Notes under the pieces: model-generated
Databases searched by the model: none
What the model was told of the DNA's origin: nothing
The model's input: the letters and a program-made list of their open reading frames with translations, nothing else
Part shown: positions 1 through 64,000 of the stretch, piece by piece
Layout: the number at the start of each line of letters is the position of its first letter
Numbering within the stretch: the first letter of the stretch is position 1
Made by a program: the position numbers and the translations under genes
Source: a plasmid
DNA length: 64,000 bases
Strand: one strand, 5' to 3'
Sequence record: NZ_CP019209.1

Positions 1-13
1 TTTTTTACCTAGT

Positions 14-700
14 TTGAATCCAGCTAATTGGTTTAAAACTTATCAAGAGGTTATTTCCCGGTTCAGTGTGGGAACTTATTTATTAAACAGTATTTTTTAT
101 GGTTTAACCTTTGCCTGTGGGTCAATCATTGTAAACTCTTTGGCGGGTTTTGCCTTTGCGAAGGTTAATTTTTCAGGCAAGAAAATTATCTTTGGAGCTT
201 TGTTAGCTCTGCTGATTGTCCCGATGGAGACGGTTTTAATTCCGCAATTTACCATCGTTAATTCACTAGGCTTAGTGAATACTCGCTTGGCAGTGATTTT
301 ACCAGCGATGGCCAGCGCGTTTAATATCTATCTGTTTAGAAATTTCTTTATCGCGATTCCAGAAGAAATCATTGAATCAGCGAAATTAGATGGTGCAAAT
401 ATTGTTAAAATTTTCTTTCACATCATGCTGCCAATGTCTAAACCAGCCATAGCCACAGTAGGTGTCTTATCCTTTATCTCCAGCTGGAATGATTATATTT
501 GGCCGTTAATGGTCTTAACTGACAGCAGCAAATTTTCAATGCAAGTGGCAATTACTACGATCAATACTACACAGCCAGTTTATATCAATCAAGTGATGGC
601 TGTTTTAACCATTGCAACGATTCCACTGATTATTGTTTATATCGTTGCACAAAAATATATTCTGCAGGGACTTGGCGGTTCTGGAACGGGTATAAAATAG
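14..700 (+). CDS. Carbohydrate ABC transporter permease (MalG/MsmG-like), 3' portion; ORF likely continues upstream of window
   Basis: Translation shows multi-TM permease with EAA-like loop (AKLDGANIVKIFFHIMLPMS); window starts inside gene; followed by GH32 and fructokinase genes. Confidence 0.8.
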   Translation: MNPANWFKTYQEVISRFSVGTYLLNSIFYGLTFACGSIIVNSLAGFAFAKVNFSGKKIIFGALLALLIVPMETVLIPQFTIVNSLGLVNTRLAVILPAMASAFNIYLFRNFFIAIPEEIIESAKLDGANIVKIFFHIMLPMSKPAIATVGVLSFISSWNDYIWPLMVLTDSSKFSMQVAITTINTTQPVYINQVMAVLTIATIPLIIVYIVAQKYILQGLGGSGTGIK

Positions 701-713
701 GAGTGAATAGTGA

Positions 714-2186
714 ATGTTGCAAAAACTTTTAAAGGCCAATGAGTTTATTGAGAAAAATGCTCAAACAGTCAATCAAGAATACCGGAATAAATTTCATTTG
801 ATGGCTCCGATTGGCTGGATGAATGATCCAAATGGTTTTGTTTATTATCAAGAGGAGTATCACTTGTTTTATCAATATTATCCTTACGACAGCATCTGGG
901 GACCAATGCATTGGGGCCATGCTAAAAGCAAGGATCTAATTCACTGGGAGCATTTGCCAGTAGCACTGGCACCAGGTGAAAGCTATGACAAGGAAGGCTG
1001 TTTTTCCGGCAGTGCCATAGAAAAGGATGGCAAGCTGTATTTGATTTATACAGGACACAATGTTGTGGAAGGGCAAGTTCGACAAGTTCAGTGTTTGGCA
1101 GTTTCAGAAGATGGCATTCACTTTGAAAAATATGCCGGAAATCCAATCATCGCAGAAGATCACTTAGCTTCTGTTGCAACGACCGAAGATTTCCGCGATC
1201 CCAAAGTGTTTCAGCGAAAAGAAGACTATTTTACTGTAGTCGCTACTAAAACTGCAGATGCTCGTGGACAAATTGTGATGTTCCATTCCAAAGATTTACT
1301 AACTTGGGAGTTTTATTCCGTATTGCTGGAGGGAACTCCAGAACAAGGCATTGTATGGGAATGCCCAGACTTGTTTGAACTAGATGGCAAAGAAGTCTTG
1401 ATTCTTTCTCCTATTCAAATGACTCCACAAGGCAATGCTTACCAAAATACGAACTCAACTGTTGCTTTCATCGGTACTGTCGATTGGCAAACAGGCAAAT
1501 TTCTAGTAGAGAATTTTCATGAAATCGATGGCGGTTTAGATTTTTATGCACCCCAGACCTGTGAAAACGAAGCAGGCCAAAGAATAATGATTGCTTGGAT
1601 GCAAATGTGGCAGCGTAAAATACCTACGAATGATCTGGGCCATGGTTGGTCAGGTTCCATGACCTTGCCTAGAGAGCTGAGGGTGGCTGATAATCAATTG
1701 TTGCAACGGCCAGTTTCATCAATTTATCAAGTAATTGATCCGCAGGAAAGGATTGAATGGGCGAAGACTGAAGAGAATCGCTTCTTACTGAAGGACTTAG
1801 TATATGACCAGCACTATTTACGCTTGGAAATCAATTTAAAACAGGCAACGAAACTAGAACTTCACTATGCGAAGGGACCCGACCATACATTACTGCTTAA
1901 CTATGATGTTGAACGGGAGTGCTTTACTGCTTCCAGGGAACACATGCCGTATGATTTATCAGGAGCTGAAAAGGAAGTGTTGAAAAAGCGCAGTGTGACG
2001 ATTCCTTTGGAAAATAATTGTCTAACCATCGAAATTTTCCGTGATACTTCAGCTATTGAGCTTTTTCTAAATGATCGTCTGACTATGAGTACAACTTTTT
2101 ATGAGACAGAAAAAGGACAGGATTTTCTTTTGCTGGCAGACAGTGAAGTAACCTTTTCATTGGAAAGCGGCTTAATTAATCTATAG
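714..2186 (+). CDS. Glycoside hydrolase family 32 sucrose-6-phosphate hydrolase / beta-fructofuranosidase
   Basis: GH32 motifs in translation: WMNDPNG (catalytic Asp block), FRDPKV, WECPD; 490 aa; RBS upstream. Confidence 0.9.
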   Translation: MLQKLLKANEFIEKNAQTVNQEYRNKFHLMAPIGWMNDPNGFVYYQEEYHLFYQYYPYDSIWGPMHWGHAKSKDLIHWEHLPVALAPGESYDKEGCFSGSAIEKDGKLYLIYTGHNVVEGQVRQVQCLAVSEDGIHFEKYAGNPIIAEDHLASVATTEDFRDPKVFQRKEDYFTVVATKTADARGQIVMFHSKDLLTWEFYSVLLEGTPEQGIVWECPDLFELDGKEVLILSPIQMTPQGNAYQNTNSTVAFIGTVDWQTGKFLVENFHEIDGGLDFYAPQTCENEAGQRIMIAWMQMWQRKIPTNDLGHGWSGSMTLPRELRVADNQLLQRPVSSIYQVIDPQERIEWAKTEENRFLLKDLVYDQHYLRLEINLKQATKLELHYAKGPDHTLLLNYDVERECFTASREHMPYDLSGAEKEVLKKRSVTIPLENNCLTIEIFRDTSAIELFLNDRLTMSTTFYETEKGQDFLLLADSEVTFSLESGLINL

Positions 2187-2199
2187 AAGGGAGAGCTCA

Positions 2200-3075
2200 G
2201 TGATGATTTATGGTTCAATCGAAGCAGGCGGCACAAAATTTGTGTGTGCCATTAGCGATGAAGAAATGACGATCAAGGAAAGAGTGAGCTTTCCGACAAC
2301 GACACCTGAGGAAACAATACCTTTAGTCATTGACTTCTTCAAACAATACCAAGCAGATTTAGCAGGGATTGGGATTGGCTCATTTGGGCCTATCGATATC
2401 CATCGCGATTCCGCCACTTATGGGTACATTACCTCGACCCCGAAAGTGGCATGGCAAAATTTTGATTTCATCGGTACCATGAAAAAAGAATTTCCGATCC
2501 CGATTTCTTGGACAACAGATGTCAATGCGGCTGCCTATGGTGAGTATGTCTTCGGCAGTGGCAAAGGATTGAGCAGTGTCGTTTACTATACGATCGGTAC
2601 GGGTGTTGGCGGCGGTGCCTTACAAGAAGGGCGCTTTATCGAAGGGTTTAGTCATCCAGAAATGGGGCATATGCTCGTCGTCCCTCATCCAAAAGATGAC
2701 TTTGCTGGCAGCTGTCCATTTCATGGCAACTGTTTAGAAGGGATGGCCGCTGGACCCGCCATCGAAAAACGCTTAGGGAAAAAAGGACAAGAGGTTGCAG
2801 AAGATGATCCTTATTGGGAAATCGAAGCCTCCTATATTGCTCAATGTGCCTACAATACAACCTTGATGTTTTCTCCAGATGTGATCATTTTTGGCGGTGG
2901 TGTGATGAAACAACGCCATATGCTGCAAAACGTCCACGACGCATTTGCAAAATTGGTCAATGGGTATGTCGAAACACCTGAGTTAAGCAAATATATCGTG
3001 ACCCCAGCATTAGAAGACAACGCTGGAACGCTCGGTTGTTTGGCATTGGCTCGAGAAGCGGTCTTACATTCATAA
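2200..3075 (+). CDS. scrK: ROK-family fructokinase
   Basis: ROK signature with zinc-binding CPFHGNCLEG, glycine-rich N-terminus GGTKF; immediately downstream of GH32 gene. Confidence 0.85.
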   Translation: MMIYGSIEAGGTKFVCAISDEEMTIKERVSFPTTTPEETIPLVIDFFKQYQADLAGIGIGSFGPIDIHRDSATYGYITSTPKVAWQNFDFIGTMKKEFPIPISWTTDVNAAAYGEYVFGSGKGLSSVVYYTIGTGVGGGALQEGRFIEGFSHPEMGHMLVVPHPKDDFAGSCPFHGNCLEGMAAGPAIEKRLGKKGQEVAEDDPYWEIEASYIAQCAYNTTLMFSPDVIIFGGGVMKQRHMLQNVHDAFAKLVNGYVETPELSKYIVTPALEDNAGTLGCLALAREAVLHS

Positions 3076-3310
3076 ACGAAAAAAGGCTCTTCGACATTTA
3101 GTGTTGGTAGAGAAAGATACAACTGAAAATTTAGTCATAACCAGTTAGGCAGAGTGCTTAACTGGTTTTTGTTTTACTTGGAAGATCAAGCCTTGAATGA
3201 GATAAGTTCTTGCTCGAAAGTTATGGAAATTTCGATAGCCGTAGGCTACTTGTATTGTGCAATAGTTTTTTACAAAAAAAAGGGGGTGCGGATATTTTTT
3301 TTGGACCTTT

Positions 3311-3936
3311 TTAACAAATATATCTTTGCTTCTTCCGATATTGAAGAGGGCTTAGCCTTCCTAAAGATAACTTAATTCGTTGATTATTATACCAATGAAT
3401 ATAATCATCCAATTTGTTTATAAACTGATTGATTGTTGTATTCTTCCAGTCACGTTGATAAAACATCTCGTTTTTTAATCGTCCAAAGAAACCTTCGCAC
3501 GCTGAATTATCTGGTGAATAACTCTTTTTAGACATAGAGTGAAGCAAGTTGGCTTTGTTCCAATAGTCCAACTAACAATAGCACCATCGTAACAATCGAC
3601 AAGTGGTGATAAGTAGATTTTCCCTGCGAGAATTCTAAATTCAGTAATATCTGTTAACCATTTTTCATTTGGCTTCTTTGCTTTAAAATTCCGATTTAAT
3701 AAATTGGGGTGTGCAGGAGAAATTTCCCCAGCATACGAAGAATACTTTTTTCGTCTAGAAAATTTAACAAATAGATTTTCCTCAGTCATCAATCTACGTA
3801 CAACTTTTTCAGAAAGCTTTTTACCCATATTTTTTAAAGCTTGGTGAATTCTACGGTAACCATACGCACAGAAGTTATGATTGAAAATCGTGATAATTAA
3901 TTTGACGTTCTTTGTAATACTTATCTGGTTTCTCAA
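3311..3936 (-). pseudogene. IS3-family transposase OrfB (DDE integrase core), disrupted by frameshift between 3475..3571
   Basis: Two overlapping ORFs in different frames (153 aa with WLTDITEF block; 86 aa with DNSACEGFFGRLKNE C-terminal block). Confidence 0.65.
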
Positions 3937-4693
3937 GTGCTTGTTTTTGATAAAAATAGCTGCTTTTAGGAAACTGGAGCTGTTGAAGAAGCTCTTTCAA
4001 GGTGAACTGATTTCGTAAGGCATCAATCAATATCGTTTTTTCTTGATTTGATAGACAAAGAAGATTGACGCCTTTTTCTTTTTTTAGCAGTTCAGCCGCT
4101 CCTTCGAGTAATGCTTTTTCGAGCTGTAATTGGTGTACTTGTTTTTGTAAGTCTTCTACTTCCTTTAAAAGTAGCTCTTTTTGTTTTTCCTGATTTTTTA
4201 AAGTCATACACAATGGAAAATCCTTTCCAAGAACCGTGTTTTTCCATTGATATAGAGTAACTCTACTAATTCCTCCAGATTCGGCTAAATTTTTCCTATT
4301 AGTTTGCGGTTTATAGAATTTTTTCAACACAGCTTCTTTTTGATCTTGTGTTAACTTTACCGCACTTTTTCGGAGTTTTCTAGCTCCTGGTGCAAGTTCT
4401 TCACACCGCTGCCGCAAGGACTCTCTATTAGGATAACCAAGCATGCGAATGGTTCGTGCATAACATTGACCATATTCAAAATAATGATTCACCGCTATTC
4501 GTTTTTGTTCTTCAGAATACTTTGATTTTTTTCGGTGCTCCTGATGGAGCTCTCCGGATTCCAAATACTCTTTATACCATTTCCGTAGTGCACCAATCGA
4601 CGGATACCCTAATTCTCGAATGGTTGCAGCATAAGAGCAATCGTATTTTAAAAATAACTGAATTGCCCTTACACGCTCTTTGTGGGAAAACAC
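3875..4693 (-). CDS. IS3-family transposase OrfA (DNA-binding, 272 aa)
   Basis: Two HTH-like segments, coiled-coil LQKQVHQLQLEKALL; directly upstream of DDE orfB. Confidence 0.75.
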   Translation of the reverse strand: MFSHKERVRAIQLFLKYDCSYAATIRELGYPSIGALRKWYKEYLESGELHQEHRKKSKYSEEQKRIAVNHYFEYGQCYARTIRMLGYPNRESLRQRCEELAPGARKLRKSAVKLTQDQKEAVLKKFYKPQTNRKNLAESGGISRVTLYQWKNTVLGKDFPLCMTLKNQEKQKELLLKEVEDLQKQVHQLQLEKALLEGAAELLKKEKGVNLLCLSNQEKTILIDALRNQFTLKELLQQLQFPKSSYFYQKQALEKPDKYYKERQINYHDFQS

Positions 4694-5154
4694 ACGGACA
4701 TTCCTCCTAAGTTTATTTTTTCGTCCAGGATTATGTCCGCACCCCCTTGCTTTCTGATGACTTATTCTGGTTCTTTGAGTGTCAATGCATAGATGTGATG
4801 TAGCTAGTTAGAAAAAAATTTTGAATACTCTTTTTTTCTTTCAGACTCCTTTTTAAGTAAGATTTTGAAGTGTGAGTTACGGGGTCAGAAACTTAAAAGT
4901 TTTTGATCCTTTATTTTCAAGTCTGATTTGGCAGCTTTTCGGCAGCTCATTTATTTATGGTCAGAAATAGATGCTGAAATTTTAATCTATTAGCAAATAG
5001 TCCAGAACGTATGAAGAGGAGTCGGATATCATTTGTCATTAACACCATAAATATTTATAAAATTCGTGTTCACCTACAATTAAATTTAATATATAATATT
5101 CGTTGTAAGGGCTTATAATTTTTTGTTAATGAACAAGATAGGAAGAAACATTTA

Positions 5155-5437
5155 ATGGACAGTTTTCAGAGATTGTCACTAGTAAATCAATTTGAGTTAT
5201 TGGCTAAATTTGAGGACCAAAACAGATCTTATTATGAAAGAAAAATCGAAATATTGAGAGAAGGTTACGAGTATCATTATGATGATGAAATTTGGAGTGA
5301 TCTTTCTGAGCCATTTCCGAAAGAAGATTCTCGATTTGTATTAGATGTATTGAACATGTATCGAGATATCAATTTTAGTAAATCAAAGCTAAACTTAGAT
5401 GAAAACCAAATTACTAATTCATACTATACTCATTTCG
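5155..5437 (+). pseudogene. YfbU-family (UPF0304) protein gene, 3' end truncated by IS6-family insertion
   Basis: Translation LVNQFELLAKF...ILREGYEYHY...VLDVLNMYRDI resembles YfbU N-terminal domain; ORF reads into IS6 inverted repeat GGTTCTGTTGCAAAGTTT at 5438. Confidence 0.55.
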
Positions 5438-6245
5438 GTTCTGTTGCAAAGTTTTCCAAAAAATCTATTTTAGTGTAAAATTGAGAAAAAAGACAGAGAG
5501 GACAGAGTAATGAATCATTTTAAAGGCAAACAATTCAAAAAAGACGTCATTATTGTCGCTGTTGGTTACTACCTGCGTTACAATCTAAGCTATCGTGAAG
5601 TTCAGGAATTGTGATATGATCGTGGAATAAATGTTTGTCATACTACGATTTATCGTTGGGTACAAGAGTACAGCAAAGTCCTCTATTATCTTTGGAAGAA
5701 GAAAAATAGACAATCCTTCTATTCATGGAAAATGGACGAAACCTATATCAAAATTAAGGGACGTTGGCATTATCTTTATCGTGCAATTGATGCGGACGGC
5801 TTAACCTTAGATATCTGGTTACGAAAGAAACGGGACACACAAGCAGCCTATGCTTTTCTTAAGCGGTTAGTGAAGCAGTTTGATGAACCGAAGGTTGTAG
5901 TCACAGATAAAGCCCCCTCTATTACAAGTGCCTTTAAGAAACTAAAAGAATACGGCTTTTATCAAGGGACAGAACATCGTACCATTAAATACCTGAATAA
6001 TTTGATTGAACAAGACCATCGTCCAGTAAAGAGACGCAATAAATTCTATCGAAGTTTACGCACTGCCTCTACCACGATTAAAGGCATGGAAGCCATTCGA
6101 GGATTATATAAGAAAACCCGAAAAGAAGGCACTCTCTTCGGGTTTTCGGTCTGTACTGAAATCAAGGTATTATTGGGAATCCCAGCTTAAATCATAGATA
6201 CCGTAAGGGATTTTATTCTTTATTTAAAACTTTGCAACAGAACCC
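5438..6245 (+). mobile_element. IS6-family element, hybrid (5' half identical to ISS1-like copy at 9194, 3' half identical to IS1216 copy at 30446); transposase has premature stop
   Basis: Terminal IRs GGTTCTGTTGCAAAGTTT at both ends; TGA at 5612-5614 where copy 2 has TTA; nucleotide identity switches partner near 5822-5835. Confidence 0.85.
5510..6190 (+). pseudogene. IS6-family transposase with in-frame TGA nonsense codon (5612-5614)
   Basis: MNHFKGKQFKKDVIIVAVGYYLRYNLSYREVQEL then stop; remaining ORF 5732..6190 encodes C-terminal DDE part. Confidence 0.85.
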
Positions 6246-6258
6246 ATTACGAGTCACA

Positions 6259-6313
6259 GTAATTACTTGTAAATACATTATCTCGTGGTATAATGTATTT
6301 ACTAAGTAATTAC
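6259..6313. promoter_or_regulatory. Near-perfect 23-bp inverted repeat (spacer 8 bp) overlapping a TATAAT -10 box; putative autoregulatory operator/promoter of TA operon
   Basis: GTAATTACTTGTAAATACATTAT ... ATAATGTATTTACTAAGTAATTAC; ends ~25 bp before antitoxin start. Confidence 0.6.
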
Positions 6314-6338
6314 ATACTGTTAGAAATGAGGGATTTAA

Positions 6339-6668
6339 ATGATTACAAAAACAAGAAAACAAGGCAATTCAATCATGTTGACAGTACCTAAAGATTTTAA
6401 TGTTCCTAATGGAGTCGAAGTTGAAGCAAAGTTGGTAGAGAATGGTATTCTTTATGAATTTGTTGAACCACAAAAAGAATTTTATGATTTTAGCGAAGAT
6501 ATTTTGTCTGATATAATTGCAGAAGGCTACGATAAAGATGAGATTCTTGTAGAATTTAAGAATAGAAAAAACAAAATGCATTCTTCCTTTAGAGATATTG
6601 CTGAAGATACACTTACTAATTCTAAAGTAATGACTAAAGAGGAGTTGGCAACAGAAATTGGCTTATGA
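6339..6668 (+). CDS. Type II antitoxin, AbrB/MazE (SpoVT-AbrB) fold
   Basis: N-terminal QGNSIMLTVPKDF swapped-hairpin motif; overlaps downstream RelE/ParE-like toxin ORF. Confidence 0.65.
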   Translation: MITKTRKQGNSIMLTVPKDFNVPNGVEVEAKLVENGILYEFVEPQKEFYDFSEDILSDIIAEGYDKDEILVEFKNRKNKMHSSFRDIAEDTLTNSKVMTKEELATEIGL

Positions 6669-6944
6669 AATCGTTCCTTCAAAACATGTCATTAAGTATT
6701 TAAAAAGCTAAAAGAGAAGCCATTGAAAGAAAAATTTTTGAATTTAATTTATGATGAAATTGCGATTGATCCATATAAGGGTGAACAAAAAACTGGGGAT
6801 TTATCAGGTATTTGGTCTAGTGGGTTCAAATATGCGGGCACAACATATAGAGTAGCTTACGAGATTATAGAAAACAAGGTTATTCCAGTATTGTTATGTG
6901 GAACGCATGAAAACTTTTATGAACAGTTGAAAAAATTAATCTAG
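6658..6944 (+). pseudogene. RelE/ParE-family toxin, frameshifted in A5 run (6702-6706)
   Basis: TTG start overlapping antitoxin stop gives MAYEIVPSKHVIKYLKS*; a different frame continues KEKPLKEKFLNLIYDEIAIDPYKGE...YRVAYEIIENKVIPVLLCGTHENFY (RelE/ParE C-terminal signature). One extra A would restore a ~95-aa toxin. Confidence 0.65.
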
Positions 6945-7106
6945 TGATTTGTTGTCGTTCTTAAGAAGGACGGCTTCTTTTTTATCGAAAATCTGATTCG
7001 TCTACATGACTAAAGTCGCGAGTATTCTCTGCTTCTCGATAAATTAAATAACGTCATTACTTTGAGGAAAGCTATAAATCAATATATTTCAGCTTTTCCT
7101 TATTTA

Positions 7107-7189
7107 TGTACTACCTTTTACTTATTAATTATAAGGTAGTACATATATATCTTTTTTTTGGTAGTAACTAAAAATAAATATGTTATAAT
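7107..7189 (+). promoter_or_regulatory. parA promoter region: 11-bp perfect inverted repeat TGTACTACCTT/AAGGTAGTACA plus third half-site GGTAGTAAC, extended -10 TGTTATAAT (7181-7189)
   Basis: Read directly from sequence; located 40-120 bp upstream of parA start. Confidence 0.55.
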
Positions 7190-7229
7190 AGTATCAAATG
7201 AATATTGCTAAAAGAAAAGAGGTAGGAAC

Positions 7230-8087
7230 GTGGTAGCGAAGAAATATGTAATCGGTAATTTTAAAGGTGGCGTAGGTAAAAGTACGTGCGCGCAAATGTT
7301 AGGGTTTGAATCAGCAGTTAATGAAGGAAAAAGAACCTTGATAATTGACTTGGATATGCAAGGAAATACTTCTGATGTGATGAACTTAACGCATATGAAC
7401 TTCACTAACGAAGAAGGAGGCGGAGAAGGTGAACCGATTGTTTACGAAAATACTGTGACTGACGTGTTGATAAACAATCTTCCACCTAAAGAGGCTGTCT
7501 ATAAAGTAATCAATAACCTCTATATACTTCCAGCAGACATGTCCTTTGAAATGTATGATGATTGGATCAAAGACCAATATAATGATTCATTATCCCAATT
7601 CAAATATATGAAAGAAAAGCTAGAACCATTATTTGATGAGTTTGACGTCATCTATTTAGATGTCCCACCTTCTATTTCTGTATATAGTAAATCCGCGATG
7701 TACATTGCGGATTGGGCAATCGTCGTCTTACAGACCCAAGTAAAATCGATGAGAAATGCGATGCAATATCTTGAGTATATGGACTTTTTTGTGAAAGAAT
7801 TTGATACAAATTTATATGTTGCTGGTGTTATTCCTTTCATGTTGGAAAGCGGTGACGCAGTAGATCAGGAAATGTATAAACAAGCCCAAGAGATTTATGG
7901 GGAACATTTGATTAAAAATGTTGTACTCAAAAATGCGCGCTTAAAACGATACGACGGATCAGGTATTACGATGGAGAAGACAAAGAAAGGTCTCTTAAAA
8001 CAATGGGATCGCAAAAGCCACGAATTATTTATCAGTATTTTGAAAGAATTGGAAGAACACGAGAATTGGTATGCGGAGGTGGAGTAA
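7230..8087 (+). CDS. parA: ParA/Soj-family partition ATPase
   Basis: Deviant Walker A KGGVGKST near N-terminus; 285 aa; GTG start. Confidence 0.85.
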   Translation: MVAKKYVIGNFKGGVGKSTCAQMLGFESAVNEGKRTLIIDLDMQGNTSDVMNLTHMNFTNEEGGGEGEPIVYENTVTDVLINNLPPKEAVYKVINNLYILPADMSFEMYDDWIKDQYNDSLSQFKYMKEKLEPLFDEFDVIYLDVPPSISVYSKSAMYIADWAIVVLQTQVKSMRNAMQYLEYMDFFVKEFDTNLYVAGVIPFMLESGDAVDQEMYKQAQEIYGEHLIKNVVLKNARLKRYDGSGITMEKTKKGLLKQWDRKSHELFISILKELEEHENWYAEVE

Positions 8088-8636
8088 TTGGCTGACATCA
8101 AAGGACTTGATATTTTTGGGAACAACAAAGGACTCGCCAAAATAAAAAAAGAAGCAGAAGCAAAGAAAAAGCAGCAAGCAATTACACCATCTGAAAATAA
8201 GCAATTAGAAGTGCACCAAGTTCAAGAAATAAAAACTTCCTCCAATGTTGAAAGACAGAGTAGAGGAAGAACAAAAAAAGTTGGCGCACCAATCAGAAAG
8301 TTTGATAAGGTTTATTCCACCAAGCATCCTTTAAAACTGTCGACTTTGTTAAATGCGACTTCCAGAGTTTTAGTAGAAAAGTATGAGACTAATATGACAA
8401 GAGATGAATTGCTTAGAAAAGCTTTAGATGAGTATATTAAACAGAATCTTACGCAAGAAGATAAGCAAGATTTGTTTAATGACGTGGTGAAAGAACTAGA
8501 CTTGTTCAGAGAAAAATATCCAATTGTTCCAGAATTAGATGATCGTGGAGAAATAATAAGAACTACCAGTCAGATAAAACAAGATACCGAAGACTCACTG
8601 CGCAAAGGGTGGGGAATGAATAATAAAGTTAGATAA
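8088..8636 (+). CDS. Putative partition adaptor/centromere-binding protein (parB-like second gene of par operon), lysine-rich
   Basis: Immediately follows parA with no gap; charged 182-aa protein, no recognisable catalytic motif. Confidence 0.45.
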   Translation: MADIKGLDIFGNNKGLAKIKKEAEAKKKQQAITPSENKQLEVHQVQEIKTSSNVERQSRGRTKKVGAPIRKFDKVYSTKHPLKLSTLLNATSRVLVEKYETNMTRDELLRKALDEYIKQNLTQEDKQDLFNDVVKELDLFREKYPIVPELDDRGEIIRTTSQIKQDTEDSLRKGWGMNNKVR

Positions 8637-8640
8637 TAAT

Positions 8641-8693
8641 CAAAGAAGAACTAAGTAACTACCTTTAAACGGTAGTTACTTAGTTCTTCTTTG
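8641..8693. terminator. Perfect 23-bp inverted repeat with 7-nt loop (CAAAGAAGAACTAAGTAACTACC TTTAAAC GGTAGTTACTTAGTTCTTCTTTG); bidirectional terminator and/or par site
   Basis: Read directly; contains GGTAGTTAC motif related to parA upstream half-sites. Confidence 0.6.
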
Positions 8694-8895
8694 ATTTGCA
8701 TGAAATAGAGGGGATTTATTTTTCTGGTTACGTGATTAAAAAATCCAAAAAATGAGCATAGGAACGGTTATGATTTTAGGGTGTGTTTTAATGAGATATT
8801 GTGATTTCATTAACAAGTGTATGATAATCTGTTGTTGAGTTAGTAAATAAGTAATAGAGCTAACTCTAAAATAAAACTATTAGGAGGAGATGTAG

Positions 8896-9193
8896 GTGAA
8901 AAAGTTTAAAAAGAAAATATATTTAGGATTGGTTGTTGGGGTGAGTATGTTTGGGTTCATGGCTCATACTAAACAAGTAACTGCAGATACTAACCAAAAA
9001 GAAAGGATTATGAGCCAATTAGATGACTCTCAAATAAGTATGTACCCAATGAGCTAATTGTCAGTTTAAAGGCTACACAAAGAATTTCAACAGAGAAAAA
9101 TAAACCGCAAAATTTATTGGGTGTAAAAGTTATGGTGGAAAAAGATTTGACTCTTAGGACAAATGAAAGCGATTGTAATAAGCGAGATCAAGG
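8896..9193 (+). pseudogene. Secreted protein gene fragment (signal peptide MKKFKKKIYLGLVVGVSMFGFMA), frameshifted near 9040 and truncated by ISS1-like insertion
   Basis: GTG start with RBS GGAGGAG; stop at 9055 but a shifted frame continues VPNELIVSLKATQRISTEKN... up to IS inverted repeat at 9194. Confidence 0.4.
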
Positions 9194-10006
9194 GTTCTGT
9201 TGCAAAGTTTTCCAAAAAATCTATTTTAGTGTAAAATTGAGAAAAAAGACAGAGAGGACAGAGTAATGAATCATTTTAAAGGCAAACAATTCAAAAAAGA
9301 CGTCATTATTGTCGCTGTTGGTTACTACCTGCGTTACAATCTAAGCTATCGTGAAGTTCAGGAATTGTTATATGATCGTGGAATAAATGTTTGTCATACT
9401 ACGATTTATCGTTGGGTACAAGAGTACAGCAAAGTCCTCTATTATCTTTGGAAGAAGAAAAATAGACAATCCTTCTATTCATGGAAAATGGACGAAACCT
9501 ATATCAAAATTAAGGGACGTTGGCATTATCTTTATCGTGCAATTGATGCGGACGGCTTAACCTTAGATATCTGGTTACGAAAGAAACGGGATACGCAAGC
9601 AGCCTATGCTTTCTTAAAACGACTCCATAAACAGTTTGGTGAGCCGAAAGCAATTGTGACCGATAAAGCACCTTCTCTTGGCTCCGCCTTTAGAAAGTTA
9701 CAGAGTGTGGGTTTATATACTAAGACAGAGCACCGAACTGTGAAGTATCTTAACAATTTAATAGAACAAGACCATCGACCTATTAAACGACGAAATAAAT
9801 TTTATCAAAGTCTCCGTACAGCCTCTTCCACGATTAAGGGCATGGAGACCATTCGAGGAATATATAAAAAGAACCGAAGAAATGGAACGCTCTTCGGCTT
9901 TTCGGTGTCTACTGAAATCAAGGTATTAATGGGAGTAACAGCCTAAGATATTTGGAGTTCAGAGAGGGCGCGTTTGATTTTCAAACTTCGCAACAGAACC
10001 ATGTTG
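9194..10006 (+). mobile_element. IS6-family insertion sequence, ISS1-like (intact)
   Basis: Terminal IRs GGTTCTGTTGCAAAGTTT (9194) and RC at 9988-10006; 226-aa transposase. Confidence 0.85.
9266..9946 (+). CDS. IS6-family (ISS1-like) transposase
   Basis: MNHFKGKQFKKDVIIVAVGYYLRYNLSYREVQELLYDRGINVCHTTIYRW...; DDE core. Confidence 0.9.
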   Translation: MNHFKGKQFKKDVIIVAVGYYLRYNLSYREVQELLYDRGINVCHTTIYRWVQEYSKVLYYLWKKKNRQSFYSWKMDETYIKIKGRWHYLYRAIDADGLTLDIWLRKKRDTQAAYAFLKRLHKQFGEPKAIVTDKAPSLGSAFRKLQSVGLYTKTEHRTVKYLNNLIEQDHRPIKRRNKFYQSLRTASSTIKGMETIRGIYKKNRRNGTLFGFSVSTEIKVLMGVTA

Positions 10007-10392
10007 CCAATATCGATTTATTTGATTCAGAACACATTCAAACTGAAGATAATAGTGACAACTCAACTCTAAATAGTCATATATCAATCATATTTGGAGA
10101 ATCATTATATACTGGGAAATCATATAGAGATGTATTTACGCAATTAGTTTCTAATTTAGTATTATCCGCAGAGTTGGATAAATTGATTCCTTTAATGAGT
10201 CCTAATGAACCCACTACAGTACAAATACTTGGCAATAGAGAACATATATCAGCTAAAGGGGCGAAGTTGACTAAACCAATAGAACTAACTAAATACCATA
10301 TGTATGTTAATTTTTCAAAAATAGGCTTATACAATCAAATCAAAAAATTAGCTGAACTGACTGGGAAAAAAGTTATATTTGAAAGGTGGTAA
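10007..10392 (+). CDS. Hypothetical protein, 5' truncated by IS insertion (ORF 9952..10392; first 19 codons are IS-derived)
   Basis: ORF reads out of IS right end; ends 6 bp before small tyrosine recombinase gene. Confidence 0.35.
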
Positions 10393-10397
10393 TTCAT

Positions 10398-10988
10398 ATG
10401 GTTCAACAGATTGTTTTACCTATCAAAGATTCAAATATTTTAAAAATGGTTCAAGATACACTCCTTGATAGCTTTCATGCTGGACGTCGTAACTATACGA
10501 TATTCCAAGTGGGGAAAGCCACTCTCTTAAGGGTAAGTGATGTCATGAAACTTAAAAAATCAGATGTCTTTAATCCTGATGGAACGGTTAAACAAACCGC
10601 TTTTATTCATGATCAAAAAACAGGAAAAGCGAATACGTTATATTTGAAACCAGTACAACAAGATTTATTAATTTATCATGATTGGCTGGTCCAACAAAAT
10701 CTTAATTCTGAGTGGTTGTTTCCCTCAACGACTCACCCAGACCGTCACATCACCGAGAAGCAATTTTATAAGGTCATGGCACGTGTTGGTGATCTTTTAG
10801 GAATCAACTATCTAGGGACGCATACCATGCGTAAAACAGGCGCTTATCGTGTTTATACGCAGTCGAATTATAATATTGGTTTAGTCATGCATTTATTAAA
10901 CCATTCAAGCGAAGCCATGACTTTAACCTATCTTGGGTTAGATCAAGCCAGTCGAGAAACGATGTTAGACCAAATAGATTTTGGATAA
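10398..10988 (+). CDS. Small tyrosine recombinase (phage-integrase family catalytic domain, ~197 aa)
   Basis: GTHTMRKTGAYRV (HxxR) and LTYLG (catalytic Tyr region); RBS AAAGGTGG upstream; paralog of 16219..16836. Confidence 0.7.
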   Translation: MVQQIVLPIKDSNILKMVQDTLLDSFHAGRRNYTIFQVGKATLLRVSDVMKLKKSDVFNPDGTVKQTAFIHDQKTGKANTLYLKPVQQDLLIYHDWLVQQNLNSEWLFPSTTHPDRHITEKQFYKVMARVGDLLGINYLGTHTMRKTGAYRVYTQSNYNIGLVMHLLNHSSEAMTLTYLGLDQASRETMLDQIDFG

Positions 10989-11030
10989 TGTTTTTTATTT
11001 AAAAAGAGGGACAATCATTATGTTAAAAAA

Positions 11031-11487
11031 TTAGGTTCTGTTGCAAAGTTTTCCAAAAAATCTATTTTAGTTTAAAATTGAGAAAAAAGACAGAGAGGAC
11101 AGAGTAATGAATCATTTTGGTGAGCCGAAAGCAATTGTGACCGATAAAGCACCTTCTCTTGGCTCCGCCTTTAGAAAGTTACAGAGTGTGGGTTTATATA
11201 CTAAGACAGAGCACCGAACTGTGAAGTATCTTAACAATTTAATAGAACAAGACCATCGACCTATTAAACGACGGAATAAATTTTATCAAAGTCTCCGTAC
11301 AGTCTCTTCCACGATTAAGGGCATGGAGACCATTCGAGGAATATATAAAAAGAACCGAAGAAATGGAACGCTCTTCGGCTTTTCGGTGTCTACTGAAATC
11401 AAGGTATTAATGGGAATAACAGCCTAAGATATTTGGAGTTCAGAGAGGGCGCGTTTGATTTTCAAACTTCGCAACAGAACCAAATAG
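11031..11487 (+). mobile_element. Internally deleted ISS1-like IS6 derivative (MITE-like, 457 bp) retaining both terminal IRs
   Basis: Left IR at 11031, right IR ending 11487; in-frame deletion joining codon 4 to ~codon 125 (MNHF|GEPKAIV) at TTT microhomology. Confidence 0.8.
11107..11427 (+). pseudogene. Truncated IS6 transposase (in-frame internal deletion, 106 aa, lacks N-terminal region)
   Basis: Comparison with 9266..9946. Confidence 0.8.
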
Positions 11488-11735
11488 TCTATACAGTAGA
11501 AGATGCCGATGAGCAAAATATCACATTACCTGTATTCAATTATTGGGGAACAGTTGTGAAAGTAAATGGGAAAAAGAGCACTATAGAAAATGACAATGGT
11601 TTAGTGTCTATTAAAGGTACGGGAAAAAGAACTATAGTTGAGGTTTCATCTACGTATCCAACTACGATGATTCTATCTTTATTAATTAGTTCAATAACTT
11701 TTATATTCTTATTTACACGTTATTTAATAAGATGA
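11488..11735 (+). pseudogene. C-terminal fragment of a membrane-anchored protein (hydrophobic tail ILSLLISSITFIFLF + RYLIR)
   Basis: ORF 11433..11735 reads out of IS right end; only region after 11487 is non-IS. Confidence 0.3.
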
Positions 11736-11740
11736 TAGCG

Positions 11741-13064
11741 TAAAATATTTTGTGTAAATAGATATTTAGGGTAGAAAAAAAGAAAGTCCATTCTGTAAAA
11801 TTAAAGTTACCACAACCAAAATTTTATAGGAGGACTTTCTCATGCCCAATTTTACTACAGAAATTATGGAAACACTAATCAATAAAGGTGATTTAGATGA
11901 ATTATTTCGATGTCATTTAGAATTAGCTGTTAATTCATTATTGCAGGCTGAATTAACAGCTTTTCTTGATTATGAAAAATATGATCGTGCTGGGTTCAAT
12001 TCAGGTAATTCCCGTAATGGGAATTATTCACGTTCATTCAGAACAGAGTATGGAGAATTAAATTTGGTGATTCCTAGAGATAGAAATGGTAAGTTTTCTC
12101 AACAAACTTTACCTGCTTATAAAAGAACCAATGACTCTTTAGAAACCACTATTATTCAGCTATTTCAAAAAGGAATTACTATGTCTGAAATCTCTGAATT
12201 GATTGAAAAAATGTACGGGCATCACTATACGCCACAAACCATTTCAAATATGACTAAAATAGTTTCTGAAGATATTATTGCCTTTAAAGAAAGGTCCTTA
12301 GAATCCAGATACTCTGTCATTTTTATGGATGCTACTCACATTCCTTTAAAAAGACAAACTGTTTCAAAAGAAGCAGTTTATATTGTAATTGGCATTCGAT
12401 TAGATGGAACCAAAGAGGTTCTTGGGTTTAGTCTTGCTCCAACTGAATCTGCTTATGTTTGGAAAGAGATTCTTCAAGACCTAAAAGACCGTGGTTTAAA
12501 AGAGGTTTTATCAGTCGTAACTGATGGTTTAAGTGGCATTAACGATAGTATTCATAGTGTTTATCCAAATGCTCAATTTCAACAATGTTGTGTCCATATA
12601 TCTAGAAATATCGCTCATAAGGTTCGTGTTAGTGATCGACAAGAAATCTGTAGCGATTTCAAATTAGTTTATCAAGCAAGTTCAAAAGAAGAAGCAAATA
12701 ATCAAATAAGGTTTATGATAGATAAATGGAAAAAGCAGTATCCACGAGTGGTTAAATTGCTCATGAATCCTGCTATATTAACCTTTTATAATTTCCCTCC
12801 GTCAATCAGAAGAACTATTTATTCAACTAATTTGATTGAAGGTTTTAACAAACAATTAAAGAAATATACCAAAAGAAAAGAGCAATTTCCTAATGAAGAA
12901 TCTCTGGAGAGATTTCTAGTATCTCAATTCAACAACTATAATCAAAAGTTTCTATGCCGAGTTCATAAAGGTTTTAAAGAAATACATGATACATTAGAAT
13001 CAATGTTTTAACTTGATCAACAGAATGGGCTTTTCCATTTACACATAATTCTTGACGCAACCAA
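11741..13064 (+). mobile_element. IS256-family insertion sequence (element 1), boundaries approximate
   Basis: IR GTAAAATATTTTGTGTAAATAG at left, TTTACACATAATTCTTGACGC at right; 389-aa Mutator-type transposase. Confidence 0.75.
11842..13011 (+). CDS. IS256-family transposase
   Basis: Strong similarity to copies at 19245 and 60029 (MxxFTTEIxxTLxNKGDLxELFR...); DDE motifs. Confidence 0.85.
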   Translation: MPNFTTEIMETLINKGDLDELFRCHLELAVNSLLQAELTAFLDYEKYDRAGFNSGNSRNGNYSRSFRTEYGELNLVIPRDRNGKFSQQTLPAYKRTNDSLETTIIQLFQKGITMSEISELIEKMYGHHYTPQTISNMTKIVSEDIIAFKERSLESRYSVIFMDATHIPLKRQTVSKEAVYIVIGIRLDGTKEVLGFSLAPTESAYVWKEILQDLKDRGLKEVLSVVTDGLSGINDSIHSVYPNAQFQQCCVHISRNIAHKVRVSDRQEICSDFKLVYQASSKEEANNQIRFMIDKWKKQYPRVVKLLMNPAILTFYNFPPSIRRTIYSTNLIEGFNKQLKKYTKRKEQFPNEESLERFLVSQFNNYNQKFLCRVHKGFKEIHDTLESMF

Positions 13065-13069
13065 TAAGG

Positions 13070-14395
13070 ATAAAGTCCATATAATTGTGTAAAAGATAAA
13101 AGGCCATGTAACAGCCCTTTTACGGTACAATGTTTTTAACCACAAAAACATACCCAGGAGGACGTTACATGACCCAAGTACATTTTACACTGAACAACGA
13201 AGAGGTTCAAAGTATTATTGAATATTCGGTAAAAGATGAAGTTTCTAAAAATATTTTGACCACTGTTTTCAACCAATTGATGGAAAATCAACGAACAGAA
13301 TATATTCAAGCCGATGACTATGAACGTTCAGAAAGTCGTCAGAGTCAAAGAAATGGCTATTATGAGCGAGACTTTACGACTCGTGTGGGCACACTCGAGT
13401 TAAAAGTGCCTAGAACACGTGATGGTGAATTTTCACCGACGGTGTTTGAGCATTATCAGCGAAATGAAAAGGCACTGCTCGCTTCAATGCTTGAGATGTA
13501 TGTTTCAGGCGTTTCGACACGTAAAGTTTCAAAGATTGTTGAAGAGCTATGTGGAAAATCGGTATCGAAATCTTTTGTTTCTAGCCTGACTGAGCAGTTA
13601 GACCCGATGGTCAACGAATGGCAGAACCGTTCACTCTCAGGTACGAGTTATCCTTATCTGATGACTGATGTTCTCTACATAAAAGTCCGTGAGGACCATC
13701 GAGTGCTTTCTAAAAGCTGCCATATTGCGATCGGGATAACAGAAGGTGGTGATCGTGAAATCATTGGCTTCATGATCCAAAATGAAGAAAGTGATGACAC
13801 ATGGTCCATCTTCTTTGAATACTTAAAAGAACGCGGTCTACAGGGGACAGAACTCATCATTTCTGATGCCCATAAAGGCCTAGTGTCTGCAATTCGTAAG
13901 TCATTTACCAACGTAAGTTGGCAGAGATGCCAGGTCCATTTTTTAAGAAACATCTTCAGTTCCATTCCAAAAAAGAATTCAAAACCGTTTAGAGAAGCAG
14001 TAAAAGCGATCTTTAAGTTTACGGATATTGAACTCGCTCGAACAGCTAAGAATGCCTTAGTCGGTGAATATATCGACCAGTCTAAATATACAAAAGCTTG
14101 CGAAACATTGGATAATGGCTTCGAAGATGCCTTTCAATACACGGTTATCGGAAATGGTCACAATCGGCTAAAAAGCACCAACCTTCTTGAACGACTGAAC
14201 CAGGAAGTCCGCAGAAGAGAAAAGATTATTCGGATTTTTCCCAACCGAACGTCTGCCAATCGATTAATTGGAGCTGTCCTTATGGACCTTCATGACGAAT
14301 GGCTCAGTTCTACAAGAAAATATATTAAGTTTGATCAATGAGAGACCGGTAAAACATTGTATAGTATTTTACACAGGATTATGGACTTGACTTTT
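13070..14395 (+). mobile_element. IS256 (canonical-like), directly abutting IS256-family element 1
   Basis: Left IR GATAAAGTCCATATAATTGTGTAAAA at 13070; transposase near-identical to S. aureus/Enterococcus IS256 Tnp from memory (MTQVHFTL...SWQRCQVHFLRN). Confidence 0.85.
13169..14341 (+). CDS. IS256 transposase (ORF track 13130..14341; ATG with RBS GGAGG at 13169)
   Basis: Translation matches IS256 Tnp along full length. Confidence 0.9.
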   Translation: MTQVHFTLNNEEVQSIIEYSVKDEVSKNILTTVFNQLMENQRTEYIQADDYERSESRQSQRNGYYERDFTTRVGTLELKVPRTRDGEFSPTVFEHYQRNEKALLASMLEMYVSGVSTRKVSKIVEELCGKSVSKSFVSSLTEQLDPMVNEWQNRSLSGTSYPYLMTDVLYIKVREDHRVLSKSCHIAIGITEGGDREIIGFMIQNEESDDTWSIFFEYLKERGLQGTELIISDAHKGLVSAIRKSFTNVSWQRCQVHFLRNIFSSIPKKNSKPFREAVKAIFKFTDIELARTAKNALVGEYIDQSKYTKACETLDNGFEDAFQYTVIGNGHNRLKSTNLLERLNQEVRRREKIIRIFPNRTSANRLIGAVLMDLHDEWLSSTRKYIKFDQ

Positions 14396-14559
14396 GGACC
14401 TAGCAAACAATATTAATGAGGTCATTAAATCTTATTATCTTTAGTGATATAACGAAATATCTACACAGACAAAATTATGATCTTGCGTAAAGTTATAAAA
14501 TATTAATAAAAATCGTAAATTTCAAGTTTAAGTTAGCCACTACAGGTAACTCATTTGTT

Positions 14560-15850
14560 TGATACCGTAACTGCCTCGTTATTCTAAATCAGTGAGGCCT
14601 TGATAATGAACTGAGGTATGATAGTCTTCAGACGATTCTGGCCCCAGGCCAGCTTTCCAGACATGAAGCCATGTCCCGAGTGAGGATCGTTATCAAGGAA
14701 TAATGGGTCAAGCCACCAACCGTTCTTGCTTGAATGCCTGGACGAATGTATCATGTGGTGTCGCATAACCCAAAATTTTCCGCGGGTAATCGTTCATCCA
14801 ACGCTGGATCCGCAAAATCTGGTTCTCGCTCACCTCACTAATCGGGCTTCCCTTGGGGACGAAACGGCGAATTAATTTGTGCTGGTTTTCGCTCGTCCCA
14901 CGCTCCCAAGAAGCATAGGGGTGGCTGAAATAGACGTCAGCTACATCTTGCAGAGCATCGTGTAGCCCAGAAAACTCCGAGCCATTGTCGGATGTAACGG
15001 TCTTAAATAATTGATCGAAGTTAGCGCCAGCCCGTTCTCTTAGCTGTTGAACCGCTTGGTCCACCGATTCGGTGTCCTTCCCGTTCAACTTTAGGATGAC
15101 TTCAAAGCGTGTCTGCCGTTCAGCCAGCGTCAGCAGCACGGCATCCGACTTGGTCTTGTTTCCCACTACCGTGTCGATTTCCCAATGACCGAACGTTTCC
15201 CGTGTTTCAACTTCTTTAGGGCGTTCTTCAATTGACGTCCCGAGAACACGCTTGTTGGGACGGTGTCCTGGGCGGACCGCTTTGATTTTACGGGACAGTT
15301 TTTCAAGCAAGTCCATGTTCTTTGTTCGCATGATTCCGCGGTCAATCCATTGATAAAGAGCGGTTGTGCCAGGAATGATGGCACAATCGAACAGCTCGTG
15401 TTTTCTGGCAAATCCGACCACGACGTCCGGCGACCATTTTTCATTTAACATTTTGTCATCTGCCCAATCAATGAAGGCATTTGTGTTCGCCCATTTGGGG
15501 CGTCTGCCACAGTTCAGTCGTTGCTTTTCATAGAAGGCCTGTCCTGCATCAGCGTCATAAACAGAATAGTAGGTGTCATACACTTTTCCATTTTGCGTTT
15601 GGCGTTTTAACTGGGTGATGGTTCCGCGATCAATCTCATTGTTTATGGTTTGCGGAACACGTCCCAGCACTTTGGCAACCTGACGGTTGGAATAGCCTTC
15701 CTTTTTCAGGATAGCGATTTGGCAACGTTCTGAGTAGGAAAGATGTTTTCCCTTGCGTGAAACTGTGTTATCATGGGTTTGCGTCATGTGAATTCATCCT
15801 TGTCTATTGAGAGTTGTGGTAACTTCAATATAACATGGAATTCACGTGGC
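14560..15850 (-). mobile_element. IS30-family insertion sequence, higher GC than surroundings; boundaries approximate
   Basis: 359-aa transposase with N-terminal HTH and DDE blocks GHWEIDTV / SDNGSEF / ENQHKLIRRF. Confidence 0.7.
14708..15787 (-). CDS. IS30-family transposase
   Basis: See above. Confidence 0.85.
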   Translation of the reverse strand: MTQTHDNTVSRKGKHLSYSERCQIAILKKEGYSNRQVAKVLGRVPQTINNEIDRGTITQLKRQTQNGKVYDTYYSVYDADAGQAFYEKQRLNCGRRPKWANTNAFIDWADDKMLNEKWSPDVVVGFARKHELFDCAIIPGTTALYQWIDRGIMRTKNMDLLEKLSRKIKAVRPGHRPNKRVLGTSIEERPKEVETRETFGHWEIDTVVGNKTKSDAVLLTLAERQTRFEVILKLNGKDTESVDQAVQQLRERAGANFDQLFKTVTSDNGSEFSGLHDALQDVADVYFSHPYASWERGTSENQHKLIRRFVPKGSPISEVSENQILRIQRWMNDYPRKILGYATPHDTFVQAFKQERLVA

Positions 15851-16218
15851 GTTTTTTTTATTTTAAATGGCTAAGTTCATTATAAAATCCGCCTATTAAT
15901 AAAAATATTTTATTAATGAAAAGCTTGGTAGCACGGTTATTCATATGCTAATTTATTTCACTTTATAGTAAGGGGAGTTCTTAGTATATTGTTCAAACTT
16001 AAATTTCATATAATTTAATTATGTAAATTAGCTATTCTAAGAACTTCTACGGATAACTGCCCGTCTAAAATTTAAATAAGAGCTTAGAATCTTCATATAA
16101 GTAAGGTTAATTTTTTTGTACAAAAAAGTCGGAATATTCTGAGTTACTGAAATGATATAAAATCATAAACTAAATCCCTTGATTTTATTGACTTTCAAAA
16201 GTTTATATATATAAGTTA

Positions 16219-16836
16219 ATGATTATGGTAAAATATATATATAATCATGAACTCAGAATATTTTTAAGAAGGGAAACAATAGTGAGCTATAATGTACAAC
16301 CGTTAAGGACAAATGAAGAGATACAAGATTTTCAGTTTTGGCTAAGAAGAACAAGTAATCCAGAAAGAGATAGTTTTTTATTTTTGTTTGGAATCAATAA
16401 TGGGTTACGTATGTCAGATATTATAGGATTAAAAGTTGGAGACATACGAGGTAAAAGTAAGCCCATTATTGTTGAACATAAAACAGGTAAGCGAAAACCG
16501 ATTTTTATAGATAATTTGAGAGAAGAGATTTTATTATATACTGAAGGTAAAGAAGAAAATGATTGGTTATTTCCAAGTCGGCAACAAGGTCGACATATAA
16601 CAAGGGATCGTGTCTATCAGATATATGCAGATATAGCAGAAAAATTAGGAAGAGATGATATAGGAACACATACATTAAGAAAAACTTTTGGGTACCACTA
16701 CTACAAGAAAACTAGAGACATTGCTACCTTAATGTTTATTTTTAATCATAGCTCGCAAGCAATTACAAAAAGGTACATTGGTATAACTGAAGATGAAATA
16801 GGGGCATCGTTACGTGGTTTTAAATTGGGAGGCTAA
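16219..16836 (+). CDS. Small tyrosine recombinase (paralog of 10398..10988)
   Basis: GTHTLRKTFGYHYY (HxxR), ITKRYIGI (Tyr region); 205 aa. Confidence 0.7.
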   Translation: MIMVKYIYNHELRIFLRRETIVSYNVQPLRTNEEIQDFQFWLRRTSNPERDSFLFLFGINNGLRMSDIIGLKVGDIRGKSKPIIVEHKTGKRKPIFIDNLREEILLYTEGKEENDWLFPSRQQGRHITRDRVYQIYADIAEKLGRDDIGTHTLRKTFGYHYYKKTRDIATLMFIFNHSSQAITKRYIGITEDEIGASLRGFKLGG

Positions 16837-16841
16837 TTGAG

Positions 16842-16871
16842 ATATTAGGATATATTTTTTGTGTATAATGA
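16842..16871 (+). promoter_or_regulatory. Putative promoter: TTGAGA -35 and extended -10 TGTGTATAAT upstream of AT-rich two-gene operon
   Basis: TTGAGATATTAGGATATATTTTTTGTGTATAAT read directly. Confidence 0.5.
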
Positions 16872-16891
16872 AAACTTAGAAGGTGAGATTA

Positions 16892-17644
16892 ATGAAGATA
16901 ACTGAATTTTCGGAAGTATTTAAAACGTTTAGTAACATTTACAATAGAATACCAGAGATAGAACAAAATGTTGTAGTTGATAATGATTATTATATAGAGA
17001 ATGATTTTAATAAACCAAGAAAATATGACAACCTATACAATTTTATACACAATAGAACAACAATAAATAACAACAGTAACACTCGAGTTTTGATTAATTC
17101 AGCATATTTTCATATTAAATATTTAAAGAAATATGAGTATGAAGAAGTTGTATTAGATTATGGGCTAAATAGACAGTCATTTTTAATTTATGCAATAAAT
17201 AACGGAAATTTGCCAAGTAATAAAAAGAACAAAATTATTGAAACATATGCCTATCTGGAGGGGGGATCTAAAAAACTAATTAAGTCATGTAATATAGAGT
17301 ATCAATTATCAGTAGGAGAAATTAAATGTGTTTTCGAAGAAGATTTAGAACTTGACTTAAAAAAAATTATTGCCAGCATTCATGATTATATAGGTTTGAT
17401 TTATAAAATTATTGAGGATCATAAACAAACTGAACTTAATATGTGCTATTTTGATAGAGAACAAGATTTTTTTTGTTATGGTGGAATGGGTGGAGGATCT
17501 ATTGTTCCAAAGATAAATTTAGTAGAGTTAGATGTAAATAATTACAGGGAATTATATGTTTTTAATAGTTTAGATTTTGAAATACCTATGAAACAGATGA
17601 AAAATATTGACATACATATACTGCCAAGTGAGTCGTGCCAATAG
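16892..17644 (+). CDS. Hypothetical protein (~251 aa), Asn-rich, extremely AT-rich gene, no recognisable domain
   Basis: ORF track 16883..17644; ATG at 16892 preceded by GAAGGTGAG RBS. Confidence 0.5.
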   Translation: MKITEFSEVFKTFSNIYNRIPEIEQNVVVDNDYYIENDFNKPRKYDNLYNFIHNRTTINNNSNTRVLINSAYFHIKYLKKYEYEEVVLDYGLNRQSFLIYAINNGNLPSNKKNKIIETYAYLEGGSKKLIKSCNIEYQLSVGEIKCVFEEDLELDLKKIIASIHDYIGLIYKIIEDHKQTELNMCYFDREQDFFCYGGMGGGSIVPKINLVELDVNNYRELYVFNSLDFEIPMKQMKNIDIHILPSESCQ

Positions 17645-17919
17645 AATATTCAATCGAATATTTTTACAAAGGTAAAAAAATAAAAAAATGTGACAAGTGT
17701 TTTGAATCAGCTGTGGTAAAGGTTCCTCAATTTAAACTAAATCCAGCTGCCTCGATACAATTTCAAGGACATGTATTTGATGTTTTAGCTAAAGATAACA
17801 TAAAAAAATACAAAAAAGGTAATATATTCCATATTGATATACAAATATCTTCTAATTTAGAAGATATAAAAAAAGCCTTTAAAATTAAAACAATTGGCAC
17901 TGCTTCTAATTTTAAATAA
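17635..17919 (+). CDS. Hypothetical small protein (94 aa; CxxC near N-terminus, His-rich middle), translationally coupled to upstream gene
   Basis: GTG start overlapping stop of upstream ORF by 10 nt. Confidence 0.4.
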   Translation: MPIEYSIEYFYKGKKIKKCDKCFESAVVKVPQFKLNPAASIQFQGHVFDVLAKDNIKKYKKGNIFHIDIQISSNLEDIKKAFKIKTIGTASNFK

Positions 17920-18068
17920 CAAAAAAATTACTAGATAATCTAAAAACAGGATGGCATTATGAGAACAATAACTAAACTTCCTATATCACATATTTTGTAA
18001 TTAGTGAAAAGCAAATTGACTACTATCATAAGTTAATGACTCTCATCTTAATATTTAAAATATATTCA

Positions 18069-19110
18069 CCCGTGGTGCTAGTTAATTTTAATATCCTAAA
18101 GAATATCTCAAAGTTCCTTCAAAACGTCGTTGTGCTCGACTTAATAGAGAACACTGTAAGCCAGTAATATGCTTTCAAATCTACTCTCTAGCCCTTTAAC
18201 AGAACGTGAGTTGAAATTTTGACAACCTAATTTTTCTAAGGAAGAAAAAACAGTCTCAACTGTTTTTCTTTGTTTTCCAAGTAAGCTGTGGTCTAGTTTT
18301 TCTGATTTATCCATGTTTTTACGTGGCGGAACGGATATAGTAATGCCCATAAGGGCAAGCTTTTCATGGATTTTATGGCTAATATATCCTTTGTTCCCTA
18401 GGATATTGGGAAGATTCGCTTCTTCCGATAAAGTCTCTAACACTTTCACGTCATGGACACCTGGATTCGTGATTGAGTAAGTAATCGGAAAGCCAGTCTT
18501 AGTAACGATCATATGAATTTTAAGACCATAAAAATAAGATTTTTTTGTTGAGTTATAGCCAACTTTGGTTATTTGATTCAATAGTTTTGCTTGTCTATTT
18601 CTAACTGGTTTACATAATGGACTAGGAAAACTATCTATAATTCCGACTAGTTCACCTTTGGTGAGCTTCTTGATGAAAAAGTATCGAATAATCTTGATAG
18701 TGTAAGCTAAGTTTGAACTTAAGCGAGTGAATCGACTCCTACTAGGAAAGTCACCATTAGGAAATAAGACGGAACAAACCGCTCTATACGTGGCTCTTTG
18801 GCTAGTATAGCCATTAATTATGCCCCATATAACACAAGCAATAATCACTGTATCGCGTTGCTTCAGTTGATCAGTATTTCTTCGGTTTTTAATCTTATCT
18901 GGTACACAATTGTGGTATATGTTAGAAACAGTTCTCATAATTTCCTTGAATGTTATAAAAGTATCTGTATAATGTTCAGTATATTTTGATGAACGCATAT
19001 GTAGTCCTCATTTCTTGGGAGTTTTGAGACTACTATATGCGTTTTTTTGTTGATTTACCAACATGTTTAGACATTTTCCTCTAGGAAAAAATTAACTAGC
19101 ACCACGGGTT
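18069..19110 (-). mobile_element. IS982-family insertion sequence (ISEfm1-like), copy A
   Basis: Terminal IRs ACCCGTGGTGCTAGTTAATTTT at 18069 and RC at ~19089-19110; near-identical to copy at 24758..25791. Confidence 0.8.
18141..18998 (-). CDS. IS982-family transposase (3' end altered by 2-bp insertion relative to copy B)
   Basis: 285 aa vs 302 aa in copy B; CTCTATTAA vs CTATTAA near 18150. Confidence 0.8.
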   Translation of the reverse strand: MRSSKYTEHYTDTFITFKEIMRTVSNIYHNCVPDKIKNRRNTDQLKQRDTVIIACVIWGIINGYTSQRATYRAVCSVLFPNGDFPSRSRFTRLSSNLAYTIKIIRYFFIKKLTKGELVGIIDSFPSPLCKPVRNRQAKLLNQITKVGYNSTKKSYFYGLKIHMIVTKTGFPITYSITNPGVHDVKVLETLSEEANLPNILGNKGYISHKIHEKLALMGITISVPPRKNMDKSEKLDHSLLGKQRKTVETVFSSLEKLGCQNFNSRSVKGLESRFESILLAYSVLY

Positions 19111-19150
19111 ATATTCATATTTTTCTATTTTATCTAAATGCGATTTTCAT

Positions 19151-20489
19151 GAGAGTGTAAAATATTTTGTGTAAATAGAAAAAAGGAAGTCCCTTCTGTA
19201 GAATAGAGTTACCACAACACATTCACAGAAAAGAGGACTTCCATATGAACGATTTTACTACAGAAATTCTAAAGACTCTAGCGAACAAAGGCGATTTGAA
19301 TGAATTATTCCGTGTCCATTTGGAAAAAGCTGTCAATACGCTTCTCAAAACGGAGTTAACGGCTTTCCTCGATTACGAAAAGTACGATCGCATTGGTTTT
19401 AACACGGGTAATTCTCGTAACGGCTCCTATGACCGTACGGTCAAGACCGAGTACGGGGAACTTCATCTCCAGATTCCGCGCGACCGCAACGGCGAGTTCA
19501 AGCAACAGACTGTTCCTGCTTATAGACGGACGAATGATACCTTAGAGGAGACCGTCATTCACCTCTTCCGAAAAGGTATTACCATGTCGGAAATCGCAGA
19601 CTTGATTGAGAAAATGTATGGGCATCACTACACGTCCCAAACCATGTCCAATATGACTAAATCATTTACGGAAGAAGTCACTTCATTTAAGGAACGTGAG
19701 CTTCATGACCGTTATGCCGCTATTTATATGGACGCAACCTATATCCCTTTAAAGCGGAAAACCGTCGCCAAGGAAGCTATTCATATCGCAGTTGGCATTC
19801 GCCCGGACGTATCAAAGGAAGTATTGAGCTATGCGATTGCACCGACTGAATCCATCACGATTTGGGAGGAAATTTTATTGGACCTTCAAGAGCGCGGTTT
19901 GAAAAATGTCCTCCTGTTCATCACGGATGGCTTAAAGGGGATGGTAGGAGCGATTAGTCGGTTCTATCCCTAAGCTCGTTTTCAACATTGTTGTGTACAC
20001 GTTTCCCGTAATATCAGTCACAAAGTGCGTGTCAATAATCGTAAGGAAGTCTGTGATGATTTTAAAATGGTGTATCAAGCCTCATCTAAAGAGGTGGCGT
20101 TGGAAGCACGTGGTGCTTTTGCGAAAAAATGGAAAACCAGTTATCCAAAAATGGTGGAATCGATCCTTTCGAACGATTACCTGCTCACTTTCTATGATTT
20201 CCCCTTGGCCATACGCAAGAGTATTTATTCTACGAACTTGATTGAATCCTTTAATAAGCAAATCAAGAAATACAGCCACCGCAAGGAACAGTTCCAAAAC
20301 GAAGAGTCGATGGAACGTTTCTTAGTCTCGTCTTTTGATACTTACAACCAAAAATTCCTAGGTCGCAGTCATAAAGGCTTTCAACAGGCCGAAGGCGAAC
20401 TTGAACAAATGCTGAGTCAACCGATGGAGAATTAGAAACGATCTACAGTAGGGAAGAACCATTTACACAAAATTATTGACGCTCCCAAA
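19151..20489 (+). mobile_element. IS256-family element 2 (decayed copy)
   Basis: Same terminal IRs as element 3 (GAGAGTGTAAAATATTTTGTGTAAAT / TTTACACAAAATTATTGACGCTCCCA). Confidence 0.75.
19245..20435 (+). pseudogene. IS256-family transposase, interrupted (stop at 19972 and frameshift; ORFs 19245..19973 and 20025..20435)
   Basis: N-terminal 140 aa ~identical to 60029..61207, then divergent and broken. Confidence 0.8.
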
Positions 20490-20533
20490 TGTTTGGATTT
20501 ACCTTATAGATATAAAAAGAAACAAATCATTCT

Positions 20534-20572
20534 GCAGGAATCGATTACTCGATCCCTGCTTTTTTTAACTTC
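20534..20572 (+). terminator. Rho-independent terminator-like hairpin GCAGGAATCGA-TTAC-TCGATCCCTGC followed by T7
   Basis: Read directly. Confidence 0.5.
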
Positions 20573-20853
20573 CTTTGCAGCAAAAAAAGCTCGTAATCTA
20601 AGAGATGATGGATAGTTTTTAGAATATATATATTTTCTTCAATTCCAGAAAAAAATGACCAAGCTAGTATGCTAAAAAAGTACGATGCTTCTATGATCTT
20701 TTTTCCGTCTTTATTAACAGATGTTTTAATTGATCAACGCATATTGTAATCTACCCTAATTTCCATAGTTCTTCACCACTTTTAAAAATAGTAAAACCCC
20801 TACAAGTATGCTATAGTAAATTGCTAAAGAAAAACCAATAAGGTGGGAGATGT

Positions 20854-22053
20854 ATGCGCGATCAAACAAGCGGAAAAATGATTCGTTTTTATTATACAAG
20901 TTTGCAATTTCTCTATTGGATGATGTTTTGTTCTGTCTATGGGTTTGCGACATTGTTTTTGATTTATTTCAAGATTGATCCAGCTAAAATCGGAGGGATC
21001 TTAGCATTGGTCAATATTGTTTCAACGGTGCTTCAGCCTTTTATCAGTCAAGTGATCATCAAGAAAAGAAAGATCCCACTGATCACCGTGCTGAAGACGA
21101 TGATAGCAGGATTAGGAGTGATTCTCTTAGCTGGGGTATTGATTCCGAATTTGCCGATCATTACTTATATCTTGGGTGGGATTTTAGTAGTTTCTATGCA
21201 ATCATTTCTCAATGCGCTGGCATTTGAGTATTCAAATACCGGCTACAGGATCAACTTTGGCTTTTCAAGAGCTGGTGGTTTATTTTCTTATGCTGTAACT
21301 TCTTTTTTACTGGGACAGCTGTTAGCGATTTATTCTGCCGCGAATTTGCCGATCTTGGTTATAGTTGAAGCAGTGATATTTTTCGTTATTTTGCATCTGC
21401 TGCCGGATGTAAAAAATCAAGAAGTTTTTCCTATGACAAAAGAACAGGATCGCTCAGTTTCTTTGAGAAAAAAATATCCTTTCCTGATTTTGTTATTTTT
21501 AGGTTTCAGTTTTCTTTTTACTTTCCACACCATGATCAACAGTTTTTTGGCACAGATCTTTGAAAACATCCACGGTGGCAGTAAAGAAGTCGGCATCGCA
21601 TTGATGATCGCCGCTTTATGCGAATTACCGGGAATGATCTTTTTTGAACAGCTTGTCAAAAAGAAATCCAGCAAATTTTGGCTGTCTATTGCCAGTATTT
21701 CATTTGCTGTCAGAGGATTCATGATGCTGCTGGCCGGTTCGATCTTGATGATGGAAATGACGCATCTCCTGCAAGCCTTTAGTTTTGCTTTGTTTATTCC
21801 AGCTTCAGCTTATTTATTCAATCAATTTCTGGCGGATGACGACCGTGTATTTGGACAAACGATGATCATTATCGCCACAACTCTTGGTGGGGTGATAGGA
21901 AATGTCTTGGGCGGCAGTCTGCTGCAGCATTTCGGTGTATGGGAGATGCTGATTTTCGGTACTGGTTTTGCGGTGCTAGGTGCTTTATTAACTATTTTGG
22001 GCATTCGAAAAATACCGAAGACAGGAAACGATAGTGATTCTCTTGTTGAGTAG
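20854..22053 (+). CDS. MFS-type transporter (12 predicted TM segments)
   Basis: Hydrophobic periodicity throughout 399 aa. Confidence 0.65.
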   Translation: MRDQTSGKMIRFYYTSLQFLYWMMFCSVYGFATLFLIYFKIDPAKIGGILALVNIVSTVLQPFISQVIIKKRKIPLITVLKTMIAGLGVILLAGVLIPNLPIITYILGGILVVSMQSFLNALAFEYSNTGYRINFGFSRAGGLFSYAVTSFLLGQLLAIYSAANLPILVIVEAVIFFVILHLLPDVKNQEVFPMTKEQDRSVSLRKKYPFLILLFLGFSFLFTFHTMINSFLAQIFENIHGGSKEVGIALMIAALCELPGMIFFEQLVKKKSSKFWLSIASISFAVRGFMMLLAGSILMMEMTHLLQAFSFALFIPASAYLFNQFLADDDRVFGQTMIIIATTLGGVIGNVLGGSLLQHFGVWEMLIFGTGFAVLGALLTILGIRKIPKTGNDSDSLVE

Positions 22054-22249
22054 CATAAAAATACTTAGATACTAGTTTTATATAAATAACATATAGTGAT
22101 TATTGGTGTAATTACAAAAAACGAGAATAACTTAAGTAAGCATTTCTAAATAATTGAGAAACCTCATCTAAAAAGATAAGAAAATATCCCTAATAAAACT
22201 TCTGTAACATTTTAGATAACTGATTGTAAGCTGAATAATAAACTATAAG

Positions 22250-22280
22250 GAGACGGTTAGACGGTCTCCTTTTTTTGCGT
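22250..22280 (+). terminator. Rho-independent terminator GGAGACGGTTAGACGGTCTCC + T-run
   Basis: Read directly. Confidence 0.55.
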
Positions 22281-22587
22281 ATTATAATTCTAGAATTGTT
22301 GGAAATTGATAATAATTAACAAGAAATATTAGACAGGAACTTCGAACTGCTTATCACATTCTTATTATTATATATTTGCGTAAGTAGTCCTGGTAGTCTC
22401 AATGCACTATTCTATCTTGAAACTAAGAAGTTATAGAAGGAGCAATGATAGAAAGCACGAGAATACAAATAGCGATTAAATATTTTTCTAGACAACCTTA
22501 GTTAATTCACACTGGATAGGCTACAATTAACTAGACAGAAAAATTAAGGTGTGTAGACTAGAAAAAAACATACCAGGAGGAATTTTT

Positions 22588-22878
22588 ATGTCTAAGAGAA
22601 CACGAAGAACTTTTTCACAAGAATTCAAGCAACAAATCGTCAATCTTTACTTAGCTGGAAAGCCACGTGTAGAAATCATTCGAGAATATGAACTAACGGC
22701 TTCAGCATTTGACAAATGGGTAAAGCAATCTAAAACGAGTGGTTCATTCAAAGAAAAAGATAATCTTACGCCTGAACAAAAAGAATTGTTAGAACTACGT
22801 AAAAGAAACCAACAATTAGAAATGGAAAATGATATTTTAAAGCAAGCAGCGCTGATATTCGGACGAAGAGACAAGTAA
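22588..22878 (+). CDS. IS3-family transposase OrfA (HTH + leucine zipper)
   Basis: MSKRTRRTFSQEFKQQIVNLYLAGKPRVEII...LELRKRNQQLEMENDILKQAALIFG. Confidence 0.85.
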   Translation: MSKRTRRTFSQEFKQQIVNLYLAGKPRVEIIREYELTASAFDKWVKQSKTSGSFKEKDNLTPEQKELLELRKRNQQLEMENDILKQAALIFGRRDK

Positions 22879-22899
22879 TCGATGCGAATAAGCATCTTT

Positions 22900-23750
22900 A
22901 CCCTATATCAGCGATGTGCAGAATATTAGGTCTATCACGTCAGTCCTATTATTATCAATCAAAACCAAAGAAAGACGAATCAGAACTTGAATAAGTAGTC
23001 GCTGAAGAATTTATCCGCAGCCGAAAGGCCTACGGCTCAAGAAAAATAAAAAAAGCCTTATCAAAACGAGGCATTCAGATCAGCCGACGAAAAATTAGTA
23101 GAATCATGAAAAATAGAGGATTAAAATCGAGCTATACTGTTGCTTATTTTAAAGTACATCATTCTACTTGCAATGAAGCCAAAACGACAAACGTATTGAA
23201 TCGTAAATTCTTAAGAGACAACCCATTAGAAGCGATCGTAACAGACTTGACTTATGTACGAGTCGGGAAAAAATGGAATTATGTCTGTTTCATTTTGGAT
23301 CTGTTCAATCGAGAAATTCTCGGCTATTCTTGTGGAGAACATAAAGATGCCGTTCTAGTAAAAAAAGCATTTAGCCGTATCAAACAACCTCTGACAGAGG
23401 TTGAGATTTTTCATACTGATCGTGGAAAAGAATTTGATAACCAAGCTATTGATGAATTATTAACAACTTTTGACATCAATCGATCATTGAGTCATAAAGG
23501 CTGTCCTTTTGATAATGCCGTAGCTGAATCAACTTATAAGTCGTTGAAAGTAGAATTTGTCTATCAATACACATTTGAAACCTTACAACAATTGGATTTG
23601 GAGTTATTTGACTATGTCAATTGGTGGAACCACCTTCGGTTGCACGGTACACTTGGCTACGAGACACCGGTTGGTTACCGTAACCAGAGATTGGCGCAGC
23701 GAATCCTTGATAATGAGCTCGGATGTGCTAACGCTAGCGAGGCAGTCTAA
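22900..23750 (+). pseudogene. IS3-family transposase OrfB with TAA nonsense (22988-22990; copy 2 has GAA)
   Basis: Direct comparison with intact 53947..54783. Confidence 0.8.
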
Positions 23751-23916
23751 CTTTAACTGTTAGCTCCTGCCGAAGATCGTCACATCCGAGGAGGCTCATT
23801 GTCAAGGACAATCGGAATAGCATACGGAAAGAAGTTCTGCACCTTATAAAATTTGTCAAAAAAACTGTTGCCATTCCACACAGATATATTTTAGGTACAG
23901 TCTTACAGATATAGAG

Positions 23917-24675
23917 TTAGTGCTGTGTGAATCCTGATGTTCGCAGTGCATAGGAGTCAAGTAAGATTCTAGCCAGTATAGAAAGTGGAAGTCTGGAGCG
24001 TACCTCATAATCTGGGAAGAAGGAGCCTTCTGATTTAAAGCCAACAAAAGGAATCTCGATATGTTCCATCAAACTTGAATGACGATTAGCAGTAAGCAAA
24101 ATTGTCCCGATCTCAGCTTTATAACAGTTTTCAGCTGCGGTAATCAATTCCTTTGTTTCACCGTTTAGTGAAACAAAGATCACGATGTCATCTTTGGATA
24201 ATTTTCTACTAATGTTTTTTATGATATTGGGATCAGTATGCATCTCACAATATTTACCGGTAAGTTGAAATTTGACCATCATTTCCTGAGCAATCAATTC
24301 TGAAAAACCTCGGGCAAAAATCATGATTCTTCTAGCAGCCTTGATTCGTTGAATAGCATCTTCAATATTCCCGCTTTCTACCATATTGATGGTGCGGATT
24401 ACCTCTTGCTCATTTTTAAGAATAGCAGTCTTTATTCCTTCATCAACTTTATCAAGAGCGGCAAAATTGATATTTGTATTTTCTTTTTCTTTTAACGAAT
24501 GTTTAAAAGACGTAAACCCCTCATATCCTTTTTTCTTCATAGTACGAACGACGGTTGCTGTTGAAACGTTGGCATATTCACTTAGTTTTACAATGGAATA
24601 GGAGGGGATTTCGAGTATGTGACTTTGAATAAAATCCCAGAGATATTTCTCCGATTCACTTAATTTTGTATCCAT
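23917..24675 (-). CDS. RpiR-family transcriptional regulator (HTH + SIS domain)
   Basis: N-terminal HTH, C-terminal SIS-like sugar-phosphate binding segment; divergent from PTS operon, now separated from it by an IS. Confidence 0.75.
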   Translation of the reverse strand: MDTKLSESEKYLWDFIQSHILEIPSYSIVKLSEYANVSTATVVRTMKKKGYEGFTSFKHSLKEKENTNINFAALDKVDEGIKTAILKNEQEVIRTINMVESGNIEDAIQRIKAARRIMIFARGFSELIAQEMMVKFQLTGKYCEMHTDPNIIKNISRKLSKDDIVIFVSLNGETKELITAAENCYKAEIGTILLTANRHSSLMEHIEIPFVGFKSEGSFFPDYEVRSRLPLSILARILLDSYALRTSGFTQH

Positions 24676-24757
24676 ATTTTGCCTCCGATTAGTTAGGATA
24701 ATTCTATTGTAAAGCGGGAGTTTCCTTTACTTCAAGTTTATTTAATACCCGTGGTGC

Positions 24758-25791
24758 TAGTTAATTTTTTCCTAGAGGAAAATGTCTAAACATGTTGGTA
24801 AATCAACAAAAAAAACGCATATAGTAGTCTCAAAACTCCCAAGAAATGAGGACTACATATGCATTCATCAAAATATACTGAACATTATACAGATACTTTT
24901 ATAACATTCAAGGAAATTACGAGAACTGTTTCTAACATATACCACAATTGTGTACCAGATAAAATTAAAAACCGAAGAAATACTGATCAACTGAAGCAAC
25001 GCGATACAGTGATTATTGCTTGTGTTATATGGGGCATAATTAATGGCTATACTAGCCAAAGAGCCACGTATAGAGCGGTTTGTTCCTTCTTATTTCCTAA
25101 TGGTGACTTTCCTAGTAGGAGTCGATTCACTCGCTTAAGTTCAAACTTAGCTTACACTATCAAGATTATTCGATACTTTTTCATCAAGAAGCTCACCAAA
25201 GGTGAACTAGTCGGAATTATAGATAGTTTTCCTAGTCCATTATGTAAACCAGTTAGAAATAGACAAGCAAAACTATTGAATCAAATAACCAAAGTTGGCT
25301 ATAACTCAACAAAAAAATCTTATTTTTATGGTCTTAAAATTCATATGATCGTTACTAAGACTGGCTTTCCGATTACTTACTCAATCACGAATCCAGGTGT
25401 CCATGACGTGAAAGTGTTAGAGACTTTATCGGAAGAAGCGAATCTTCCCAATATCCTAGGGAACAAAGGATATATTAGCCATAAAATCCATGAAAAGCTT
25501 GCCCTTATGGGCATTACTATATCCGTTCCGCCACGTAAAAACATGGATAAATCAGAAAAACTAGACCACAGCTTACTTGGAAAACAAAGAAAAACAGTTG
25601 AGACTGTTTTTTCTTCCTTAGAAAAATTAGGTTGTCAAAATTTCAACTCACGTTCTGTTAAAGGGCTAGAGAGTAGATTTGAAAGCATATTACTGGCTTA
25701 CAGTGTTCTATTAAGTCGAGCACAACGACGTTTTGAAGGAACTTTGAGATATTCTTTAGGATATTAAAATTAACTAGCACCACGGGTTATT
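24758..25791 (+). mobile_element. IS982-family insertion sequence (ISEfm1-like), copy B, inverted relative to copy A
   Basis: IRs ACCCGTGGTGCTAGTTAATTTT at 24758 and RC at ~25770-25791. Confidence 0.8.
24859..25767 (+). CDS. IS982-family transposase (302 aa, apparently intact)
   Basis: See above. Confidence 0.85.
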   Translation: MHSSKYTEHYTDTFITFKEITRTVSNIYHNCVPDKIKNRRNTDQLKQRDTVIIACVIWGIINGYTSQRATYRAVCSFLFPNGDFPSRSRFTRLSSNLAYTIKIIRYFFIKKLTKGELVGIIDSFPSPLCKPVRNRQAKLLNQITKVGYNSTKKSYFYGLKIHMIVTKTGFPITYSITNPGVHDVKVLETLSEEANLPNILGNKGYISHKIHEKLALMGITISVPPRKNMDKSEKLDHSLLGKQRKTVETVFSSLEKLGCQNFNSRSVKGLESRFESILLAYSVLLSRAQRRFEGTLRYSLGY

Positions 25792-25891
25792 TAATATATT
25801 TTGTAAAAGTTTTCAATGAATTTAGTCATTTATGAAAACATTTACATTCGATCTTGATACATAATGAATATGTAAGAAAGGAGGAGCGTAA

Positions 25892-26827
25892 ATGTCAGTT
25901 TATACATGTACTTTAAACTTGGCAATCGACCTTTTTATCGAAACAGATGAAATGAAACCATCCCAAGTCAATCGAACAAACGATTATGATATACAAGCTA
26001 ATGGAAAAGGGGTGAATGTTTCATTGATCATGAAGCAATTAGGTATCGATAGTACAGCTTTAGGATTTAAAGCAGGTTTTACCGGGAATTATATTGAGGA
26101 TTATTTGCATCAAAAAGATATTAGCACTGATTTTATTAGCGTACCGGGAATGACTAGAATCAACGTTTTTACACAAGTTAATAAAACCAATGAAGAATTC
26201 AAATTGGTTAATAAAGGACCTGAGATTCCTCAGGAACAAATCAAAACTTTTCTAAATCAAATACAAAAGCTGCAAGCTGACGATTATTTGTGTGTTTCTG
26301 GCAGTTTGCCGCGAGGGGTCTCACCCGAAATTCTTATTAATATCAGTCGTATTTGTTTTGAAAATAAGGTCCATCTGATTATTGATTCAAGCTATCCGGA
26401 AATAATTGATTGTCTGCCGTATCAGCCGTTCTTATTAAAACCAAACGAGGAGGAATTGCAATCTTGGTATAATGTCGAGCTTAGTGATCGTGAAGGATAT
26501 ATTCATTATGCTGAACGCTTGATTGCCGATGGAGCGAAAAATGTTCTCCTTTCTCTAGGAGGAGAGGGAGGAATATTTTTAAATAAGGATATCGTTTATT
26601 CTGGGAATTCTCCTAAAGGTAAAGTAGTCAATACAGCGTGTGCTGGTGACACTTTGTTGGGAACATTTCTTGCAGGATATTTAAAAGGTGAACAGGTAGA
26701 TATTAATTTGAAGAAAAGTTTAGCAGCTGGAAGTTCAACCGCTTTTCGTAAAGGATTAACAGATTTTTCGGATGTTGCAGAGTTGGAAAAACAAATCGAA
26801 ATCAAAGAGGGAGCGAGTAAAAAATGA
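25892..26827 (+). CDS. PfkB-family sugar-phosphate kinase (tagatose-6-phosphate kinase / 1-phosphofructokinase type)
   Basis: N-terminus MxVYTxTLNxAIDL typical of LacC/FruK; C-terminal GAGD anion hole (ACAGDTLLG). Confidence 0.75.
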   Translation: MSVYTCTLNLAIDLFIETDEMKPSQVNRTNDYDIQANGKGVNVSLIMKQLGIDSTALGFKAGFTGNYIEDYLHQKDISTDFISVPGMTRINVFTQVNKTNEEFKLVNKGPEIPQEQIKTFLNQIQKLQADDYLCVSGSLPRGVSPEILINISRICFENKVHLIIDSSYPEIIDCLPYQPFLLKPNEEELQSWYNVELSDREGYIHYAERLIADGAKNVLLSLGGEGGIFLNKDIVYSGNSPKGKVVNTACAGDTLLGTFLAGYLKGEQVDINLKKSLAAGSSTAFRKGLTDFSDVAELEKQIEIKEGASKK

Positions 26828-28269
26828 CAACTTACAAAATTGTTGCCGCAACAGGATGTCCAACAGGAATTGCCCACACTTATATGGCTCAAGAAGCATT
26901 GGAGCAGGCAGCTAAGCGCAAAGGGGTATCTATCAAAGTTGAAACCCATGGTCAAGTAGGGATAGAGAATGAATTAACACCAGAAGAAATAAAAAACGCT
27001 GACGCTGTAATCATTGCAGCTGACAAAGATGTTCAAGCAGAACGTTTCGCAGGTAAGCGTGTAATCGATGTGCCTGTCAGCAAGGGGATTAAAGATGCTG
27101 ACCAATTGATCGAAGATGCGTTGGCTGGTAAAGGTTCAATCATTGCAGAAAACAAAACAGTTGACGCTGCTGGTGAGAAAGCGGAGATGGGGGTTGCAGC
27201 AGGCATTGGTCACAGTATTTATAAAAATCTCATGAACGGTGTTTCTCATATGCTGCCGTTTGTAGTGGCAGGTGGGGTAATTATTGCAATTTCGTTTGCC
27301 ATCTGGGGTGTGTACTCTTTTGATCCCAATGATCCTACTTACAATCCGACTGCCGCTATGTTAAAGGGTGTTGGTGATGCGGCAATGGGAATGATGGTTC
27401 CTATTTTAGCAGCTTATATCGCTGAAGGAATCGCTAAACGTCCTGGTTTGGTTGTTGGGTTTGTTGGCGGACTGTTAGCCAATTCTGGCGGAGCCGGTTT
27501 CTTAGGCGGAATTTTTGCAGGTTTCTTAGCAGGCTACTTTATCTTACTATTGCAAAAGGTCATGAAAGGCTTGCCTAAACAATTGGATGGTCTGAAGGCG
27601 ATCTTCTTATATCCGGTGATCGGTGTCTTGTTTGTTGGTGTAGTCATGTCTTTATTAGCAAATCCAATGGAAGCAGTCAACCAAGGAATGATGAATTTCT
27701 TGGCAGGATTCCAAAATTCTAATCCATTAATTTTAGGGATTATCGTTGGCTGTATGTCAGCATTTGATATGGGAGGTCCAGTCAATAAAGCGGCTTATGT
27801 TACAGGGACTGCGTTGTTGGCACAAGGTAACCATACATTTATGGCAGGGGTTTCGGCAGCTTGTATCGCGCCCCCATTGATTACTGGATTTGCCGTACTG
27901 TTTTTTGGAAAATATTTCGACACGAATGATCGCAACGCTGGTTTAGTCAACTTTATCTTGGGCTCAACGCACATTACCGAAGGAGCAATTCCATTTGCGG
28001 CTAAAGATCCGCTGCGTGTTCTGCCAACTATGATGCTAGGTTCATCAATTGCTGCTGTACTGACATATATGTTTGGTGTCCAAGTTCCCGCACCTCATGG
28101 AGGTTTTCTAGTATTACCTGTTGTTACTGGTAAGGTTGCATGGGTAGGGTCGATTTTACTTGGTTCAATCGTTGGCGGAGTAATTTTAGGGTTGATCCAA
28201 AAACGTAGTGTAGAAAAACGTGAAGCAGAAGCAGCTACTGTTGAAATGAAAGAAGAAACCAACAACTAA
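26824..28269 (+). CDS. PTS fructose-family EIIBC component
   Basis: N-terminal IIB domain with GCPTGIAHTYMA phospho-cysteine motif followed by multi-TM IIC. Confidence 0.8.
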   Translation: MTTYKIVAATGCPTGIAHTYMAQEALEQAAKRKGVSIKVETHGQVGIENELTPEEIKNADAVIIAADKDVQAERFAGKRVIDVPVSKGIKDADQLIEDALAGKGSIIAENKTVDAAGEKAEMGVAAGIGHSIYKNLMNGVSHMLPFVVAGGVIIAISFAIWGVYSFDPNDPTYNPTAAMLKGVGDAAMGMMVPILAAYIAEGIAKRPGLVVGFVGGLLANSGGAGFLGGIFAGFLAGYFILLLQKVMKGLPKQLDGLKAIFLYPVIGVLFVGVVMSLLANPMEAVNQGMMNFLAGFQNSNPLILGIIVGCMSAFDMGGPVNKAAYVTGTALLAQGNHTFMAGVSAACIAPPLITGFAVLFFGKYFDTNDRNAGLVNFILGSTHITEGAIPFAAKDPLRVLPTMMLGSSIAAVLTYMFGVQVPAPHGGFLVLPVVTGKVAWVGSILLGSIVGGVILGLIQKRSVEKREAEAATVEMKEETNN

Positions 28270-28296
28270 AGGTTATTCTAGAAAGAAGGATTTCAA

Positions 28297-28752
28297 ATGA
28301 CTTTGATCAAAACAAATAAAGTTTTTATGAATAAAAATTTTACGACGCAAGATGAGGTAATGAACTTCCTTGCAGATCAGTCAATTGTCTTGAGCATTAG
28401 TGAAGACCGAGATGCAGTTTACGAAAAATTGATGGAAAGAGAAGAAGAAAGCACGACTGGTATGATGGATGGTTTTGCCATCCCTCATGCCAAAGATGCT
28501 AGTATCAAGGATGCCGATATTGTGATTGTTCGGTTAAACGGTAAGGTCGATTGGAAAAGTTTAGATGGAGAAGGAACGGATTTTGTAATCGCTCTGTTTA
28601 TTCCAGATTCAGAGGCTGGAACAACCCATCTAAAATTTTTATCTCAGGTAGCCAGACTTTTGATGCACAAAGATGTGACAGAAGGTCTGAAACAAGCCCA
28701 GTCTGCTGAAGAAATAGCTGAACTTTTAAACCAAAAATTAGAAGAAAACTAA
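28297..28752 (+). CDS. PTS fructose/mannitol-family EIIA component
   Basis: Active-site His context MMDGFAIPHAKD; 151 aa. Confidence 0.75.
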   Translation: MTLIKTNKVFMNKNFTTQDEVMNFLADQSIVLSISEDRDAVYEKLMEREEESTTGMMDGFAIPHAKDASIKDADIVIVRLNGKVDWKSLDGEGTDFVIALFIPDSEAGTTHLKFLSQVARLLMHKDVTEGLKQAQSAEEIAELLNQKLEEN

Positions 28753-28770
28753 AAAGGAAGTAGTGAAATC

Positions 28771-29745
28771 ATGCCTTTAACAGAAAAAAAGAAAACTTAT
28801 ATTCGTCAACTAAGTAATGAAAGTGGCATCATCAGTGCGTTAGCAATCGATCAACGTGGTGCCTTGAAAAAAATGATCGGTAAATTTCAAAATCAATCAG
28901 CAACCGATGAACAAATCATCAATTTCAAAAAAATCATTTCTTCTGAATTGACTCCATATGCTTCAGCAATCTTATTAGATCCAGAATATGGGTTGCCGGC
29001 AGCCGAAGTTCGCGATAAAAATGCTGGTCTGTTGTTGGCCTATGAAAAAACTGGTTACGATGCTTCAACTCCAGGACGTTTACCGGATATTTTATCTATT
29101 TGGTCTGTAAAACGTCTAAAGGAGCAAGGGGCCGATGCTTGTAAGTTCTTGTTATACTACGATGTAGATGAATCTGATGATATCAATGACCAAAAGAAGG
29201 CGTTTATGGAGCGGATTGGTTCTGAATGTGTTGCTGAAGATTTGCCATTTTTCTTAGAATTGGTTTCTTATGATGCCAACGATCCTGATACTTCTTCGAA
29301 GGAATATGCCTTGAAAAAACCGCATAAAGTAAATGAAATGATGAAGGAATTTTCTAAGCCTCGCTATGGAGTTGACGTTTTGAAAGTGGAAGTTCCTGTT
29401 AATATGAACTATGTGGATGGTTACACTAAAAATGAAGTTGCTTATACCAAAGAAGAAGCTGCTGCTTATTTCAAAGAACAATCCGAGACTACCAACCTGC
29501 CATTTATTTTCTTGAGCGCAGGAGTAACTGCTGAATTGTTCCAAGAAACCTTGAAATTTGCAAAAGAGGCTGGCTCTACATTCAATGGGGTACTCTGTGG
29601 GCGCGCAACTTGGGCGAATGGTGTAGAACCATTCGTTACTAAAGGTGAATATGCTGCCAAAGAATGGATGCAGACACAAGGACGCAAGAACATCGAAGAG
29701 CTGAATAATGTTTTGAAAGAAACAGCAACAGCTATTAAATTGTAA
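28771..29745 (+). CDS. lacD: Tagatose-1,6-bisphosphate aldolase (class I, LacD family)
   Basis: 324 aa, LacD-like N-terminus (LTxxKxxxxxxLSxxxGIIxALAxDQRG). Confidence 0.75.
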
Positions 29746-29854
29746 GAAAGCTTTAACTATAACCTTAAGTTTGTAACCTAATGATTTTTAATAATCAATT
29801 TGAGCTTTTAAATAAAGAATTGGAAGCGTCCCGACGCTTCCTTTTTCGTTTGTC

Positions 29855-30345
29855 TTAAGGCATGATAGGTTCTATGTTGTCGTTCAATAAGCGCAAGAAG
29901 GTCAGCATTTTTTTCTTAGAGTATGCAAAATTGCTTTCTACCCAATGATTTAAAACGGAGAGGCACCCTTGGATATGGTAAATGGTGAAGTAACGCATTT
30001 CTTCTGTGATCACGGTTTTTTTGTCTTCTTGTAGCCAGATTTTTAAATAATTTTCTTCGATCAGATTATTTAATCTCTTTTGGAATTGGATATCTCCGTG
30101 GTTGATAACGAATAACTTGTACACGAACGTATTTGTATAGACATAGTCGATCAAATGAGCGTATAGATCCTCGTAGCTGTGTGTCGTGTCATAGGAAATG
30201 ATTTCATCCAAGTCTTAGAAAAAGCTATTTTCTAGCTTTTCATAAAGATCATAGATATCCGTATAATGTTTATAAAATGTCGAACGGTGAAGATCAGCAG
30301 TTTCGGTCAGTTCACGGATAGTGATGTTTTGAATTTTTCGCGAAT
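29855..30345 (-). pseudogene. TetR-family regulator with internal TAA between HTH and ligand-binding domain and no clear start
   Basis: Reverse translation 30215-30330 gives NSRKIQNITIRELTETADLHRSTFYKHYTDIYDLYEKLENSFF* then DLDEIIS... continuing as ORF 29855..30211. Confidence 0.6.
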
Positions 30346-30445
30346 TGTAAAATTAAGTTAGAAAAATAAAAAGGCATTTATGGTACACTCAAATTGTATT
30401 TCCGACGAAAGAAAACAAAGGAGTGTAACCATAAATGACCTACAA

Positions 30446-31255
30446 GGTTCTGTTGCAAAGTTTTAAATAAAGAATAAAATCCCTTACGGTATCTATGATT
30501 TAAGCTGGGATTCCCAATAATACCTTGATTTCAGTACAGACCGAAAACCCGAAGAGAGTGCCTTCTTTTCGGGTTTTCTTATATAATCCTCGAATGGCTT
30601 CCATGCCTTTAATCGTGGTAGAGCCAGTGCGTAAACTTCGATAGAATTTATTGCGTCTCTTTACTGGACGATGGTCTTGTTCAATCAAATTATTCAGGTA
30701 TTTAATGGTACGATGTTCTGTCCCTTGATAAAAGCCGCCGTATTCTTTTAGTTTCTTAAAGGCACTTGTAATAGAGGGGGCTTTATCTGTGACTACAACC
30801 TTCGGTTCATCAAACTGCTTCACTAACCGCTTAAGAAAAGCATAGGCTGCTTGTGTGTCCCGTTTTTTACGTAACCAAATATCCAAGGTTAAACCATCTG
30901 CATCGATGGCTCGATACAAATAATGCCATTTTCCTTTAATTTTGATGTACGTTTCATCCATTTTCCATGAATAAAAGGATTTTTTATTTTTCTTTTTCCA
31001 AATTTGATAGAGTAGTTTGCCATATTCTTGCACCCAACGATAAATCGTCGTATGAGAAACGTTAATGCCACGATCATATAAGATTTCTTGAACTTCACGA
31101 TAGCTAAGGTTATAACGAAGATAGTAGCCCACGGCTACAATAATCACATCCTGCTGAAATTGCTTTCCTTTAAAATGATTCATCGTCATTCCTCCTGCTA
31201 TCTTTTTCTATTATTCTACCTTATTTGATAGTAGATTTAAAACTTTGCAACAGAA
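30446..31255 (-). mobile_element. IS1216-type IS6-family insertion sequence (810 bp, intact)
   Basis: IRs GGTTCTGTTGCAAAGTTT at 30446 and RC at 31237-31255; transposase 30500..31189. Confidence 0.9.
30500..31189 (-). CDS. IS1216-type IS6 transposase
   Basis: MNHFKGKQFQQDVIIVAVGYYLRYNLSYREVQEILYDRGINVSHTTIYRW... Confidence 0.9.
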   Translation of the reverse strand: MTMNHFKGKQFQQDVIIVAVGYYLRYNLSYREVQEILYDRGINVSHTTIYRWVQEYGKLLYQIWKKKNKKSFYSWKMDETYIKIKGKWHYLYRAIDADGLTLDIWLRKKRDTQAAYAFLKRLVKQFDEPKVVVTDKAPSITSAFKKLKEYGGFYQGTEHRTIKYLNNLIEQDHRPVKRRNKFYRSLRTGSTTIKGMEAIRGLYKKTRKEGTLFGFSVCTEIKVLLGIPA

Positions 31256-31520
31256 CCATTTAGCGGCTAAATTAGTAAAATTTTTAAAAAATAAGAATAA
31301 ACGAGTGATGGAACAATTATCGATTATTGGATTTGATGATATTACTTTTGCAGAATTAATGGATCCTGCGTTGACAACAATACGACTAAATCCAGGTAAC
31401 AAGGGGGCGATTGCTTTTCACCAACTGATTGGACTGGCCAAACAAGAAGAAATAAAAAATCAAGTACTACTATTAGAGGGAGAATTGATTTCTCGAGACT
31501 CTGTTCACAAAATCAAATAA
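31256..31520 (+). pseudogene. C-terminal fragment of a LacI-family regulator truncated by IS1216
   Basis: SIIGFDDITFAELMDPALTTIR... (LacI C-terminal sugar-binding domain); ORF starts inside IS. Confidence 0.65.
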
Positions 31521-31734
31521 AAAAGCTCTGTGAAATAAGTATAGTTAACAATAAAATATCCGAACGATAGAGAGAATGAACTGTGATCTAGCAGTTCCTC
31601 GTCGGAAATTCACTAGAATTAGCATTATTTACTCTAAATTGTTCGGATATTTTTTCTTGTTTTTAATTATGATTACAGTGCCTATTTTTAACGAAATTTG
31701 CTTATTTTCAAAATGTATGATTATATTTTAGTAA

Positions 31735-32790
<1,056 letters not shown>

Positions 32791-32794
32791 AAAA

Positions 32795-32830
32795 GTAAAC
32801 ATCCAAAAAAGGATGTTTACTTTTTTGTTT
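32795..32830 (+). terminator. Rho-independent terminator GTAAACATCC-AAAAAA-GGATGTTTAC + T6
   Basis: Read directly. Confidence 0.7.
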
Positions 32831-32861
32831 ACTAATATTTTTAGTAAAAAATCTCGACAAA

Positions 32862-32918
32862 ACATTAAGTAAACAGTTATGGTGTTGTTAACAAAAAGAA
32901 AACGCATTCAAAACAGGA
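32862..32918 (+). promoter_or_regulatory. Conserved promoter/operator block shared with 37421..37480, including a cre-like element AGAAAACGCATTCA (32897..32910)
   Basis: ~50 of 57 nt identical between the two solute-binding-protein upstream regions; one mismatch to cre consensus WTGNAANCGNWNNCW. Confidence 0.5.
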
Positions 32919-32927
32919 GGAATTAAG

Positions 32928-34193
32928 ATGAAACATTTCAAAAAAATAGCTTTAACAGGGATAGCTGTTTTAACTGGGACATTACTCGCAGCATGTGGTG
33001 GGGGAGATAGTAATTCTAAAGACGGGCAAGTAACTTTAAGCTATGCGAGTTGAGATACTGACCAAGCTCCAGGACTAAGAAAAATATTAGATGAATTTGA
33101 AAAACAAAATCCTGATATCAAAGTAGAAATGGAGACAACGCCTTGGGATCAATATTGGGTTAAATTAGAAGCTGCAACAACGGGAGGTAATATGCCAGAT
33201 GTAGTAACCATGCACTCTAGCGAATCCTATAAATATATGTCACAGAATGCTTTGATGGGACTTGATGATGTTATCAAAGAAAATGATATTGACATGGGAA
33301 ACTTTACTGAAGGAATTGCTGATTTCTATACGCTTGAAGACGAACTATACGCAATCCCTAAAGATGCTTCTGTAGTGGGGCTATGGTACAACAAAGAATT
33401 ATTTGATAATGCAGGTGTCGATTATCCAGATGAAACATGGACATGGGAAACACTCAGACAAGCTGCAATTGATTTAACAGATGAATCAAAAGGCATCTAT
33501 GGTTTTGCATCACATATTGGAACAGAGACTGGCTACTGGCCATTTATTTATCAAAATGGGGGAGAAGTATTTGCCGATGACAATACAAAATCAGGTTTGA
33601 ATACCCCAGAAGCACAAGAAGCTTTAGCTTTTTATCGAGATATTGCACTTGTTGATCATGCTTCACCAACAATTACAGAATTACAAGATCCTGATAAGTT
33701 AAGTCGTTTTCAATCAGGTAGATTAGCAATGATGATTGAAGGAAACTGGTTTGCACCGGGATTTTTGAAAAATGACTATCTAGTTGAAAATGTTGCTTCT
33801 GCCGTGTTACCTAAGGGAAAAGTTAATGCAACAATTACAAATGGACTTGGTTGGGCTGCCAGTGCGAATACAAAATACCCAGAAGAAGTGAAAAAACTAA
33901 TGGCATTTTTAGCTAGTGAGGACGCCAATAAAATCCAAGCGGAAACGGGGGCATCAATCCCAGCACTAAAAGGCTTTGAAGACGAGTGGGCTGCTTCTTC
34001 AGATACAATTGATTTGAGTGCTTTTGGAAAAATGTTGGAGTATGGAGTCCCTCGTCCATACAATAAAGATGGATTACGAGCTGAACAAGCAGAAGTTCAA
34101 ATTATTAACCGTATTCTGTCTGGTGAAGTAACTGTTGAAGATGGAACCGCTCAAATTGAAAAAGAAGTCAATGCGATATTGAGCGGAAATTAA
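32928..34193 (+). pseudogene. Sugar ABC transporter solute-binding lipoprotein with in-frame TGA (33051-33053) where Trp is expected (YAS*DTDQAPG)
   Basis: Signal peptide + lipobox LLAACGG; remainder 33129..34193 is a family-1 solute-binding protein. Confidence 0.75.
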
Positions 34194-34266
34194 ATTAGTT
34201 AATTATACAATATACAGGCGAAAGGATTCTATTTCGTCTGTATATTAATGGATGAATACCAAAAAG

Positions 34267-35172
34267 GGGGATATTATGAAAAATCGAATTTTTGGAAAAT
34301 ATCGTAAAGATCAAGTGATATGGGGCTATATTTTTATTTTTCCAACGGCATTAGGATTAATTTTATTAAATATATGGCCAGCAATTCAAACAGCAATTTT
34401 AAGTTTTCAAAAAACGGTAGGGTTCGGTGATACTGAATGGGTCGGATTAAGAAATTACCAAAAAATGTTTGCAGACGGTGAAGTTTTTCAGTCTTTATTA
34501 AACACATTAATTTATGCAGTGGTTTCGATACCTAGTATTGTTGTATTATCCTTGTTGGTGGCAGTTTTAATGAATAGAAAAGTTAAAGGATTGTCGATTT
34601 ATCGGACAATTTATTTTCTACCAGTCGTTGCTGCACCATCCGCAGTCGCAATGATTTGGCGCTGGATGTTCAATAATGATTATGGACTGATTAATAACAT
34701 GTTGGCTAAAATAGGTCTCGATGGACCAGCATGGTTAACGGATCCATCGATTGCGATTTATTCTATTATCATTGTAGGAGTTTGGAGTGCTATTGGTTAT
34801 AACATGGTGTTATTACTAGCCGGCTTATAAGAAATTCCTAAAGATTATTATGAAGCATCGGAAATTGATGGTGCTAGTCCAATCCAGCAGTTTTTCAACA
34901 TTACGTTACCATTAGTTACACCAACATTATTTTTTGTAGTTGTAACAACAGTTATCAATGCTTTCCAAGTATTTGATGTTATTTTTATGATGATTACTCC
35001 TAATAGTACCGCCATGTTTAAATCACAATCATTAGCCTATTTATTCTATAAACATTCATTTATTTTAAATGACAAGGGATATGGTTCGGCAATCGTTATG
35101 TTCCTTTTAGTGATTATATTAATTATTACTGCAATTCAAATGAAGTTGCAGAAAAAGTGGGTAAACTATTAA
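34267..35172 (+). pseudogene. Sugar ABC transporter permease (MalF-like) with TAA nonsense at 34828-34830 (CAA expected: LAGL*EIPKDYYEASEIDGAS)
   Basis: Same frame remains open from 34831 to 35172 and encodes the EAA-loop and C-terminal TMs. Confidence 0.75.
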
Positions 35173-35187
35173 GGAGGCTATCAAATT

Positions 35188-36012
35188 ATGAAAAATAAAT
35201 TTTTTTCAAATGCGCCAATCCATATCATGCTTATTTTAGGTGGTATTGCAATGGCATTACCTTTTATTTGGATGATTTTAACTTCAGGGAAAACGTTGGT
35301 TGAATCTACCCAAATTCCACCTACAATTTTCCCTGAGAAATTTCAGCTAAGTAACTATCAACAAGTACTTGATTTATTACCATTCATGGCTTTTTATATC
35401 AATATATTTTTAATGGTTGTTGGACGAGTGATTGGCTCGGTTTTATTTTCAGCAATGGCTGCATATGCTTGTGCGCGTCTAAGTTTTCCAGGGAAAAATA
35501 TCCTTTTCAGCTTAGTACTTATTCAAATGATGATTCCCGGTTCCATTTTTATTACTCCACAGTATTTATTAGCACAAAAATTGGGTATTTTAAATACAAT
35601 TCCAGCATTAATATTACCAGGGGTAGTTAGTGCGTTTGGTACGTTTTTATTAAGACAATTTTTCTTAGGTTTGCCTGATGAATTGGAGGAAGCGGCCTAT
35701 TTAGAAGGTGCCAATATTTGGACGATCTTTTTCAAAATTATGTTGCCGCTTGCTAAATCAGGATTGGTTGCACTTGGAATATTCACAGCGTTGTTTGCAT
35801 TTAAAGATTTAATGTGGCCATTGATTGTCAATACTTCAATTGATAAGATGCCTTTAGCTCCGGGATTAGCAAACTTACAAGGACAATATGCCACGAACTT
35901 CCCACAATTAATGGCAGGTTCGTTATTAGCAATTTGGCCAATAGTTGTGATATTCATCGTTTTCCAAAGAAAATTCATTGAAGGAATTGCTACAACAGGT
36001 GGTAAATTATAA
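35188..36012 (+). CDS. Sugar ABC transporter permease (MalG-like)
   Basis: Multi-TM with EAA loop LEEAAYLEGANIWTIFFKIMLPL. Confidence 0.85.
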   Translation: MKNKFFSNAPIHIMLILGGIAMALPFIWMILTSGKTLVESTQIPPTIFPEKFQLSNYQQVLDLLPFMAFYINIFLMVVGRVIGSVLFSAMAAYACARLSFPGKNILFSLVLIQMMIPGSIFITPQYLLAQKLGILNTIPALILPGVVSAFGTFLLRQFFLGLPDELEEAAYLEGANIWTIFFKIMLPLAKSGLVALGIFTALFAFKDLMWPLIVNTSIDKMPLAPGLANLQGQYATNFPQLMAGSLLAIWPIVVIFIVFQRKFIEGIATTGGKL

Positions 36013-36043
36013 AACTATTAATTAGTGATTGGAGAGTAAGTAC

Positions 36044-37354
36044 ATGACAAAAATTACATTTATTGGTGCAGGAAGTACTATTTTTGCAAAAAACGTATTA
36101 GGCGATGCGATGTTAACTCCAAGTCTACAAGATGCACATATTGCATTGTACGATATTGATGAAAAACGACTAAAAGAATCAAATTTAATGCTTAAAAATA
36201 TTAATAAAAATTCGAATGAAAATCGTGCTGATATTGTTTCTTATTATGATCGCAAAGAAGCGTTAAGAGAGGCTGATTTTGTTATCAATGCTATTCAAGT
36301 GGGTGGTTATAAACCTTCAACAGTGATTGATTTTGATATTCCTAAAAAATATGGGTTGCGACAAACTATTGGTGACACCATGGGGATTGGTGGGATTTTT
36401 AGAACCCTACGGACACTACCAGTAATGTTAGACTTTGCTAAAGAAATGGAAGAAGTTTGTCCAAATGCTTGGTTATTGAACTATACAAATCCGATGGCGA
36501 TGTTAACCATGGGTGTTTTAAAAGCGACGAGTATTAAGACTGTTGGTTTATGTCATAGCGTTCAAGTATGCGTACCAGAATTGTTTGAGCATTTAGGAAT
36601 AGCCGATCAATATGACTTAAATGACTTTCAATGGAAAATTGCAGGCATTAATCATATGGCATTCTTGTTGGAAATTACAAAAAATGGGGAAGATTTCTAT
36701 CCAACAATTCGTCAGTTAGCTGCAGAAAAACCAAATCCACATCCAGATTCTGTACGTTTTGAATTGTTGAAACGTTTTGGTTACTATATTACAGAATCAA
36801 GTGAACACAATGCAGAATACCATCCATACTTTATTAAATCAAAATACCCAGAATTGATTGACGAATTAGGGATTCCGTTGGATGAATACTTACGTCGTTG
36901 TGAACAACAAATTAATGATTGGGAAAGCATGCGAGAGGACATTGTAAATAATGGGGAGTTAACACATACGAGAAGCCGTGCATATGCTTCATATATCATG
37001 GATTCTATTACGACAGGAACTCCGTCAGTGATTGCAGGAAATGTCTTAAATAAAGGCTTAATCACAAACTTACCGACAGATGTTTGTGTGGAAGTACCTT
37101 GTTTAGTCGATAAAAATGGCGTGCAACCAACCTATGTCGGTGAATTGCCAACACAATTAGCTGCTTTAAATCGGACGAATATCAATGTTCAAGAACTGAC
37201 AGTAGAAGCCGCTTTAACACTAGATAAATCAAAAATTTATCAAGCAGCGTATTTAGATCCACATCTATCATCTGAATTGTCTTTAACAGATATCAAAAAT
37301 TTAGTGGATGATTTAATCGAAGCACATGGGGACTATTTACCTGAATATAATTAA
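36044..37354 (+). CDS. Glycoside hydrolase family 4 (NAD/Mn-dependent alpha-galactosidase MelA-type or 6-phospho-alpha-glucosidase)
   Basis: N-terminal KITFIGAGSTIF Rossmann motif, GH4 Cys region GLCHSVQ. Confidence 0.8.
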   Translation: MTKITFIGAGSTIFAKNVLGDAMLTPSLQDAHIALYDIDEKRLKESNLMLKNINKNSNENRADIVSYYDRKEALREADFVINAIQVGGYKPSTVIDFDIPKKYGLRQTIGDTMGIGGIFRTLRTLPVMLDFAKEMEEVCPNAWLLNYTNPMAMLTMGVLKATSIKTVGLCHSVQVCVPELFEHLGIADQYDLNDFQWKIAGINHMAFLLEITKNGEDFYPTIRQLAAEKPNPHPDSVRFELLKRFGYYITESSEHNAEYHPYFIKSKYPELIDELGIPLDEYLRRCEQQINDWESMREDIVNNGELTHTRSRAYASYIMDSITTGTPSVIAGNVLNKGLITNLPTDVCVEVPCLVDKNGVQPTYVGELPTQLAALNRTNINVQELTVEAALTLDKSKIYQAAYLDPHLSSELSLTDIKNLVDDLIEAHGDYLPEYN

Positions 37355-37462
37355 AAAGAAGCTGAAAGAGTAAGGAATTTTCAATTCCTTACTCTTTTCT
37401 TAGTTAAATTTAGTAAAAATATTGACAAAACACTTAGTAAACAGTTACATTAGTGTTAACAA

Positions 37463-37951
37463 AAAGAAAACGCATTCAAATTGTATAAGGAGGAGCATAA
37501 AATGAAGTGGTCTAAAAAAATTATTTTAGCTTGTATAGCACTAGGAGCAACGATCTCTTTGACTGCTTGTGGAAAAAATCAGGAAGATGCAAGCGGTAAG
37601 GTAGAAATAGAGTTTTTTAATCAAAAAAGAAAACGCATTCAAATTGTATAAGGAGGAGCATAAAATGAAGTGGTCTAAAAAAATTATTTTAGCTTGTATA
37701 GCACTAGGAGCAACGATCTCTTTGACTGCTTGTGGAAAAAATCAGGAAGATGCAAGCGGTAAGGTAGAAATAGAGTTTTTTAATCAAAAAAGAAAACGCA
37801 TTCAAATTGTATAAGGAGGAGCATAAAATGAAGTGGTCTAAAAAAATCATTTTAGCTTGTATAGCACTAGGAGCAACGATCTCTTTGACTGCTTGTGGAA
37901 AAAATCAGGAAGATGCAAGCGGTAAGGTAGAAATAGAGTTTTTTAATCAAA
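37463..37951 (+). repeat. Three tandem copies of a 163-bp unit (cre-like element + RBS + first 41 codons of the solute-binding-protein gene)
   Basis: ATG/RBS recur at 37502, 37665, 37828 with period exactly 163; first two copies create identical 49-codon lipoprotein-signal mini-ORFs. Confidence 0.9.
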
Positions 37952-39087
37952 AAAAAGAAATGACTCAAACGATTCAGGAGATTGCTAAAGATTTTGAAGC
38001 AAAAAACCCTGATATTCATGTAAAAGTTGTGGATGTACCGAATGCTGGTGAAGTAATTAAAACACGTATGCTTGCAGGCGATGTACCAGATGTCATTAAT
38101 CTTTATCCTCAAAGTATAGAATTGAAAGAATGGGCGAAAGCTGGTTATTTAGAGGACTTAACCGAAGAACCGTATTTAGAGAATATCAAAAATGGATATG
38201 CACAACGTTTTGCTATTGAGGATCGTGTATATAGCATACCATTAACCGCTAATGTCTATGGTTTTTACTATAACAAAACTGCTTTTGAGGAAATGGGGAT
38301 TCAAGCACCAGAAACTTGGGCAGAATTTGAAAAAATAGTAGCTGAGATTAAAGATCAAAACAAAGTACCGTTTGCGATTGCAGGAGCAGAAGGCTGGACT
38401 TTAAATGGTTATCACCAACTAGCTATAGCGACTGCTGCTGGTGGTGAAGAGGAAGCGAACAATGTTTGGCGTTTCTCAGAAGTTAATGGAATTAATGCTG
38501 AAAGCAAAGAAATGCAAAAAGATTTTAATCGATTAGATTTGTTAAGAGAACCAAAAGCTTTGCAAAACAACTGGCAAGGTGCCGGTTATAACGATACAGT
38601 AGTTACTTTTACAAAAGGTGATGCGTTGATTATGCCGAATGGTTCATGGGCAATGCCGATGATTCATTCACAAAATCCAGATTTTGAAGTAGGAACTTTT
38701 CCTTTTCCAGCAGATGAAGCAGGTCAAAGTCTAACGATTGGCGCAGGAGACCTAGCCTTATCAGTTTCTGCAACTTCTCAACATAAAGAAGAAGCCAAAC
38801 GTTTTGTAGAATATATGACAACACCTGAAGCGATGCAGAAATATTATGATGTAGATGGTGCACCGTGTGCTGTTGAGGGCGTTATCGAGAATACTCAGGA
38901 TTCACCATTAAGTGGTTTAACTGAACTTGCTTTTACTGATCGTCATTTAGTTTGGTTAGCCAAAGATTGGAATAGTGAAAATGATTTTTATACCTTAACA
39001 ACAAATTATTTACACAATGGCAATCAAAAAGCCATGATTAACGCATTAAATGCTTTCTTTAATCCAATGAAAGCTGACGGAAGGTAG
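37828..39087 (+). CDS. Sugar ABC transporter solute-binding lipoprotein (raffinose/melibiose-type); true start at the third repeat copy
   Basis: MKWSKKIILACIALGATISLTACG lipoprotein signal; family-1 solute-binding protein. Confidence 0.85.
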   Translation: MKWSKKIILACIALGATISLTACGKNQEDASGKVEIEFFNQKKEMTQTIQEIAKDFEAKNPDIHVKVVDVPNAGEVIKTRMLAGDVPDVINLYPQSIELKEWAKAGYLEDLTEEPYLENIKNGYAQRFAIEDRVYSIPLTANVYGFYYNKTAFEEMGIQAPETWAEFEKIVAEIKDQNKVPFAIAGAEGWTLNGYHQLAIATAAGGEEEANNVWRFSEVNGINAESKEMQKDFNRLDLLREPKALQNNWQGAGYNDTVVTFTKGDALIMPNGSWAMPMIHSQNPDFEVGTFPFPADEAGQSLTIGAGDLALSVSATSQHKEEAKRFVEYMTTPEAMQKYYDVDGAPCAVEGVIENTQDSPLSGLTELAFTDRHLVWLAKDWNSENDFYTLTTNYLHNGNQKAMINALNAFFNPMKADGR

Positions 39088-39096
39088 GAAAATAAA

Positions 39097-39969
39097 ATGA
39101 AAATAAAAGAAATTTTAAATCGTTACTGGGCAATCATTTTTGTAGCAATTCCAATTATTTTGCAGATGATTTTTTTCTACTTTCCAATGGTTCAAGGTGC
39201 TTTTTACAGTTTAACTAATTGGACTGGTCTGACTTATAATTTTGATTTTGTGGGTTTGAACAATTATAAGATTCTTTTTTCTGATCCGAAGTTTATCAAA
39301 TCGATTGGCTTCACTTTAATTGTGACGCTTTGCATGATTGCTGGACAAATTGGTTTTGGTATTTTGATTGCGCGGGCGTTGAACGCAAATATTAAAGGGA
39401 AAACATTCTTTAGAGCATGGTTCTTTTTTCCAGCGGTCTTATCGGGCGTGGTTGTTTCTTTAGTATTTAAACAAATTTTTAACTATGGTTTACCAAAAAT
39501 TGGTAGTATGTTAGGCATTGAATTTTTACAAACCAGTCTTTTAGGAACAACATGGGGAGCGATTTTTGCAGTAATTTTTGTTTTACTTTGGCAAGGAATT
39601 GCCATGCCAGTCATCATTTTCTTAGCGGGTTTTCAAAGTATTCCACAAGAAATTATTGAAGCTGCTAGAATGGATGGGGCGAATGATAAGCAAATTTTTT
39701 GGAATATTGAAATCACCTACTTATTACCAAGTATTTCAATGGTATTTATTATGGCATTAAAAGGTGGCTTAACAGCATTTGATCAAATTTTTGCTTTAAC
39801 TGGTGGTGGACCAAGCGATGCCACAACATCTTTGGGGTTACTTGTTTATAATTATGCTTTTAAAAACAATCAGTTTGGTTATGCGAATGCTATTGCTTTA
39901 GTCTTATTTATCTTAATTGGGATTGTTTCACTGGCACAATTAAAATTATCGAAAAAATTTGAAATCTAG
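39097..39969 (+). CDS. Sugar ABC transporter permease (MalF-like)
   Basis: EAA loop region IEAARMDGANDKQIFWNI. Confidence 0.85.
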   Translation: MKIKEILNRYWAIIFVAIPIILQMIFFYFPMVQGAFYSLTNWTGLTYNFDFVGLNNYKILFSDPKFIKSIGFTLIVTLCMIAGQIGFGILIARALNANIKGKTFFRAWFFFPAVLSGVVVSLVFKQIFNYGLPKIGSMLGIEFLQTSLLGTTWGAIFAVIFVLLWQGIAMPVIIFLAGFQSIPQEIIEAARMDGANDKQIFWNIEITYLLPSISMVFIMALKGGLTAFDQIFALTGGGPSDATTSLGLLVYNYAFKNNQFGYANAIALVLFILIGIVSLAQLKLSKKFEI

Positions 39970-39980
39970 GAGGTTTCCCA

Positions 39981-40811
39981 ATGAAAACATCAAAAGAAAA
40001 AAATATTTCTAAATACTTGCTTTTATTATTAGGGGGCTTCATGATTTTAGTTCCCTTAGTTTCAACGCTATTCGGTTCATTTAAAACAACACCCGATATT
40101 ATGAATAATTTCTTTCGTTTTCCTAATCCAGCGACTTTGGAAAATTTCCGAAGATTGTTAGCGGATGGAATTGGTCATTACTTTTGGAATTCGGCAATCA
40201 TCACAATCATTGCAGTAGTTGCTGTGACAGCAATTATTCCTATGGCTGCTTATTCACTAGCAAGAAAAATGACTCGTGGGAAAGCATACGGATTGATGTA
40301 TTTATTTTTAATTTTAGGAATTTTTGTTCCTTTCCAAGTAATTATGATTCCGATTACCGTTATGATGAGTAAAATTGGTTTAGCAAATATGTGGGGATTA
40401 ATCTTACTCTATCTCACTTATGCCGTACCACAGACACTATTTTTATATGTTGGTTTTATTAAACTAAATGTGCCTATCAGTCTGGATGAGGCTGCTGAAA
40501 TTGATGGGGCTAGTCACTTTACAACTTATTTCAAAATTGTTTTCCCAATGTTAAAACCAATGCATGCGACGACTATTATTCTTAATGCTCTATGGTTTTG
40601 GAATGATTTCATGCTACCATTATTAATTTTAAATCGTGATTCTAATATGTGGACACTACCATTGTTTCAATATAATTATACGGGACAATATTTTAACGAC
40701 TATGGTCCAAGTTTTGCTTCCTATACAGTAGGAATTGTCACGATTACACTAGTTTATCTTGCTTTCCAAAGAAGTATTATAGCTGGAATGAGCAATGGAG
40801 CAGTGAAATAA
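39981..40811 (+). CDS. Sugar ABC transporter permease (MalG-like)
   Basis: EAA loop LDEAAEIDGASHFTTYFKIVFPM. Confidence 0.85.
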   Translation: MKTSKEKNISKYLLLLLGGFMILVPLVSTLFGSFKTTPDIMNNFFRFPNPATLENFRRLLADGIGHYFWNSAIITIIAVVAVTAIIPMAAYSLARKMTRGKAYGLMYLFLILGIFVPFQVIMIPITVMMSKIGLANMWGLILLYLTYAVPQTLFLYVGFIKLNVPISLDEAAEIDGASHFTTYFKIVFPMLKPMHATTIILNALWFWNDFMLPLLILNRDSNMWTLPLFQYNYTGQYFNDYGPSFASYTVGIVTITLVYLAFQRSIIAGMSNGAVK

Positions 40812-40850
40812 CCAATAAATTATTCTCATTATAAAGGAGTTCATAAACTT

Positions 40851-43034
40851 ATGATTATATTTGACAATCACACACAAACATTTCATTTACAAAATAAAAA
40901 AATTAGCTATCTATTAGGAATCGAAGAAAATAATTATTTAACGCATCTTTATTTTGGAAAAAAGATTACGCACTATTCTGGTGGGTATCGCTACCCCCGA
41001 ACAGATCGTTCCTTCTCACCCAACAATGCAAATGCGCAAGATCGTTTATTATCTTTAGATACATTACCATTAGAATTTCCAGGATATGGACATGGTGATT
41101 TTAGAGAACCGGCGCATAATATTAAATTAGGAAACGGTAGTCGTGTAAATGATTTTCGTTATGATAGCTACGAAATTCAAAAAGGAAAGCCCAGCTTAGC
41201 GGGATTGCCAGCCTTATATACGGAAGATGATGATGAAGCTGAAACGCTGATTATTCAATTGAAAGACGCGATTAGTGGATTGACTTTACAGTTGTTCTAC
41301 ACAATTTATCAAAATCACAGTGTAATTATTCGTTCTACGCAATTAGTAAATAATAGTGATGAAACAGTGGAGATTAACCGCTTAGCTAGTCAATCAATTG
41401 ATTTTCCAAATCGTCCACTCGAGTTAATTCATTTAAATGGTACCTGGGCAAGAGAACGTCAAATGACTAGAGAAAAAATTCATACAGGGATAAAAGTATT
41501 AGATAGTAAACGCGGATCAAGCAGCCATCAACAAAATCCGTTTGTTGCTTTAGTAGATGCCAAAACAGATGAATTTCAAGGAGAGGCATATGGATTTAAT
41601 TTAGTTTATAGCGGTAATCACGAAACGGTGATTCAAAAAGATCCATTTGACCAAACACGGGTCATTATGGGAATTAATTCATTTAATTTTGGTTGGCAAC
41701 TAAAAACTGGCGACTCATTTCAAACGCCAGAAGTCGTGATGGTTTATAGTAATGAAGGTCTGAATACGTTATCACAGACGTATCATGAATTGTATAATCA
41801 CCGTTTAATTCGTGGAAACTATCGTTTACAAGAACGTCCCACGTTAATCAACAACTGGGAAGCAACGTATTTTGATTTTAACGAAGAAAAAATCATGAAT
41901 ATTGTCGATGATGCGAAGAACTTGGGCATTGAAATGTTTGTTTTAGATGATGGTTGGTTTGGCGGTCGTGAAAATGACTTCACTTCATTAGGTGATTGGG
42001 TTGAAACAGAAGGCAAACTTGCTTGTGGTTTGGAAAATTTAGCCAAGCAAGTGCATGATAACGGGATGAAATTTGGGATTTGGTTTGAACCGGAAATGAT
42101 TTCTGAAGATAGTGAACTATTTCGAGCACATCCAGATTGGGCATTGGGTATTCCAGGTCGTGACCGCTCAATTAGTCGAAATCAATATGTTCTTGATTTT
42201 TCAAGACAAGATGTTCGTGATAATATCTATCAACAAATGACGGCGATTTTTGATCGTGTACCGATTGATTATGTGAAGTGGGATATGAATCGAAATATGA
42301 CAGAAGTCTATTCTGTCTTGTTGGACTCAACGATGCAAGGTGAAGTGGCTCATCGTTATATGTTAGGGTTATATGAATTTTTAGAAAAGTTAACAACGAA
42401 TTATCCAACTATTTTATTTGAAAGTTGTTCGGGTGGAGGCGGTCGTTTTGATGCAGGTTTCTTGTATTACATGCCACAAACTTGGACGAGCGACAATACC
42501 GATGCCGTGGCTCGTCTGAAAATTCAATATGGAACCAGCTTAGTGTATCCAATTTCAAGTATGGGTGCGCATGTTTCAGCAGTCCCAAATCATCAAACAG
42601 GAAGAGAAACGAGTTTAACTATTCGTGGCAATGCTGCGATGGCTGGTGTTTTTGGTTATGAGCTAGATCTAACGCAATTAACTTCTGAAGAAAAAGCAGA
42701 AATTAAAGAACAAGTTGCCTTTTATAAAAAGCATCGCCAACTTTTGCAATATGGAACTTTTTATCGCTTGGAAAGTCCGTTTGAAGGCAATGATACTGCA
42801 TGGATGTTTGTCTCAAAAGACCAAACAGAAGCCATGGTCTTTTATTTCCGAGTATTAGCAGAAGCTGCGCATCCATTAGTCACATTGAAATTAGCAGGAT
42901 TAGCAGAAGAAGCAACTTATCAAATGGAAGATGTAACATTTGCTGGCGATGAATTGATGAATCTCGGTTTTTATATTGACTCAGAACTACATGGTGATTA
43001 TGCGACACAACGCTTTTATTTGAAACAGATATAG
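40851..43034 (+). CDS. Glycoside hydrolase family 36 alpha-galactosidase
   Basis: 727 aa; GH36 catalytic region KWDMNR ... CSGGGGRFD. Confidence 0.85.
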   Translation: MIIFDNHTQTFHLQNKKISYLLGIEENNYLTHLYFGKKITHYSGGYRYPRTDRSFSPNNANAQDRLLSLDTLPLEFPGYGHGDFREPAHNIKLGNGSRVNDFRYDSYEIQKGKPSLAGLPALYTEDDDEAETLIIQLKDAISGLTLQLFYTIYQNHSVIIRSTQLVNNSDETVEINRLASQSIDFPNRPLELIHLNGTWARERQMTREKIHTGIKVLDSKRGSSSHQQNPFVALVDAKTDEFQGEAYGFNLVYSGNHETVIQKDPFDQTRVIMGINSFNFGWQLKTGDSFQTPEVVMVYSNEGLNTLSQTYHELYNHRLIRGNYRLQERPTLINNWEATYFDFNEEKIMNIVDDAKNLGIEMFVLDDGWFGGRENDFTSLGDWVETEGKLACGLENLAKQVHDNGMKFGIWFEPEMISEDSELFRAHPDWALGIPGRDRSISRNQYVLDFSRQDVRDNIYQQMTAIFDRVPIDYVKWDMNRNMTEVYSVLLDSTMQGEVAHRYMLGLYEFLEKLTTNYPTILFESCSGGGGRFDAGFLYYMPQTWTSDNTDAVARLKIQYGTSLVYPISSMGAHVSAVPNHQTGRETSLTIRGNAAMAGVFGYELDLTQLTSEEKAEIKEQVAFYKKHRQLLQYGTFYRLESPFEGNDTAWMFVSKDQTEAMVFYFRVLAEAAHPLVTLKLAGLAEEATYQMEDVTFAGDELMNLGFYIDSELHGDYATQRFYLKQI

Positions 43035-43055
43035 TAGCTTGAATTTACAATATAA

Positions 43056-44315
43056 GTGCAACACCAAAAGAGACTCATTCCAAACGAAGAAAATATGTTT
43101 TATTTACACGCATTTACTAAAAAGCAGCCTGATTTGAATTGGGAAAATGAAGAAGTACGTGAAGAAATCTATGCAATGATTAACTATTGGTTAGATAAAG
43201 GACTAGGCGGATTTAGAATCGATGCGATATTAAACATCAAAAAAAAACTAGAGTATGGCATCTTTGAATCTGATGGAGAAGATGGGTTAGCCTTCATTGG
43301 GCCCTGGATTCTTAATCAGTCGGGCATTGAAGTGTGGTTAAAAGAAATGAGAGAGCGGACATTTAAACCACATAATAGTATGACGGTAGCAGAAGCCGAT
43401 GTTCCTAATGAACGTTTAGATGAATATATTGGTGAAGATGGCTATTATTCGATGGTTTTTGATTTTAGTTATACGGATATTGATGTACCTGAAACTGGTG
43501 AATGGTTTAAATATAGCCAATGGACATGGACGGATATGCGTACCAATATTTTTACGAATCAATTAGTTACGCAAGATAAAGGTTGGGGCGCCTTATATTT
43601 AGAAAACCACGATCAACCACGTTCAATTAATAAATATATTCCAGAAGAATGGATCAATGATTATAGTAAAAAAATGTTGGCGACGCTTTTTATGTTACTA
43701 AGAGGTACCCCTTTTATTTATCAAGGACAAGAACTAGGAATGACCAACATAGAAATGGCATCATTAGAAGATTTTGATGATGTAGCTACGCATTCTCAGT
43801 ATAAACGGGCATTAGAATATGGATTGGCACCAGAGCAAGCATTGAAAGCTGTCAATAAACGAAGTCGGGATAATTCTCGCACACCTATGCAATGGAATAC
43901 GCAAAAAAATGCCAGATTCTCAACTTCTGATAATGTATGTTTAAAAGTAAATCCTAATTATCCAGAACTCAATGCAGAAGCTCAGTTAACCAATCAACAG
44001 TCGGTATTCAATTATTATCATCAATTAATTAAATTAAGAAAAAATAGTGTATACAAAGACGTGCTAATCTACGGACAATTTCTACCAGTGAAAGATAAAA
44101 ATGAACATATTTTGCTTTATGAACGCCAATTAGAAGATAAAATCGTATTAGTTATCTTAAACGTTACAGCAACAGAACAAGAATATTATGTAGATGAACA
44201 GTACCAACAAGTATTAATCAATAATTATGAAGATGTTTTATTAGATCAAAGTCGAAAATTGCGTTTACGACCGTTTGAAAGTATTGTATTAGCTAATTAT
44301 GGAGGACAATTATGA
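43056..44315 (+). pseudogene. GH13 oligo-1,6-glucosidase (dexB-like), missing ~140 N-terminal residues
   Basis: Begins at conserved QPDLNWENEEVR block; nucleophile region GFRIDAI present; no room upstream for N-terminal barrel strands. Confidence 0.7.
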
Positions 44316-45772
44316 AAATTAAAAACGAAGCAATGCTCATCACCTATGCAGATAGTTTAGGAAAAAACATGGGCGAATTAAAACAAGTCTTAGACAAACA
44401 TTTACAAGGTGTTATTGGTGGTGTACATCTGTTGCCTTTTTTTCCATCGACAGGTGATCGAGGCTTTGCGCCGAGTGATTATACGACAGTTGATCCAGCT
44501 CTTGGAACATGGGAAGATGTGGAAGCATTAGGTGAAGATTATTATTTGATGTTTGATTTTATGATTAATCACATTTCTCGTGAATCAAAATTTTTCCAAG
44601 ATTTCAAAAAAAACCATGAGCAGTCACCATACAAAGAAATGTTTATCCGTATTCATGAATTTTTCCCAGAAAATCGACCAACACAAGAAGATATTGATTT
44701 AATCTACAAGCGTAAAGACAAAGCGCCGTTTCAAACGGTAGAATTTGCGGATGGTACGACAGAAGAGGTTTGGAATACCTTTGGGGAAGAACAAATTGAT
44801 TTAGATGTGACCAAAGAAGTTGTGAAAGAATTTATTCGAGAAACCATCAAAGATATGGCGAACCATGGCTGTTCTTTAATTCGATTAGATGCGTTTGCTT
44901 ATGCGATTAAAAAATTAGATACCAATGATTTCTTCGTGGAACCAGATATTTGGGAACTTTTAGACGAAGTGCGTCAAGAAGCAGCGAAATATGACGTCGA
45001 ATTATTACCAGAAATCCATGAGCATTATTCCATTCAAATGAAAATTGCCAATCATGATTATTATATCTATGACTTCGCCTTGCCAATGGTCACTCTGTAT
45101 TCACTTTATAGTGGAAAATCAGAACGTTTAGCCAATTGGTTGAAAATGAGTCCGATGAAGCAGTTTACAACATTGGATACGCATGATGGAATTGGTGTTG
45201 TGGACGCTCGTGATTTATTAACAGATGAAGAATTGGATTACACCTCTGAGGAATTGTATAAAGTCGGGGCGAATGTGAAGAAGGTCTATTCAAGTGCCAA
45301 TTACAATAATTTAGATATTTATCAAATTAACAGCACCTATTATAGTGCATTAGGCGATAATGACCGTAGCTATCTGTTAGCACGTGCGATTCAAGTATTT
45401 GCGCCAGGGATTCCACAAATTTATTACGTTGGGTTATTAGCAGGAAAAAATGATATTGAACTGTTGGAAGCAACGAAAGAAGGGCGTAATATTAATCGTC
45501 ATTACTATGATTTAGCCGAAATTGAAGAAGAAGTGCAACGGCCAGTGACTCAACAATTATTTGCACTTTTAAAATTTAGAAATGAATCTGCGGCGTTTGA
45601 TTTGGATGGAACGATTGAAGTAGCAACGCCATCAGAATCAGAAATAGTGATTACACGTAAAAATAAAAACGGTAGTGATAGTGCAACATTAACGGCTAAC
45701 TTGGATACGAAAGAATTTATCATTGAGTCTAAAGATATAAAAATTTTCACTAGTGTTGCATTAAAATTTTAA
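44312..45772 (+). CDS. gtfA: Sucrose phosphorylase (GH13_18)
   Basis: [17 protein letters not shown]... LIRLDAFAY; ATGA overlap with upstream gene. Confidence 0.85.
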
Positions 45773-45774
45773 CC

Positions 45775-47040
45775 TATTCCATAGAACAAAAAATCCTTTA
45801 TACTAGCACTTGGATGACTTATCCAAGACCAATAAAAAGGACTCATACATGGATAAGTATAAAACAAATACAGCATTTAATAAATGGTTTTCTGCCATAA
45901 AATTAGGAAAACTTTCTGTCAACTCCCAAAAATGTATTTTTGATTACAATTCGTATCGTAAAAAACTGTCTTTTGAAGCTGTGCTCAAGCTCTTTCTCTA
46001 CGCAGTTAATGAAGAAAAAGAAAGTTTGCGTGATTTGAGTACAGCTCTTATCGACCGATCGCTCCAACTAGAAACCGATGTGTCATCGATTAGTCATACC
46101 CAATTGTCTCGAGCATTTAATGCACTTGAACCTAAAGTGTTAGAAGAAATTTTTCAACAACTGTTAGAAAAAGTTCAACATCAAATCAAACCAACCAAGC
46201 GAAATCATCTGTATCTGATTGATTCCAGTACGTTTTCGCTTAGTTTAAAACGTCATAAGTGGGCGACTTTCCGTCAAACAAAATCAGGTGTCAAGTTACA
46301 CTTAAACTATTGTTATATGGACGATACTACGATGTATCCAACTGATTTTACCTTAACAAATGCCCATGAACATGATCTCAATCAACTACCAGTATTGGTG
46401 AATCAACCAGAGGCAACTTACGTGTTTGATCGTGGGTATTAGGACTTTGAAAAGATGGATCAGATGCATTGGGATGGCTATTTCTTCGTCACTCGGATTA
46501 AAAAAAACACCAAAGTTCACGTGATAGATACTCTGGAAACATCGCCAGAAACAGAAATTCTACGAGACGAGCTGGTTCGTTTAGGATCTAAAACCTATCT
46601 AACCGCCAATTTCCGACTAGTCACTGTTCAAGATAAGAACGGACGTGTGTTTCAATTTATCACCAATCGAATGGACGTCTCTTCAAAAGAAATCTCTGAT
46701 ATGTATCACGCTCGTTGGCAAATCGAATTGTTTTTCAAGCACATCAAACAACACATGACCATTAAAACCTTCTTTTCTCAAAGTGAAAAAGGCGTGCAGA
46801 ATCAATTGATTTTAACGATGATTTCCGCTCTCCTCACGTTTCTCATCAAATTGGAGACGAAAACGGAAAAATCAGTGTTCCAAATCAAACGATTCTTTCG
46901 TTATTTACTGTTTCAGCCCTTTGAATGTTGTCTAGAAAAATTAATTCCCACATGAGAAAAAAGAAATTTGGCTCGTTACTTTTGGTTTTCAGTTGAATAA
47001 CAGATAAAAAATTTTCTGGAAAAAGTCATCCTCTGCGTCA
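45775..47040 (+). mobile_element. IS4-family insertion sequence; boundaries approximate
   Basis: DDE transposase blocks YLIDSSTF / VFDRGY / HARWQIELFFKHIKQ. Confidence 0.6.
45852..46955 (+). pseudogene. IS4-family transposase interrupted by in-frame TAG at 46441-46443 (DRGY*DFEKMD)
   Basis: Two ORFs 45810..46442 and 46455..46955 in the same frame. Confidence 0.75.
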
Positions 47041-47276
47041 GCACAGTTTTTTTTGACTTATTTTCAGAGGAAATAGTTTTCAGAATATTCTAAAATGTTT
47101 TATGCAACACTAGTGATATTTTTTAGAATTAGATTTCTAATGTGCATTTTTTGAGTATTAAGGAGCAAGTATACAAAGATTTATAAAGCTGATTAAATTT
47201 GAATAAAAATATGCAGGAACGCTACTATTTTTAGTAGTGTTCTTTTTTATATTTGAATAAAAAATGTGGTGGTTAA

Positions 47277-47486
47277 ATGGTGGTTATAACAAAAAATGAA
47301 TTAATGAAATTAGGTTATGGGAAGTATCAGTCTGAGAGAATCATACGACAGGCAAAAGCAATTATGGTTTCAAAAAGCTATACCTATTACGAAAATAGAA
47401 GATTAGGACTAGTACCTGTTGAATCTGTAGAAGAAGTTTTAGGTATGAAGATAGAGGTAGAGGAGGATTTTCAGAATCATGGTTAA
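47277..47486 (+). CDS. DUF3173-family small protein (commonly paired with tyrosine integrases of integrative elements)
   Basis: 69 aa MVVITKNELMKLGYGKYQSERIIRQAKAIM...; immediately upstream of integrase remnant. Confidence 0.5.
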   Translation: MVVITKNELMKLGYGKYQSERIIRQAKAIMVSKSYTYYENRRLGLVPVESVEEVLGMKIEVEEDFQNHG

Positions 47487-48624
47487 TTTTAAAAAAGATA
47501 AAAATGGGAAATATCATTTTACTGCTAGTTTGGGATTCGACAAACGAACAGGGAAAAGAGTACAAAAAAACGTAGAGGGGTTAAAACAGTTAAAGAAGAA
47601 AAAAAGCGTATACCGAACTTGTTTCTAATTATGGAAAAGAAGCAGAAACTTCTCAAAGTACTATGTTGTTTGAGGAGTTTTTTTATAAATTATTCCTACC
47701 TTATTATCAAGGGAAAGTAGAAGAAAGAACATATAAAAATCGGTTATCTACAATCAAAAAAACTTTTCTTATTTCTTTAAAATGGAGTTAAGAGAAATAC
47801 GTCCAATTGACATTCAAAAGTGGCAAAATAATTTATTGAGCAAATATAAAAATTCTTATGTAAGAAACATGTATGGGATTTTTCAGATGTCATTAGATCG
47901 AGCAGTTGTTTTGGGACTACTTGAAAAAAATCCTGCAAAAGTTATTGGAAATGTGAAGAAAAGGAAAACTACAGTTGATTTTTGGACAAAAGAAGAATTT
48001 ACAAAAGTTATTTCAACTTTTTATATTGATGATTTGTACCAACATTTTGGTTTTATTTGTATGTGGTTACTTTTTATGACCGTTATGCGTTTGGGAGAAG
48101 CCACTGCATTAACTTGGAAAGATATTGATTTTGAAAATAAAAACTTGCGTGTGAATAAAACACTCTATTATAAGAGAGCCAAAACCTATGAGTTTGTAGA
48201 ACCCGAAACGGCTTCTAGTATTCGTACAATCGAACTAGACGACAATACAATTACCTTTTTAAAAGCTTGGAAGGAGCGTCAAGTTTCAATAGGAGGCATG
48301 TCGTTTGTACTTTCTTATAATGGAACACCTACTCAGAAATATACAATCCGTCATATTATGAGAAGACATGCAACGATCGTTGGTGTTCATATAATCCGCA
48401 TACACGGATTAAGGCATAGTCATGCTTCTTTGCTTATATCACAATAAAAAGATGCACTTCGAATTAAAGAAAGGTTAAAACATGCTGATGTACAAACGAC
48501 TTTAGGAACTTATGGTCATTTGTATCTAAATTCATTGAGAGAGATAACAAATGATCCCACAGATTATATCCAAACTAATTTTTCTAAAATCAAACCGACA
48601 CCTATTTACGATAATAAAAAATAA
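47479..48624 (+). pseudogene. Tyrosine integrase (phage-integrase family) with N-terminal frameshifts in A-runs and internal TAA (48445-48447)
   Basis: Core ORF 47782..48447 has catalytic R...HGLRHSHAS; downstream in-frame KDALRIKERLKHADVQTTLGTYGHLY holds the catalytic Tyr. Confidence 0.7.
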
Positions 48625-48730
48625 ATGATAAACAAAAGTAGGATCACACCAAAAGAAACACACTAGAAAAACTATAATACAGGCTTTTCTAGCGTGTTGT
48701 TTCTTATTTCCGCCTATTTATACATTATAC

Positions 48731-49825
48731 TCATAAAGCATTTAATGCATCGATCGTAGCCGCATTGTCTATATGGGTATATAAAGTTGTTGTATTGGTA
48801 CTTGAATGTCCCAATTGTTGGGCAGTTAATACCAATGAATTTGTCTGTTGGTAGAGTCTAGTAGCTAATGTATGACGCAGTTTGTGAGGGCTGACTTGAA
48901 TTCTAAAGCCTTTTGAATATTTTGCTACCATCCGTTCGATTGCAATACCGGATATACGCTTGGCTTCTCCTTGGTAAATTGCTAGAAATAAAGCTTTTTC
49001 GTTTTCTGTTACTTTATATCGTTCTTTCCGAATAGCTAGATAATTAGCTAAATATTCCATTGCGAATGCTGCTATATTGACAGCATCTCTTTTATTTCCT
49101 TTTCTAGTTACTACCACATTATTCTTATCTAAAGATAGGTCATCTAAATTAATATTTATAACCTCGGAGAGTCTCAATCCAGATCCTAAAATCAGTGCAT
49201 TGATCGCCAGGTCTCTTTCTACATCTCGTTGATAATAGATCAAAGCTCGTTTACTCAAAGTATTTTTATATTCATTGGCAATATAATCTAGATAATTTTG
49301 TGTATCCTTATCTAGAAATAATTTTTTCTCAATGGCATTGGCACGTGCAGCTAACGTAGTTTTATCTGTGATGGTTGCTACTTGATCCATAGGATTATTG
49401 TCTAAGTATGGTTTTCCTAGAGGATTATTGGAACTTTTCGAAAGATATTTAAATAGAACCTTTAATGCCGTGATATTTCTATTGATAGTAGAAGTAGATA
49501 GACCTAAGTTATTATTATCTTTGAGCTTAGTTTTTGTTGTCTCTTTTTTTACATTTTCTTTTGTGCGACGTTTCAAATGAGATTTGTACAAGTTTAGGTC
49601 ATAGGCAGTTAACTGTCTTATCGAGGTGATAGAAGTATCAGGAACGATAGACTCACTCAGAAGCCATTCATAAAAGAGCTTATAATTTTTTAGATATTCT
49701 AAAGTGGTTCGAGGTGATTGATCTTTATCCTCACGATCTTGAACAAAATCTTTTATATAATCGGGCATATGAAGTATGATTGTATCTATTTTTTGATATA
49801 TTTCTGTATTTTTCATGTCATTCAT
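48731..49825 (-). CDS. xerS: XerS-like tyrosine recombinase (364 aa)
   Basis: Length and block pattern LAARANAIEKKLFL...LSKRAL...RDLAINALILGSGLRLSE...VTRKGNKRDAVNIAAFA...EKMVAKYS...HKLRHTLATRLY...QLGHSST..T.LYTHI match the single-recombinase XerS family as recalled. Confidence 0.6.
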   Translation of the reverse strand: MNDMKNTEIYQKIDTIILHMPDYIKDFVQDREDKDQSPRTTLEYLKNYKLFYEWLLSESIVPDTSITSIRQLTAYDLNLYKSHLKRRTKENVKKETTKTKLKDNNNLGLSTSTINRNITALKVLFKYLSKSSNNPLGKPYLDNNPMDQVATITDKTTLAARANAIEKKLFLDKDTQNYLDYIANEYKNTLSKRALIYYQRDVERDLAINALILGSGLRLSEVININLDDLSLDKNNVVVTRKGNKRDAVNIAAFAMEYLANYLAIRKERYKVTENEKALFLAIYQGEAKRISGIAIERMVAKYSKGFRIQVSPHKLRHTLATRLYQQTNSLVLTAQQLGHSSTNTTTLYTHIDNAATIDALNAL

Positions 49826-49853
49826 CCTTTCAATAAGTAGGGGAGAAGAGTAT

Positions 49854-49881
49854 CTCTATAATTGGACTATACCAATTATAG
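49854..49881. other. 28-bp palindrome with 11-bp arms and 6-bp spacer (TCTATAATTGG ACTATA CCAATTATAGA), candidate recombinase core site ~30 bp upstream of xerS-like gene
   Basis: Read directly; architecture equals Xer/dif-type sites. Confidence 0.45.
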
Positions 49882-50149
49882 AATGTTTTGTCAATTGGTA
49901 TGCTCTAAAATTTATTAATTTGTTTCAAAAAAAGCATATAAACAGGTATACGTTTAATAATTTAAAATAAATGGTATACATAAATAGGGAAGGAAATAGA
50001 AGGGAGCAATCTAAATTTTTTGAATTTTCTTAATTAATTATATAGAAAGAACAATCTTTCTATAGAGTTAGACATGAGAGGGACTATGCTTGATTTAAAA
50101 TCAACAAGCGTATATACTGTATATACAAAGAAAAAGGAGGGAGAAGACT

Positions 50150-50383
50150 ATGGCAATTAAAGAAAGAAAATTTAGGGAAGTGGGGAACTCAGTAGTATTA
50201 ACTATTTCAAAGGAGTTTCTTAAAGAAAATGGGTTAAATCCCGGAGATACGGTTTTTTTAGATGAAGAAAAACTTCGAGCGGCAATTACAAAAAAACAAG
50301 CCTTATCTGATGAAATTGATTTAGCAATATCTCAAGCATTAACTGAATATGATACTACTTTTAGAGAGCTTGTCGATAAATGA
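50150..50383 (+). CDS. Type II antitoxin, MazE/AbrB (SpoVT-AbrB) family
   Basis: KFREVGNSVVLTISKEF swapped-hairpin motif; RBS AGGAGGGAG. Confidence 0.7.
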   Translation: MAIKERKFREVGNSVVLTISKEFLKENGLNPGDTVFLDEEKLRAAITKKQALSDEIDLAISQALTEYDTTFRELVDK

Positions 50384-50787
50384 GTATTCATTACCTAGAA
50401 GCCAAAGATATTATAAAAATGAATGTAATCCAAATAAAAAAATACTCTCCTAATGAACCCCTTGGTGTAAAGGATGCGAATGCTTTAGAAATGTGTGTAG
50501 GGCAACTTCGAGCCTCAGCTTTTGGTGAAGAGGTTTATCCTTCGATTTATGAAAAAGCAGCTATCCTACTTATACAATTGATAAAGAAACATCCTTTTCA
50601 CAATGCAAATAAACGTACTGCTTTCTTAGCTACTTTTGTCTTTTTGAAAATCAATGGACAGCTTTTAGCTATTGATCAAAAAGATGCTGTAAATTTAGCG
50701 GTATATATTGCTACGTATGATAAGGATTTCGATCAACTAAAATATGAAGTGATCAACACTATAAAGACACATACGCAGCCCATTTAA
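50380..50787 (+). CDS. doc: Doc (death-on-curing) / Fic-family toxin
   Basis: Fic/Doc motif HPFHNANKRTAF; ATGA overlap with antitoxin. Confidence 0.8.
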   Translation: MSIHYLEAKDIIKMNVIQIKKYSPNEPLGVKDANALEMCVGQLRASAFGEEVYPSIYEKAAILLIQLIKKHPFHNANKRTAFLATFVFLKINGQLLAIDQKDAVNLAVYIATYDKDFDQLKYEVINTIKTHTQPI

Positions 50788-51299
50788 GGAGTTACTGTAT
50801 GTGTCTTTATAGTGTTATTAGCTGCTATAGCGAAATAATTGAAGTAAATTACAAATAGCTATAATTCAAATCCAAGTATATAGAAAACGTAAATTTTCTA
50901 TATAGTTGGATTAAGATAACGACTATTTATTTTATCATATTTTTACTGTACCCTATACTTTTACTTGGTATATTTATGAATAATCGCAAATTTACCCCTA
51001 TACTACTAGTTTGTAAGTTAGATTAATAAAAATACTAAAGTTATTTGTTCTTTTATTAAATACACCTACAACTTATAAATTGATGGTATTTAGATAACGC
51101 GAAAGAATAAAAATAACAGCTGATAGTAAAGTTTGTTGACGATTGCTACTCAATCGAAAGTGAGTTAGTGCGTATGAACTTGCTTCTGAAAACTTATGAA
51201 ATGAAAGACCTTTTACATCTTGCAGAAATCGTTACTGGGATTAAACTAAGCAATAAAAACTAATGTTCCCCTCATTCTTTGAACTTCTACTATTTGATT

Positions 51300-51644
51300 T
51301 ATTTATTCTGATAAATGACGATTTCACCTTCAGGATCTTCAAATCCCGTATAGAATTTATTTAAGATCTCTTCAGTATCAGTAATAGGATAGGCGATAGG
51401 CCACATACCCTTTGATGGTTAGAATAAACTGCTCAAAATCTGTATCGTATGTTGGCTTTAGCATATTAACAAAGGCTATCTCCAAATTATAAACCATAAG
51501 CGTTGAATCGTTCTTAACAATTTCAATTCTTCCTAACCCAAAGTCAGAAGATATAATTACCGGACTTGCCTTACCCTTCATGTGGGTTGTTGAGATTCCA
51601 TATTTAAAGGGAATTGTCGGTACTATCGGCGGTCTGAAAAACAT
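51300..51644 (-). pseudogene. Small VOC/glyoxalase-like protein, frameshifted near 51375
   Basis: 88-aa ORF followed in +1 frame by TDTEEILNKFYTGFEDPEGEIVIYQNK*. Confidence 0.35.
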
Positions 51645-51923
51645 CCCAAAAATAAAAAAATCTTTCCCCTGCTAGTCTCCTAAGTCCCTTTGCAGCGGAT
51701 ATGGCACCATAATCTCATTTTATCGAAGTGAGTCATGGTTTATCTGTTGGCCAACCAAAATTGATACAATCTAACGATGCACCCTCTACGGCATTCTAGG
51801 GGAGTGCACTTGCATTCACCCAATAAAAACCGGCAGTTAGCAAAGAACTTATGTAGTCGTATGTTCTTACTGTTAACATACAAGAGGTCTCCTTTCCACA
51901 ATTGCTTAGCAGTAAACGGGAAT

Positions 51924-52442
51924 TTACAAAGCTAATCTCTTCCATTTTCTTATCTTTGTTCTAAAAGTCCCAAATGGAGCAACTGTATTTACATGAATAA
52001 ATTTATATACTTCCCATACAGCCGTTTTGGTTGCCTCGTCTGCCCATTTTCTTTTGTGTGCAGTGAATAGATCTTCATCACTCATTGAATCAATCATCAT
52101 GTTAATATCATCAATATTACGATTGAGAATTTCCTCTAATTCTTTCAATGGTAGATGTGCATAGGTATTTGTAAACCACTTATATAACTCTCCTAACTGA
52201 TTCCATTTAAATTGATCAGAAGGCGTTTTAACAGATAATCCATTTCTTTCATCATTTTCCCATTTTAGAATTAAATTCGTCCAACCAACTTGATATGCTA
52301 AATTTTCAGCAGGTGTTCTATCCACTTCCTCAACTCTTTTATCCTTCAATTCTTCAGGAATAGTTTCAAATTCTAAAATATATTTAGTATAAGTCCTATT
52401 TATTTCTTTTTTTAATTCTTCTTTATTTTTATATGTTCTCAT
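51924..52442 (-). CDS. ClbS/DfsB-family (DUF1706) four-helix-bundle protein
   Basis: TPAENLAYQVGWTNLILKW block characteristic of DUF1706; 172 aa. Confidence 0.6.
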   Translation of the reverse strand: MRTYKNKEELKKEINRTYTKYILEFETIPEELKDKRVEEVDRTPAENLAYQVGWTNLILKWENDERNGLSVKTPSDQFKWNQLGELYKWFTNTYAHLPLKELEEILNRNIDDINMMIDSMSDEDLFTAHKRKWADEATKTAVWEVYKFIHVNTVAPFGTFRTKIRKWKRLAL

Positions 52443-52790
52443 TATATTACCTCCATAAATTCCTAATTGTCTCCTTTAATTCATCTATAATTTCATCCAC
52501 GATATTTTAATCCGTTCTACAATGCATATCTGATATGCATTGACTGTCTAACTCATATGTGAATGATTTATAAAATATCCCAACGTCTCATCTAAAGAAA
52601 TGTTGATCGTCAGCAAGGAGCTAAAAAATACGAATATATTTCTTTTGTAGTAAAATCGGACTGGTTTGCATATCATTTTCTTCGTAAATATCAAAATCAT
52701 GTTAACTACTATCAATTACTAATAAAAACTACCACTTTAAGCGTTAAGAACTGTTAAGTTTAGTTAAGTGAGGATAGTTCACAAAATCCA

Positions 52791-53294
52791 TTGTTAAACT
52801 TCACGAAAGTGGTAAAACTCAAAATGCTTTATATAGGATTACAGCATCGCTCTTTCTTCGATTGCGCGTTGGGTAAAAAATATTATGAAGTAAAAATTGA
52901 CGATGACACGTTCCTTACGGCTCATCAGATGAAACAGCTACAAAAACGAAATGATCAACTCGAAGAAAATTTAATTCTAAAAAAGCGATTGCCATATTCA
53001 CGCCTCGCTCGACGAACTATTAAAGGTCAAGATTTACCTGAAGATCATCCTTTTTAGGAAATTGAAGCTTTTTATGTTGCACAATGCATTTATAATACTA
53101 CAATGATGTTTTCACCAGATATTCTTCTAGGGTGCGGTGTAATGAAACAGATACACTTGCAAAAGAAAATTCACCGCGAATTTACTAAAATTATGAATAA
53201 TTATGTTAATCTTCCGAAATTTTTTTCCAAAATTAAGGGATCAAGCTGGTGTTATAGATTGTTTAAGGTTGGCAAAAAAATAACTTCTTTTTAA
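52791..53294 (+). pseudogene. Gene remnants: IS3-type OrfA C-terminal coiled-coil relic fused to a C-terminal ROK fructokinase fragment (with TAG in place of Trp)
   Basis: KQLQKRNDQLEENLILKK resembles IS3 OrfA zipper; KGQDLPEDHPF*EIEAFYVAQCIYNTTMMFSPDILLGCGVMKQ parallels ScrK 2788-2920. Confidence 0.5.
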
Positions 53295-53461
53295 ACAATT
53301 ATAGAAAACCGATACTCTGTTAAGTTGGTTGACACGGTATCGATTTTTATGACTTTCTTATTCTGAAACTTCACTAACGGACAGTACCTAAAAAGTCTAT
53401 AGTATGGACGTTTACGAGTACTATTTTATCAAAAATGCTGCTCATTTCAACTTATATGTTT

Positions 53462-53545
53462 TAGTGAACTACCCCCACTTAGCTAAACCTGACGGTTCTT
53501 AACGCTTGAAGTGGGAGCTTCTTGGGAACAGAGCGTACTTGATAG
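53462..53545 (+). repeat. ~84-bp repeat A (85% identical to 58950..59030), directly abutted by IS3 copy 2
   Basis: GTGAACTACCCCCACTTAGCTAAACCTGACGGTTCTTAACGCTTGAAGTGGGAGCTTCTTGGGAACAGAGCGTACTTGATAG. Confidence 0.7.
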
Positions 53546-53620
53546 TGGATAGGCTACAATTAACTAGACAGAAAAATTAAGGTGTGTAGACTAGAAGAAA
53601 ACATACCAGGAGGAATTTTT

Positions 53621-53911
53621 ATGTCTAAGAGAACACGAAGAACTTTTTCACAAGAATTCAAGCAACAAATCGTCAATCTTTACTTAGCTGGAAAGCCACG
53701 TGTAGAAATCATTCGAGAATATGAACTAACGGCTTCAGCATTTGACAAATGGGTAAAGCAATTTAAAACGAGTGGTTCATTCAAAGAAAAAGATAATCTT
53801 ACGCCTGAACAAAAAGAATTGTTAGAACTACGTAAAAGAAACCAGCAATTAGAAATGGAAAATGATATTTTAAAGCAAGCAGCGCTGATATTCGGACGAA
53901 GAGACAAGTAA
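53621..53911 (+). CDS. IS3-family transposase OrfA
   Basis: As copy 1, one substitution (S to F). Confidence 0.85.
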   Translation: MSKRTRRTFSQEFKQQIVNLYLAGKPRVEIIREYELTASAFDKWVKQFKTSGSFKEKDNLTPEQKELLELRKRNQQLEMENDILKQAALIFGRRDK

Positions 53912-53946
53912 TCGATGCGAATAAGCATCTTTACCCTATATCAGCG

Positions 53947-54783
53947 ATGTGCAGAATATTAGGTCTATCACGTCAGTCCTATTATTATCAATCAAAACCA
54001 AAGAAAGACGAATCAGAACTTGAAGAAGTAGTCGCTGAAGAATTTATCCGCAGCCGAAAGGCCTACGGCTCAAGAAAAATAAAAAAAGCCTTATCAAAAC
54101 GAGGCATTCAGATCAGCCGACGAAAAATTAGTAGAATCATGAAAAATAGAGGATTAAAATCGAGCTATACTGTTGCTTATTTTAAAGTACATCATTCTAC
54201 TTGCAATGAAGCCAAAACGACAAACGTATTGAATCGTAAATTCTTAAGAGACAACCCATTAGAAGCGATCGTAACAGACTTGACTTATGTACGAGTCGGG
54301 AAAAAATGGAATTATGTCTGTTTCATTTTGGATCTGTTCAATCGAGAAATTCTCGGCTATTCTTGTGGAGAACATAAAGATGCCGTTCTAGTAAAAAAAG
54401 CATTTAGCCGTATCAAACAACCTCTGACAGAGGTTGAGATTTTTCATACTGATCGTGGAAAAGAGTTTGATAACCAAGCTATTGATGAATTATTAACAAC
54501 TTTTGACATCAATCGCTCATTGAGTCATAAAGGCTGTCCTTTTGATAATGCCGTAGCTGAATCAACTTATAAGTCGTTGAAAGTAGAATTTGTCTATCAA
54601 TACACATTTGAAACCTTACAACAATTGGATTTGGAGTTATTTGACTATGTCAATTGGTGGAACCACCTTCGGTTGCACGGTACACTTGGCTACGAGACAC
54701 CGGTTGGTTACCGTAACCAGAGATTGGCGCAGCGAATCCTTGATAATGAGCTCGGATGTGCTAACGCTAGCGAGGCAGTCTAA
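53947..54783 (+). CDS. IS3-family transposase OrfB (DDE), probably expressed as an OrfAB fusion by frameshifting
   Basis: DDE blocks IVTDLTYV / FHTDRGKEF / DNAVAESTYKSLK. Confidence 0.85.
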   Translation: MCRILGLSRQSYYYQSKPKKDESELEEVVAEEFIRSRKAYGSRKIKKALSKRGIQISRRKISRIMKNRGLKSSYTVAYFKVHHSTCNEAKTTNVLNRKFLRDNPLEAIVTDLTYVRVGKKWNYVCFILDLFNREILGYSCGEHKDAVLVKKAFSRIKQPLTEVEIFHTDRGKEFDNQAIDELLTTFDINRSLSHKGCPFDNAVAESTYKSLKVEFVYQYTFETLQQLDLELFDYVNWWNHLRLHGTLGYETPVGYRNQRLAQRILDNELGCANASEAV

Positions 54784-55280
54784 CTTTAACTGTTAGCTCC
54801 TGCCGAAGATCGTCACATCCGAGGAGGCTCATTGTCAAGGACAATCGGAATAGCATACGGAAAGAAGTTCTGCACCTTATAAAATTTGTCAAAAAAACTG
54901 TTGCCATTCCATACATCTTTCAGCATTTTACTATATTTGGTATATAGTGCTAAGGTTCATATTCGATTGACAAGAGAATATAAATTGATCTATTTCTATT
55001 TCCTAAGTTGAGTAAACATAACTTTGCCCTTTATAAATATCTTCCCTCTCTCTCTTCTCTCTATATTTTATATTTGAATAATCATATCAAGGTATTCCAA
55101 CGAAATGCCAATGGATTTCGAAGCTTTTATAACTTTAAATTACGGATCATGATTTGGCATGGGGAATCATTACTAATAAAATAAAAAAATGAACAGAAAG
55201 AAAACAGTTCTTTCTGTTCACCAACTTCATTTGACAAATATCCTATTTAGCTTATTTTATAGCTTTTTATATACACTTTT

Positions 55281-55757
55281 TTAAAAAGTGATTTTTCCAC
55301 ATGAATTCCCATGAGCAATTCGACCATTATCTATTATTAAATCATTGAACTGATTTTTCTCCGGAAAAACAACTATAACAGAAGTATCTTTACCATATTT
55401 TATTATTTTGTCAAAATCCACATCAACCAACGAGGTTTCAGGAGTAACCTCATCATTTTCTTGAACACAAATCGAAAAAGGCTCTCCTTGTAATTCAACT
55501 GTATCAATTCCAATATGAATCAAATAATCAATGCCTGAGTTGCTTTTTATATTAATAGCATGTTTAGTAGGAAATATATTTGTTACTCGACCAGCCAATG
55601 GAGCATAAATTTTTGAACCATCAGGTATGACGGCAAAACCATCACCTAGTAATTTTTGTGAAAAGACAGGATCATTTACTTCTGTGATGGAAATGATTTT
55701 TCCGGAACAAGGTGCATAAAAAGTTTCTTGTTTTTTCTTTTTGAAAATTTCAAACAT
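55281..55757 (-). CDS. PTS glucose-family EIIA component
   Basis: GDGFAVIP and HIGIDTVELQGE motifs. Confidence 0.8.
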   Translation of the reverse strand: MFEIFKKKKQETFYAPCSGKIISITEVNDPVFSQKLLGDGFAVIPDGSKIYAPLAGRVTNIFPTKHAINIKSNSGIDYLIHIGIDTVELQGEPFSICVQENDEVTPETSLVDVDFDKIIKYGKDTSVIVVFPEKNQFNDLIIDNGRIAHGNSCGKITF

Positions 55758-55769
55758 ATTAAAAACCTC

Positions 55770-57272
55770 CTAATTATCTTTTCCTAATATTTGATTGATT
55801 TCTTGACTTAATAAGTCAGCTTTCCCTCCAAAAACAGCTTGGATGCCACCCTTCACTTCGAAGACAGCAGTTGCACCAGTGTCTTTTATTGTTTGTTTTT
55901 GAATAATCTCCCCATTTGTAACAGCAACACGCAAACGAGTTGCACAAGCTTCAACAGACTCAATATTTTCTTTTCCACCAAGAGCTTCAATAATGATAAG
56001 AGACTCTTCATGTAATGATGTATTTTTGTTTATTACTTTTTCAGAATGAACTTCTGATTCTTCTTCCATTCCAGGAATAGCTACCTTAAATTTTTTGATA
56101 AAGAATGTAAAAACAAAGAAATATATAAATGCCCATGCAATACCAAAAGGAATTAATTTTAACCAATTAGTTTTGTCATTCCCTTGAAGTACACCGAATA
56201 ATAAAAAGTCGATCAAACCACCTGAAAAGGAATTCCCTACACGAATATTTAAGATATCAGCAAAATAAAAAGATAATCCATCTAAGAATGCATGAATCAC
56301 ATAAAGCCAAGGAGCAACAAATAAAAACATATATTCAACTGGTTCAGTAATTCCAGTTAAAAATGATGTAAGGGCCCCGCTAAAATAAAGCCCACCATTC
56401 TTTTTACGATTTTTCTTAGGAATTGCACGATACATTGCATAACATGCTGCTGGTAACCCAAACATCATTGTTGCAAATCTTCCTGCAAAAAATCTAGTAC
56501 CATAAGTAAACAGACCAGTGTGGTTTGGATCAGCTAGTTGGGCAAAGAAAATATTTTGGGCTCCAGCAATTGTTGATCCAGCTACAGTTTCGGTACCACC
56601 TAAAGATGTATACCAGAACAAAGGGTAAATGGTGTGGTGTAGTCCAACAGCACCTGTTAAACGTAATAAAAAACCATATAAAAAAGTTCCTAAACTACCC
56701 ATTTGGGCAATTTGTTCACCAGCAACTACTAAACCATTTTGAATTGGTGGCCAAATTAAATAAAAGAAAGAACCAATAATGATTGCAGCTAAACTAGAAA
56801 CAATCGGAATAAATCTTGATCCTCCAAAAAAACCTAAGAATTGTGGTAATTCAATTTTTCTATAACGATTGTGTAAAAATGCAACAGTACCACCAACAAC
56901 AATTGATCCCACTACACCTGTATCTAGTGTTGCATCTTTTGCTGAAAAAAGTTCAAGAAACCCACTAATAGTTGCAGTATATACTAAATAAGCTACTCCA
57001 CCAGCTAAACCAGCTGTTCCTTTATCTCCATTTGCAAGTCCTACAGCAATACCAATTGCAAAAATTAGTGCTAGGTTTGCAAAAACTGCATTTCCAGCAT
57101 AACTCATAATACTTAAAATTGTATGCAACCACGGTTGATCTAAAAATGGATAAGCATTTATAGCACTCTCATTTGTTAACGCTCCTCCCAGTCCCAATAG
57201 TAATCCGGCTACTGGTAATATAGCAATTGGTAACATGAAAGCGCGTCCTAATTGTGAAAATTTTTTAAACAT
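55770..57272 (-). CDS. PTS glucose/N-acetylhexosamine-family EIICB component
   Basis: Multi-TM IIC followed by C-terminal IIB with CATRLRV motif. Confidence 0.8.
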   Translation of the reverse strand: MFKKFSQLGRAFMLPIAILPVAGLLLGLGGALTNESAINAYPFLDQPWLHTILSIMSYAGNAVFANLALIFAIGIAVGLANGDKGTAGLAGGVAYLVYTATISGFLELFSAKDATLDTGVVGSIVVGGTVAFLHNRYRKIELPQFLGFFGGSRFIPIVSSLAAIIIGSFFYLIWPPIQNGLVVAGEQIAQMGSLGTFLYGFLLRLTGAVGLHHTIYPLFWYTSLGGTETVAGSTIAGAQNIFFAQLADPNHTGLFTYGTRFFAGRFATMMFGLPAACYAMYRAIPKKNRKKNGGLYFSGALTSFLTGITEPVEYMFLFVAPWLYVIHAFLDGLSFYFADILNIRVGNSFSGGLIDFLLFGVLQGNDKTNWLKLIPFGIAWAFIYFFVFTFFIKKFKVAIPGMEEESEVHSEKVINKNTSLHEESLIIIEALGGKENIESVEACATRLRVAVTNGEIIQKQTIKDTGATAVFEVKGGIQAVFGGKADLLSQEINQILGKDN

Positions 57273-57285
57273 TTTATTTCTCCCC

Positions 57286-57987
57286 CTAACTTAATGCTTT
57301 AACAAATCTTGATGCAATTTCCTGTGGTCGAGTAATAGCACCACCCACAACAATACCTGCAACTCCTATTTTTTTTATCTCTTTTGCTTGTTCTGGAGTA
57401 TGAATCCTTCCCTCAGCAATTACACAAATCCCTTCTTCTACCAATTTTTTAATCAAATCTATATCTGGCCCATCTTGTTTTTTACTTTCCTCAGTATATC
57501 CACTTAAAGTAGTTCCTACAAAATCTATTCCTGCTTTATATGCATTTTTGCCTTCTTCAAATGTAGAAATATCTGCCATAAATAACTGATGAGGATATTT
57601 TTCTTTTATTTTAGTAATAAAAGAATTTATAGATAGTCCATCATGTCGATTTCTAAGAGTGCAATCAAGAGCGATTACCTCAACACCGGTTTCTACTAAT
57701 TCATCTACTTCTCTCATAGTGGCAGTAATGAATGGAGATTCTGGTGGATAATCTCTTTTAATAATTCCAATCATTGGTAATGATACACACTTTCTAATTT
57801 CAATAATATCTCGAACAGAATTTGCACGTATACCAACTGCTCCAGCCCTTTGAGCAGCCAAAGCAAAATAAGGCATTAAACTTTCTTCCTCTTTGTAAAA
57901 TGGTTCACCAGGTAATGCTTGACAGGAAACAATCAAACCTTTTGAAATAAGATCTAAAAACCTCTTTTTATCCATTATCCTAAACAC
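57286..57987 (-). CDS. nanE: N-acetylmannosamine-6-phosphate 2-epimerase (NanE family)
   Basis: 233 aa; [13 protein letters not shown]-terminal block typical of NanE. Confidence 0.75.
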
Positions 57988-58135
57988 TCCAATTTTTTAT
58001 TATTTTTGGATAATAACTCCAAAAACAATATAGCATCCGCTTTCATAAAAGTAAAGATAAAAATGGAGTATTTAGGAGTTTTTTTTATTATTTTGGAGTA
58101 TAATGGAGAAAAGTTGAAATTGTAGAGGAGTTTGT

Positions 58136-58954
58136 ATGAGTTATATCTATTTAATTAAAGAAAATTATCCATTTTTAACGAAGTCTGAAAAAAAAGTCGC
58201 TGATTTTATTTTAAATTCTGGGAAAACTATTATTTATAGTACGATGAGTGATATTAAGAAAAACACAAAAGTTGGCGATGCTACTATTATTCGTTTTTGT
58301 CAAAAAATTGGTTTTTCTGGTTTTTCTGATTTAAAAATTGAAATTGCAAAGGAAGACTTTAGTCAAAAAAAAGAACATCCGACTAGTGTAAAGTACTATG
58401 ATGAAATTGCTAATAGTTTAACAGAAGCTCTCTATTCCACTATTAGGCTTTTAGACGAAGAAAAATTGAATGAAGCCATTAAAATGATCACTCAATCAAA
58501 AAACATATATATATTTGGAGTGGGATCTAGTGGAAATACTAGTCTTGATTTAGAAAATATGTTTCTTCGCGTTGGAGTTCAAGCAAAAGCTGTACTAGAC
58601 CCTCATTTTCAAGCTCAAGTCGCTTCTTTATTAACAGTTAATGATTTAGTAATCATTTTTTCTTTATCTGGGAAAACGAAAGATACTTATGATTCATTGA
58701 AAATAGCTAAAAAAAATGGCGCAAAAATTATTGCTATAACTAACTATATTCATTCACCTATAGGAAAGTCTGCAGACTTAGTTTTACAAACAGCCATTGA
58801 AGAATTTCTTAATGGTGGATCTTTAGCTGGAAAAATATCACAACTTTATATTTGTGATCTATTAGTTCATGGTTATGAACAAAACAATAATATTGATTCA
58901 GTTGAATTAAGAGAAAAAGTTTTGTGCTCTATTATTGATAAAAGTATTGAGTGA
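58136..58954 (+). CDS. RpiR/MurR-family transcriptional regulator (HTH + SIS)
   Basis: Divergent from nanE-PTS operon; SIS motif GVGSSGNT. Confidence 0.75.
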   Translation: MSYIYLIKENYPFLTKSEKKVADFILNSGKTIIYSTMSDIKKNTKVGDATIIRFCQKIGFSGFSDLKIEIAKEDFSQKKEHPTSVKYYDEIANSLTEALYSTIRLLDEEKLNEAIKMITQSKNIYIFGVGSSGNTSLDLENMFLRVGVQAKAVLDPHFQAQVASLLTVNDLVIIFSLSGKTKDTYDSLKIAKKNGAKIIAITNYIHSPIGKSADLVLQTAIEEFLNGGSLAGKISQLYICDLLVHGYEQNNNIDSVELREKVLCSIIDKSIE

Positions 58955-59030
58955 ACTACCCCACTTAGCTAAACCTAACGGTTTTTAACGATTGAAGTAG
59001 GCAATTCTTGGGATGAGAGCATACTTGATA
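58950..59030 (+). repeat. ~84-bp repeat B (see 53462..53545)
   Basis: GTGAACTACCCCACTTAGCTAAACCTAACGGTTTTTAACGATTGAAGTAGGCAATTCTTGGGATGAGAGCATACTTGATAG. Confidence 0.7.
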
Positions 59031-59282
59031 GCTTATTTTTTACTAATAGCGGTGGATCTTATTGACCAAATATCCCCGTAGTTCCTACGGTTCTTGATTT
59101 TATCTAAAAATATTTTTATCGTGGAAGCTATTGATCAACTTGAAAGAAAAACGTGTAGCTCATTATCACTAGTTTATCGAGTATGGATGAAGTAATGGAT
59201 CATCCTCTCTTAAAAGTTTATGATCCTCTTGATTTTTATATTAATTTATCTGTATTTAATACAGATTTTATTTATTAGTTCA

Positions 59283-59760
59283 TCTGCCTATTGTATTTTA
59301 TTTTGTTGCCTTACCATCTGAAGTAAATATACTCAAAAAATTTTCAAAATTTTTGTCTTTAATTTTTACATTAGCATCTTTCAATATTTTATCGACTACT
59401 TTATTTTGAAATTCATTGTTGCTCAATTTCGTTTCAGTAGTAATTTCTTTCAATTGTTTTTAGTATTTATCCATTCCGTTGCCTTTATTCTAATTTTTTA
59501 CCATTTTTGATTACATAGTATTTATGGATCATAAGTTGAATCATTGGTAGAAGTGATCACATCAGAAATTTGGCCGTCTTTCAACTTAAAAGATGCTTCT
59601 TTGACTGTCACCAGAATCGTTGTATTAGTTGAATCAAACTTCACTTTTCCGTTTTTCGCTATCTTCTTTTACTTTATTGTCTTTGGCTAATTTAGAGAAA
59701 TAGTCTCCCTTATCAACAGCTTTCTTCATATCTTTTGCATGAAAAGATTTTCAATCTGTT
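59283..59760 (-). pseudogene. Fragmented secreted chaperone/foldase-like gene remnant (multiple frameshifts)
   Basis: Reverse-strand translations give ...KDMKKAVDKGDYFSKLAKDNKVKEDSEK... and ...EFQNKVVDKILKDANVKIKDKNFENF... in different frames. Confidence 0.25.
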
Positions 59761-59934
59761 TTTAGATTTTCATCGATCAATTTGATATGTTTTTTATATT
59801 TTTTTAGAAATTTATTTTTTGTTTTCACTTTTCGGAATAAATTAGAAATGTCTCTTAATTCCTTCTTATTATATAATTTATATAATCTATTTTTATTTAA
59901 CCGTGGTCTCTTATTAAATAACGTGTAAATGAGT

Positions 59935-61262
59935 GAGAGTGTAAAATATTTTGTGTAAATAGAAAAAAGGAAGTCCCTTCTGTAGAATAGAGTTACCACA
60001 ACACATTCACAGAAAAGAGGACTTCCATATGAACGATTTTACTACAGAAATTCTAAAGACTCTAGCGAACAAAGGCGATTTGAATGAATTATTCCGTGTC
60101 CATTTGGAAAAAGCTGTCAATACGCTTCTCAAAACGGAGTTAACGGCTTTCCTCGATTACGAAAAGTACGATTGCATTGGTTTTAACACGGGTAATTCTC
60201 GTAACGGATCCTATGACCGTACGGTCAAGACCGAGTACGGGGAACTTCATCTCCAGATTCCGCGCGACCGCAACGGCGAGTTCAAGCAACAGACTGTTCC
60301 TGCTTATAGACGGACGAATGATACCTTAGAGGAGACCGTCATTCACCTCTTCCGAAAAGGTATTACCATGTCGGAAATCGCAGACTTGATTGAGAAAATG
60401 TATGGGCATCACTACACGCCCCAAACCATGTCCAACATGACTAAAGTGCTGACTGAAGAAGTAAATGCATTTAAAGTTAGAACTCTAAATGATAAGTATG
60501 TCGCTATTTTCATGGATGCTACTTATATTCCTTTAAAACGGCAAACCGTCTCCAAAGAAGCAATCTATATTGCCATTGGTATACGAGAAGACGGCACTAA
60601 AGAAGTACTAAGTTATGCGATTGCTCCGACTGAATCGACCTACGTTTGGAATGAGTTGTTACAGGACATTTACTCCAGAGGGGTTCATGATGTCTTACTG
60701 TTTATTACCGATGGCTTAAAAGGCATGAAAGATACGATTCACCAGATTTATCCTAAAGCTAAATACCAACATTGCTGTGTTCACGTTTCCCGTAATATTG
60801 CTCATAAAGTACGTGTCAAAGATCGAAAAGAAATCTGTGATGATTTTAAGGCTGTTTATCAAGCTAGCTCAAAGGAAGAGGCAAATACCTTTTTAGGGAG
60901 TATGATTGAGAAGTGGCAGAAAACTTATCCTAAAGTGACGCAGTCACTGATAAAAAATCAAGATTTATTGACTTTTTATGAGTTTCCGCCTGGTATCCGC
61001 CGAAGCATTTACTCAACTAATTTAATCGAATCTTTCAAGAAACAAATCAAGAAATACAGCCGCAGAAAAGAGCAGTTTCAAAATGAAGAATCACTAGAGC
61101 GTTTCCTAGTATCCATCTTTGATACATACAATCAAAAATTCTTAAATAGAAGCCATAAAGGCTTCCAACAAGTGACGGATACATTAGCTTCAATGTTTAC
61201 TGAGTAACCCATTATTTTGCAGAAGGACGTGTTATTTACACAAAATTATTGACGCTCCCATT
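59935..61262 (+). mobile_element. IS256-family element 3 (intact, 1328 bp)
   Basis: IRs GAGAGTGTAAAATATTTTGTGTAAAT and TTTACACAAAATTATTGACGCTCCCA; 392-aa transposase. Confidence 0.8.
60029..61207 (+). CDS. IS256-family transposase
   Basis: Full-length Mutator-type DDE transposase. Confidence 0.9.
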   Translation: MNDFTTEILKTLANKGDLNELFRVHLEKAVNTLLKTELTAFLDYEKYDCIGFNTGNSRNGSYDRTVKTEYGELHLQIPRDRNGEFKQQTVPAYRRTNDTLEETVIHLFRKGITMSEIADLIEKMYGHHYTPQTMSNMTKVLTEEVNAFKVRTLNDKYVAIFMDATYIPLKRQTVSKEAIYIAIGIREDGTKEVLSYAIAPTESTYVWNELLQDIYSRGVHDVLLFITDGLKGMKDTIHQIYPKAKYQHCCVHVSRNIAHKVRVKDRKEICDDFKAVYQASSKEEANTFLGSMIEKWQKTYPKVTQSLIKNQDLLTFYEFPPGIRRSIYSTNLIESFKKQIKKYSRRKEQFQNEESLERFLVSIFDTYNQKFLNRSHKGFQQVTDTLASMFTE

Positions 61263-61324
61263 TTCTCATACAGATTAAATAATCTTAAAATATTTTTAGG
61301 GCAACCAGAATAAAAACTTATACC

Positions 61325-61552
61325 CTAGTACCTCCAGCCTATTCTAGTAAGATTATTAATTTCTCCCCAATTAGAATTATACAGGTGATCTTCACTATAT
61401 GGATTATACAAACGATAAAGTGCAGTACCCTGATTAGGAGCTAGCCAAGAGACACCTTCATACTTCCAACCATATTTAGGTAAAGAATTCTTTTCACTTT
61501 GATTTAAAGTATATAAATGTTCCCCACTATGAGGATTATATAAACGATACAT
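61325..61552 (-). pseudogene. Fragment of a protein with two ~37-aa YRLYNP-x-S-x-HLYT...GW repeats; no RBS or start, C-terminus abuts IS256-family end
   Basis: Repeat units MYRLYNPHSGEHLYT...GWKYEG and LYRLYNPYSEDHLYN...GWRY. Confidence 0.4.
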
Positions 61553-61756
61553 TTGACTAGTTTGATTCTTGCTACTATCTGTATCATATTTTGTTAATCC
61601 ATATGTTTTAACAATAGTCTTCTCCTAATCTTACTTAGGACCTACAGTCAATGTCCAAATCAAATTCACTGAATATGAATTTGATGCTAAATCTTTAGCT
61701 AAATTTAACATAAATTAGGCAGAAGTCGCCCATCCTCTATAGGTGGGTGATGTGAA

Positions 61757-61931
61757 TCGGCTACACTAGACTAGACAGAAAAAATAAGGTGTGTAGAATA
61801 ATAAAAAACACACTGGAGGATTTTTCATGTCAAGACGTCAACGAAGAACCTATTCAAAAGAATTCAAACAACAAATCGTCGATCTCTATCTCGCTGGTAA
61901 GCCTCGCGCAGAAATTATTCGAGAGTATGAA
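61757..61931 (+). pseudogene. Remnant of a second IS3-family element (left IR TGAATCGGCTACACTAGACTAGACAG + 5' part of orfA)
   Basis: MSRRQRRTYSKEFKQQIVDLYLAGKPRAEIIREYEV parallels the OrfA of IS3 copies 1 and 2. Confidence 0.7.
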
Positions 61932-62830
61932 GTCCTGCAGCGGAAAAATGAGTTTTGTTTTTATGAATGGGCAGACCCAGCAATTAATCGGTGTATTGGA
62001 GAATCGACGCCTAGCTTTCTTAAAACCATATTTCCTTAATTTCACTCGAAAAGCACGAGCGAACGTAAATTACGTCGTGATGGATATCAATGCCCCTTAT
62101 TTTGAACTTGTAAAGGCGGTCTTCCCAAACGCCAAAATCGTGACCGATCGCTTTCAAATTGTCCAAAAAATCACTCGTGCATTAAATCAGTTGCGAATTA
62201 AAACAATGAACAGCTTTCAAAAAACGGAACCGACAAAGTATCGACGATTGAGGTGATTCTGGAAATTACTCCTTAAGCATGCTTATGATCTGGATAGTTC
62301 CAATTATCAGTATGATCGATCCTTTCGTAGACCAATGAGCAAAAAGCGATCGTCGATGAACTTTTGAGTTATGATGAGCAATTAACAAGGGCTTACGAGA
62401 CTTGTCAACTTCTCCTCAATCACTTTAAACACAAGGATTGCCAAAGCTTTTTCGATACGATCAACAGCTTAGATCAACGCCTGACACAACGGTTTTGTAA
62501 GAAGCTAACGTTTTTAAATAAATACAAATTAGAGATTCAATATGCTTTAAAAACCAAGTATAGTAATGGTGCATTAGAAGGAACAAATAACAAGATAAAA
62601 GTGATAAAGCGAGTAGCCTATGGCTATCGAAATTTCCATAACTTTCGAGCAAGACTTTATCTCATTCAAGGTTTGATCATCCAAGTAAAACAAAAACCAG
62701 TTAAACACTTTGCCTAACTGGTTATGACTAAATTTTCAGTTGTATCTTTCTCTACCAACACTAAATGTCGATGAGACAAAATCAAGTTCATTCTGTCTCA
62801 AATCGATTTTACACAACCCATCAATACTTA
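61932..62830 (+). mobile_element. ISL3-family insertion sequence fragment (3' two-thirds of transposase, frameshifted) joined to the IS3 remnant
   Basis: ORFs 61789..62256 and 62364..62717: ...VMDINAPYFELVKAVFPNAKIVTDRFQIVQ... and ...YSNGALEGTNNKIKVIKRVAYGYRNFHNFRARLYLIQ (ISL3 hallmark). Confidence 0.75.
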
Positions 62831-63053
62831 TTGGCAAAAAACCAAATATCTAATAAAAATATGCTTAAATAAAATTAGTTTTTATAATAAGATATTAATA
62901 TTTTTCAGAAAAAATTTAAGTTGATTTTTTAATTCTAAATGAAAGAAACTAATTTCGTTATCGTGATACTTCATCTACGCCGATAGCGCAAAAATGCTAA
63001 ATTTAAAAATAGTCTTTTCATACTTAACTACAGTTAGAAACATATAGGTAGTT

Positions 63054-64000
63054 CTAATCATTTTTTTCGCTTTTTAGCTTGGCATTATCATCTAATTTAA
63101 AGAATGGATAGTATATCAAAACATTTATTGCAATTGTTATTACTTGAATCACTGCACCACTTATTCGTCCACCAGAAGCTAAAAATCCGGCAATTATCGG
63201 TGGAGTTGTCCATGGGATTGTTGCTCCTACAGGTTTTGCAACTAATCCCATACTCATTGAAAAATAAGTAATTAATGTTGTTACTACTGGTGCAGTTACA
63301 AATGGAATTAACATTTTTATATTTAATATAGTTGGAAACCCAAATAGAAGGGGCTCTGCTACTTGAAAACTTACTGGAGCGATTGATAACTTACCTAAAG
63401 TTTTATTTTCCTGACTCTTTGAAAAGAAAAATGTTAAAATGGCAAGTGCAAATAAACAACCTGCACCACCAGAAAAAACAAAGTTATATAAGAATTCATA
63501 AGTTATAATGTTAGGAAGTTCTTTTCCAGCTTGATAAGCAATTCTATTTGCATCAGAGTTTTGCAATAATAACGGTTCAATTATTGGCCCCGTTACCTGT
63601 GCACCATGAATACCAAACATCCAAAAGAAACATTGAATAAGTATAACCAATATAATTCCTGGTAAAGTTTTCGTCAGTAAAGATAGTGGTTTTGCGAGTG
63701 TATCTGCAATAAGAGCATGAACATTTTCAATTCCAAGTTTATAACAAATTACAACAACAATAAACCATAGTAGAACGACAAAAAAGCCAGGAATAATAGC
63801 AACGAAAGCTCGGCTTACATTTGGTGGAACGCTTGCCGGCATTTTAATTGTAATATTTTTAAGTACAAACCACCGGAAAATTTCTGTAGATACAAGTGCT
63901 ACAATAATACCAACAAAAAGACCCGAGGTACCAAAGTATTTTGTTGGAAATCCTATAGAACCATCTGCATCCAATAAAGGTGTAAGTAAAACATATCCAC
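63054..64000 (-). CDS. PTS lactose/cellobiose-family EIIC component, 5' end beyond window
   Basis: Multi-TM translation typical of CelB/LicC-type IIC; ORF open to window end. Confidence 0.75.
   Translation of the reverse strand, partial: GYVLLTPLLDADGSIGFPTKYFGTSGLFVGIIVALVSTEIFRWFVLKNITIKMPASVPPNVSRAFVAIIPGFFVVLLWFIVVVICYKLGIENVHALIADTLAKPLSLLTKTLPGIILVILIQCFFWMFGIHGAQVTGPIIEPLLLQNSDANRIAYQAGKELPNIITYEFLYNFVFSGGAGCLFALAILTFFFSKSQENKTLGKLSIAPVSFQVAEPLLFGFPTILNIKMLIPFVTAPVVTTLITYFSMSMGLVAKPVGATIPWTTPPIIAGFLASGGRISGAVIQVITIAINVLIYYPFFKLDDNAKLKSEKND

Follow-up and report, generated by a model that had tools for sequence, protein, structure and literature searches.

The stretch of DNA analysed here (the window; 64,000 nucleotides of record NZ_CP019209.1) is part of an Enterococcus faecium megaplasmid of the pLG1 type (rep_cluster_893), which carries many sugar-utilisation genes and insertion sequences. 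Positions 5437-6244 of the plus strand hold an 808-bp element of the IS6/IS26 family that combines a left part of ISS1N with a right part of IS1216. On its left lies a sucrose-utilisation region that ends in a truncated yfbU gene; on its right come the end of a txe gene, an AbrB/RelE gene pair, ParA and a 182-aa open reading frame. The element has the attributes of its family, namely a length of ~0.8 kb, terminal repeats that start with GG, and a single DDE transposase frame (once codon 35 is read as Leu). The initial annotation had placed its ends at 5438 and 6245; the perfect 19-bp terminal inverted repeats put them at 5437 and 6244. The features needed below are listed here, with L numbers denoting sequences compared with the window.

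5155-5436, plus strand: 5' part of a gene of the yfbU family, which the left IS end truncates after codon 94 of ~175
5437-5455, plus strand: left terminal inverted repeat GGTTCTGTTGCAAAGTTTT, beginning with GG
5437-5827, plus strand: ISS1N-derived segment (391 bp), differing from copy 9193 only at 5613
5510-6190, plus strand: transposase reading frame of 226 codons, a pseudogene broken by TGA
5612-5614, plus strand: TGA nonsense codon 35; copy 9193 and the intact hybrid alleles of L003-L013 have TTA here
5732-6190, plus strand: residual 152-aa reading frame from Met75, with the DDE core kept and the N-terminal DNA-binding region gone
5828-5835, plus strand: crossover interval AAACGGGA (8 bp), the only bases without an assignable parental origin
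5836-6244, plus strand: IS1216-derived segment (409 bp), identical to canonical IS1216
6226-6244, minus strand: right terminal inverted repeat, matching the left repeat at all 19 bp
6245-6262, plus strand: end of a txe/yoeB toxin gene, its last five codons and stop, cut by the right end of the IS
9193-10000, plus strand: intact ISS1N copy with a 226-aa transposase, in direct orientation 3756 bp downstream of the hybrid
30446-31257, minus strand: IS1216 variant of 812 bp with a private CGG duplication and one private SNP

A BLAST search with 5238-6445 revealed three further IS6-type copies in the window, at 9193-10000 (plus), 30446-31257 (minus) and 11034-11481 (plus). The first of these, which together with the hybrid brackets the AbrB/RelE-ParA module, is of the type that PGAP names "IS6-like element ISS1N family transposase" in matching plasmids, and the second is of the type named "IS6-like element IS1216 family transposase". 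The two parental types are only 73.9% identical over their full length (598/809), with a longest identical block of 19 bp, and reach 84-88% only in the central region corresponding to 5590-5860; their ends have 19 bp in common at the left and 11 bp at the right. Copy 30446 encodes a 227-aa transposase with the motif EYGGFYQ (WP_002329840.1), and its private SNP changes Ala to Gly. A 10-kb query around it, spanning 26000-36000, was at least 80% covered in one place in just 6 PLSDB records. The third copy is a 448-bp derivative of ISS1N, 98.7% identical to copy 9193, which retains both terminal repeats and has suffered an in-frame internal deletion of 351 bp (positions 86-436 of copy 9193). It encodes a 106-aa reading frame (11107-11427; partial PF13610), has no target duplication, and resembles a miniature non-autonomous element.

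The initial annotation had proposed that the element changes partner along its length, and a three-way alignment with both resident copies bears this out. Informative sites were taken as the 215 positions in the element at which 9193-10000 differs from the reverse complement of 30446-31257. The element matches the ISS1N copy at all 88 such sites up to and including 5827, and the IS1216 copy at 123 of the 127 from 5836 onwards (Fisher p = 3e-56 for the switch). The four exceptions are the CGG triplet after 5952 and base 6066, and at each of them the hybrid agrees with every other IS1216 examined in related plasmids, so that the changes are private to copy 30446. Against canonical IS1216, for which the copy in L002 was used, 5828-6244 is identical at 417/417 positions. 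Overall identity is 87.8% to the local ISS1N copy and 88.8% to the local IS1216 copy by BLAST. The partner-switching identity is thus real and far beyond chance, each part being identical or nearly so to one of two named parents, with a single sharp change from one to the other confined to 8 bp, and the description of the element as a recombinant of two distinct IS6-family members stands, with ISS1N as the type on the left and IS1216 as the type on the right.

Several details of the original description require adjustment. The left half had been called identical to an ISS1-like copy starting at 9194; it matches at 399/400 positions, the one difference being G for T at 5613, and the copy begins at 9193. 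Identity to IS1216 had been said to begin at about 5822, and though the right half is indeed IS1216, it begins at 5828. Because IS1216 differs at 5824 and 5827, the block common to both parents is only the 8 bp of AAACGGGA (5828-5835), and not the 14-bp stretch CGAAAGAAACGGGA in which the switch had been located.

The distribution of the hybrid shows how it came to be in this molecule. An 810-bp query of the element found matches of at least 99% identity in 117 PLSDB records, and a 271-bp probe centred on the junction did so in 107. The junction-bearing plasmids were E. faecium among the matches listed, and those examined were pLG1-type megaplasmids. The hybrid that bears this junction nearly always has the same neighbours, the truncated yfbU on one side and the txe remnant on the other; indeed, a 300-bp left flank with the yfbU fragment was found in 104 PLSDB records (103 of them at 99% identity or more), and an IS6 hybrid directly adjoins it in 102. 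In a public protein collection the truncated 152-aa reading frame is present on 184 contigs, strain Aus0085 included, and an intact 226-aa hybrid protein ("MULTISPECIES: IS6 family transposase [Enterococcus]") on 73. Since an identical hybrid with the usual flanks recurs in about 100 independent E. faecium megaplasmid records, the allele has been inherited within one plasmid group rather than generated in this molecule. Record counts mark the parents as the common forms and the hybrid as derived: best matches of at least 99% numbered 1558 records for a pure-IS1216 query and 507 for a pure-ISS1N query, and came from several genera. Among 185,579 species-representative genomes there were zero matches to the exact junction, and likewise zero to any hybrid with ISS1N on the left and IS1216 on the right that switches within 5612-5856. 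A metagenome scan yielded two contigs with hybrids, both with other flanks and other junctions. In L005 and L021 the hybrid and its usual flanks lie on contigs of 2.9 and 2.8 Mb, so either megaplasmid DNA is integrated in the chromosome or the assemblies were joined there.

These counts leave little room for the earlier claim that the recombination took place within this replicon. Both parental types are present in the window, and the near-identity of the left half to copy 9193 would fit a local exchange between it and copy 30446. The same hybrid in about 100 plasmid records, with the same flanks, and on 184 contigs is not what such an exchange would leave behind. Moreover, copy 30446 is not the donor, because its private 3-bp duplication and private SNP are absent from the hybrid, as they are from the other IS1216 copies checked. 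A crossover with that inverted copy would also have inverted ~24 kb and left a reciprocal hybrid (IS1216 left, ISS1N right), and there is none in the window. An origin in this replicon is therefore highly improbable. An artefact deserves mention as well, since IS copies are classic sites of mis-assembly, where a collapsed repeat can give a chimeric consensus, and a stop codon can arise from an erroneous base call. Many closed plasmids, sequenced independently and of various countries and years, have the same junction and the same TGA, and the differences between alleles follow lineage; this recurrence in independent closed assemblies rules out an assembly artefact and leaves the explanation with a negligible probability.

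The nonsense codon was confirmed by comparison with copy 9193, as was the claim that it ends the transposase early: G at 5613 turns Leu35 (TTA) into TGA, and 34 codons remain. Codon 35 lies in the N-terminal region ahead of the DDE domain. When the stop is repaired, the 226-aa product matches PF13610 (DDE_Tnp_IS240) with E = 8.7e-42 over residues 72-202, and also PF00665 (rve). Within the DDE domain, the crossover corresponds to codons ~107-109, where the two parental proteins do not differ. In some records the residual 152-aa frame is annotated as "Integrase core domain protein". The TTA allele is found in the hybrid context in L003-L007 and others (protein WP_060811670.1), and because this intact allele sits in the same context in related plasmids, the stop codon is younger than the hybrid. 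L017 has TTA at codon 35 and a separate CAA-to-TAA stop at codon 52 (Q52*). Read-through or recoding of the TGA was considered and rejected, given that sister plasmids have TTA at this position and another lineage has a different stop. The copy in the window is unable to make transposase. Its terminal repeats are intact, so mobilisation in trans by another element is conceivable, and its remaining role is likely that of passive homology for recombination with ISS1N and IS1216. No Rfam model had a match in the window.

The flanks carry their own record of rearrangement. The yfbU fragment covers positions 3-94 of 166 in the Pfam YfbU profile, and an intact homologue of 175 aa is encoded in an E. 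casseliflavus plasmid. The 3' half of the gene was not found in E. faecium plasmids, where there is only a 54%-identical paralogue on small plasmids. There is no 8-bp target-site duplication around the hybrid, which is flanked by CTCATTTC and CATTACGA; hence it did not reach its present site by simple insertion. In the IS6/IS26 family, a missing target duplication is common after recombination between copies. On the right, the txe/AbrB/ParA module also occurs in other megaplasmids behind a pure IS1216, with yfcC (L024) or tcrB (L002) as the left neighbour, and there 126 or 95 bp more of txe remains, respectively. Synthetic queries were used to look for pure parents at the site. Among plasmids, the left flank joined to ISS1N or to IS1216 met hybrids only, with neither pure ISS1N nor pure IS1216 beside the yfbU fragment, and with a query of pure IS1216 plus the right flank, the only IS1216 ends met were displaced outwards in txe by 95 or 126 bp. 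Joined fragments, the missing pure parent and the missing target duplication together fit an exchange that joined two segments with loss of DNA.

Within the module itself, the RelE/ParE-family toxin gene (6658-6944, plus) has a frameshift near 6701, where one A has been lost from a run of A, as judged against a 95-aa gene in L001; the AbrB antitoxin-like gene (6339-6668) is intact. With the yfbU-flanked classes included, the IS1216-type right end is found at four nested positions in txe/yoeB, retaining 126, 95, 24 and 0 bp more than the window in L024, L002, L025 and the window itself (left neighbours yfcC, tcrB and the yfbU fragment). This series suggests repeated IS-adjacent deletions or repeated insertions in the toxin gene.

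Hybrids differ in where the switch falls, and five arrangements were distinguished.

Boundary 5828-5835: the window and most records; yfbU fragment on the left, CATTACGA on the right
Boundary 5816-5823: L010 and L017; flanks as in the window
Boundary 5612-5625: L025 and L026 (14 PLSDB records); same left flank, 24 bp more txe on the right, C-to-T at the last base of the IS
Boundary 5840-5856: L008 and L027; unrelated flanks
Switch in 5645-5661: L028 (a gut-metagenome contig); unrelated flanks, with a match to ISS1N again at one later site, 5836

Every breakpoint found lies within an identical block of 8-19 bp. Each boundary class with the yfbU flank has its own SNP haplotype on both flanks, which argues that the join of yfbU fragment, IS and txe remnant is old and single and that the boundary was shifted later, by lineage. 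Against a single join is the fact that the 5612-5625 class keeps 24 bp more of txe, so that an extra loss of 24 bp is required; as lost txe cannot be regained, this loss is placed in the branch of the window.

Further rearrangement is evident in some relatives. CP111521.1 (L012/L013) has three hybrid copies as the result of a tandem duplication of a 3755-bp unit of IS plus module, and copies 2 and 3 have the left flank of the ISS1N copy, a later rearrangement driven by homology. The duplication looks like IS-mediated amplification of the partition/toxin-antitoxin module; the first of the three copies has TGA and the other two are intact. In L011 (CP129222.1), ~190 bp of the yfbU fragment is inverted between ISS1N and hybrid copies of opposite orientation, which is the signature of inversion between inverted IS left ends. 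No target-site duplication was found around any of the hybrid copies in new flanks (L008, L027, CP111521.1), and all of these can be explained by homologous flank exchange. The hybrids of L008, L027 and L028, all with other flanks, could also be independent events rather than descendants. In E. faecium plasmids, no full-length match of at least 99% identity to a reciprocal hybrid was found. The nearest sequence (98.5%) was in Lactococcus raffinolactis pWiKim0068-1 (L030), where it is the remnant of an IS1216-ISS1N-IS1216 mosaic with breakpoints in the 5840-5856 and 6154-6172 blocks. Together with L028, this mosaic outside the E. faecium megaplasmids suggests that IS1216/ISS1 mosaicism may be common in this IS group.

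These observations fit a natural hybrid with a layered history, a reading that we regard as very probable: an old join between ISS1N and IS1216 in a pLG1-type ancestor, later shifts of the boundary, and finally a stop codon. The hybrid formed in an ancestor of an E. faecium pLG1-type megaplasmid lineage, and that the two parents exchanged DNA is plain from the alignment; the mechanism is what we infer. A founding recombination would have fused the left end of ISS1N and its first ~109 transposase codons to the remainder of IS1216, presumably linking two formerly unrelated segments, one on the yfbU side and one carrying the txe remnant, AbrB, RelE and ParA, with loss of the 3' half of yfbU. In sister lineages the boundary was probably moved by gene conversion against IS copies with ~400 bp of perfect identity to one half, by means of conversion tracts that would begin within the identical half and run to the next block of identity. 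A small 24-bp deletion beside the IS end would be a separate step. A T-to-G change then made Leu35 (TTA) into TGA, in an order fixed by the intact alleles. The present copy is an immobile scar with intact ends that can still offer homology for RecA-type exchange with ISS1N and IS1216. Crossover and gene conversion both appear to be involved, as the evidence suggests one old join followed by boundary shifts, and exchange between hybrid and ISS1N could account for a SNP at 5662 that L004 has in both its hybrid and the adjacent ISS1N copy. Among the plasmid matches to the synthetic queries, none had the two parents at the sites expected of an ancestor; the founding event is thus a reconstruction rather than an observation.

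Gene conversion could also account for the hybrid by itself, if an IS resident between yfbU and txe was half overwritten from the other IS type and the flanks were never joined by the event. The variable boundary among sister lineages with the same flanks, the SNP at 5662 in both elements of L004, and a directly oriented ISS1N donor only 3.7 kb away would all be expected on such a history. It sits poorly with flanks that are fragments of unrelated genes and bear no target duplication, though the window's ISS1N and IS1216 copies likewise lack duplications, which makes their absence weak evidence either way. It sits no better with the occurrence of the right-hand module elsewhere behind pure IS1216 with other left neighbours, with the finding of a pure parent at the yfbU/txe site in no plasmid, or with the fact that the pure parents offer no stretch of identity longer than 19 bp from which conversion could start. 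On balance, conversion alone is unlikely, while deserving serious consideration.

The low identity of the parents also counts against the old join followed by boundary shifts, as RecA exchange at 74% identity, with blocks of 19 bp at most, is expected to be very inefficient. This is the attraction of a RecA-independent origin, whether by a transposase-driven targeted conservative exchange between the two IS types that is resolved inside the element, by template switching during replicative transposition, or by homology-facilitated illegitimate recombination anchored in the shared downstream module. The identical blocks that hold all the breakpoints, of 8-19 bp each, are too short for RecA to act on efficiently, and IS1216 has been reported to perform the targeted reaction (review PMC7986276). 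That said, the targeted conservative reaction depends on identity both of the transposases and of the DNA where the ends react, and mixed pairs without such identity gave no reaction (PMC7885326). ISS1N and IS1216 lack this identity, their common ends being just 19 bp (left) and 11 bp (right) long, and the junction is ~390 bp from either end, across many mismatches. We consider a RecA-independent origin decidedly improbable and retain the old join with later boundary shifts as the preferred account.

Compared with its parents, the hybrid is a simple composite. IS1216 (IS1216E/V; 808-809 bp, 226-aa transposase) is the main IS6-family element of enterococcal resistance plasmids. The right 417 bp of the hybrid, its right terminal repeat and the C-terminal ~117 codons are the common enterococcal allele of IS1216, whereas its left 391 bp is only 77% identical (303/392); PGAP gives the protein of the intact hybrid just the general name "IS6 family transposase" and does not assign it to the "IS1216 family". 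ISS1N of Lactococcus is 808 bp long, with a 226-aa transposase, 18-bp terminal repeats and an 8-bp target duplication (ISfinder, PMC6807381). The hybrid shares that length, and its left 391-399 bp, left terminal repeat and first ~109 codons are those of ISS1N, in contrast to the right 409 bp, which is only 70% identical (286/409). Under the ISfinder rule that elements with less than 95% nucleotide identity are different ISs (PMC6807381), the hybrid would qualify as an IS in its own right, being 87.8% and 88.8% identical to the local ISS1N and IS1216 copies.

The closest precedent comes from Acinetobacter plasmids, in which two IS26-family elements have given rise to the natural hybrid IS1006/1008 (Harmer & Hall 2021, PMC7885326). 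In each case two related IS6/IS26-family elements that share terminal repeats have been combined at one sharp crossover, which falls within a few identical bases (172-175 there, 392-399 in this hybrid); the left part is identical to one parent and the remainder to the other. They differ in that the parents of the window's hybrid are from Gram-positive clade II and 74% identical, compared with 75-93% in the Acinetobacter/IS26 set. Moreover, the transposase of IS1006/1008 is that of IS1008, whereas the crossover in the DDE domain makes the protein encoded here itself a hybrid, and the copy in the window is inactivated by a nonsense codon. No specific description of an ISS1/IS1216 hybrid or chimera was found in the literature, and the sequence is in more than 100 public records. 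The hybrid reveals neither a new mechanism nor a new kind of element, natural hybrids being already known in the IS family.

Its value is of a more practical kind. A conserved hybrid at a fixed site is a handy lineage marker for a group of E. faecium megaplasmids, and it documents recombination between elements that are only 74% identical. For annotators, the calls "IS6 family transposase", pseudogene and "Integrase core domain protein" at this locus all refer to one hybrid element. Elements of the IS1216 and ISS1 types are responsible for much of the reshuffling of resistance and metabolic plasmids in enterococci, and the hybrid may conceivably be more than a scar, serving as an adaptor between the two types, with boundaries that record ongoing conversion and selection that silences the transposase. 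If so, its ~400 bp of perfect identity to each of two IS populations that otherwise recombine poorly could let modules bounded by ISS1N and modules bounded by IS1216 be exchanged by ordinary homologous recombination; the boundaries at 5612-5625, 5816-5823 and 5828-5835 would be a record of continuing gene conversion; and L35* in the window and Q52* in L017 would reflect selection against a transposase beside a partition/toxin-antitoxin module. This larger role is doubtful.

Two other repeat arrangements were seen in the window. Perfect inverted 901-bp copies of an IS982-family element (18148-19048 and 24809-25709) bracket ~5.8 kb with an MFS transporter, an IS3-family element and a MurR/RpiR regulator, in a composite-transposon-like layout. 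At 37461-37969, just upstream of a sugar ABC-transporter binding-protein gene, there are three tandem copies of a 163-bp unit, 96-100% identical, which are annotated as duplicated 49-aa hypothetical proteins in a related plasmid.

Follow-up and report, generated by a model that had tools for sequence, protein, structure and literature searches.

A type II toxin-antitoxin module with a frameshifted toxin gene on an Enterococcus faecium megaplasmid

A 64,000-nt stretch of the plasmid record NZ_CP019209.1 (the window, in what follows) carries a plasmid "addiction" (type II toxin-antitoxin) pair of an Enterococcus faecium megaplasmid, the toxin gene of which has been knocked out. The antitoxin gene is complete, while the toxin gene has five adenines where intact alleles have six. 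Most probably this is a real and heritable decay of the toxin from A6 to A5, which has left an orphan antitoxin behind. The case is one of ordinary toxin-antitoxin decay, and it is neither a sequencing error nor a demonstrated switch.

Organisation of the locus and its promoter region

The module belongs to the maintenance block of pLG1-type E. faecium megaplasmids, with an ancestral order of axe-txe, the module, parA and a parB-like gene, in an explanation that is regarded as likely when taken as a whole. The features of the locus are listed below by position in the window, with the strand in brackets where one applies.

5436-6244 (+), IS6-family (IS1216/ISS1-like) element with a broken transposase; DDE_Tnp_IS240 domain, E 5e-40
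6245-6262 (+), what is left of the 3' end of txe (a YoeB-family toxin gene), CAT TAC GAG TCA CAG TAA, from alignment with axe-txe-bearing plasmids; the Txe/YoeB annotation ends there
6259-6313 (no strand), putative operator, a 23/24-nt inverted repeat with four 8-bp self-complementary boxes: GTAATTAC at 6259-6266, GTAAATAC at 6269-6276, GTATTTAC at 6295-6302 and GTAATTAC at 6306-6313
6267-6294 (+), sigma-70-type promoter by consensus match only: -35 TTGTAA at 6267-6272, 16-nt spacer, TG-extended -10 TATAAT at 6289-6294
6339-6668 (+), antitoxin and putative autorepressor gene, 109 aa, intact; WP_002292678.1
6658-6712 (+), 5' stub of the toxin gene, with a TTG start (as in the annotated intact CDS), 17 codons and the stop TAA at 6710-6712; it reads LAYEIVPSKHVIKYLKS
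6702-6706 (+), A5 homopolymer from which one nucleotide has been deleted; intact alleles have A6 here, encoding Lys16-Lys17
6707-6944 (+), out-of-frame remainder of the toxin (residues 18-95), which holds a 73-aa ORF at 6723-6944
6954-6984 (+), intrinsic-terminator-like hairpin with a T tract, seen in the sequence, closing the operon
7230-8087, parA, downstream of the terminator-like hairpin

The antitoxin gene lies upstream and the toxin gene is co-oriented with it, the two overlapping by 11 nt (antitoxin 6339-6668, toxin start 6658). The transposase of the IS6 element survives as the fragments 5510-5614 and 5732-6190, and identity between this copy and other IS6 copies is 88-96%. The right-hand terminal inverted repeat of the element (...TTTGCAACAGAACC) was mapped to a last base at 6244. 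The upstream axe-txe module was lost through the IS6 insertion or an adjacent deletion, save its last 18 nt, and the txe stop codon (6260-6262) falls within the first operator box. A second copy of the module was not found within the 64-kb window. Only one related match was seen there, at 50150, to the N-terminus of another AbrB-type antitoxin. Literature searches with the accessions, PF15781, pLG1 and axe-txe found no report on the module or its frameshift allele.

The promoter has 10 of 12 consensus matches with the TG present. The original prediction described a 23-bp inverted repeat overlapping the -10 box; the repeat is present and does overlap the -10, but it also covers the -35 and is better described as four 8-bp boxes. 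Its arms span 6259-6281 and 6290-6313. The inner repeat is perfect over 13 of 13 positions with an 8-nt loop and the outer one over 10 of 10, the offset being one extra T at 6303. In 64 kb of first-order Markov sequence, about 0.07 perfect 13-bp repeats with loops of at most 12 nt would be expected. A scan of 13 distant homologue loci showed a box pair downstream of the -10 in every one and an upstream pair in about half; in one locus (L035) the outer boxes covary. This conservation of the box motif favours the operator reading that had been proposed, and the boxes straddling the -35 and -10 are supported as a putative operator.

A terminator or attenuator hairpin has been described downstream of txe by Boss et al. 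(PMC3760812). The palindrome as this published terminator was considered and rejected as the main reading. The 99-nt promoter and palindrome segment is confined to the ~355 records that have the module and is not a general part of axe-txe cassettes, and homologues without an upstream txe have the boxes too. A dual role of the palindrome, as both operator and txe terminator, is possible.

The antitoxin had been called intact from its reading frame, and the 109-aa ORF found at 6339-6668 agrees with this; the accession WP_002292678.1 is common to all 20 sampled PLSDB copies. Residues 4-38 match positions 1-35 of the 68 in the NF047400 MazE_PemI profile with an E of 2e-9 and 37.1 bits, below the cut-off of 50. 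A monomer model, which is of low confidence, including at the N-terminus, places beta strands within residues 6-42 and helices within residues 52-107. In a Foldseek search with this model the top four matches were all MazE and none was significant (E 0.3-0.7), and a PDB sequence search with the antitoxin gave no match. The profile and the model suggest that the N-terminal region is AbrB/MazE-like and binds DNA and that the C-terminal half is helical, a resemblance to MazE/PemI and not membership.

The toxin lesion and the restored protein

The toxin had been predicted to be split between frames at the A5 run, and the break was confirmed at 6702-6706. When one A is added to this run, a 95-aa ORF ending at 6944 is obtained, matching the expectation of a ~95-aa protein, and its translation matches the product of the toxin CDS that is annotated in intact alleles (WP_002300557.1). 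Over 831 nt aligned with an intact plasmid allele, A5/A6 is the sole difference of the window. The frame is lost at codon 17 in the window and is intact in 287 other plasmid records. Toxin inactivation, the first of the readings originally offered, is supported by this frame break and by the family-invariant residues of the missing segment.

The restored toxin matches Pfam PF15781 over profile positions 1-87 of 87, with 101.7 bits (cut-off 28) and an E of 2e-29. With the TIGR02385 RelE_StbE profile it is borderline, its 27.9 bits equalling the cut-off of 27.9, and with PF05016 (ParE) it reaches 16.8 bits, below the cut-off of 23. An AlphaFold model of the restored toxin (pLDDT 86.9) has its best PDB fold matches in RelE2, RelE1 and E. 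coli RelE, with TM 0.69-0.84 and E 2e-4 to 1e-3, while the ParE structures reach a TM of about 0.5 only. The restored toxin is just 16-26% identical in sequence to RelE proteins of solved structure, and a PDB sequence search with the toxin returned only a marginal YoeB match (E 0.12). The predicted fold makes the restored toxin RelE-like and not ParE-like; the earlier label "RelE/ParE-like" is correct at the superfamily level, and its ParE half is not borne out by the model. The target of PF15781 is unknown, yet the family clusters with ribosome-dependent mRNases (PMC11980606).

The 73-aa ORF (TTG, 6723-6944) might itself be a functional shorter toxin, perhaps translated by reinitiation after the stub stop 11 nt upstream. 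It keeps the beta-sheet core and the C-terminal helix, it matches PF15781 at positions 19-87 only (E 6e-24), and some annotation pipelines label it "addiction module toxin RelE". Several observations make this explanation extremely unlikely. The aligned homologues of the full-length class are ~95 aa long and possess the N-terminal segment, in which M1, K16 and K17 are invariant and K19 and K21 near-invariant, so the downstream ORF alone is not the full toxin. Because the A-run codes for Lys16-Lys17, which do not vary among 38 sequences of the family, the 73-aa ORF is incomplete as a toxin; in the model, the 22 residues that it misses hold the first strand, the first helix and the beginning of the second helix. 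No convincing ribosome-binding site precedes the TTG at 6723, and the PLSDB copies of RefSeq records list no CDS there.

Another explanation is that A5 still makes a little wild-type toxin, by -1 frameshifting at U_UUA_AAA (6699-6705) or by transcriptional slippage. The DNA heptamer T_TTA_AAA at 6699-6705 lies in the zero frame and fits X_XXY_YYZ, with a zero-frame stop two codons downstream, and either route would yield the exact wild-type YLKKLKE. The downstream frame is also wholly open and identical to the intact allele, but this is expected of a recent mutation. No stimulatory structure was found, the fold energy of the 96 nt from the site being -6.8 kcal/mol where shuffled sequences average -9.3 (z +1.09), and no Shine-Dalgarno-like stimulator is visible upstream. 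Since the same heptamer is already present in the in-frame A6 ancestor, nothing would have evolved for recoding. Five A's are too few for efficient slippage by RNA polymerase, and in 12 of the 15 homologue loci the toxin is encoded in a single frame. Recoding is accordingly held to be very improbable.

The A5 and A6 alleles among Enterococcus plasmids

Among ~355 PLSDB Enterococcus plasmid records, the exact A5 87-mer was found in 90 and the exact A6 88-mer in 287, with about 22 records carrying both. The A5 allele is real and common, A6 being the commoner of the two. Six other complete plasmids share A5 together with the IS junction of the window and are 100% identical to it over 801 nt. The truncated 73-aa ORF occurs on at least 1000 public contigs from several sources, short-read assemblies included.

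These counts bear on the possibility that the plasmid of this isolate is truly A6, with an intact toxin, and that A5 is an error of sequencing or assembly. Homopolymer indels are the commonest long-read error, and adjacent homopolymers, at window positions 6870, 6978, 7093 and 7152, vary by one base among otherwise identical database records, so that an assembly error may lie behind some of the single A5 calls. As a general explanation, error is effectively refuted by the 90 complete plasmid records and the at least 1000 contigs. The six plasmids with the same junction and the tie of A5 to a specific SNP haplotype also stand against it, and for the window an error is scarcely credible.

The A5 copies in an axe-txe context are uniform, 13 of 13 sampled being 100% identical over 1225 nt, and T is found at window position 7712 in 9 of the 10 sampled A5 loci scored there. 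Since most A5 copies share one haplotype linked to intact upstream axe-txe, the sequences point to an origin of the A5 allele once or a few times. All four combinations of A5 or A6 with T or C at 7712 exist (L019 is A5/C and L001 is A6/T), which fails the four-gamete test, and A5 occurs in three upstream contexts, namely intact axe-txe, an IS junction at -94 and an IS junction at about -220 (CP066206.1); for these reasons recombination or recurrent slippage is needed. The junction at -94 itself bears two different downstream SNP haplotypes, so recombination is required in any case.

In homologue loci from other species and genera, 12 of 15 have an in-frame toxin of ~95 aa, and in those 12 an A-run, which can reach seven bases, codes for the corresponding Lys-Lys. 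Because these loci are in frame and K16 and K17 are invariant in the 38 sequences, A6 is the ancestral state, as judged from this comparison.

The original prediction had also raised a phase-variable or slippage-regulated toxin, in which the A-run would flip between A5 and A6 at a useful rate of replication slippage and switch addiction on and off. The lesion does sit in a homopolymer, homologue runs reach seven bases at the same codons, all four A-run and 7712 combinations are seen, and each of the three upstream contexts with A5 also occurs with A6. The context conflicts, however, are explained equally well by recombination, and the composition of the run is explained by coding since it encodes an invariant Lys-Lys. 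The tract is just 5-6 nt long. Contingency loci typically rely on tracts of some 8 nt or more. Most A5 copies by far belong to a single haplotype that is identical over 1225 nt, and a second null allele is a nonsense mutation, that is, irreversible decay. With a short tract (5-6 A), mostly one haplotype, no stimulatory RNA structure and a single-frame gene in every homologue from other genera, a switch is not supported, and phase variation is thought quite unlikely.

This second, unrelated null allele is G6861T, which changes Glu69 to TAG, and it is found in three loci (L012, L017 and L018). The same three loci additionally have a 2-bp deletion in the operator and -35 and a change in the Shine-Dalgarno sequence.

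A different view of the orphan is that toxin loss was adaptive, the antitoxin being selected as an anti-addiction factor that guards the host against the toxin of a co-resident or competing megaplasmid. One antitoxin accession is present in 20 of 20 sampled copies, whereas the toxin has been struck independently at least 2 times; the null allele is found in about a quarter of plasmids; and null and intact copies stand side by side on some of them, as in NZ_CP058895.1, which has a window-type A5 copy plus a complete A6 block. That orphan antitoxins can act against addiction is already an established idea. The conservation of the antitoxin is no signal of selection, however, since the whole region is >99% identical among records. 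Neutral decay, which the adjacent axe-txe or a second copy would allow, accounts for the data just as well, and the promoter, operator and Shine-Dalgarno changes of the second null allele suggest decay of the whole module. Selection of the orphan is thus considered unlikely.

An either/or pattern, in which intact axe-txe accompanies the broken toxin and vice versa, was suggested by the first 20 hand-picked loci. It was rejected in a spread sample of 60 records, where both modules were intact in 15 rows against 13 with axe-txe plus A5.

Proposed course of decay, significance and related systems

In the proposed course of events, the intact module would be transcribed as a bicistronic mRNA from the putative sigma-70 promoter. 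The AbrB/MazE-like N-terminus of the antitoxin would bind the four GTAATTAC-type boxes and so repress its own operon. The 95-aa toxin would be translated from the weak TTG start that overlaps the antitoxin stop, and, having a RelE fold, it would probably cleave mRNA on the ribosome. Replication slippage from A6 to A5 in the invariant Lys16-Lys17 codons would then have shifted the frame, leaving only a 17-residue peptide. As only this peptide is made, the module of the window would no longer kill plasmid-free segregants. The A5 allele would then have spread through recombination as well as with its plasmid lineage. The orphan antitoxin and autorepressor is left with its operator, and it may neutralise identical toxin from an intact second copy or from a competing plasmid.

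A more far-reaching reading, that A5 is a tuned, leaky or reversible state of addiction and that the antitoxin-operator unit acts as an anti-addiction device, is rated as decidedly improbable. If the state were leaky, rare -1 slippage or A5/A6 replication slippage would give traces of wild-type toxin. If the unit were such a device, the megaplasmid lineage would coexist with, or displace, relatives with an intact toxin.

The significance of ordinary decay at this locus is modest, and nothing in it would surprise a specialist in toxin-antitoxin systems or plasmids. In roughly one in four sequenced E. faecium pLG1-type megaplasmids this stability module is present as a non-functional copy, and typing of "TA systems" by PCR or gene presence consequently overstates their addiction capacity. 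Plasmids of this type carry vancomycin resistance and carbohydrate-utilisation traits. The structural model places an uncharacterised PF15781 toxin with an AbrB/MazE-like antitoxin in the RelE structural class, and a concrete operator motif is predicted, consisting of GTAATTAC boxes with a 10-11-bp spacing. Two adjacent toxin-antitoxin modules have been eroded repeatedly and independently, by IS6 truncations, a frameshift and a nonsense mutation, beside a conserved partition operon.

Among known systems, RelBE (E. coli RelE, M. tuberculosis RelE1 and RelE2) is also a small operon in which the antitoxin precedes the toxin, with overlapping genes and a palindrome in the promoter. The model of the restored toxin superposes best on RelE, and the protein reaches the RelE_StbE NCBIfam cut-off. 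Unlike RelBE, the antitoxin here is AbrB/MazE-like at its N-terminus instead of a ribbon-helix-helix RelB, and the toxin is a pseudogene. PrlF-YhaV pairs an antitoxin of the AbrB/SpoVT fold with a toxin of the RelE superfamily. The combination of an AbrB-type swapped-hairpin antitoxin and a RelE-fold toxin, a "mix and match" architecture, is presumably common to that pair and the present module. YhaV, however, belongs to PF11663 and the toxin here to PF15781, and the likeness is one of architecture. MazE/PemI (MazEF, Kis-Kid) resembles the antitoxin in its N-terminal 35 residues and has an operator of repeated short palindromic boxes, like the putative one here, but the C-terminal half of the antitoxin is unrelated and the partner toxin here is RelE-like rather than MazF.

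Axe-Txe (YefM-YoeB family; PMC3760812), the ancestral immediate upstream neighbour, likewise has a role in plasmid maintenance and a toxin of the RelE/YoeB superfamily, yet it forms a module of its own, in which the antitoxin is of the Phd/YefM type and the operator repeats are TGTACA. ParDE, with its gyrase-poisoning ParE, falls in the common BECR/RelE-ParE superfamily, and the Pfam name of PF15781 is "ParE-like toxin". In contrast to ParE, the toxin here scores below the PF05016 cut-off, its fold matches to ParE are weaker, and PF15781 clusters with mRNases (PMC11980606). The lesion itself has parallels in orphan antitoxins and eroded toxin-antitoxin loci (PMC7192599, PMC10790755, PMC13617665), in which a toxin with a point lesion is likewise accompanied by a retained antitoxin and promoter and toxin loss is frequent and independent. 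The loci surveyed there are mainly chromosomal and from Proteobacteria, whereas the present case lies in the maintenance block of an Enterococcus plasmid, with the null allele at ~25%.

Operon layout and the toxin lesion

Inspection of positions 6100-7200 of the window revealed a compact operon with the following elements.

6267-6272: -35 element TTGTAA of a predicted sigma-70-type promoter
6289-6294: TG-extended -10 element TATAAT of this predicted promoter
6339-6668: antitoxin ORF, 109 aa (ORF call)
6658: TTG start of the toxin gene, with an 11-nt overlap with the antitoxin ORF
6954-6974: terminator-like hairpin, with a T tract directly after it

Read from the TTG at 6658, the toxin gene translates as LAYEIVPSKHVIKYLKS and stops at TAA (6710-6712), and the RelE/ParE-superfamily remainder runs on in another frame up to 6944. 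The original prediction placed this split at a run of five adenines (6702-6706, the A5 allele) behind an intact antitoxin. Both parts are borne out: the antitoxin ORF is uninterrupted, and in-silico insertion of one A regains a 95-aa RelE/ParE-superfamily ORF. An intact allele (A6) is found in NZ_CP027513.1, where the antitoxin is annotated as 'AbrB family transcriptional regulator' (WP_002292678.1) and the toxin as 'type II toxin-antitoxin system RelE/ParE family toxin' (WP_002300557.1, 288 nt, same TTG start); A6 versus A5 is its sole difference from the window over the 831-nt region aligned.

The residues M1, K16, K17, L49 and K92 are invariant in an alignment of 38 toxin sequences, so that conservation extends to the Lys-Lys encoded by the A run and to the entire N-terminal segment. 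The AlphaFold model of the toxin (pLDDT 86.9) has a strand at residues 4-5, helices at 9-17 and 21-35, three strands and a helix at 84-94, with the frameshift at the end of helix 1. Strand 1, helix 1 and the beginning of helix 2 of this model are missing from the 73-aa ORF called downstream in the A5 allele (6723-6944), which is therefore no complete toxin. The idea that this ORF alone is the full toxin, reached from a different start, was rejected, since the N-terminal segment is conserved and full-length homologues have about 95 aa. Homologues of any length are confined to Enterococcus, Vagococcus, Carnobacterium and related genera. With the frame lost at A5 and the conserved N-terminal segment cut off, toxin inactivation is the reading upheld. 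The locus is an ordinary phenomenon, the pseudogenisation of a plasmid toxin-antitoxin (TA) toxin via a one-base homopolymer deletion, and its remnant in the window is an orphan antitoxin/autorepressor with its putative operator.

Functional recoding, in which a -1 shift on A5 transcripts yields the full toxin, is unlikely. The canonical slippery heptamer U_UUA_AAA lies two codons ahead of the zero-frame stop, and a -1 shift there would produce the exact wild-type protein; however, the in-frame ancestor already has this heptamer, the 96 nt after it have no more folding stability than shuffled controls (z +1.09), nothing resembling a stimulatory Shine-Dalgarno sequence is seen ahead of it, and 12 of 15 homologue loci have a single frame.

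Frequency and origin of the A5 allele

Six complete Enterococcus faecium plasmids match the 801-nt region around the module at 100% identity and hundreds more at 99.9%, with 356 PLSDB records covering at least 80% of it. Most of the records examined are pLG1-type megaplasmids of 120-380 kb, typed as rep_cluster_893, MOBP and MPF_T. Allele frequencies were obtained by exact matching of an 87-nt A5 query centred on the run and the corresponding 88-nt A6 query against PLSDB. Both alleles were found, A5 in 90 records and A6 in 287 (about 355 records, 450 copies), which implies that about 22 records hold both and puts the null allele at about 25% of plasmids. The A5 records span many countries, hosts and laboratories. 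In an exact-sequence look-up among 15 billion proteins, the 73-aa ORF occurred on at least 1000 contigs from NCBI, ENA, MGnify and Logan, and the intact 95-aa protein was equally frequent. These counts and this spread establish A5 as a genuine, heritable and common allele, and the sequencing-error reading first entertained is contradicted by them. Individual records may still hold errors, as single-base homopolymer differences also occur in some of them at 6870, 6978, 7093 and 7152.

The first 10 kb of the window are colinear with NZ_CP071959.1, the two parting company past an IS element; the single difference is T8 versus T7 at 7152. This T8 run (7152-7159) is intergenic, before parA, and reads T7 in otherwise identical plasmids (sampled copies L002/L003, L016, L019 and L020), either as a real polymorphism or as homopolymer sequencing noise in the T7 records.

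To what extent A5 arose repeatedly was considered using 20 copies fetched with their flanks and a separate spread sample of 60 of 370 records. Recurrent slippage may be a source of repeated A5, since A5 and A6 are each found with both T and C at 7712 (A5/C in copy L019, A6/T in copy L001), and A5 is found with IS6 junctions at both -94 and about -220 from the antitoxin ATG. The -94 junction, the window's own, carries A5 in the window and copy L002 and A6 in copy L010 and other records, these groups differing in downstream SNP haplotype; the -220 junction, otherwise linked to A6, carries A5 in CP066206.1. However, one IS junction on two haplotypes requires recombination anyway, and the same recombination could also have carried A5 between contexts. 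A5 is, moreover, largely clonal: 9 of 11 sampled A5 copies have an intact axe-txe context, 9 of 10 A5 loci scored at 7712 have T, and all 13 A5 copies with axe-txe in the spread sample are identical over 1225 nt. It was concluded that A5 had one or a few origins; it would have become fixed in a successful plasmid lineage and been shuffled around by recombination. Neither the 20 flanked copies nor the 60-record sample gave positive evidence for a regulated switch.

Decay of the toxin and of its neighbours

A second null allele is present in NZ_CP047327.1, NZ_CP072885.1 and NZ_CP129888.1 (loci L012, L017 and L018), from an animal (China), river water (Switzerland) and milk (Argentina) and from both E. 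faecium and E. lactis. It combines G6861T, which turns Glu69 into TAG and leaves a 68-aa product, with loss of 2 bp at 6268-6269 within the operator/-35 and a G6331A change in the Shine-Dalgarno sequence of the antitoxin, and represents independent decay of the same toxin. Toxin and/or antitoxin are also decayed in 3 of 15 more distant loci, from Enterococcus sp. AZ194 (L031), a Vagococcus MAG (L032) and E. villorum (L034), where the lesions include a missing toxin N-terminus, an antitoxin frameshift and loss of a start codon.

The ancestral gene order is MFS transporter gene, axe (Phd/YefM), txe (YoeB), module, parA and parB-like gene. IS6-family right ends cut txe at no fewer than five sequence-verified positions (-94, -136, -153, -189 and -220 from the antitoxin ATG), namely at 6244/6245 in the window and as IS6/IS1216 junctions in loci L001, L013, L014 and L015. 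All five have one orientation and none reaches the operator, and more truncation points occur in the 60-record sample. This suggests that repeated IS6-mediated adjacent deletions erase axe-txe and spare the module and par operon. In the window, both TA modules are dead. Alternate loss of axe-txe and the module was rejected, as both-intact plasmids are about as common as axe-txe with A5 in the 60-record sample. About 94 PLSDB records hold two module copies; no second copy lies within the 64-kb window. At least one of the six plasmids with the window-type A5 copy, NZ_CP058895.1 (IS6 junction plus A5, 154.7-155.5 kb), also has, 67 kb away, a complete block (85.5-88.4 kb, L037) of axe-txe, antitoxin, intact toxin, parA and parB-like gene.

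Several further features were observed. Gene fragments crowd the 3.1-6.9 kb stretch, which lies at the edge of the plasmid backbone. In CP064340.1, a plasmid of 240 kb whose record gives Lactococcus lactis from snakehead fish as the host, complete axe-txe and the A6 module are present at 99.9% identity, which reflects either inter-genus transfer or a mislabelled host. The 182-aa gene listed below occupies the position of a parB/centromere-binding gene after parA and matches no Pfam family at E 1e-3 or better.

3475-4693 (- strand): IS3-family remnant with HTH_Tnp_1/HTH_21 domains and an rve domain reduced to its first half
5155-5478: truncated YfbU-domain gene, profile positions 3-94 of 166
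5436-6244: IS6-family element with broken transposase (pieces 5510-5614 and 5732-6190), only 88-96% identical to other IS6 copies of related plasmids
8088-8636: 182-aa gene
50150-50383: AbrB/MazE-type antitoxin, 77 aa, of an unrelated, apparently intact TA pair (50150-50787)
50380-50787: overlapping Fic/Doc-family toxin, 135 aa, motif HPFHNANKR

Putative operator and protein families

The large inverted repeat predicted at the promoter is real and overlaps the -10, but it covers the -35 as well. Its inner repeat is perfect (13/13; 6269-6281 and 6290-6302, 8-nt loop), as is the outer (10/10; 6259-6268 and 6304-6313, shifted by a single additional T), whereas about 0.07 perfect 13-bp short-loop repeats are expected per 64 kb of first-order Markov sequence. 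It contains four boxes (6259-66, 6269-76, 6295-6302 and 6306-13), the first of which includes the txe stop codon. The self-complementary octamer GTAATTAC occurs only three times in the 64 kb, twice in the operator. Comparison with 15 related loci of other species or genera and an E. hirae plasmid revealed that this octamer, or a one- or two-mismatch variant, recurs though flanks diverge. A box pair with 11-bp spacing lies directly downstream of the -10 in 13 of 13 distant homologue loci scanned, and a second, with 10-bp spacing, upstream in about half. L035, the most distant of the four-box loci, has both outer boxes altered in concert, to GTACATAC and GTATGTAC, so that the dyad is kept. Box conservation thus gives good comparative support to a predicted antitoxin-binding operator, in agreement with the original reading.

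A terminator-like hairpin has been reported downstream of txe in pRUM (PMC3760812). Identity of the palindrome with that hairpin is countered by the distribution of a 99-nt promoter segment, whose roughly 355 plasmid records are also those of the module; this makes the segment part of this operon and not of axe-txe cassettes generally, though it may have both roles. Another five perfect inverted repeats of 13 bp or more, with short loops (8649-8685, 11925-11961, 32789-32826, 37365-37397 and 55190-55220), probably represent terminators or IS ends.

Once restored, the toxin aligns with PF15781 'ParE-like_toxin' along the entire profile (E 2e-29), with PF05016 (ParE) below threshold, a score exactly at the RelE_StbE NCBIfam cut-off (27.9 bits) and a weak resemblance to YoeB. 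The best PDB matches of its model are M. tuberculosis RelE2 and RelE1, E. coli RelE and T. thermophilus RelE (TM 0.69-0.84), against about 0.5 for ParE structures, and the predicted structure assigns it to the RelE fold class. According to a 2025 survey, the PF15781 target is unknown, and the family is placed next to ribosome-dependent mRNases (PMC11980606).

TA erosion and orphan antitoxins have an extensive literature, and our search found no paper on this particular module or its A5 allele. The new points are modest: the RelE fold class of the toxin, the predicted GTAATTAC operator, the null-allele frequency, the independent nonsense allele and the repeated IS6 truncations of neighbouring txe.

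The antitoxin has no above-threshold Pfam match; residues 4-38 match the MazE/PemI model (E 2e-9), below the cut-off. Its monomer model, of low confidence, has N-terminal beta strands and helices at 52-107, and the top four Foldseek matches, none significant, are all MazE. Together with the fold matches of the toxin, this resemblance thus points to an AbrB/MazE-like antitoxin paired with a RelE-fold toxin, the same kind of architecture as that of the known PrlF-YhaV pair.

Follow-up and report, generated by a model that had tools for sequence, protein, structure and literature searches.

An apparent two-gene operon behind a small tyrosine recombinase on a plasmid is very probably one frameshifted gene of a rare, unannotated family

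Introduction

Sie2009-type proteins and Ltp are prophage-encoded superinfection-exclusion proteins of Gram-positive bacteria. Together with the single-gene abortive-infection (Abi) systems of the lactococcal type, such as AbiH and AbiA, and with two-lobed beta-sandwich proteins of the arrestin and Spo0M type, they are among the known systems that come closest to the locus described here. In Bacillota, ORFs that are co-transcribed with small serine recombinases are often defence genes (PLoS Biol 2026, PMC13552941); tyrosine recombinases are no reliable marker of defence genes across phyla (PMC13552941).

The locus lies at 16842..17919 of a 64,000-nt stretch of plasmid DNA (sequence record NZ_CP019209.1; hereafter, the window), behind a small tyrosine recombinase. 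A sequence-only reading had described it as an AT-rich, translationally coupled two-gene operon with its own promoter, bracketed by IS elements and similar in layout to lactococcal abortive-infection, addiction or defence modules. Our comparison with homologues and related plasmids indicates instead that 16892..17919 is very probably a single 342-codon gene of an uncharacterised family, present in the window as a frameshifted pseudogene allele.

Results

Both ORFs of the proposed operon are present on the + strand and overlap by 10 nt. ORF A (16892..17644) runs from ATG to TAG and encodes 250 aa (about 251 had been claimed), while ORF B (17635..17919) runs from GTG to TAA and encodes 94 aa in the -1 frame. 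The low GC content was borne out, at 25.4% over 16842..17919 as compared to 35.1% for the whole window, as was the Asn-richness of ORF A, where Asn makes up 10.8% of the residues. ORF B had been called His-rich, but it holds only 2 His among its 94 residues and is Lys-rich instead (19%). Its single CxxC is real, but the family alignment shows no conserved CxxC: the four closest full-length relatives keep the second Cys and vary in the first, distant relatives keep neither, and no conserved Cys/His that could form a zinc-ribbon or CxxC metal-binding ligand set was found in that alignment. A well-matching Shine-Dalgarno sequence, AAGGTGA (16880-16886, + strand), lies 5' of ORF A, and no convincing ribosome-binding site was found 5' of GTG 17635. 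The frame of ORF B is open from 17632, just 3 nt before this GTG, which is exactly where the frameshift described below is located; the GTG "start" is a by-product of that frameshift.

The reading of the locus as a two-gene, translationally coupled operon was refuted by comparison, as both parts lie in a single ORF in each of the 16 full-length homologues and likewise in the intact allele of E. faecium. The conserved pairing of the two ORFs in other genomes, which the sequence-only reading had put forward as a check, was likewise not found, with no homologue showing the two-ORF layout. The difference lies at 17640..17641 (+ strand), where the window has AA and the intact alleles carry AAA. The junction reads CCAATAG in the window and in the compared locus L008, and CCAAATAG in L006, L007, L009, and L010; in longer form, it is CCAATAGAA in the window and in plasmid NZ_CP083474.1 as against CCAAATAGAA in related plasmids. 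The proteins of closer relatives run through ILPSESCQIEYSIEYFYKGKK uninterrupted across the junction, and the frame is continuous at this point in the E. mundtii, Vagococcus, and metagenomic homologues as well as in most E. faecium copies. Because one A is missing, translation from ATG 16892 stops at a premature TAG after codon 250, and the last 92 codons (251-342) fall into the -1 frame, where they appear as a 94-aa ORF.

When one A was put back, a 342-aa ORF resulted, which differs by few residues from two intact E. faecium proteins, P0075 (WP_262879702.1) and P0076. By exact look-up, intact 342-aa proteins of E. faecium were found as P0075 on 14 contigs and as P0076, a variant at V278, on 1 contig. 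A protein search with ORF A returned P0002 (340 aa), whose 90%-identity cluster includes Enterococcus mundtii sequences; gap-free alignments pair its residues 1-250 with ORF A at 65% identity and its residues 251-336 with ORF B at 66%. For the restored window gene compared with its E. mundtii counterpart in one continuous frame, dN/dS was 0.16 overall, with 0.14 for part A and 0.21 for part B, which indicates that both parts were formerly under purifying selection as one reading frame. Judged by these alignments, the window copy has the properties of a pseudogene, with intact orthologues (P0075, P0076, and P0002), a defined frame-breaking lesion, and a lesion that appears to be derived, and it is most likely dead.

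The missing A is one of many ways in which this gene has been broken. The window junction matched at 100% in only six plasmid records, and the intact junction matched at 100% in 40 of 40 among the matches listed, so that the window allele is a minority lesion of the gene. The six records are complete plasmids of three accession series and name China as well as sanies and urine isolates as sources, and the exact 250-aa and 94-aa products occur on 50 and 59 contigs, respectively. Among the 141 plasmid records holding the gene, an intact copy was found in none. The commonest state, seen in most other plasmids, is an insertion of ISEfm1 in the gene that duplicates the 10 bp at gene nt 500-509 and is annotated as fragments of 183 and 174 aa; when the IS and one copy of the 10-bp target were taken out of L007, a 342-aa ORF was restored. 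Further breaks lie near gene nt 120, 663, and 780, some of them beside IS30-family transposases, and another allele has lost TT at gene nt 576-577. The E. lactis copy has an additional frameshift near codon 305, and the E. hirae copy has lost sequence between about gene nt 112 and 582 and retains an ORF of 180 aa.

The 90%-identity cluster that holds the 250-aa ORF of the window comprises 560 distinct sequences, and the members that we read were mostly fragments of 92-310 aa, in addition to the 250-aa ORF itself and the two intact 342-aa forms. PGAP labels the window-type halves as two hypothetical proteins in six plasmids, and gene fragments as two or more hypothetical proteins across the plasmid records examined. 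The E. faecium alleles differ by 6-7 non-synonymous and 1-2 synonymous changes, counts that are too few to prove relaxed selection. Since independent destructive lesions dominate the plasmid population, loss of the gene appears to be tolerated.

The recombinase was correctly placed directly upstream, its gene ending at 16836. Its length had been given as 205 aa, which is the longest ORF, from ATG 16219, but PGAP annotates 184 aa from GTG 16282 in several related plasmids; the gene at 16282..16836 (+ strand; WP_002301108.1) is intact and encodes a catalytic domain only. The protein matches Pfam PF00589 (E=2e-22, 80.1 bits against a cut-off of 27.1) and the PHROG 216 integrase (E=3e-54), and candidate R..K..HxxR..H..Y residues (GLRMSD, HKTGK, HTLRKT, NHSS, and KRYIG) can be picked out by eye in the translation. 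It lies directly upstream in all five E. faecium plasmid regions that were fetched, as WP_002301108.1 or, in CP066213.1, as a 555-nt equivalent, and E. hirae has a 184-aa orthologue (WP_010738090.1, 81% identical) in the same position. As a conserved trait of the family the linkage did not hold, the recombinase being adjacent in Enterococcus plasmids only and not beside other family members. The recombinase is intact while its neighbour decays, which suggests that its role is independent of the neighbour; plasmid resolution and inversion are possibilities. Upstream of GTG 16282, 13-nt inverted repeats lie at 16133-16145 and 16250-16262 and are candidate sites for its action.

Recombinase and gene are separated by a spacer of 55 nt (16837..16891, + strand), which holds TATAAT at 16864-16869 and the Shine-Dalgarno sequence. 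The promoter that had been proposed here stands in part: TATAAT is a perfect -10 element, but TTGAGA (16837-16842) lies 21 nt upstream of it, off the sigma-70 spacing of 16-18 nt. TGTG abuts the -10 hexamer, giving no canonical TGn extended -10, and a consensus promoter scan did not report the proposed site or any canonical promoter in the spacer. A terminator scan over 15800..18200 found none, including between recombinase and gene, so that co-transcription of the two may occur.

A 2-kb region around the locus is 100% identical to E. faecium plasmids such as pHJP554-1 (NZ_CP083474.1) and shares about 99% identity with many others in the size range of 130-280 kb, among them pDO3 (NC_017963.1) from strain DO; the related plasmids are typed as rep_cluster_893 replicons in PLSDB. 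By comparison with them, the native segment extends over about 15894..18067. IS elements do lie on both sides of it, as the sequence-only reading had stated, but they are two independent later insertions outside the unit and do not frame a composite element. The upstream one, of the IS30 family (about 14514..15893, - strand), lies about 390 nt before the recombinase start at GTG 16282, contains a 359-aa ORF at 14708..15787, has a GC content of 49%, and is absent from the near-identical NZ_CP083474.1 and also from L007 and L009. ISEfm1, of the IS982 family (18068..19109, - strand), about 150 nt downstream of the gene, has perfect 22-nt terminal inverted repeats at 18068-18089 and 19088-19109, and its flanks are continuous in L007. 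We therefore rejected a composite transposon, the two flanking IS elements being of different families and the IS30 copy missing from a near-identical plasmid. Rfam found no RNA family over 15700..18300.

The family to which the restored protein belongs is small. A sensitive profile search of 1.84 billion representatives returned only 32 clusters, and the full-length members (n=16) are 330-408 aa long and all span both parts. Neither the two ORFs nor the 16 family members gave a consistent match in Pfam, NCBIfam, PHROGs, or PADLOC. DUF4352 was matched weakly by one member each at E 0.33 and 0.0035, which agrees only with an Ig-like fold; with PADLOC-DB 2.0, the window ORFs had no match and the 16 members had scattered single-member matches at E of at least 0.002. 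No toxin or antitoxin domain (HTH, RHH, AbrB; RelE, MazF, PIN, Fic, and similar) was found in Pfam, NCBIfam, or PADLOC. A sequence profile search of the PDB gave nothing below E 0.05, the GTDB species representatives and IMG/VR held no relatives when queried with the four closest proteins, and tblastn against a phage collection found only a 33-residue match at chance level. A literature search by RefSeq protein accessions found no paper.

The structure was predicted with AlphaFold2, for which an alignment of 4 sequences gave a pLDDT of 37 and the 16 family sequences gave a pLDDT of 83 and a pTM of 0.77. With domain limits taken from the secondary-structure listing of the model, the predicted protein begins with a helix, continues with a beta-sandwich (about 20-152) and a further, beta-rich domain (about 165-292), and ends in a short helical tail; a Gly-rich loop in the second domain (GGMGGG, 198-206) is of low confidence. 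ORF A would thus hold the N-terminal helix, the first beta-sandwich domain, and about two-thirds of the second domain, with the final strands of the second domain and the C-terminal helical tail falling to ORF B. A predicted strand at 249-259 spans the junction of the two ORFs, so that the frameshift cuts the second domain, and with a break inside a beta-strand neither fragment should fold alone.

Invariant or near-invariant columns among the 16 sequences are N60, N103, N104, V278, and P279, and the consensus motifs of the family are GEI, GGxGGG, and ILPxxSC, as well as NNGN and VPxY. Nine long-form members have a hydrophobic N-terminal segment after a Lys/Arg-rich start (maximum 19-residue Kyte-Doolittle mean 1.6-2.6); the window protein and its close short relatives are without such a segment (0.05-1.1). 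With an anchor in the long forms and none in the enterococcal short forms, cellular location is inconsistent across the family. The foreign origin that had been read from the low GC content agrees with our comparison, as low GC is a trait of the whole family, consistent with horizontal movement: the gene (GC 25-29%) lies below its flanks in 10 of 11 family loci. In sum, the family is rare, AT-rich, horizontally moving, and unannotated, with a confident predicted fold.

Intact relatives are found next to a variety of genes, and in five of about ten contexts, a small sample, genes with a defence match (PADLOC or Pfam) adjoin the relative or lie within two genes of it. In an ICE-like element, AbiA (6e-146), a CBASS cyclase (6e-206), and a 2TM effector (2e-131) lie directly upstream of one relative. 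A second has a type IV methyl-directed restriction enzyme (1e-272) and PDC-S07 on one side and type I CRISPR-Cas on the other, and that of Vagococcus fluvialis is in an island with AbiH (5e-19), an M78/Fic protein, and a serine recombinase. Another relative adjoins a GIY-YIG/Schlafen-type helicase (Nhi-like, a weak match at 7e-13) and a MazG-like gene, and yet another precedes an EEP-family protein and a DEDDh exonuclease that matches PDC-S48 at 5e-34. One relative is located at a prophage end, after holin and lysin, and one shares a small island with a 222-aa tyrosine recombinase.

In E. mundtii, the copy is chromosomal and lies behind an LXG-EndoU toxin gene and a series of small ORFs that resemble immunity genes, DUF2247 among them. 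Its neighbours form a toxin/immunity array rather than a group of phage-defence genes.

Discussion

Our results indicate that a frameshift has produced the appearance of an operon with a CxxC partner, and the finding is in the first place a correction of annotation. A genuine coupled abortive-infection or addiction module, made of a 250-aa protein and a 94-aa CxxC partner, appears scarcely credible. The 10-nt overlap, the annotation by PGAP as two hypothetical proteins in six plasmids, and the low GC content next to a recombinase are what such a module would show, but the two parts are fused in every full-length homologue as well as in an intact allele of the same species, and the frame of ORF B opens only at the indel, with no convincing ribosome-binding site before its GTG; its CxxC is not conserved, and no toxin, antitoxin, or Abi model was matched. 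It is just as hard to believe that the missing A is a homopolymer error of sequencing or assembly and that the plasmid gene is really intact. Short A-runs in AT-rich DNA do suffer such errors in long-read assemblies, but this run is just 3 nt long, the same allele recurs across three accession series in six complete plasmids, and its exact products recur on 50 and 59 contigs. We also consider it very unlikely, if less so, that the split gene still functions, whether through an active 250-aa fragment, -1 frameshifting or transcriptional slippage, or reassembly of the fragments. The allele persists in several plasmids, and ORF A retains its ribosome-binding site and a complete first domain; against this, the junction CC AAT AG offers no slippery heptamer of the X XXY YYZ type, an A-run of 2-3 nt is too short for efficient slippage, the break falls inside a beta-strand, and independent lesions elsewhere in the gene argue that its loss is tolerated. 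Programmed frameshifting was rejected for want of the slippery heptamer. A single gene, broken in the window by a 1-nt deletion, is hence the reading that we retain.

The function of the intact family can be proposed from its predicted structure and its gene neighbourhoods. On enterococcal plasmids, the gene may at first have been cargo behind the small tyrosine recombinase, perhaps sharing a transcript with it. Two Ig-like beta-sandwich domains would make up most of the intact protein, preceded by an N-terminal helix (in the longer relatives presumably a true membrane anchor) and followed by a short helical tail; no enzyme fold is predicted, and the protein most likely works by binding rather than catalysis. 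The neighbourhoods suggest a role in conflict with phages or mobile elements, as defence or exclusion, and the occurrence of intact relatives among bona fide anti-phage genes makes such a role plausible for the family. The abortive-infection or defence character that had been suggested for the locus is thus plausible at the level of the family, but its addiction or toxin-antitoxin part is unsupported. The intact family might also not be anti-phage defence, being instead an envelope or surface protein (an adhesin, or an exclusion factor of the element) or an immunity or accessory protein that hitch-hikes with polymorphic-toxin loci, an alternative that we regard as rather unlikely, yet to be taken seriously. 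The tandem Ig-like fold is one that many surface proteins have, the N-terminal signal-anchor and Lys/Arg-rich N-terminus of the long forms predict an extracytoplasmic body, and the E. mundtii copy does follow a toxin gene and small immunity-like ORFs; however, the enterococcal and other short forms are without a signal peptide or anchor, and phage-defence matches adjoin the gene or lie within two genes of it in five independent contexts. Somewhat more speculatively still, the family could be an unrecognised, non-enzymatic, single-gene system against phages or mobile elements, perhaps one that binds a phage or envelope component, and if so, hospital plasmids of E. faecium would be losing such a gene again and again.

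As a by-product, the analysis defines a rare, unannotated family whose fold is predicted with confidence. An intact E. faecium allele (WP_262879702.1) and natural null alleles both exist, which makes a clean comparison under phage challenge possible. If the family does consist of defence genes, its repeated inactivation on clinical E. faecium megaplasmids bears on phage therapy.

Compared with known systems, the family shares with lactococcal-type single-gene Abi systems (AbiH and AbiA) an AT-rich composition, a place on plasmids or mobile elements, and the lack of a recognisable catalytic motif. Its members adjoin AbiH, AbiA with CBASS, or type IV restriction and CRISPR-Cas, as residents of defence islands do. 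It differs from the Abi systems in that no PADLOC Abi model is matched, the predicted structure is a tandem beta-sandwich and not a nuclease, reverse transcriptase, or other enzyme, and the window copy is broken. With Sie2009-type proteins and Ltp, the likeness is that the long forms are N-terminally anchored and non-enzymatic and that one relative follows a prophage lysis cassette, whereas the family is much larger (330-408 aa), has enterococcal forms without an anchor, and matches no PHROG or Pfam model. An anchor and a prophage location would both be expected of a superinfection-exclusion protein; the window protein has no hydrophobic segment, and a prophage is the setting in one of about ten contexts.

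The defence cargo linked to recombinases (PMC13552941) has the same layout: on an enterococcal mobile element, a small recombinase is followed on its own strand by an ORF that lies within 100 bp of it, an arrangement by which that study searched out new defence genes; here, however, the recombinase is of the tyrosine type, and the family is not so linked outside Enterococcus plasmids. The window copy itself is the same kind of object as the other frameshifted or IS-disrupted pseudogenes of IS-rich E. faecium megaplasmids, one gene being hit independently by ISEfm1, IS30-family elements, and small indels across lineages, and it differs from them only in belonging to a very rare, unannotated family.

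Insertion sequences around the family gene

IS elements pile up over the entire stretch between window positions 9000 and 20500, where IS6 elements (copies as well as fragments), a pair of IS256-family genes, an IS30-family element, ISEfm1, and an IS256-like gene that is split (19245..20435) have left the cargo only as short islands. In most related plasmids, like NZ_CP017793.1 and NZ_LR135204.1, ISEfm1 lies within the uncharacterised-family gene at a common spot, nt 500-509 of the gene, where it is accompanied by a 10-bp target duplication. In the window, an element of the same IS family (18068..19109, minus strand) is found 150 nt 3' of the gene (16892..17919) instead of inside it. The locus of this family gene looks like a repeated ISEfm1 target.

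The IS30-family insertion occupies 14514..15893 and has a GC content of 49%. It is absent from the E. faecium plasmid NZ_CP083474.1, which elsewhere gives a 99.9% match to window 15894..20000, and the plasmid from which the window derives is therefore closely related to NZ_CP083474.1 but not identical to it.

The two tyrosine recombinases

A second, 200-aa tyrosine recombinase (10386..10988) shares 33% identity with the recombinase at 16282. The sequence-only reading had described this paralog as attached to an unknown ORF; that ORF (9952..10392) is the remaining 3' portion of a gene which other E. faecium plasmids carry under the annotation “GIY-YIG nuclease family protein”. An IS6-family copy at 9266..9946 interrupts this gene, and residues 1-16 of the remnant, MEFREGAFDFQTSQQN, are read-through out of the IS end; the same residues are found again in the ORF at 11433.

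Just 5' of the annotated start of the family gene's neighboring recombinase (GTG 16282), a perfect 13-nt inverted repeat, AATATTCTGAGTT / AACTCAGAATATT, is present at 16133..16145 and 16250..16262, enclosed by a 27-nt imperfect one. The 13-nt repeat may serve as an operator or as a binding site for the recombinase.

Neighborhoods of intact relatives

On the E. mundtii chromosome (L025/L026, 5783..8968), four small ORFs, among them one for a DUF2247 protein, come after a gene for an LXG-EndoU polymorphic toxin; directly 3' of them lies the intact member of the family, along with a bgl PTS operon. An ICE-like element (locus L024, 3890..9122) carries a compact defence cluster: an AbiA-type reverse transcriptase comes first, then a CBASS cyclase that bears an AGS-C domain and a 2TM/Sa_NUDIX effector, followed after a 310-nt gap by the membrane-anchored family member P0029. 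At locus L021 (8001..10610), the gene for the family's long-form protein P0025 is separated by 8 nt from the next gene, which encodes an Exo_endo_phos (EEP) protein; the gene for a DEDDh/RNase T exonuclease comes third. These three genes may represent one unit, a layout seen in L021 only, and the exonuclease matches PDC-S48 of PADLOC.

Follow-up and report, generated by a model that had tools for sequence, protein, structure and literature searches.

A polymorphic tandem repeat of the start of a solute-binding-protein gene on Enterococcus faecium megaplasmids

The array at the start of the binding-protein gene

In the window (the whole 64,000-nucleotide stretch of plasmid DNA that was analysed, from record NZ_CP019209.1) the 5′ end of a sugar-transporter gene is repeated head to tail, and the array is a genuine strain-to-strain copy-number polymorphism, with 1, 2 or 3 copies on related plasmids. 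Our default reading, which we consider probable, is that this is a repeat born by slippage and resized by unequal exchange, a near-neutral or mildly regulatory polymorphism and not a dedicated mechanism.

Tandem Repeats Finder places the array at 37461..37954, with a period of 163, 3.0 copies, 99% matches, no indels and a score of 981, and found no second tandem array across the 64-kb window. The borders of the units were set by base-by-base comparison of the copies and put them at 37461-37623, 37624-37786 and 37787-37949, all on the plus strand. As had been predicted from the sequence, each unit has an operator-like site, an RBS, an ATG and a signal peptide: an A5 tract is followed by the 14-mer AGAAAACGCATTCA (37465-37478, 37628-37641 and 37791-37804), an AAGGAGG RBS (37487, 37650 and 37813), a gap of 8 nt, the ATG (37502, 37665 and 37828), the signal peptide and the first mature residues. 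Unit 2 shows no differences from unit 1, and unit 3 is where the functional gene begins. The sole difference between the copies is at position 37848, which is C in unit 3 and T at the equivalent positions 37522 and 37685, a synonymous change of an isoleucine codon from ATT to ATC; past 37949 the period-163 identity goes on for 5 nt into an A-run, to 37954. The original prediction of an exact threefold amplification of a 163-bp unit stands as regards the tandem triple, both by Tandem Repeats Finder and by direct comparison, and gives way on exactness because of this one mismatch. Head-to-tail copies of one unit at this level of identity are what defines a tandem duplication, and chance cannot account for a 163-bp triple with a single mismatch.

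The prefix common to the units and the real gene is about 42 codons long. Rather than the 41 codons of signal peptide first supposed, the 42 shared residues comprise a signal peptide of 22, Cys23 of the lipobox (L-T-A-C23 in the gene of the window) and 19 residues of the mature N-terminus. The gene itself (37828..39087, plus strand) encodes an intact extracellular solute-binding lipoprotein of 419 residues, matching SBP_bac_1 / SBP_bac_8, which in one source bears the name 'raffinose/stachyose/melibiose transport system substrate-binding protein'. Downstream of it lie two ABC permeases, a GH36 alpha-galactosidase, a GH13 gene and the sucrose phosphorylase gene gtfA, by which gene content the locus is a msm/raf-type (msmEFG-like) raffinose-family oligosaccharide cluster with the binding protein as its first gene.

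Upstream, a palindromic hairpin with a 15-pair stem and a T-run (37365..37397) is the terminator-like end of a GH4 alpha-galactosidase gene (36029-37354) and separates it from the binding-protein operon. The best sigma-70-like promoter, TTGACA-18-TACATT (10/12; 37422..37451, plus strand), is present as a single copy 5′ of the array, outside the repeat unit, and the first copy of the 14-mer is directly 3′ of its predicted −10. Inside the unit the best promoter-like match is TTCAAA-17-TAAAAT (9/12). Matches of this grade were found 7 times where 6.9 are expected by chance, and with the single good match lying 5′ of the unit, amplification of the promoter was ruled out. A terminator-like site was sought within the repeat unit and none was found. 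The array begins at about the predicted transcription start, therefore one transcript from this promoter would carry three operator-RBS-ATG modules.

Copy number among related plasmids

The locus was surveyed with a 2.3-kb query around the array, which matched 123 plasmids in PLSDB. All except one (122/123) are from Enterococcus and most are of replicon type rep_cluster_893; the window belongs to a megaplasmid of Enterococcus faecium. Among the 123, ten gave a hit at a strict E-value to an 80-nt query that bridges the junction of two units, the remaining 113 (92%) being single copy. Five have two junctions and therefore three copies (LR134106 of E6043, LR135220 of E7040, CP083474, CP093948 and CP093954), and five have one junction and two copies (CP138458, CP032307, CP011829, CP047327 and CP072885). 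Copy number thus differs among related plasmids, as in a variable tandem repeat. All ten of the plasmids with a junction, together with single-copy references, were dissected at the sequence level.

Six more complete plasmid records contain the same three-copy array: CP111711, two from LR-series E-isolates and three from Qingdao. At least two sequencing groups produced them. The SNP that sets copy 3 of the window apart from the other two copies is present in four of the six. The records of the LR-series E-isolates seem to correspond to the 62 ONT+Illumina hybrid assemblies of PMC7018651, a link that we infer, as the main text of that paper gives no isolate names. Contigs encoding the 49-residue ORF formed at the junction include the complete three-copy plasmid CP111711 and several drafts. 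Two-copy forms also occur in several drafts and in one metagenome contig, though two-copy calls in short-read drafts may represent collapsed three-copy arrays. No match to the junction pattern was found in the GTDB species-representative genomes, and the metagenome search gave no contig beyond the one two-copy match. Hosts of the duplicated alleles are from hospital or clinical, animal, food and river sources on several continents. The literature was searched for a description of this repeat and none was found. A contig of 2.9 Mb, the longest with the 49-residue mini-ORF, encodes it under the successive accessions AQT58531.1 and AQT58532.1; for at least one genome this may mean a three-copy locus on the chromosome, or one assembled together with it.

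Flanking haplotypes and alleles

Flank haplotypes were derived from a gapped alignment of 2.25 kb of flanks. The one-copy plasmid of E7067 shows 0 differences from the three-copy plasmids over these 2.25 kb, and over 18 kb it differs from that of E6043, besides the repeat number, by 3 mismatches and two short gaps. One flank haplotype is thus common to all of the three-copy plasmids, the window and single-copy E7067, and the earlier suspicion of an unstable recent duplication finds support in this one-copy plasmid with identical flanks. Similarly, one-copy JHP38 has the SNP haplotype of two-copy UW8175 in its flanks, the two being apart only by two 1-nt indels. Two further flank haplotypes carry two-copy alleles, which brings the haplotypes with duplicated alleles to at least four. 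By this distribution, copies were gained or lost on at least two occasions and probably on many, either as independent gains or as one old gain followed by recombination and losses.

The pattern of the SNP across the copies of three-copy arrays is either T,T,T or T,T,C. Arrays of two copies have the LTAC allele of the lipobox in copy 1 and the LAAC allele in copy 2, and LAAC is also known as a single copy. Such patterns are consistent with recurrent unequal exchange or gene conversion, both among the copies and between alleles. The A-tracts of the alleles that were dissected are A5-A7 upstream, A6 or A7 at the junctions and A8 at the gene end. An A6 junction corresponds to a period of 163 and A7 to one of 164, and as both are found within one flank haplotype the tracts would appear to keep slipping after duplication.

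Two of the plasmids have peculiarities of their own. Copy 1 of CP138458 has a C-to-T change inside the 14-mer (GCATTT), and homopolymers in the record differ by one base at several places, with a frameshift of the real gene among the effects; these differences are probably long-read errors and make the tract lengths of the record unreliable. AP026642 pAA610_1 (about 1430-1700 of the extracted region) is without the −35 region and the GH4 terminator, the GH4 coding sequence running into GTTACATTAGTG, and codons 4-5 of its signal peptide carry a small GGTCGGGTCTAT-like insertion; the leader has here been rearranged in another way.

Origin of the repeats

The duplicated segment is bounded in the window by A-rich microhomology, with CA5GAAA (the A5 being 37461-37465) at one end and CA8GAAA at the other, the A8 tract lying in codons 41-44 of the real gene (37949..37956, plus strand). 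Single-copy plasmids have ...TTAAC-A5-7-GAAAAC... upstream and ...AATC-A8-GAAATG... in codons 41-44, that is CA5-7GAAA(A)C and CA8GAAAT with the common core AAAAAGAAA. A-rich direct repeats at the borders are, as sequence features go, the signature of slipped mispairing or unequal exchange.

Tandem duplications in bacteria arise by RecA-independent slipped misalignment and by RecA-dependent unequal exchange. Here the first duplication would have come from two A-rich direct repeats some 165 bp from each other, the CA5-7GAAA directly 3′ of the promoter and the CA8GAAA in codons 41-44, by slipped-strand mispairing or by unequal exchange between them. Once two 163-bp copies were present, unequal exchange between sisters or between plasmids would grow or shrink the array to 1, 2 or 3 copies and would also shuffle SNPs between copies, with the A-tracts slipping between A6 and A7. 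The junction tracts of A6 or A7 are shorter than the A8 predicted from a clean exchange at the 9-nt repeat AAAAAGAAA, so the exchange would have occurred inside the A-run, or the tract would have contracted later.

The array has in common with known slippage duplications the head-to-tail near-identical copies, the short A-rich direct repeats at the borders, a copy number that varies between otherwise identical replicons and SNPs shuffled among the copies. It differs in its junction tracts, A6/A7 and not A8, and in that its origin is here read from alleles. With the three defining features of the class present, it is, judged by its sequence, a microhomology-born tandem duplication, or VNTR. The VNTR units used in MLVA typing of E. 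faecium are about 120-280 bp. They are similar to this one in size and likewise polymorphic in copy number among strains, whereas the present array is plasmid-borne and covers an operator close to the promoter, an RBS and the 5′ end of a coding sequence, because of which every extra copy makes a translatable mini-ORF.

Reading frame of the junctions and the mini-ORFs

The junction A6 tracts lie at 37623..37628 between units 1 and 2 and at 37786-37791 between units 2 and 3 (plus strand). The length of this tract sets the frame: A6 gives a 49-residue ORF and A7, as in other plasmids, one of 55 residues, while A8 or A5 would join the copies in frame and is predicted to give the binding protein an extension of 54 or 55 residues with a second signal peptide in it. 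About 25 junctions were inspected and all are A6 or A7 and out of frame, so the upstream copies end as mini-ORFs of 49 or 55 residues on the next RBS or ATG. Six predicted in-frame fusions (A8 or A5, with combinations of LTAC and LAAC, in 2 or 3 copies) were sought in a collection of 15 billion proteins and none was found, by an exact-match search of low power. The lack of in-frame junctions would be compatible with selection against in-frame fusions.

That two 49-codon mini-ORFs precede the real gene was correctly foreseen: the first is at 37502-37651 (RefSeq WP_010728938.1) and the second, identical to it, at 37665-37814, both on the plus strand, with the gene starting from 37828. The full peptide is MKWSKKIILACIALGATISLTACGKNQEDASGKVEIEFFNQKRKRIQIV, of the form MKWSKK...EFFNQKRKRIQIV*, and consists of a complete lipoprotein signal peptide (MKWSKKIILACIALGATISLTA, followed by the cysteine) and 26 residues. 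Inspection of the translation, using the lipobox pattern [LVI][ASTVI][GAS]C together with a positively charged n-region and a hydrophobic h-region, identified MKWSKK as the n-region, IILACIALGATIS as the h-region and L-T-A-C23 as the lipobox. The TAA of the first mini-ORF (37649-37651) provides with its last two bases the first two of the next AAGGAGG and is 13 nt ahead of the next ATG; the stop of the second overlaps the RBS of the real gene. Where the junction is A6 the tail reads ...NQKRKRIQIV before TAA, and where it is A7 it reads ...NQKKKTHSNCIRRSIK before a TGA that overlaps the next start as ATGA. In the period-164 alleles of the two-copy plasmids (1419-1586 of the extracted regions), the 55-residue ORF ending in ATGA has the classic geometry of translational coupling.

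Both forms are represented in RefSeq as hypothetical proteins, WP_010728938.1 (49 residues) and WP_002338082.1 (55 residues), and exact matches in a large protein collection are on 48 contigs for the former and 184 for the latter. These entries are by-products of the duplication of the binding-protein gene start and not independent genes.

The arrangement resembles that of the leader peptides of ermC, secM-secA and mifM-yidC2, in that a short, well-initiated ORF ends at the RBS downstream, and as with SecM and MifM the upstream ORF encodes an export signal. It differs from them in being a recent copy of the gene's own start, with a tail that depends on the frame of the junction, and we know of no arrest motif in the mini-ORFs. 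Nor is there the conservation of a leader peptide, the mini-ORF being absent from 113 of the 123 plasmids and the junction from the GTDB representatives. No sign of an RNA switch was found in the form of a terminator-like site in the unit, of alternative pairing or of a change in RBS accessibility among the one-, two- and three-copy leaders: in all three, each module has its RBS-ATG region unpaired with a predicted probability of 0.45-0.60. An effect on translation through RNA structure was ruled out on this count.

The operator-like site and its candidate regulator

The 14-mer had been described as a cre-like element. The repeated operator-like site is there, but it is not a canonical cre: the strict, degenerate consensus WTGNAANCGNWNNCW misses it by one position, AAGAAAACGCATTCA having one mismatch (T2 to A), and a canonical cre was rejected for that reason. 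An identical 14-mer is present at 32897..32910 (plus strand), 5′ of a first, broken, binding-protein gene of a paralogous cluster, where it sits between that gene and the gene of a LacI-family regulator (31747..32790, plus strand). The best NCBIfam matches of this candidate operator binder are to EbgR, RbsR and CcpA, all of them below the family cut-offs. The two 14-mers belong to a block of about 60 nt (32850-32915 and 37420-37482) that is near-identical from the −35 to the 14-mer, including the A5GAAAAC tract, and the adjoining coding sequences have diverged, which suggests shared regulation or gene conversion.

Since the identical 14-mer, in a conserved block and at the same position relative to the promoter, precedes a paralogous gene beside the regulator, it would seem more likely to be the operator of the local LacI-family protein than a canonical cre. 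CcpA, itself of the LacI family, is the less favoured candidate for binding it.

There is precedent for multiple operators in O1, O2 and O3 of lac and in the downstream cre sites of Bacillus subtilis. As in these LacI operators and CcpA-cre roadblocks, identical candidate sites lie 3′ of one promoter, here at about +7, +170 and +333 of the predicted start; the array differs from them in that the multiplicity is polymorphic and born of duplication, and in that the cre consensus is missed by one base.

Consequences for expression

In the reading that we prefer, the single promoter is not amplified and its mRNA would carry two decoy ORFs of 49 codons, each with a full signal peptide, ahead of the intact gene of the third module. 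This last has the same RBS as in single-copy plasmids, and it would stay expressible through independent initiation or through termination-reinitiation, which should be permitted because each decoy ORF terminates on the RBS that follows. Should the LacI-family repressor or CcpA bind the two additional operators of the leader, these would add roadblock repression or work as auxiliary sites, making repression tighter. The decoy ORFs, for their part, would consume initiations and yield short prolipoproteins. The net effect of the array on expression is probably small. With 92% of plasmids having one copy, and copy number varying between plasmids with identical flanks, near-neutrality is the simplest reading.

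It is unlikely that the array is an adaptive regulatory allele selected for a changed output of the operon. Tighter repression might follow from the presence of three operators within 340 nt of the transcript's 5′ end, by roadblock or cooperative binding, and the operator is indeed common to the paralogous operon beside the LacI-family regulator. More output might follow from extra ribosome loading at the 5′ end, from termination-reinitiation or from the weak promoter-like site of the upstream units, the TTCAAA-17-TAAAAT of which precedes a full operator-RBS-ATG module; such 9/12 matches are, however, at chance frequency, and RBS accessibility is unchanged. The persistence of duplications on at least four haplotypes, over several continents and in hospital, animal, food and river niches could reflect selection, as could the absence of in-frame junctions among about 25 when the A-tract slips between A6 and A7 within haplotypes. 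The predominance of one-copy plasmids speaks against this, and so do the plasmids with identical flanks, the differing copy numbers of which are as the drift of an unstable repeat would give.

A broader proposal, which we think decidedly unlikely, is that the array is a selected tunable module, in which unequal exchange between its 163/164-bp units and A-tract slippage would set the level or the on/off state of the raffinose-family transporter. Were this so, the upstream copies would be extra modules for repressor binding, ribosome loading or decoy lipoproteins, and in-frame junctions would be selected against because the binding protein would then carry a second signal peptide.

Phase variation, with A-tract slippage and resizing of the array switching the transporter on and off or between levels as in a contingency locus, is very unlikely. 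The tracts do vary in length (A5-7 upstream and A6-7 at the junctions), and alleles frameshifted at the A8 tract exist: their products of 53 residues (A9) and 44 residues (A7) are on 120 and 43 contigs, respectively, the 375-residue ORF that remains is on 161, and three-copy CP111711 has A7 in its last copy. These numerous contigs could nevertheless stem from one heavily sequenced clone, and among the 123 PLSDB plasmids the gene tract is A7 in two, one of which resembles a long-read homopolymer error, and A9 in 0. A tract of A8 is also short for classical phase variation.

Enterococcal sex pheromones derive from lipoprotein signal peptides, and the mini-ORFs might be thought to be functional, as small lipidated peptides or as pheromone-like peptides of the kind known in Enterococcus faecalis. 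They are preceded by a strong RBS, spaced as in the real gene, and their n-region, h-region and L-T-A-C lipobox are complete. Such a role is nonetheless highly improbable: the peptide is merely a truncated copy of the N-terminus of the binding protein, it is absent from 113 of the 123 plasmids, its tail is not conserved, being RKRIQIV with A6 and KKTHSNCIRRSIK with A7, and the C-terminus of the signal peptide, GATISLTA, is far less hydrophobic than the known pheromones.

Lastly, short repeats can be mis-resolved and short-read drafts show two copies where three are possible, but an artefact of assembly or sequencing at a single-copy locus, which had been raised as a possibility, is excluded for practical purposes by the many independent assemblies, namely the six other complete three-copy records, the two-copy forms in many assemblies, the junction-containing ORFs on more than 200 contigs from several sources and the metagenome contig with a junction, together with the SNP that distinguishes the copies.

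The array provides a natural allelic series in which 1, 2 or 3 identical operator-RBS-signal-peptide modules stand behind one promoter, and which could be used for the effects of extra operators and upstream decoy cistrons in enterococci. It is also a plasmid-borne repeat marker that short-read assemblies under-count, which bears on the typing of plasmids of a hospital pathogen. Carbohydrate loci of E. faecium megaplasmids have been linked to gut colonisation. The importance of the array alone is modest, as it is a structural polymorphism of a familiar kind.

The neighbourhood of the array

The paralogous cluster upstream comprises the LacI-family regulator, a binding-protein gene broken by a stop, permeases, one of them split, and the GH4 alpha-galactosidase. 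Its transporter (32928-35172) is decayed: an in-frame TGA at 33051-33053 interrupts the binding-protein gene, leaving ORFs of 41 and 354 residues, and the first permease is split into 34252-34830 and 34987-35172. The 41-residue fragment, WP_002290377.1, is annotated in both one-copy E7067 and three-copy E6043, and the decay of the paralogue is therefore independent of the copy number of the array.

Downstream, the GH13 (alpha-amylase family) ORF at 43056-44315 matches positions 142-440 alone of the Pfam profile and is probably a truncated dexB-like gene without about 140 N-terminal residues. The sugar cluster is flanked by an IS6/IS1216-type transposase (DDE_Tnp_IS240; 30500-31189, minus strand), which in related plasmids is adjoined by a short LacI-type 'substrate-binding domain' fragment, suggesting an IS-mediated assembly of the region.

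Follow-up and report, generated by a model that had tools for sequence, protein, structure and literature searches.

A XerS-family recombinase gene and its conserved upstream dyad as a putative dimer-resolution module of Enterococcus faecium RepA_N megaplasmids

Main finding

An E. faecium RepA_N megaplasmid carries, within the 64,000-nucleotide stretch analysed here (NZ_CP019209.1; the window), a gene for a XerS-family tyrosine recombinase with a 28-bp dyad directly upstream. On balance, the sequence favours a reading in which the two form a plasmid-borne module of the XerS/dif-like type that resolves dimers and represses itself. By family the recombinase is a XerS with its catalytic residues intact, and the dyad is conserved, unique, overlaps the promoter and lies at the GC-skew switch. 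We infer that XerS binds the dyad and recombines there, that plasmid dimers are resolved in this way and that FtsK is involved. The XerS family, the difSL-type module and the RefSeq annotation of this gene as xerS were already known, and the 28-bp dyad is previously undescribed.

The recombinase

The xerS gene occupies 48731-49825 on the minus strand, and its longest open reading frame encodes 364 aa. Translation probably starts at the ATG at 49816, giving 361 aa. This start is the RefSeq choice, homologue alignments begin there, and a ribosome-binding site read from the sequence, GAAAGG (49826-49831, minus strand), lies 9 nt upstream and is kept in relatives. The region is 100% identical in more than 100 E. 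faecium RepA_N megaplasmids.

The initial annotation had called the 364-aa protein XerS-like, which is borne out by the NCBIfam XerS equivalog NF003462: the protein scores 403 bits against a cutoff of 267, with a full-length match of residues 4-363 to positions 1-355 of the 360 in the profile. It falls far short of the equivalog cutoffs for XerC (133 vs 335 bits) and XerD (120 vs 330 bits). Pfam recognises a Phage_integrase domain and a SAM-like N-terminal domain. Aligned with the XerS of Streptococcus and Lactococcus, the protein shows a lysine-rich insertion of about 15 residues in its N-terminal domain. R218, K245, H314, R317, H340 and Y349 are invariant in 11 aligned family members, so the tyrosine recombinase catalytic set is complete. 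The chromosomal XerS proteins of Streptococcus and Lactococcus are 45-47% identical to the plasmid protein over 99% of its length. Kinship with phage integrases rather than XerS, which would have spoken against the annotation, did not appear, as the XerS profile matched above cutoff; a comparison of xerS with the intact DUF3173-linked integrase of such plasmids gave no match, which sets it apart from DUF3173-type phage/ICE integrases. Judged by profile scores and alignments, the recombinase is a member of the XerS family and neither a phage integrase nor XerC or XerD.

The upstream dyad

An 11-6-11 palindrome had been noticed just upstream of the gene, and it was confirmed at 49855-49882. It reads TCTATAATTGG-ACTATA-CCAATTATAGA, with arms at 49855-49865 and 49872-49882 that are complementary at 11/11 positions and a 6-nt spacer at 49866-49871. 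It lies 29 nt from the ATG at 49825 and 38 nt from the ATG at 49816, and is a candidate XerS core recombination site and operator. The predicted xerS promoter (49866-49894, minus strand) consists of a -35 box TTGACA (49894-49889), a 17-nt spacer, a TG at 49874-49873 and a -10 hexamer TATAGT (49871-49866). This TTGACA-17-TGnTATAGT arrangement is the top promoter match in 48500-50300, agreeing at 11/12 positions plus the TG, and its -10 hexamer coincides with the dyad spacer.

As such, a dyad is unremarkable here, since perfect 11-nt dyads with 4-8 nt spacers are abundant in the window (8 loci vs 0.25 expected under a first-order Markov model) and are mostly terminators. The exact core AATTGG-N6-CCAATT has a single occurrence in the window, and comparison of loci indicates that the distinguishing mark of the xerS dyad is its conservation together with the gene. 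A third half-site, CAATTGGTAT at 49892-49901, was dropped as a general feature, being kept only in variants more than 90% identical. The dyad core also resembles GntR/FadR-type operators (TGGT-N-ACCA), a likeness that counts against reading it as a recombination site.

Conservation among relatives

Of 13 site variants, linked to xerS genes 78-100% identical, 12 have the core AATTGG-TATAGT-CCAATT unchanged, and every close variant retains TTGAC[A/G]-17-TATAGT. This conservation is partly explicable by the promoter alone, because an extended -10 element is formed by the left inner arm together with the spacer. A TTGG/ATGG-N6-CCAA/CCAT dyad is also present in xerS relatives at 51-58% identity, and in these (L024, L025, L128, L129 and L126) it is situated between -35 and -10, not over -10. 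In the 177-kb L. salivarius plasmid pR1 the sole TTGG-TATA...-CCAA element is found about 230 bp 5' of xerS, and the Vagococcus dyad carries a symmetric double change, ATGG...CCAT. The register shifts, the L. salivarius displacement and the paired change in Vagococcus indicate that the dyad is more than promoter sequence. It is retained in E. hirae despite a swapped toxin-antitoxin pair, and likewise where an IS30 has inserted about 80 bp away; across the loci compared, it follows xerS and not the neighbouring genes.

The outer arm positions differ among proteins 78-97% identical. Outer-arm symmetry within sites reaches 5.6/10 positions vs 4.7/10 in a cross-variant control, and since this excess is only modest, outer-arm covariation is given little weight. 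Counting against the proposed module, the dyad in L. salivarius is displaced and its spacer is 7 nt long, although XerS there is 74% identical to that of E. pseudoavium. No dyad was found within 160 nt of xerS in L. equi, and the dyads 5' of remoter plasmid XerS genes (pXO1, B. mycoides, S. salivarius, L. iners) look different, with only that of L. iners being clear. A metagenome scan for the exact 18-mer returned 73 stretches (69 of metagenome origin and 4 on viral contigs), of which 27 had xerS beside the match. A single-protein locus search in genomes returned near-identical or very distant loci only.

Position on the replicon

On the plasmids examined, the dyad core is single-copy per replicon. 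GC-skew analysis, proposed in the initial annotation, was run on full replicons and placed the site near the cumulative maximum, with the minimum at rep. In the window, the polarity of the skew switches within 49500-52500, with the cumulative G-C maximum at 51207. Across five enterococcal plasmids, 0.8-1.4 kb separates the site from the cumulative maximum, and the minimum is at the rep gene. Three differently arranged E. faecium megaplasmids (132, 149 and 253 kb) have it 0.8-1.0 kb from the maximum, with the minimum at repA, and the distance is 1.3 kb in an E. hirae plasmid and 0.9 kb in an E. mundtii plasmid. In L. salivarius pR1 the site stands opposite repA, the arms from repA to xerS measuring 85.9 and 91.1 kb.

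In Firmicutes the skew tracks the orientation of genes, the E. faecium plasmids have unequal arms, and the skew switch of the small plasmids is just 4-6 kb from rep; the switch is therefore a proxy and not a mapped terminus. GAAGAAG and related heptamers, which are KOPS-like candidates, are skewed toward the site, to no greater degree than many purine-rich words. Earlier work took a skew shift point close to xerS to indicate function (Kono 2011, PMC3025954). Because it tracks the gene, is single per replicon and sits at the GC-skew switch, the dyad is a credible cognate site of XerS.

A putative dimer-resolution module

The proposed module would consist of XerS and a 28-bp core-type site in its own promoter, in which inverted arms of 11 bp each flank TATAGT, an asymmetric 6-bp spacer. 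One XerS monomer would occupy each arm, two in all. Where homologous recombination fuses two plasmid copies head to tail, their two sites would pair, and cleavage and strand exchange by XerS at the spacer edges, via a Holliday junction, would give the monomers back. As the spacer is also the -10 box, bound XerS would silence its own promoter and the enzyme would stay scarce. The meeting point of the oppositely skewed plasmid arms is where such a site would be expected if a polar DNA translocase, FtsK, delivers and activates sites at the septum. The initial annotation had wavered between plasmid multimer resolution and a terminus region; the context is a plasmid and the site is at the skew switch, and we take both readings to apply together, the role in resolution being the presumed one.

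Against this role stand the poor performance of chromosomal XerS on multicopy plasmids (PMC1914069) and the serine resolvases that the xerS plasmids also encode, which are possible multimer resolvers. A literature search on plasmid XerS sites found nothing relevant.

More tentatively, the site specificity TTGG-N6-CCAA may be new and orthogonal to difSL, and large low-copy Firmicutes plasmids might possess private XerS dif systems, driven by FtsK and placed at the arm junction, from which XerS/difSL of Streptococcaceae could have arisen; we regard this wider proposal as doubtful. The plasmids envisaged are the E. faecium RepA_N megaplasmids, the megaplasmids of L. salivarius and possibly also the 915 plasmids that have XerS-annotated genes, including pXO1. 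Were it true, these plasmids would segregate like small chromosomes, because their XerS systems at the arm junction would be driven by the host FtsK.

RepA_N megaplasmids drive the hospital adaptation of E. faecium through genes for sugar utilisation, resistance and colonisation, and their maintenance functions are poorly characterised. If real, the module would be a defined stability determinant, and plasmid curing might thus be aimed at it. It would further extend the single-recombinase Xer solution beyond the chromosomes of Streptococcaceae, bear on the origin of XerS/difSL and offer a compact recombinase/site pair of new specificity for Gram-positive genetic engineering. Should the dependence on FtsK hold, dimer resolution on these plasmids would be chromosome-style and coupled to the septum.

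Alternative explanations

The dyad may instead be a transcriptional operator only, bound by XerS or by a host regulator of the GntR/FadR type, with strand exchange at some other site. We think this unlikely, though it has several points in its favour: nearly every relative has the dyad over -10 or between -35 and -10, it has no similarity to difSL, and the exact 18-mer turns up in unrelated metagenomic surroundings as well, including high-GC DNA. The FadR-family operator consensus is TGGT-Nx-ACCA, and TGGTATATACCA in L025 and L128 fits it. Among the loci compared, however, xerS alone co-occurs with the dyad and no regulator gene does, and in L. salivarius the dyad is off the proximal promoter. 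The xerS-relE intergenic region of E. hirae, 130 bp long, has no other conserved element, and a single copy at the skew switch suits a recombination site.

That the palindrome has no specific protein partner, and is a promoter-associated or hairpin sequence (a weak terminator or a template-switch product) inherited with the gene, is less probable still. Replication template switching can lengthen palindrome arms without selection, and arms of 14-18 nt are seen in some variants (L104, L051); perfect dyads are also common in the window. Against this stands the conservation of the inner 6 bp of each arm: not just the pairing but the sequence itself is kept, in a shifted register and among proteins with as little as 51% identity. 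A terminator scan does flag the dyad on the plus strand, counting 3 G-C pairs and a tail rich in T, but no plus-strand gene terminates at it, its RNA fold is no better than that of shuffles (z = -1.5) and the predicted transcript start falls within the palindrome. An RNA hairpin or terminator was dropped for the first two of these reasons.

Least probable, and in our judgement very improbable, is that XerS acts as an integrase or invertase, either integrating the plasmid, whole or in part, at a copy of the site on the chromosome, or flipping a segment. In its favour, tyrosine recombinases with an adjoining site serve mobile elements too (discussion in PMC1914069), an E. pseudoavium relative is on a 2.9-Mb contig and integrase remnants are close by. 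Against it, with one site per plasmid there is no substrate for inversion or excision, no direct repeats of the site flank it, and the module keeps its place at the skew switch even where plasmids differ in arrangement.

Relation to known recombination systems

XerS/difSL reportedly resolves chromosome dimers in Streptococcus and Lactococcus, as Nolivos is said to have described in 2010, and its site is delivered and activated at the septum by FtsK. Enterococcus chromosomes are said to use XerCD. To our knowledge, difSL is the only XerS site ever tested. The plasmid system resembles it in belonging to the same HMM family (45-47% identity), in having a single recombinase and a site directly 5' of the gene that overlaps the promoter, and in the location of that site at the GC-skew junction of the replicon. 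In the streptococcal and lactococcal loci (L027, L028) difSL is just 5' of xerS, its right arm overlapping -35; the conserved plasmid dyad, 38 nt from the start, is likewise directly upstream, and its role as a recombination site is presumed. The difSL-xerS pair has been described as a single genetic module for which autoregulation was proposed (Le Bourgeois 2007, PMC1914069).

The plasmid system differs in being carried by Enterococcus plasmids and not by chromosomes, and its dyad has symmetric TCTATAATTGG arms and a 6-bp spacer, whereas the 31-bp difSL has asymmetric arms, TTTCCGAAAA and TTTTCTTGAAA, and a longer centre. A similarity between the sites was rejected, as the TCTATAATTGG / CCAATTATAGA arms share nothing with difSL of L027 and L028 or as quoted in PMC5357621.

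Cre/loxP of P1 and ResD/rfsF of F are also plasmid-encoded lone tyrosine recombinases with a site near the gene, and they resolve plasmid dimers. Like loxP, the dyad has perfectly symmetric arms and a directional asymmetric spacer and is found once per plasmid beside the recombinase gene. This analogy is functional only: the geometry is 11-6-11 and not 13-8-13, the plasmid XerS site is within a promoter, and Cre was absent from the PDB matches of the recombinase at E <= 1e-5, with no detectable sequence relation. The closest solved structures in that search were XerH (5jjv/5jk0) and XerA-type enzymes (4a8e and 5hxy), at E 1e-14 to 1e-17 and mostly over the catalytic domain. XerH/difH of Helicobacter and Campylobacter and archaeal XerA/dif are single-recombinase Xer systems as well, but they are distant in sequence, chromosomal and act on other sites. 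The dif sites of secondary chromosomes or chromids, such as dif2 of Vibrio cholerae chromosome II, offer another parallel, a plasmid-derived large replicon with its own resolution site at the arm junction; those sites rely on the host XerCD, whereas the megaplasmid supplies its own recombinase.

Flanking genes

The decayed DUF3173-integrase element that had been reported beside the recombinase was found at 47277-48624 (plus strand), convergent with xerS. Its DUF3173 ORF (47277-47486) is intact (Pfam PF11372, E 1.4e-26), and its integrase (47479-48624) is a pseudogene: the N-terminal part has several stops or a frameshift, and a further stop separates the HxxR box from the catalytic Tyr. An intact DUF3173-linked integrase found elsewhere on plasmids of this type shares 37% identity with it. 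The suggestion that an old integrative element had used the palindrome did not hold up. About 1.2 kb separates the palindrome from the remnant, which is 3' of xerS; the dyad occurs once per replicon, with no other copy found beside the remnant. Where the remnant would be, plasmids of the 93.5% variant carry an IS30 transposase and PTS genes, and those of the 91.5% variant and of E. hirae a different gene for a 184-aa recombinase. Taken with the gene order, this indicates that the remnant is functionally unconnected to the dyad.

On the other side, and divergent from xerS, is a phd/doc toxin-antitoxin pair (50150-50787, plus strand; antitoxin 50150-50383, toxin 50380-50787). The two genes match TIGR02609 doc_partner and TIGR01550 DOC_P1, each above cutoff, which identifies the pair as a predicted stability module adjoining xerS. 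It is also found 5' of xerS in L020, L023 and L029, and E. hirae has RelE/HTH instead. A separate palindrome, TATAGAAAGA-N4-TCTTTCTATA at 50035-50070, is outside the xerS site; it co-occurs with phd/doc and is missing where RelE/HTH takes over, and is probably the phd/doc operator.

The wider context is IS-rich and ParA-bearing, as first described, with ParA at 7230-8087 and frequent IS remnants in the window. On small enterococcal plasmids the toxin-antitoxin pair, xerS, par and rep are clustered.

The xerS gene and its product

The 364-aa ORF with an 11-6-11 palindrome upstream and a neighboring DUF3173 gene and decayed integrase, all described in the initial annotation, were confirmed in the sequence and the ORF listing. 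The xerS ORF is on the minus strand (49825 to 48731); its probable start is the ATG at 49816 (361 aa), which is preferred since GAAAGG lies 9 nt upstream, the RefSeq start is identical, and homologues align from the same point. The palindrome, TCTATAATTGG-ACTATA-CCAATTATAGA, occupies 49855-49882; its 11-nt arms are perfectly complementary, and its spacer is 6 nt long. To the right of xerS is a phd/doc toxin-antitoxin pair (50150-50787) with divergent transcription, and the window also encodes ParA (7230-8087). An IS4-type (DDE_Tnp_1) transposase at 45810-46955 is split into two separate ORFs and is thus likely a pseudogene.

The proposal that the recombinase is XerS-like was borne out: the NCBIfam XerS equivalog model (cutoff 267) matches it with 403 bits, and the XerC and XerD models reach 133 and 120 bits, far below their cutoffs. 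The assignment is already public, the gene being named "tyrosine recombinase XerS" in RefSeq. Over 99% of its length, the protein shares 45-47% identity with the chromosomal XerS proteins of Streptococcus and Lactococcus, and in a simple neighbor-joining tree the Enterococcus, Ligilactobacillus, and Vagococcus proteins form a sister clade to those of Streptococcaceae. R218, K245, H314, R317, H340, and Y349 are invariant in the alignment, and a lysine-rich insertion of ~15 residues marks the enterococcal clade. The nearest solved structures are XerA, XerH, and XerD; there is none for XerS.

The palindrome, the promoter, and their conservation

In streptococcal and lactococcal loci (L027, L028), difSL (TTTCCGAAAAACTGTAATTTTCTTGAAA) immediately precedes xerS, its right arm overlaps a -35-like hexamer, and the sequence agrees with the published consensus (PMC5357621). 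The enterococcal dyad likewise adjoins xerS upstream and overlaps promoter elements, but its arms share no sequence with those of difSL in either source, and we rejected it as a difSL copy. In gene direction, the strongest promoter match around xerS is TTGACA, 17 nt, TG-G-TATAGT (11 of 12 positions plus the TG), and the dyad spacer is exactly the predicted -10 hexamer, so any protein on the dyad would block xerS transcription.

The comparison covered thirteen distinct site variants, which accompany xerS genes with 78-100% identity to that of the window. All except L023, which has two changes in the right arm, share the inner six bases of each arm and the spacer without change; positions 7-12 are partially and mostly symmetrically conserved, and beyond position 12 the 13 variants have no consistent symmetry. 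Much longer perfect arms occur in some site variants (18 nt in L051, 9170-9230; 14 nt in L104), which suggests palindrome extension, e.g., by template switching. The dyad is kept where the toxin-antitoxin pair is replaced (E. hirae), where the 3' neighbor of xerS has changed, and despite IS30 insertion ~80 bp away. Such IS30-family elements lie in the xerS-phd intergenic region of several plasmids (e.g., NZ_CP114618.1, locus L130, 1565-2625) at a point corresponding to window ~49963, past an intact promoter, dyad, and xerS.

Relatives with XerS at 51-58% identity have the same kind of dyad, but between -35 and -10: TTGG-TATATT/TATATA-CCAA in E. pseudoavium, E. mediterraneensis, E. thailandicus, and one metagenomic contig, and ATGG-TCTATA-CCAT, a symmetric double change, in Vagococcus. 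Across the 177 kb of L. salivarius pR1 there is a single element of the form TTGG-(TATA-containing spacer)-CCAA; it precedes xerS by ~230 bp, has a 7-nt spacer, and in its left half is identical over 12 nt to the site of E. mediterraneensis. This register shift relative to the promoter shows that promoter function alone does not explain why the dyad is conserved. L. equi, with no dyad within 160 nt of xerS, is the sole such lineage among those compared.

Additional repeats were seen near other xerS genes. In pR1 (NZ_CP011404.1, ~56620-56660), besides the distal TTGG-type dyad, the proximal promoter spacer holds CACGAAA-CTTAAA-TTTCATG, whose inner arms (CGAAA...TTTC) recall difSL. Immediately ahead of the ribosome-binding site, two relatives at ~57% identity (L024, ~2975-2990; L129) carry an additional copy that resembles a half-site (AATTGGTATATAC / TTTGGTCTATAC). 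In an L. iners plasmid (L034, ~2400-2440), a perfect 17-6-17 palindrome, TTAAACATTCAATAAAA-CGGTAA-TTTTATTGAATGTTGAA, overlaps a -35-like hexamer upstream of a XerS-annotated gene, an architecture as in the window with a different sequence.

Position on the replicon

The window has one copy of the core, as does each complete plasmid assembled from retrieved pieces. The cumulative G-C maximum of the window is at 51207. GC-skew analysis of full replicons placed the site 0.8-1.4 kb from the maximum in five of five enterococcal plasmids: in E. faecium CP063563.1 (149 kb; site 39264, maximum 38287, minimum just before repA at position 1), NZ_CP025426.1 (253 kb; 153143 and 154132, upward turn at repA, ~221 kb), and NZ_LR135333.1, the 93.5% identity variant (132.5 kb; 53966 and 53184, minimum just before repA at position 1); in E. 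hirae NZ_CP068121.1 (44 kb; 34979 and 33636, local minimum at par/rep, ~40 kb); and in E. mundtii NZ_CP029068.1 (56 kb; 16584 and 15706, minimum at par/rep, 21004). In pR1, the skew curve has its minimum in the rep/par region and peaks in a plateau at 60-71.5 kb; xerS lies at 55.5-57 kb, with repA-to-xerS arms of 85.9 and 91.1 kb. The probability of such closeness by chance is ~0.002 (Fisher's method, hand arithmetic), with the three E. faecium plasmids counted as one case among four lineages. Nearness to the skew shift point has likewise been taken as a functional sign for chromosomal xerS (Kono et al., PMC3025954).

The E. faecium arms are unequal, and in the two small plasmids (E. hirae, E. 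mundtii) the switch is just 4-6 kb away from rep and falls within a cluster that comprises a toxin-antitoxin pair, xerS, par, and rep. Skew in Firmicutes tracks gene orientation. We therefore regard the position as a polarity junction, not a mapped terminus. In Vagococcus zengguangii contig VCAP01000002.1 (293746 bp), xerS is at 148-152 kb, almost mid-contig; if this is a complete replicon starting at rep, xerS would again be opposite the origin.

A putative XerS/dif module

We lean toward a plasmid-borne XerS/dif module, with DNA binding and strand exchange proposed, as the simplest account of the locus. XerS would be the single active recombinase, acting on one core-type site whose symmetric 11-bp arms enclose an asymmetric 6-bp spacer, and may repress itself through promoter occlusion; at the arm junction, a polar translocase such as FtsK would unite both copies of the site in a dimer. 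Chromosomal XerS requires FtsK and has poor activity on multicopy plasmids (PMC1914069), which lends significance to the junction position on a low-copy megaplasmid, though it is no proof. The site, its promoter overlap, its conservation in the enterococcal XerS clade, and its skew-junction position are not mentioned in the literature searched; the function is predicted from sequence.

That the dyad is an operator only is unlikely, even though it resembles FadR-type operators and an 18-mer of it also occurs in unrelated metagenomic DNA. The exact 18-mer, AATTGGTATAGTCCAATT, was found without xerS in contigs L052, L062/L084, L063/L073/L116, L070, L071/L117, and L103/L109; among these are DNA of 70% GC, a case with two tandem copies (L070), and one in a promoter-like TTGACA-17-TATAGT context (L063). 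Such copies may be operators of another protein family or chance. A structural or incidental palindrome, to which a weak terminator-like call points, is improbable, as the fold lacks significance. Still less probable is an integrase or invertase role for XerS, since one site per plasmid leaves inversion or excision without a substrate.

Integrase remnant, second palindrome, and distribution

The initial annotation supposed that an old integrative element had used the palindrome. The remnant is real but unconnected to the palindrome; it sits at the 3' end of xerS, and no second copy of the site flanks it. It comprises the DUF3173 ORF (47277-47486, left of xerS; Pfam E 1.4e-26) and a following broken integrase frame (47479-48624) with several stops, one ahead of the catalytic tyrosine, and 37% identity to an intact DUF3173-linked integrase elsewhere on related plasmids. 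In other variants its place is taken by an IS30 transposase and PTS genes, or by an unrelated 184-aa recombinase gene. The latter directly adjoins xerS in the 91.5% identity variant and E. hirae plasmids; its orthologue in the window (16219-16836) is one of two genes for catalytic-domain-only tyrosine recombinases of ~200 aa (the other at 10386-10988). A second palindrome, TATAGAAAGA-N4-TCTTTCTATA (50035-50070), upstream of phd/doc, accompanies that pair in every case, is missing where RelE/HTH has taken the place of the pair, and is thus probably the antitoxin operator.

The plasmid relatives of the window are RepA_N-type megaplasmids. The 3.6-kb region has 100% identical counterparts in >100 complete plasmids of E. 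faecium (150-380 kb in size) and counterparts at 91-97% identity in ~250 others. XerS-annotated genes occur on 915 PLSDB plasmids, 410 from Bacillus, 384 from Enterococcus, 33 from Ligilactobacillus, and the rest from others; the Bacillus plasmids belong to the Bacillus cereus group and include pXO1 (167991-169076).
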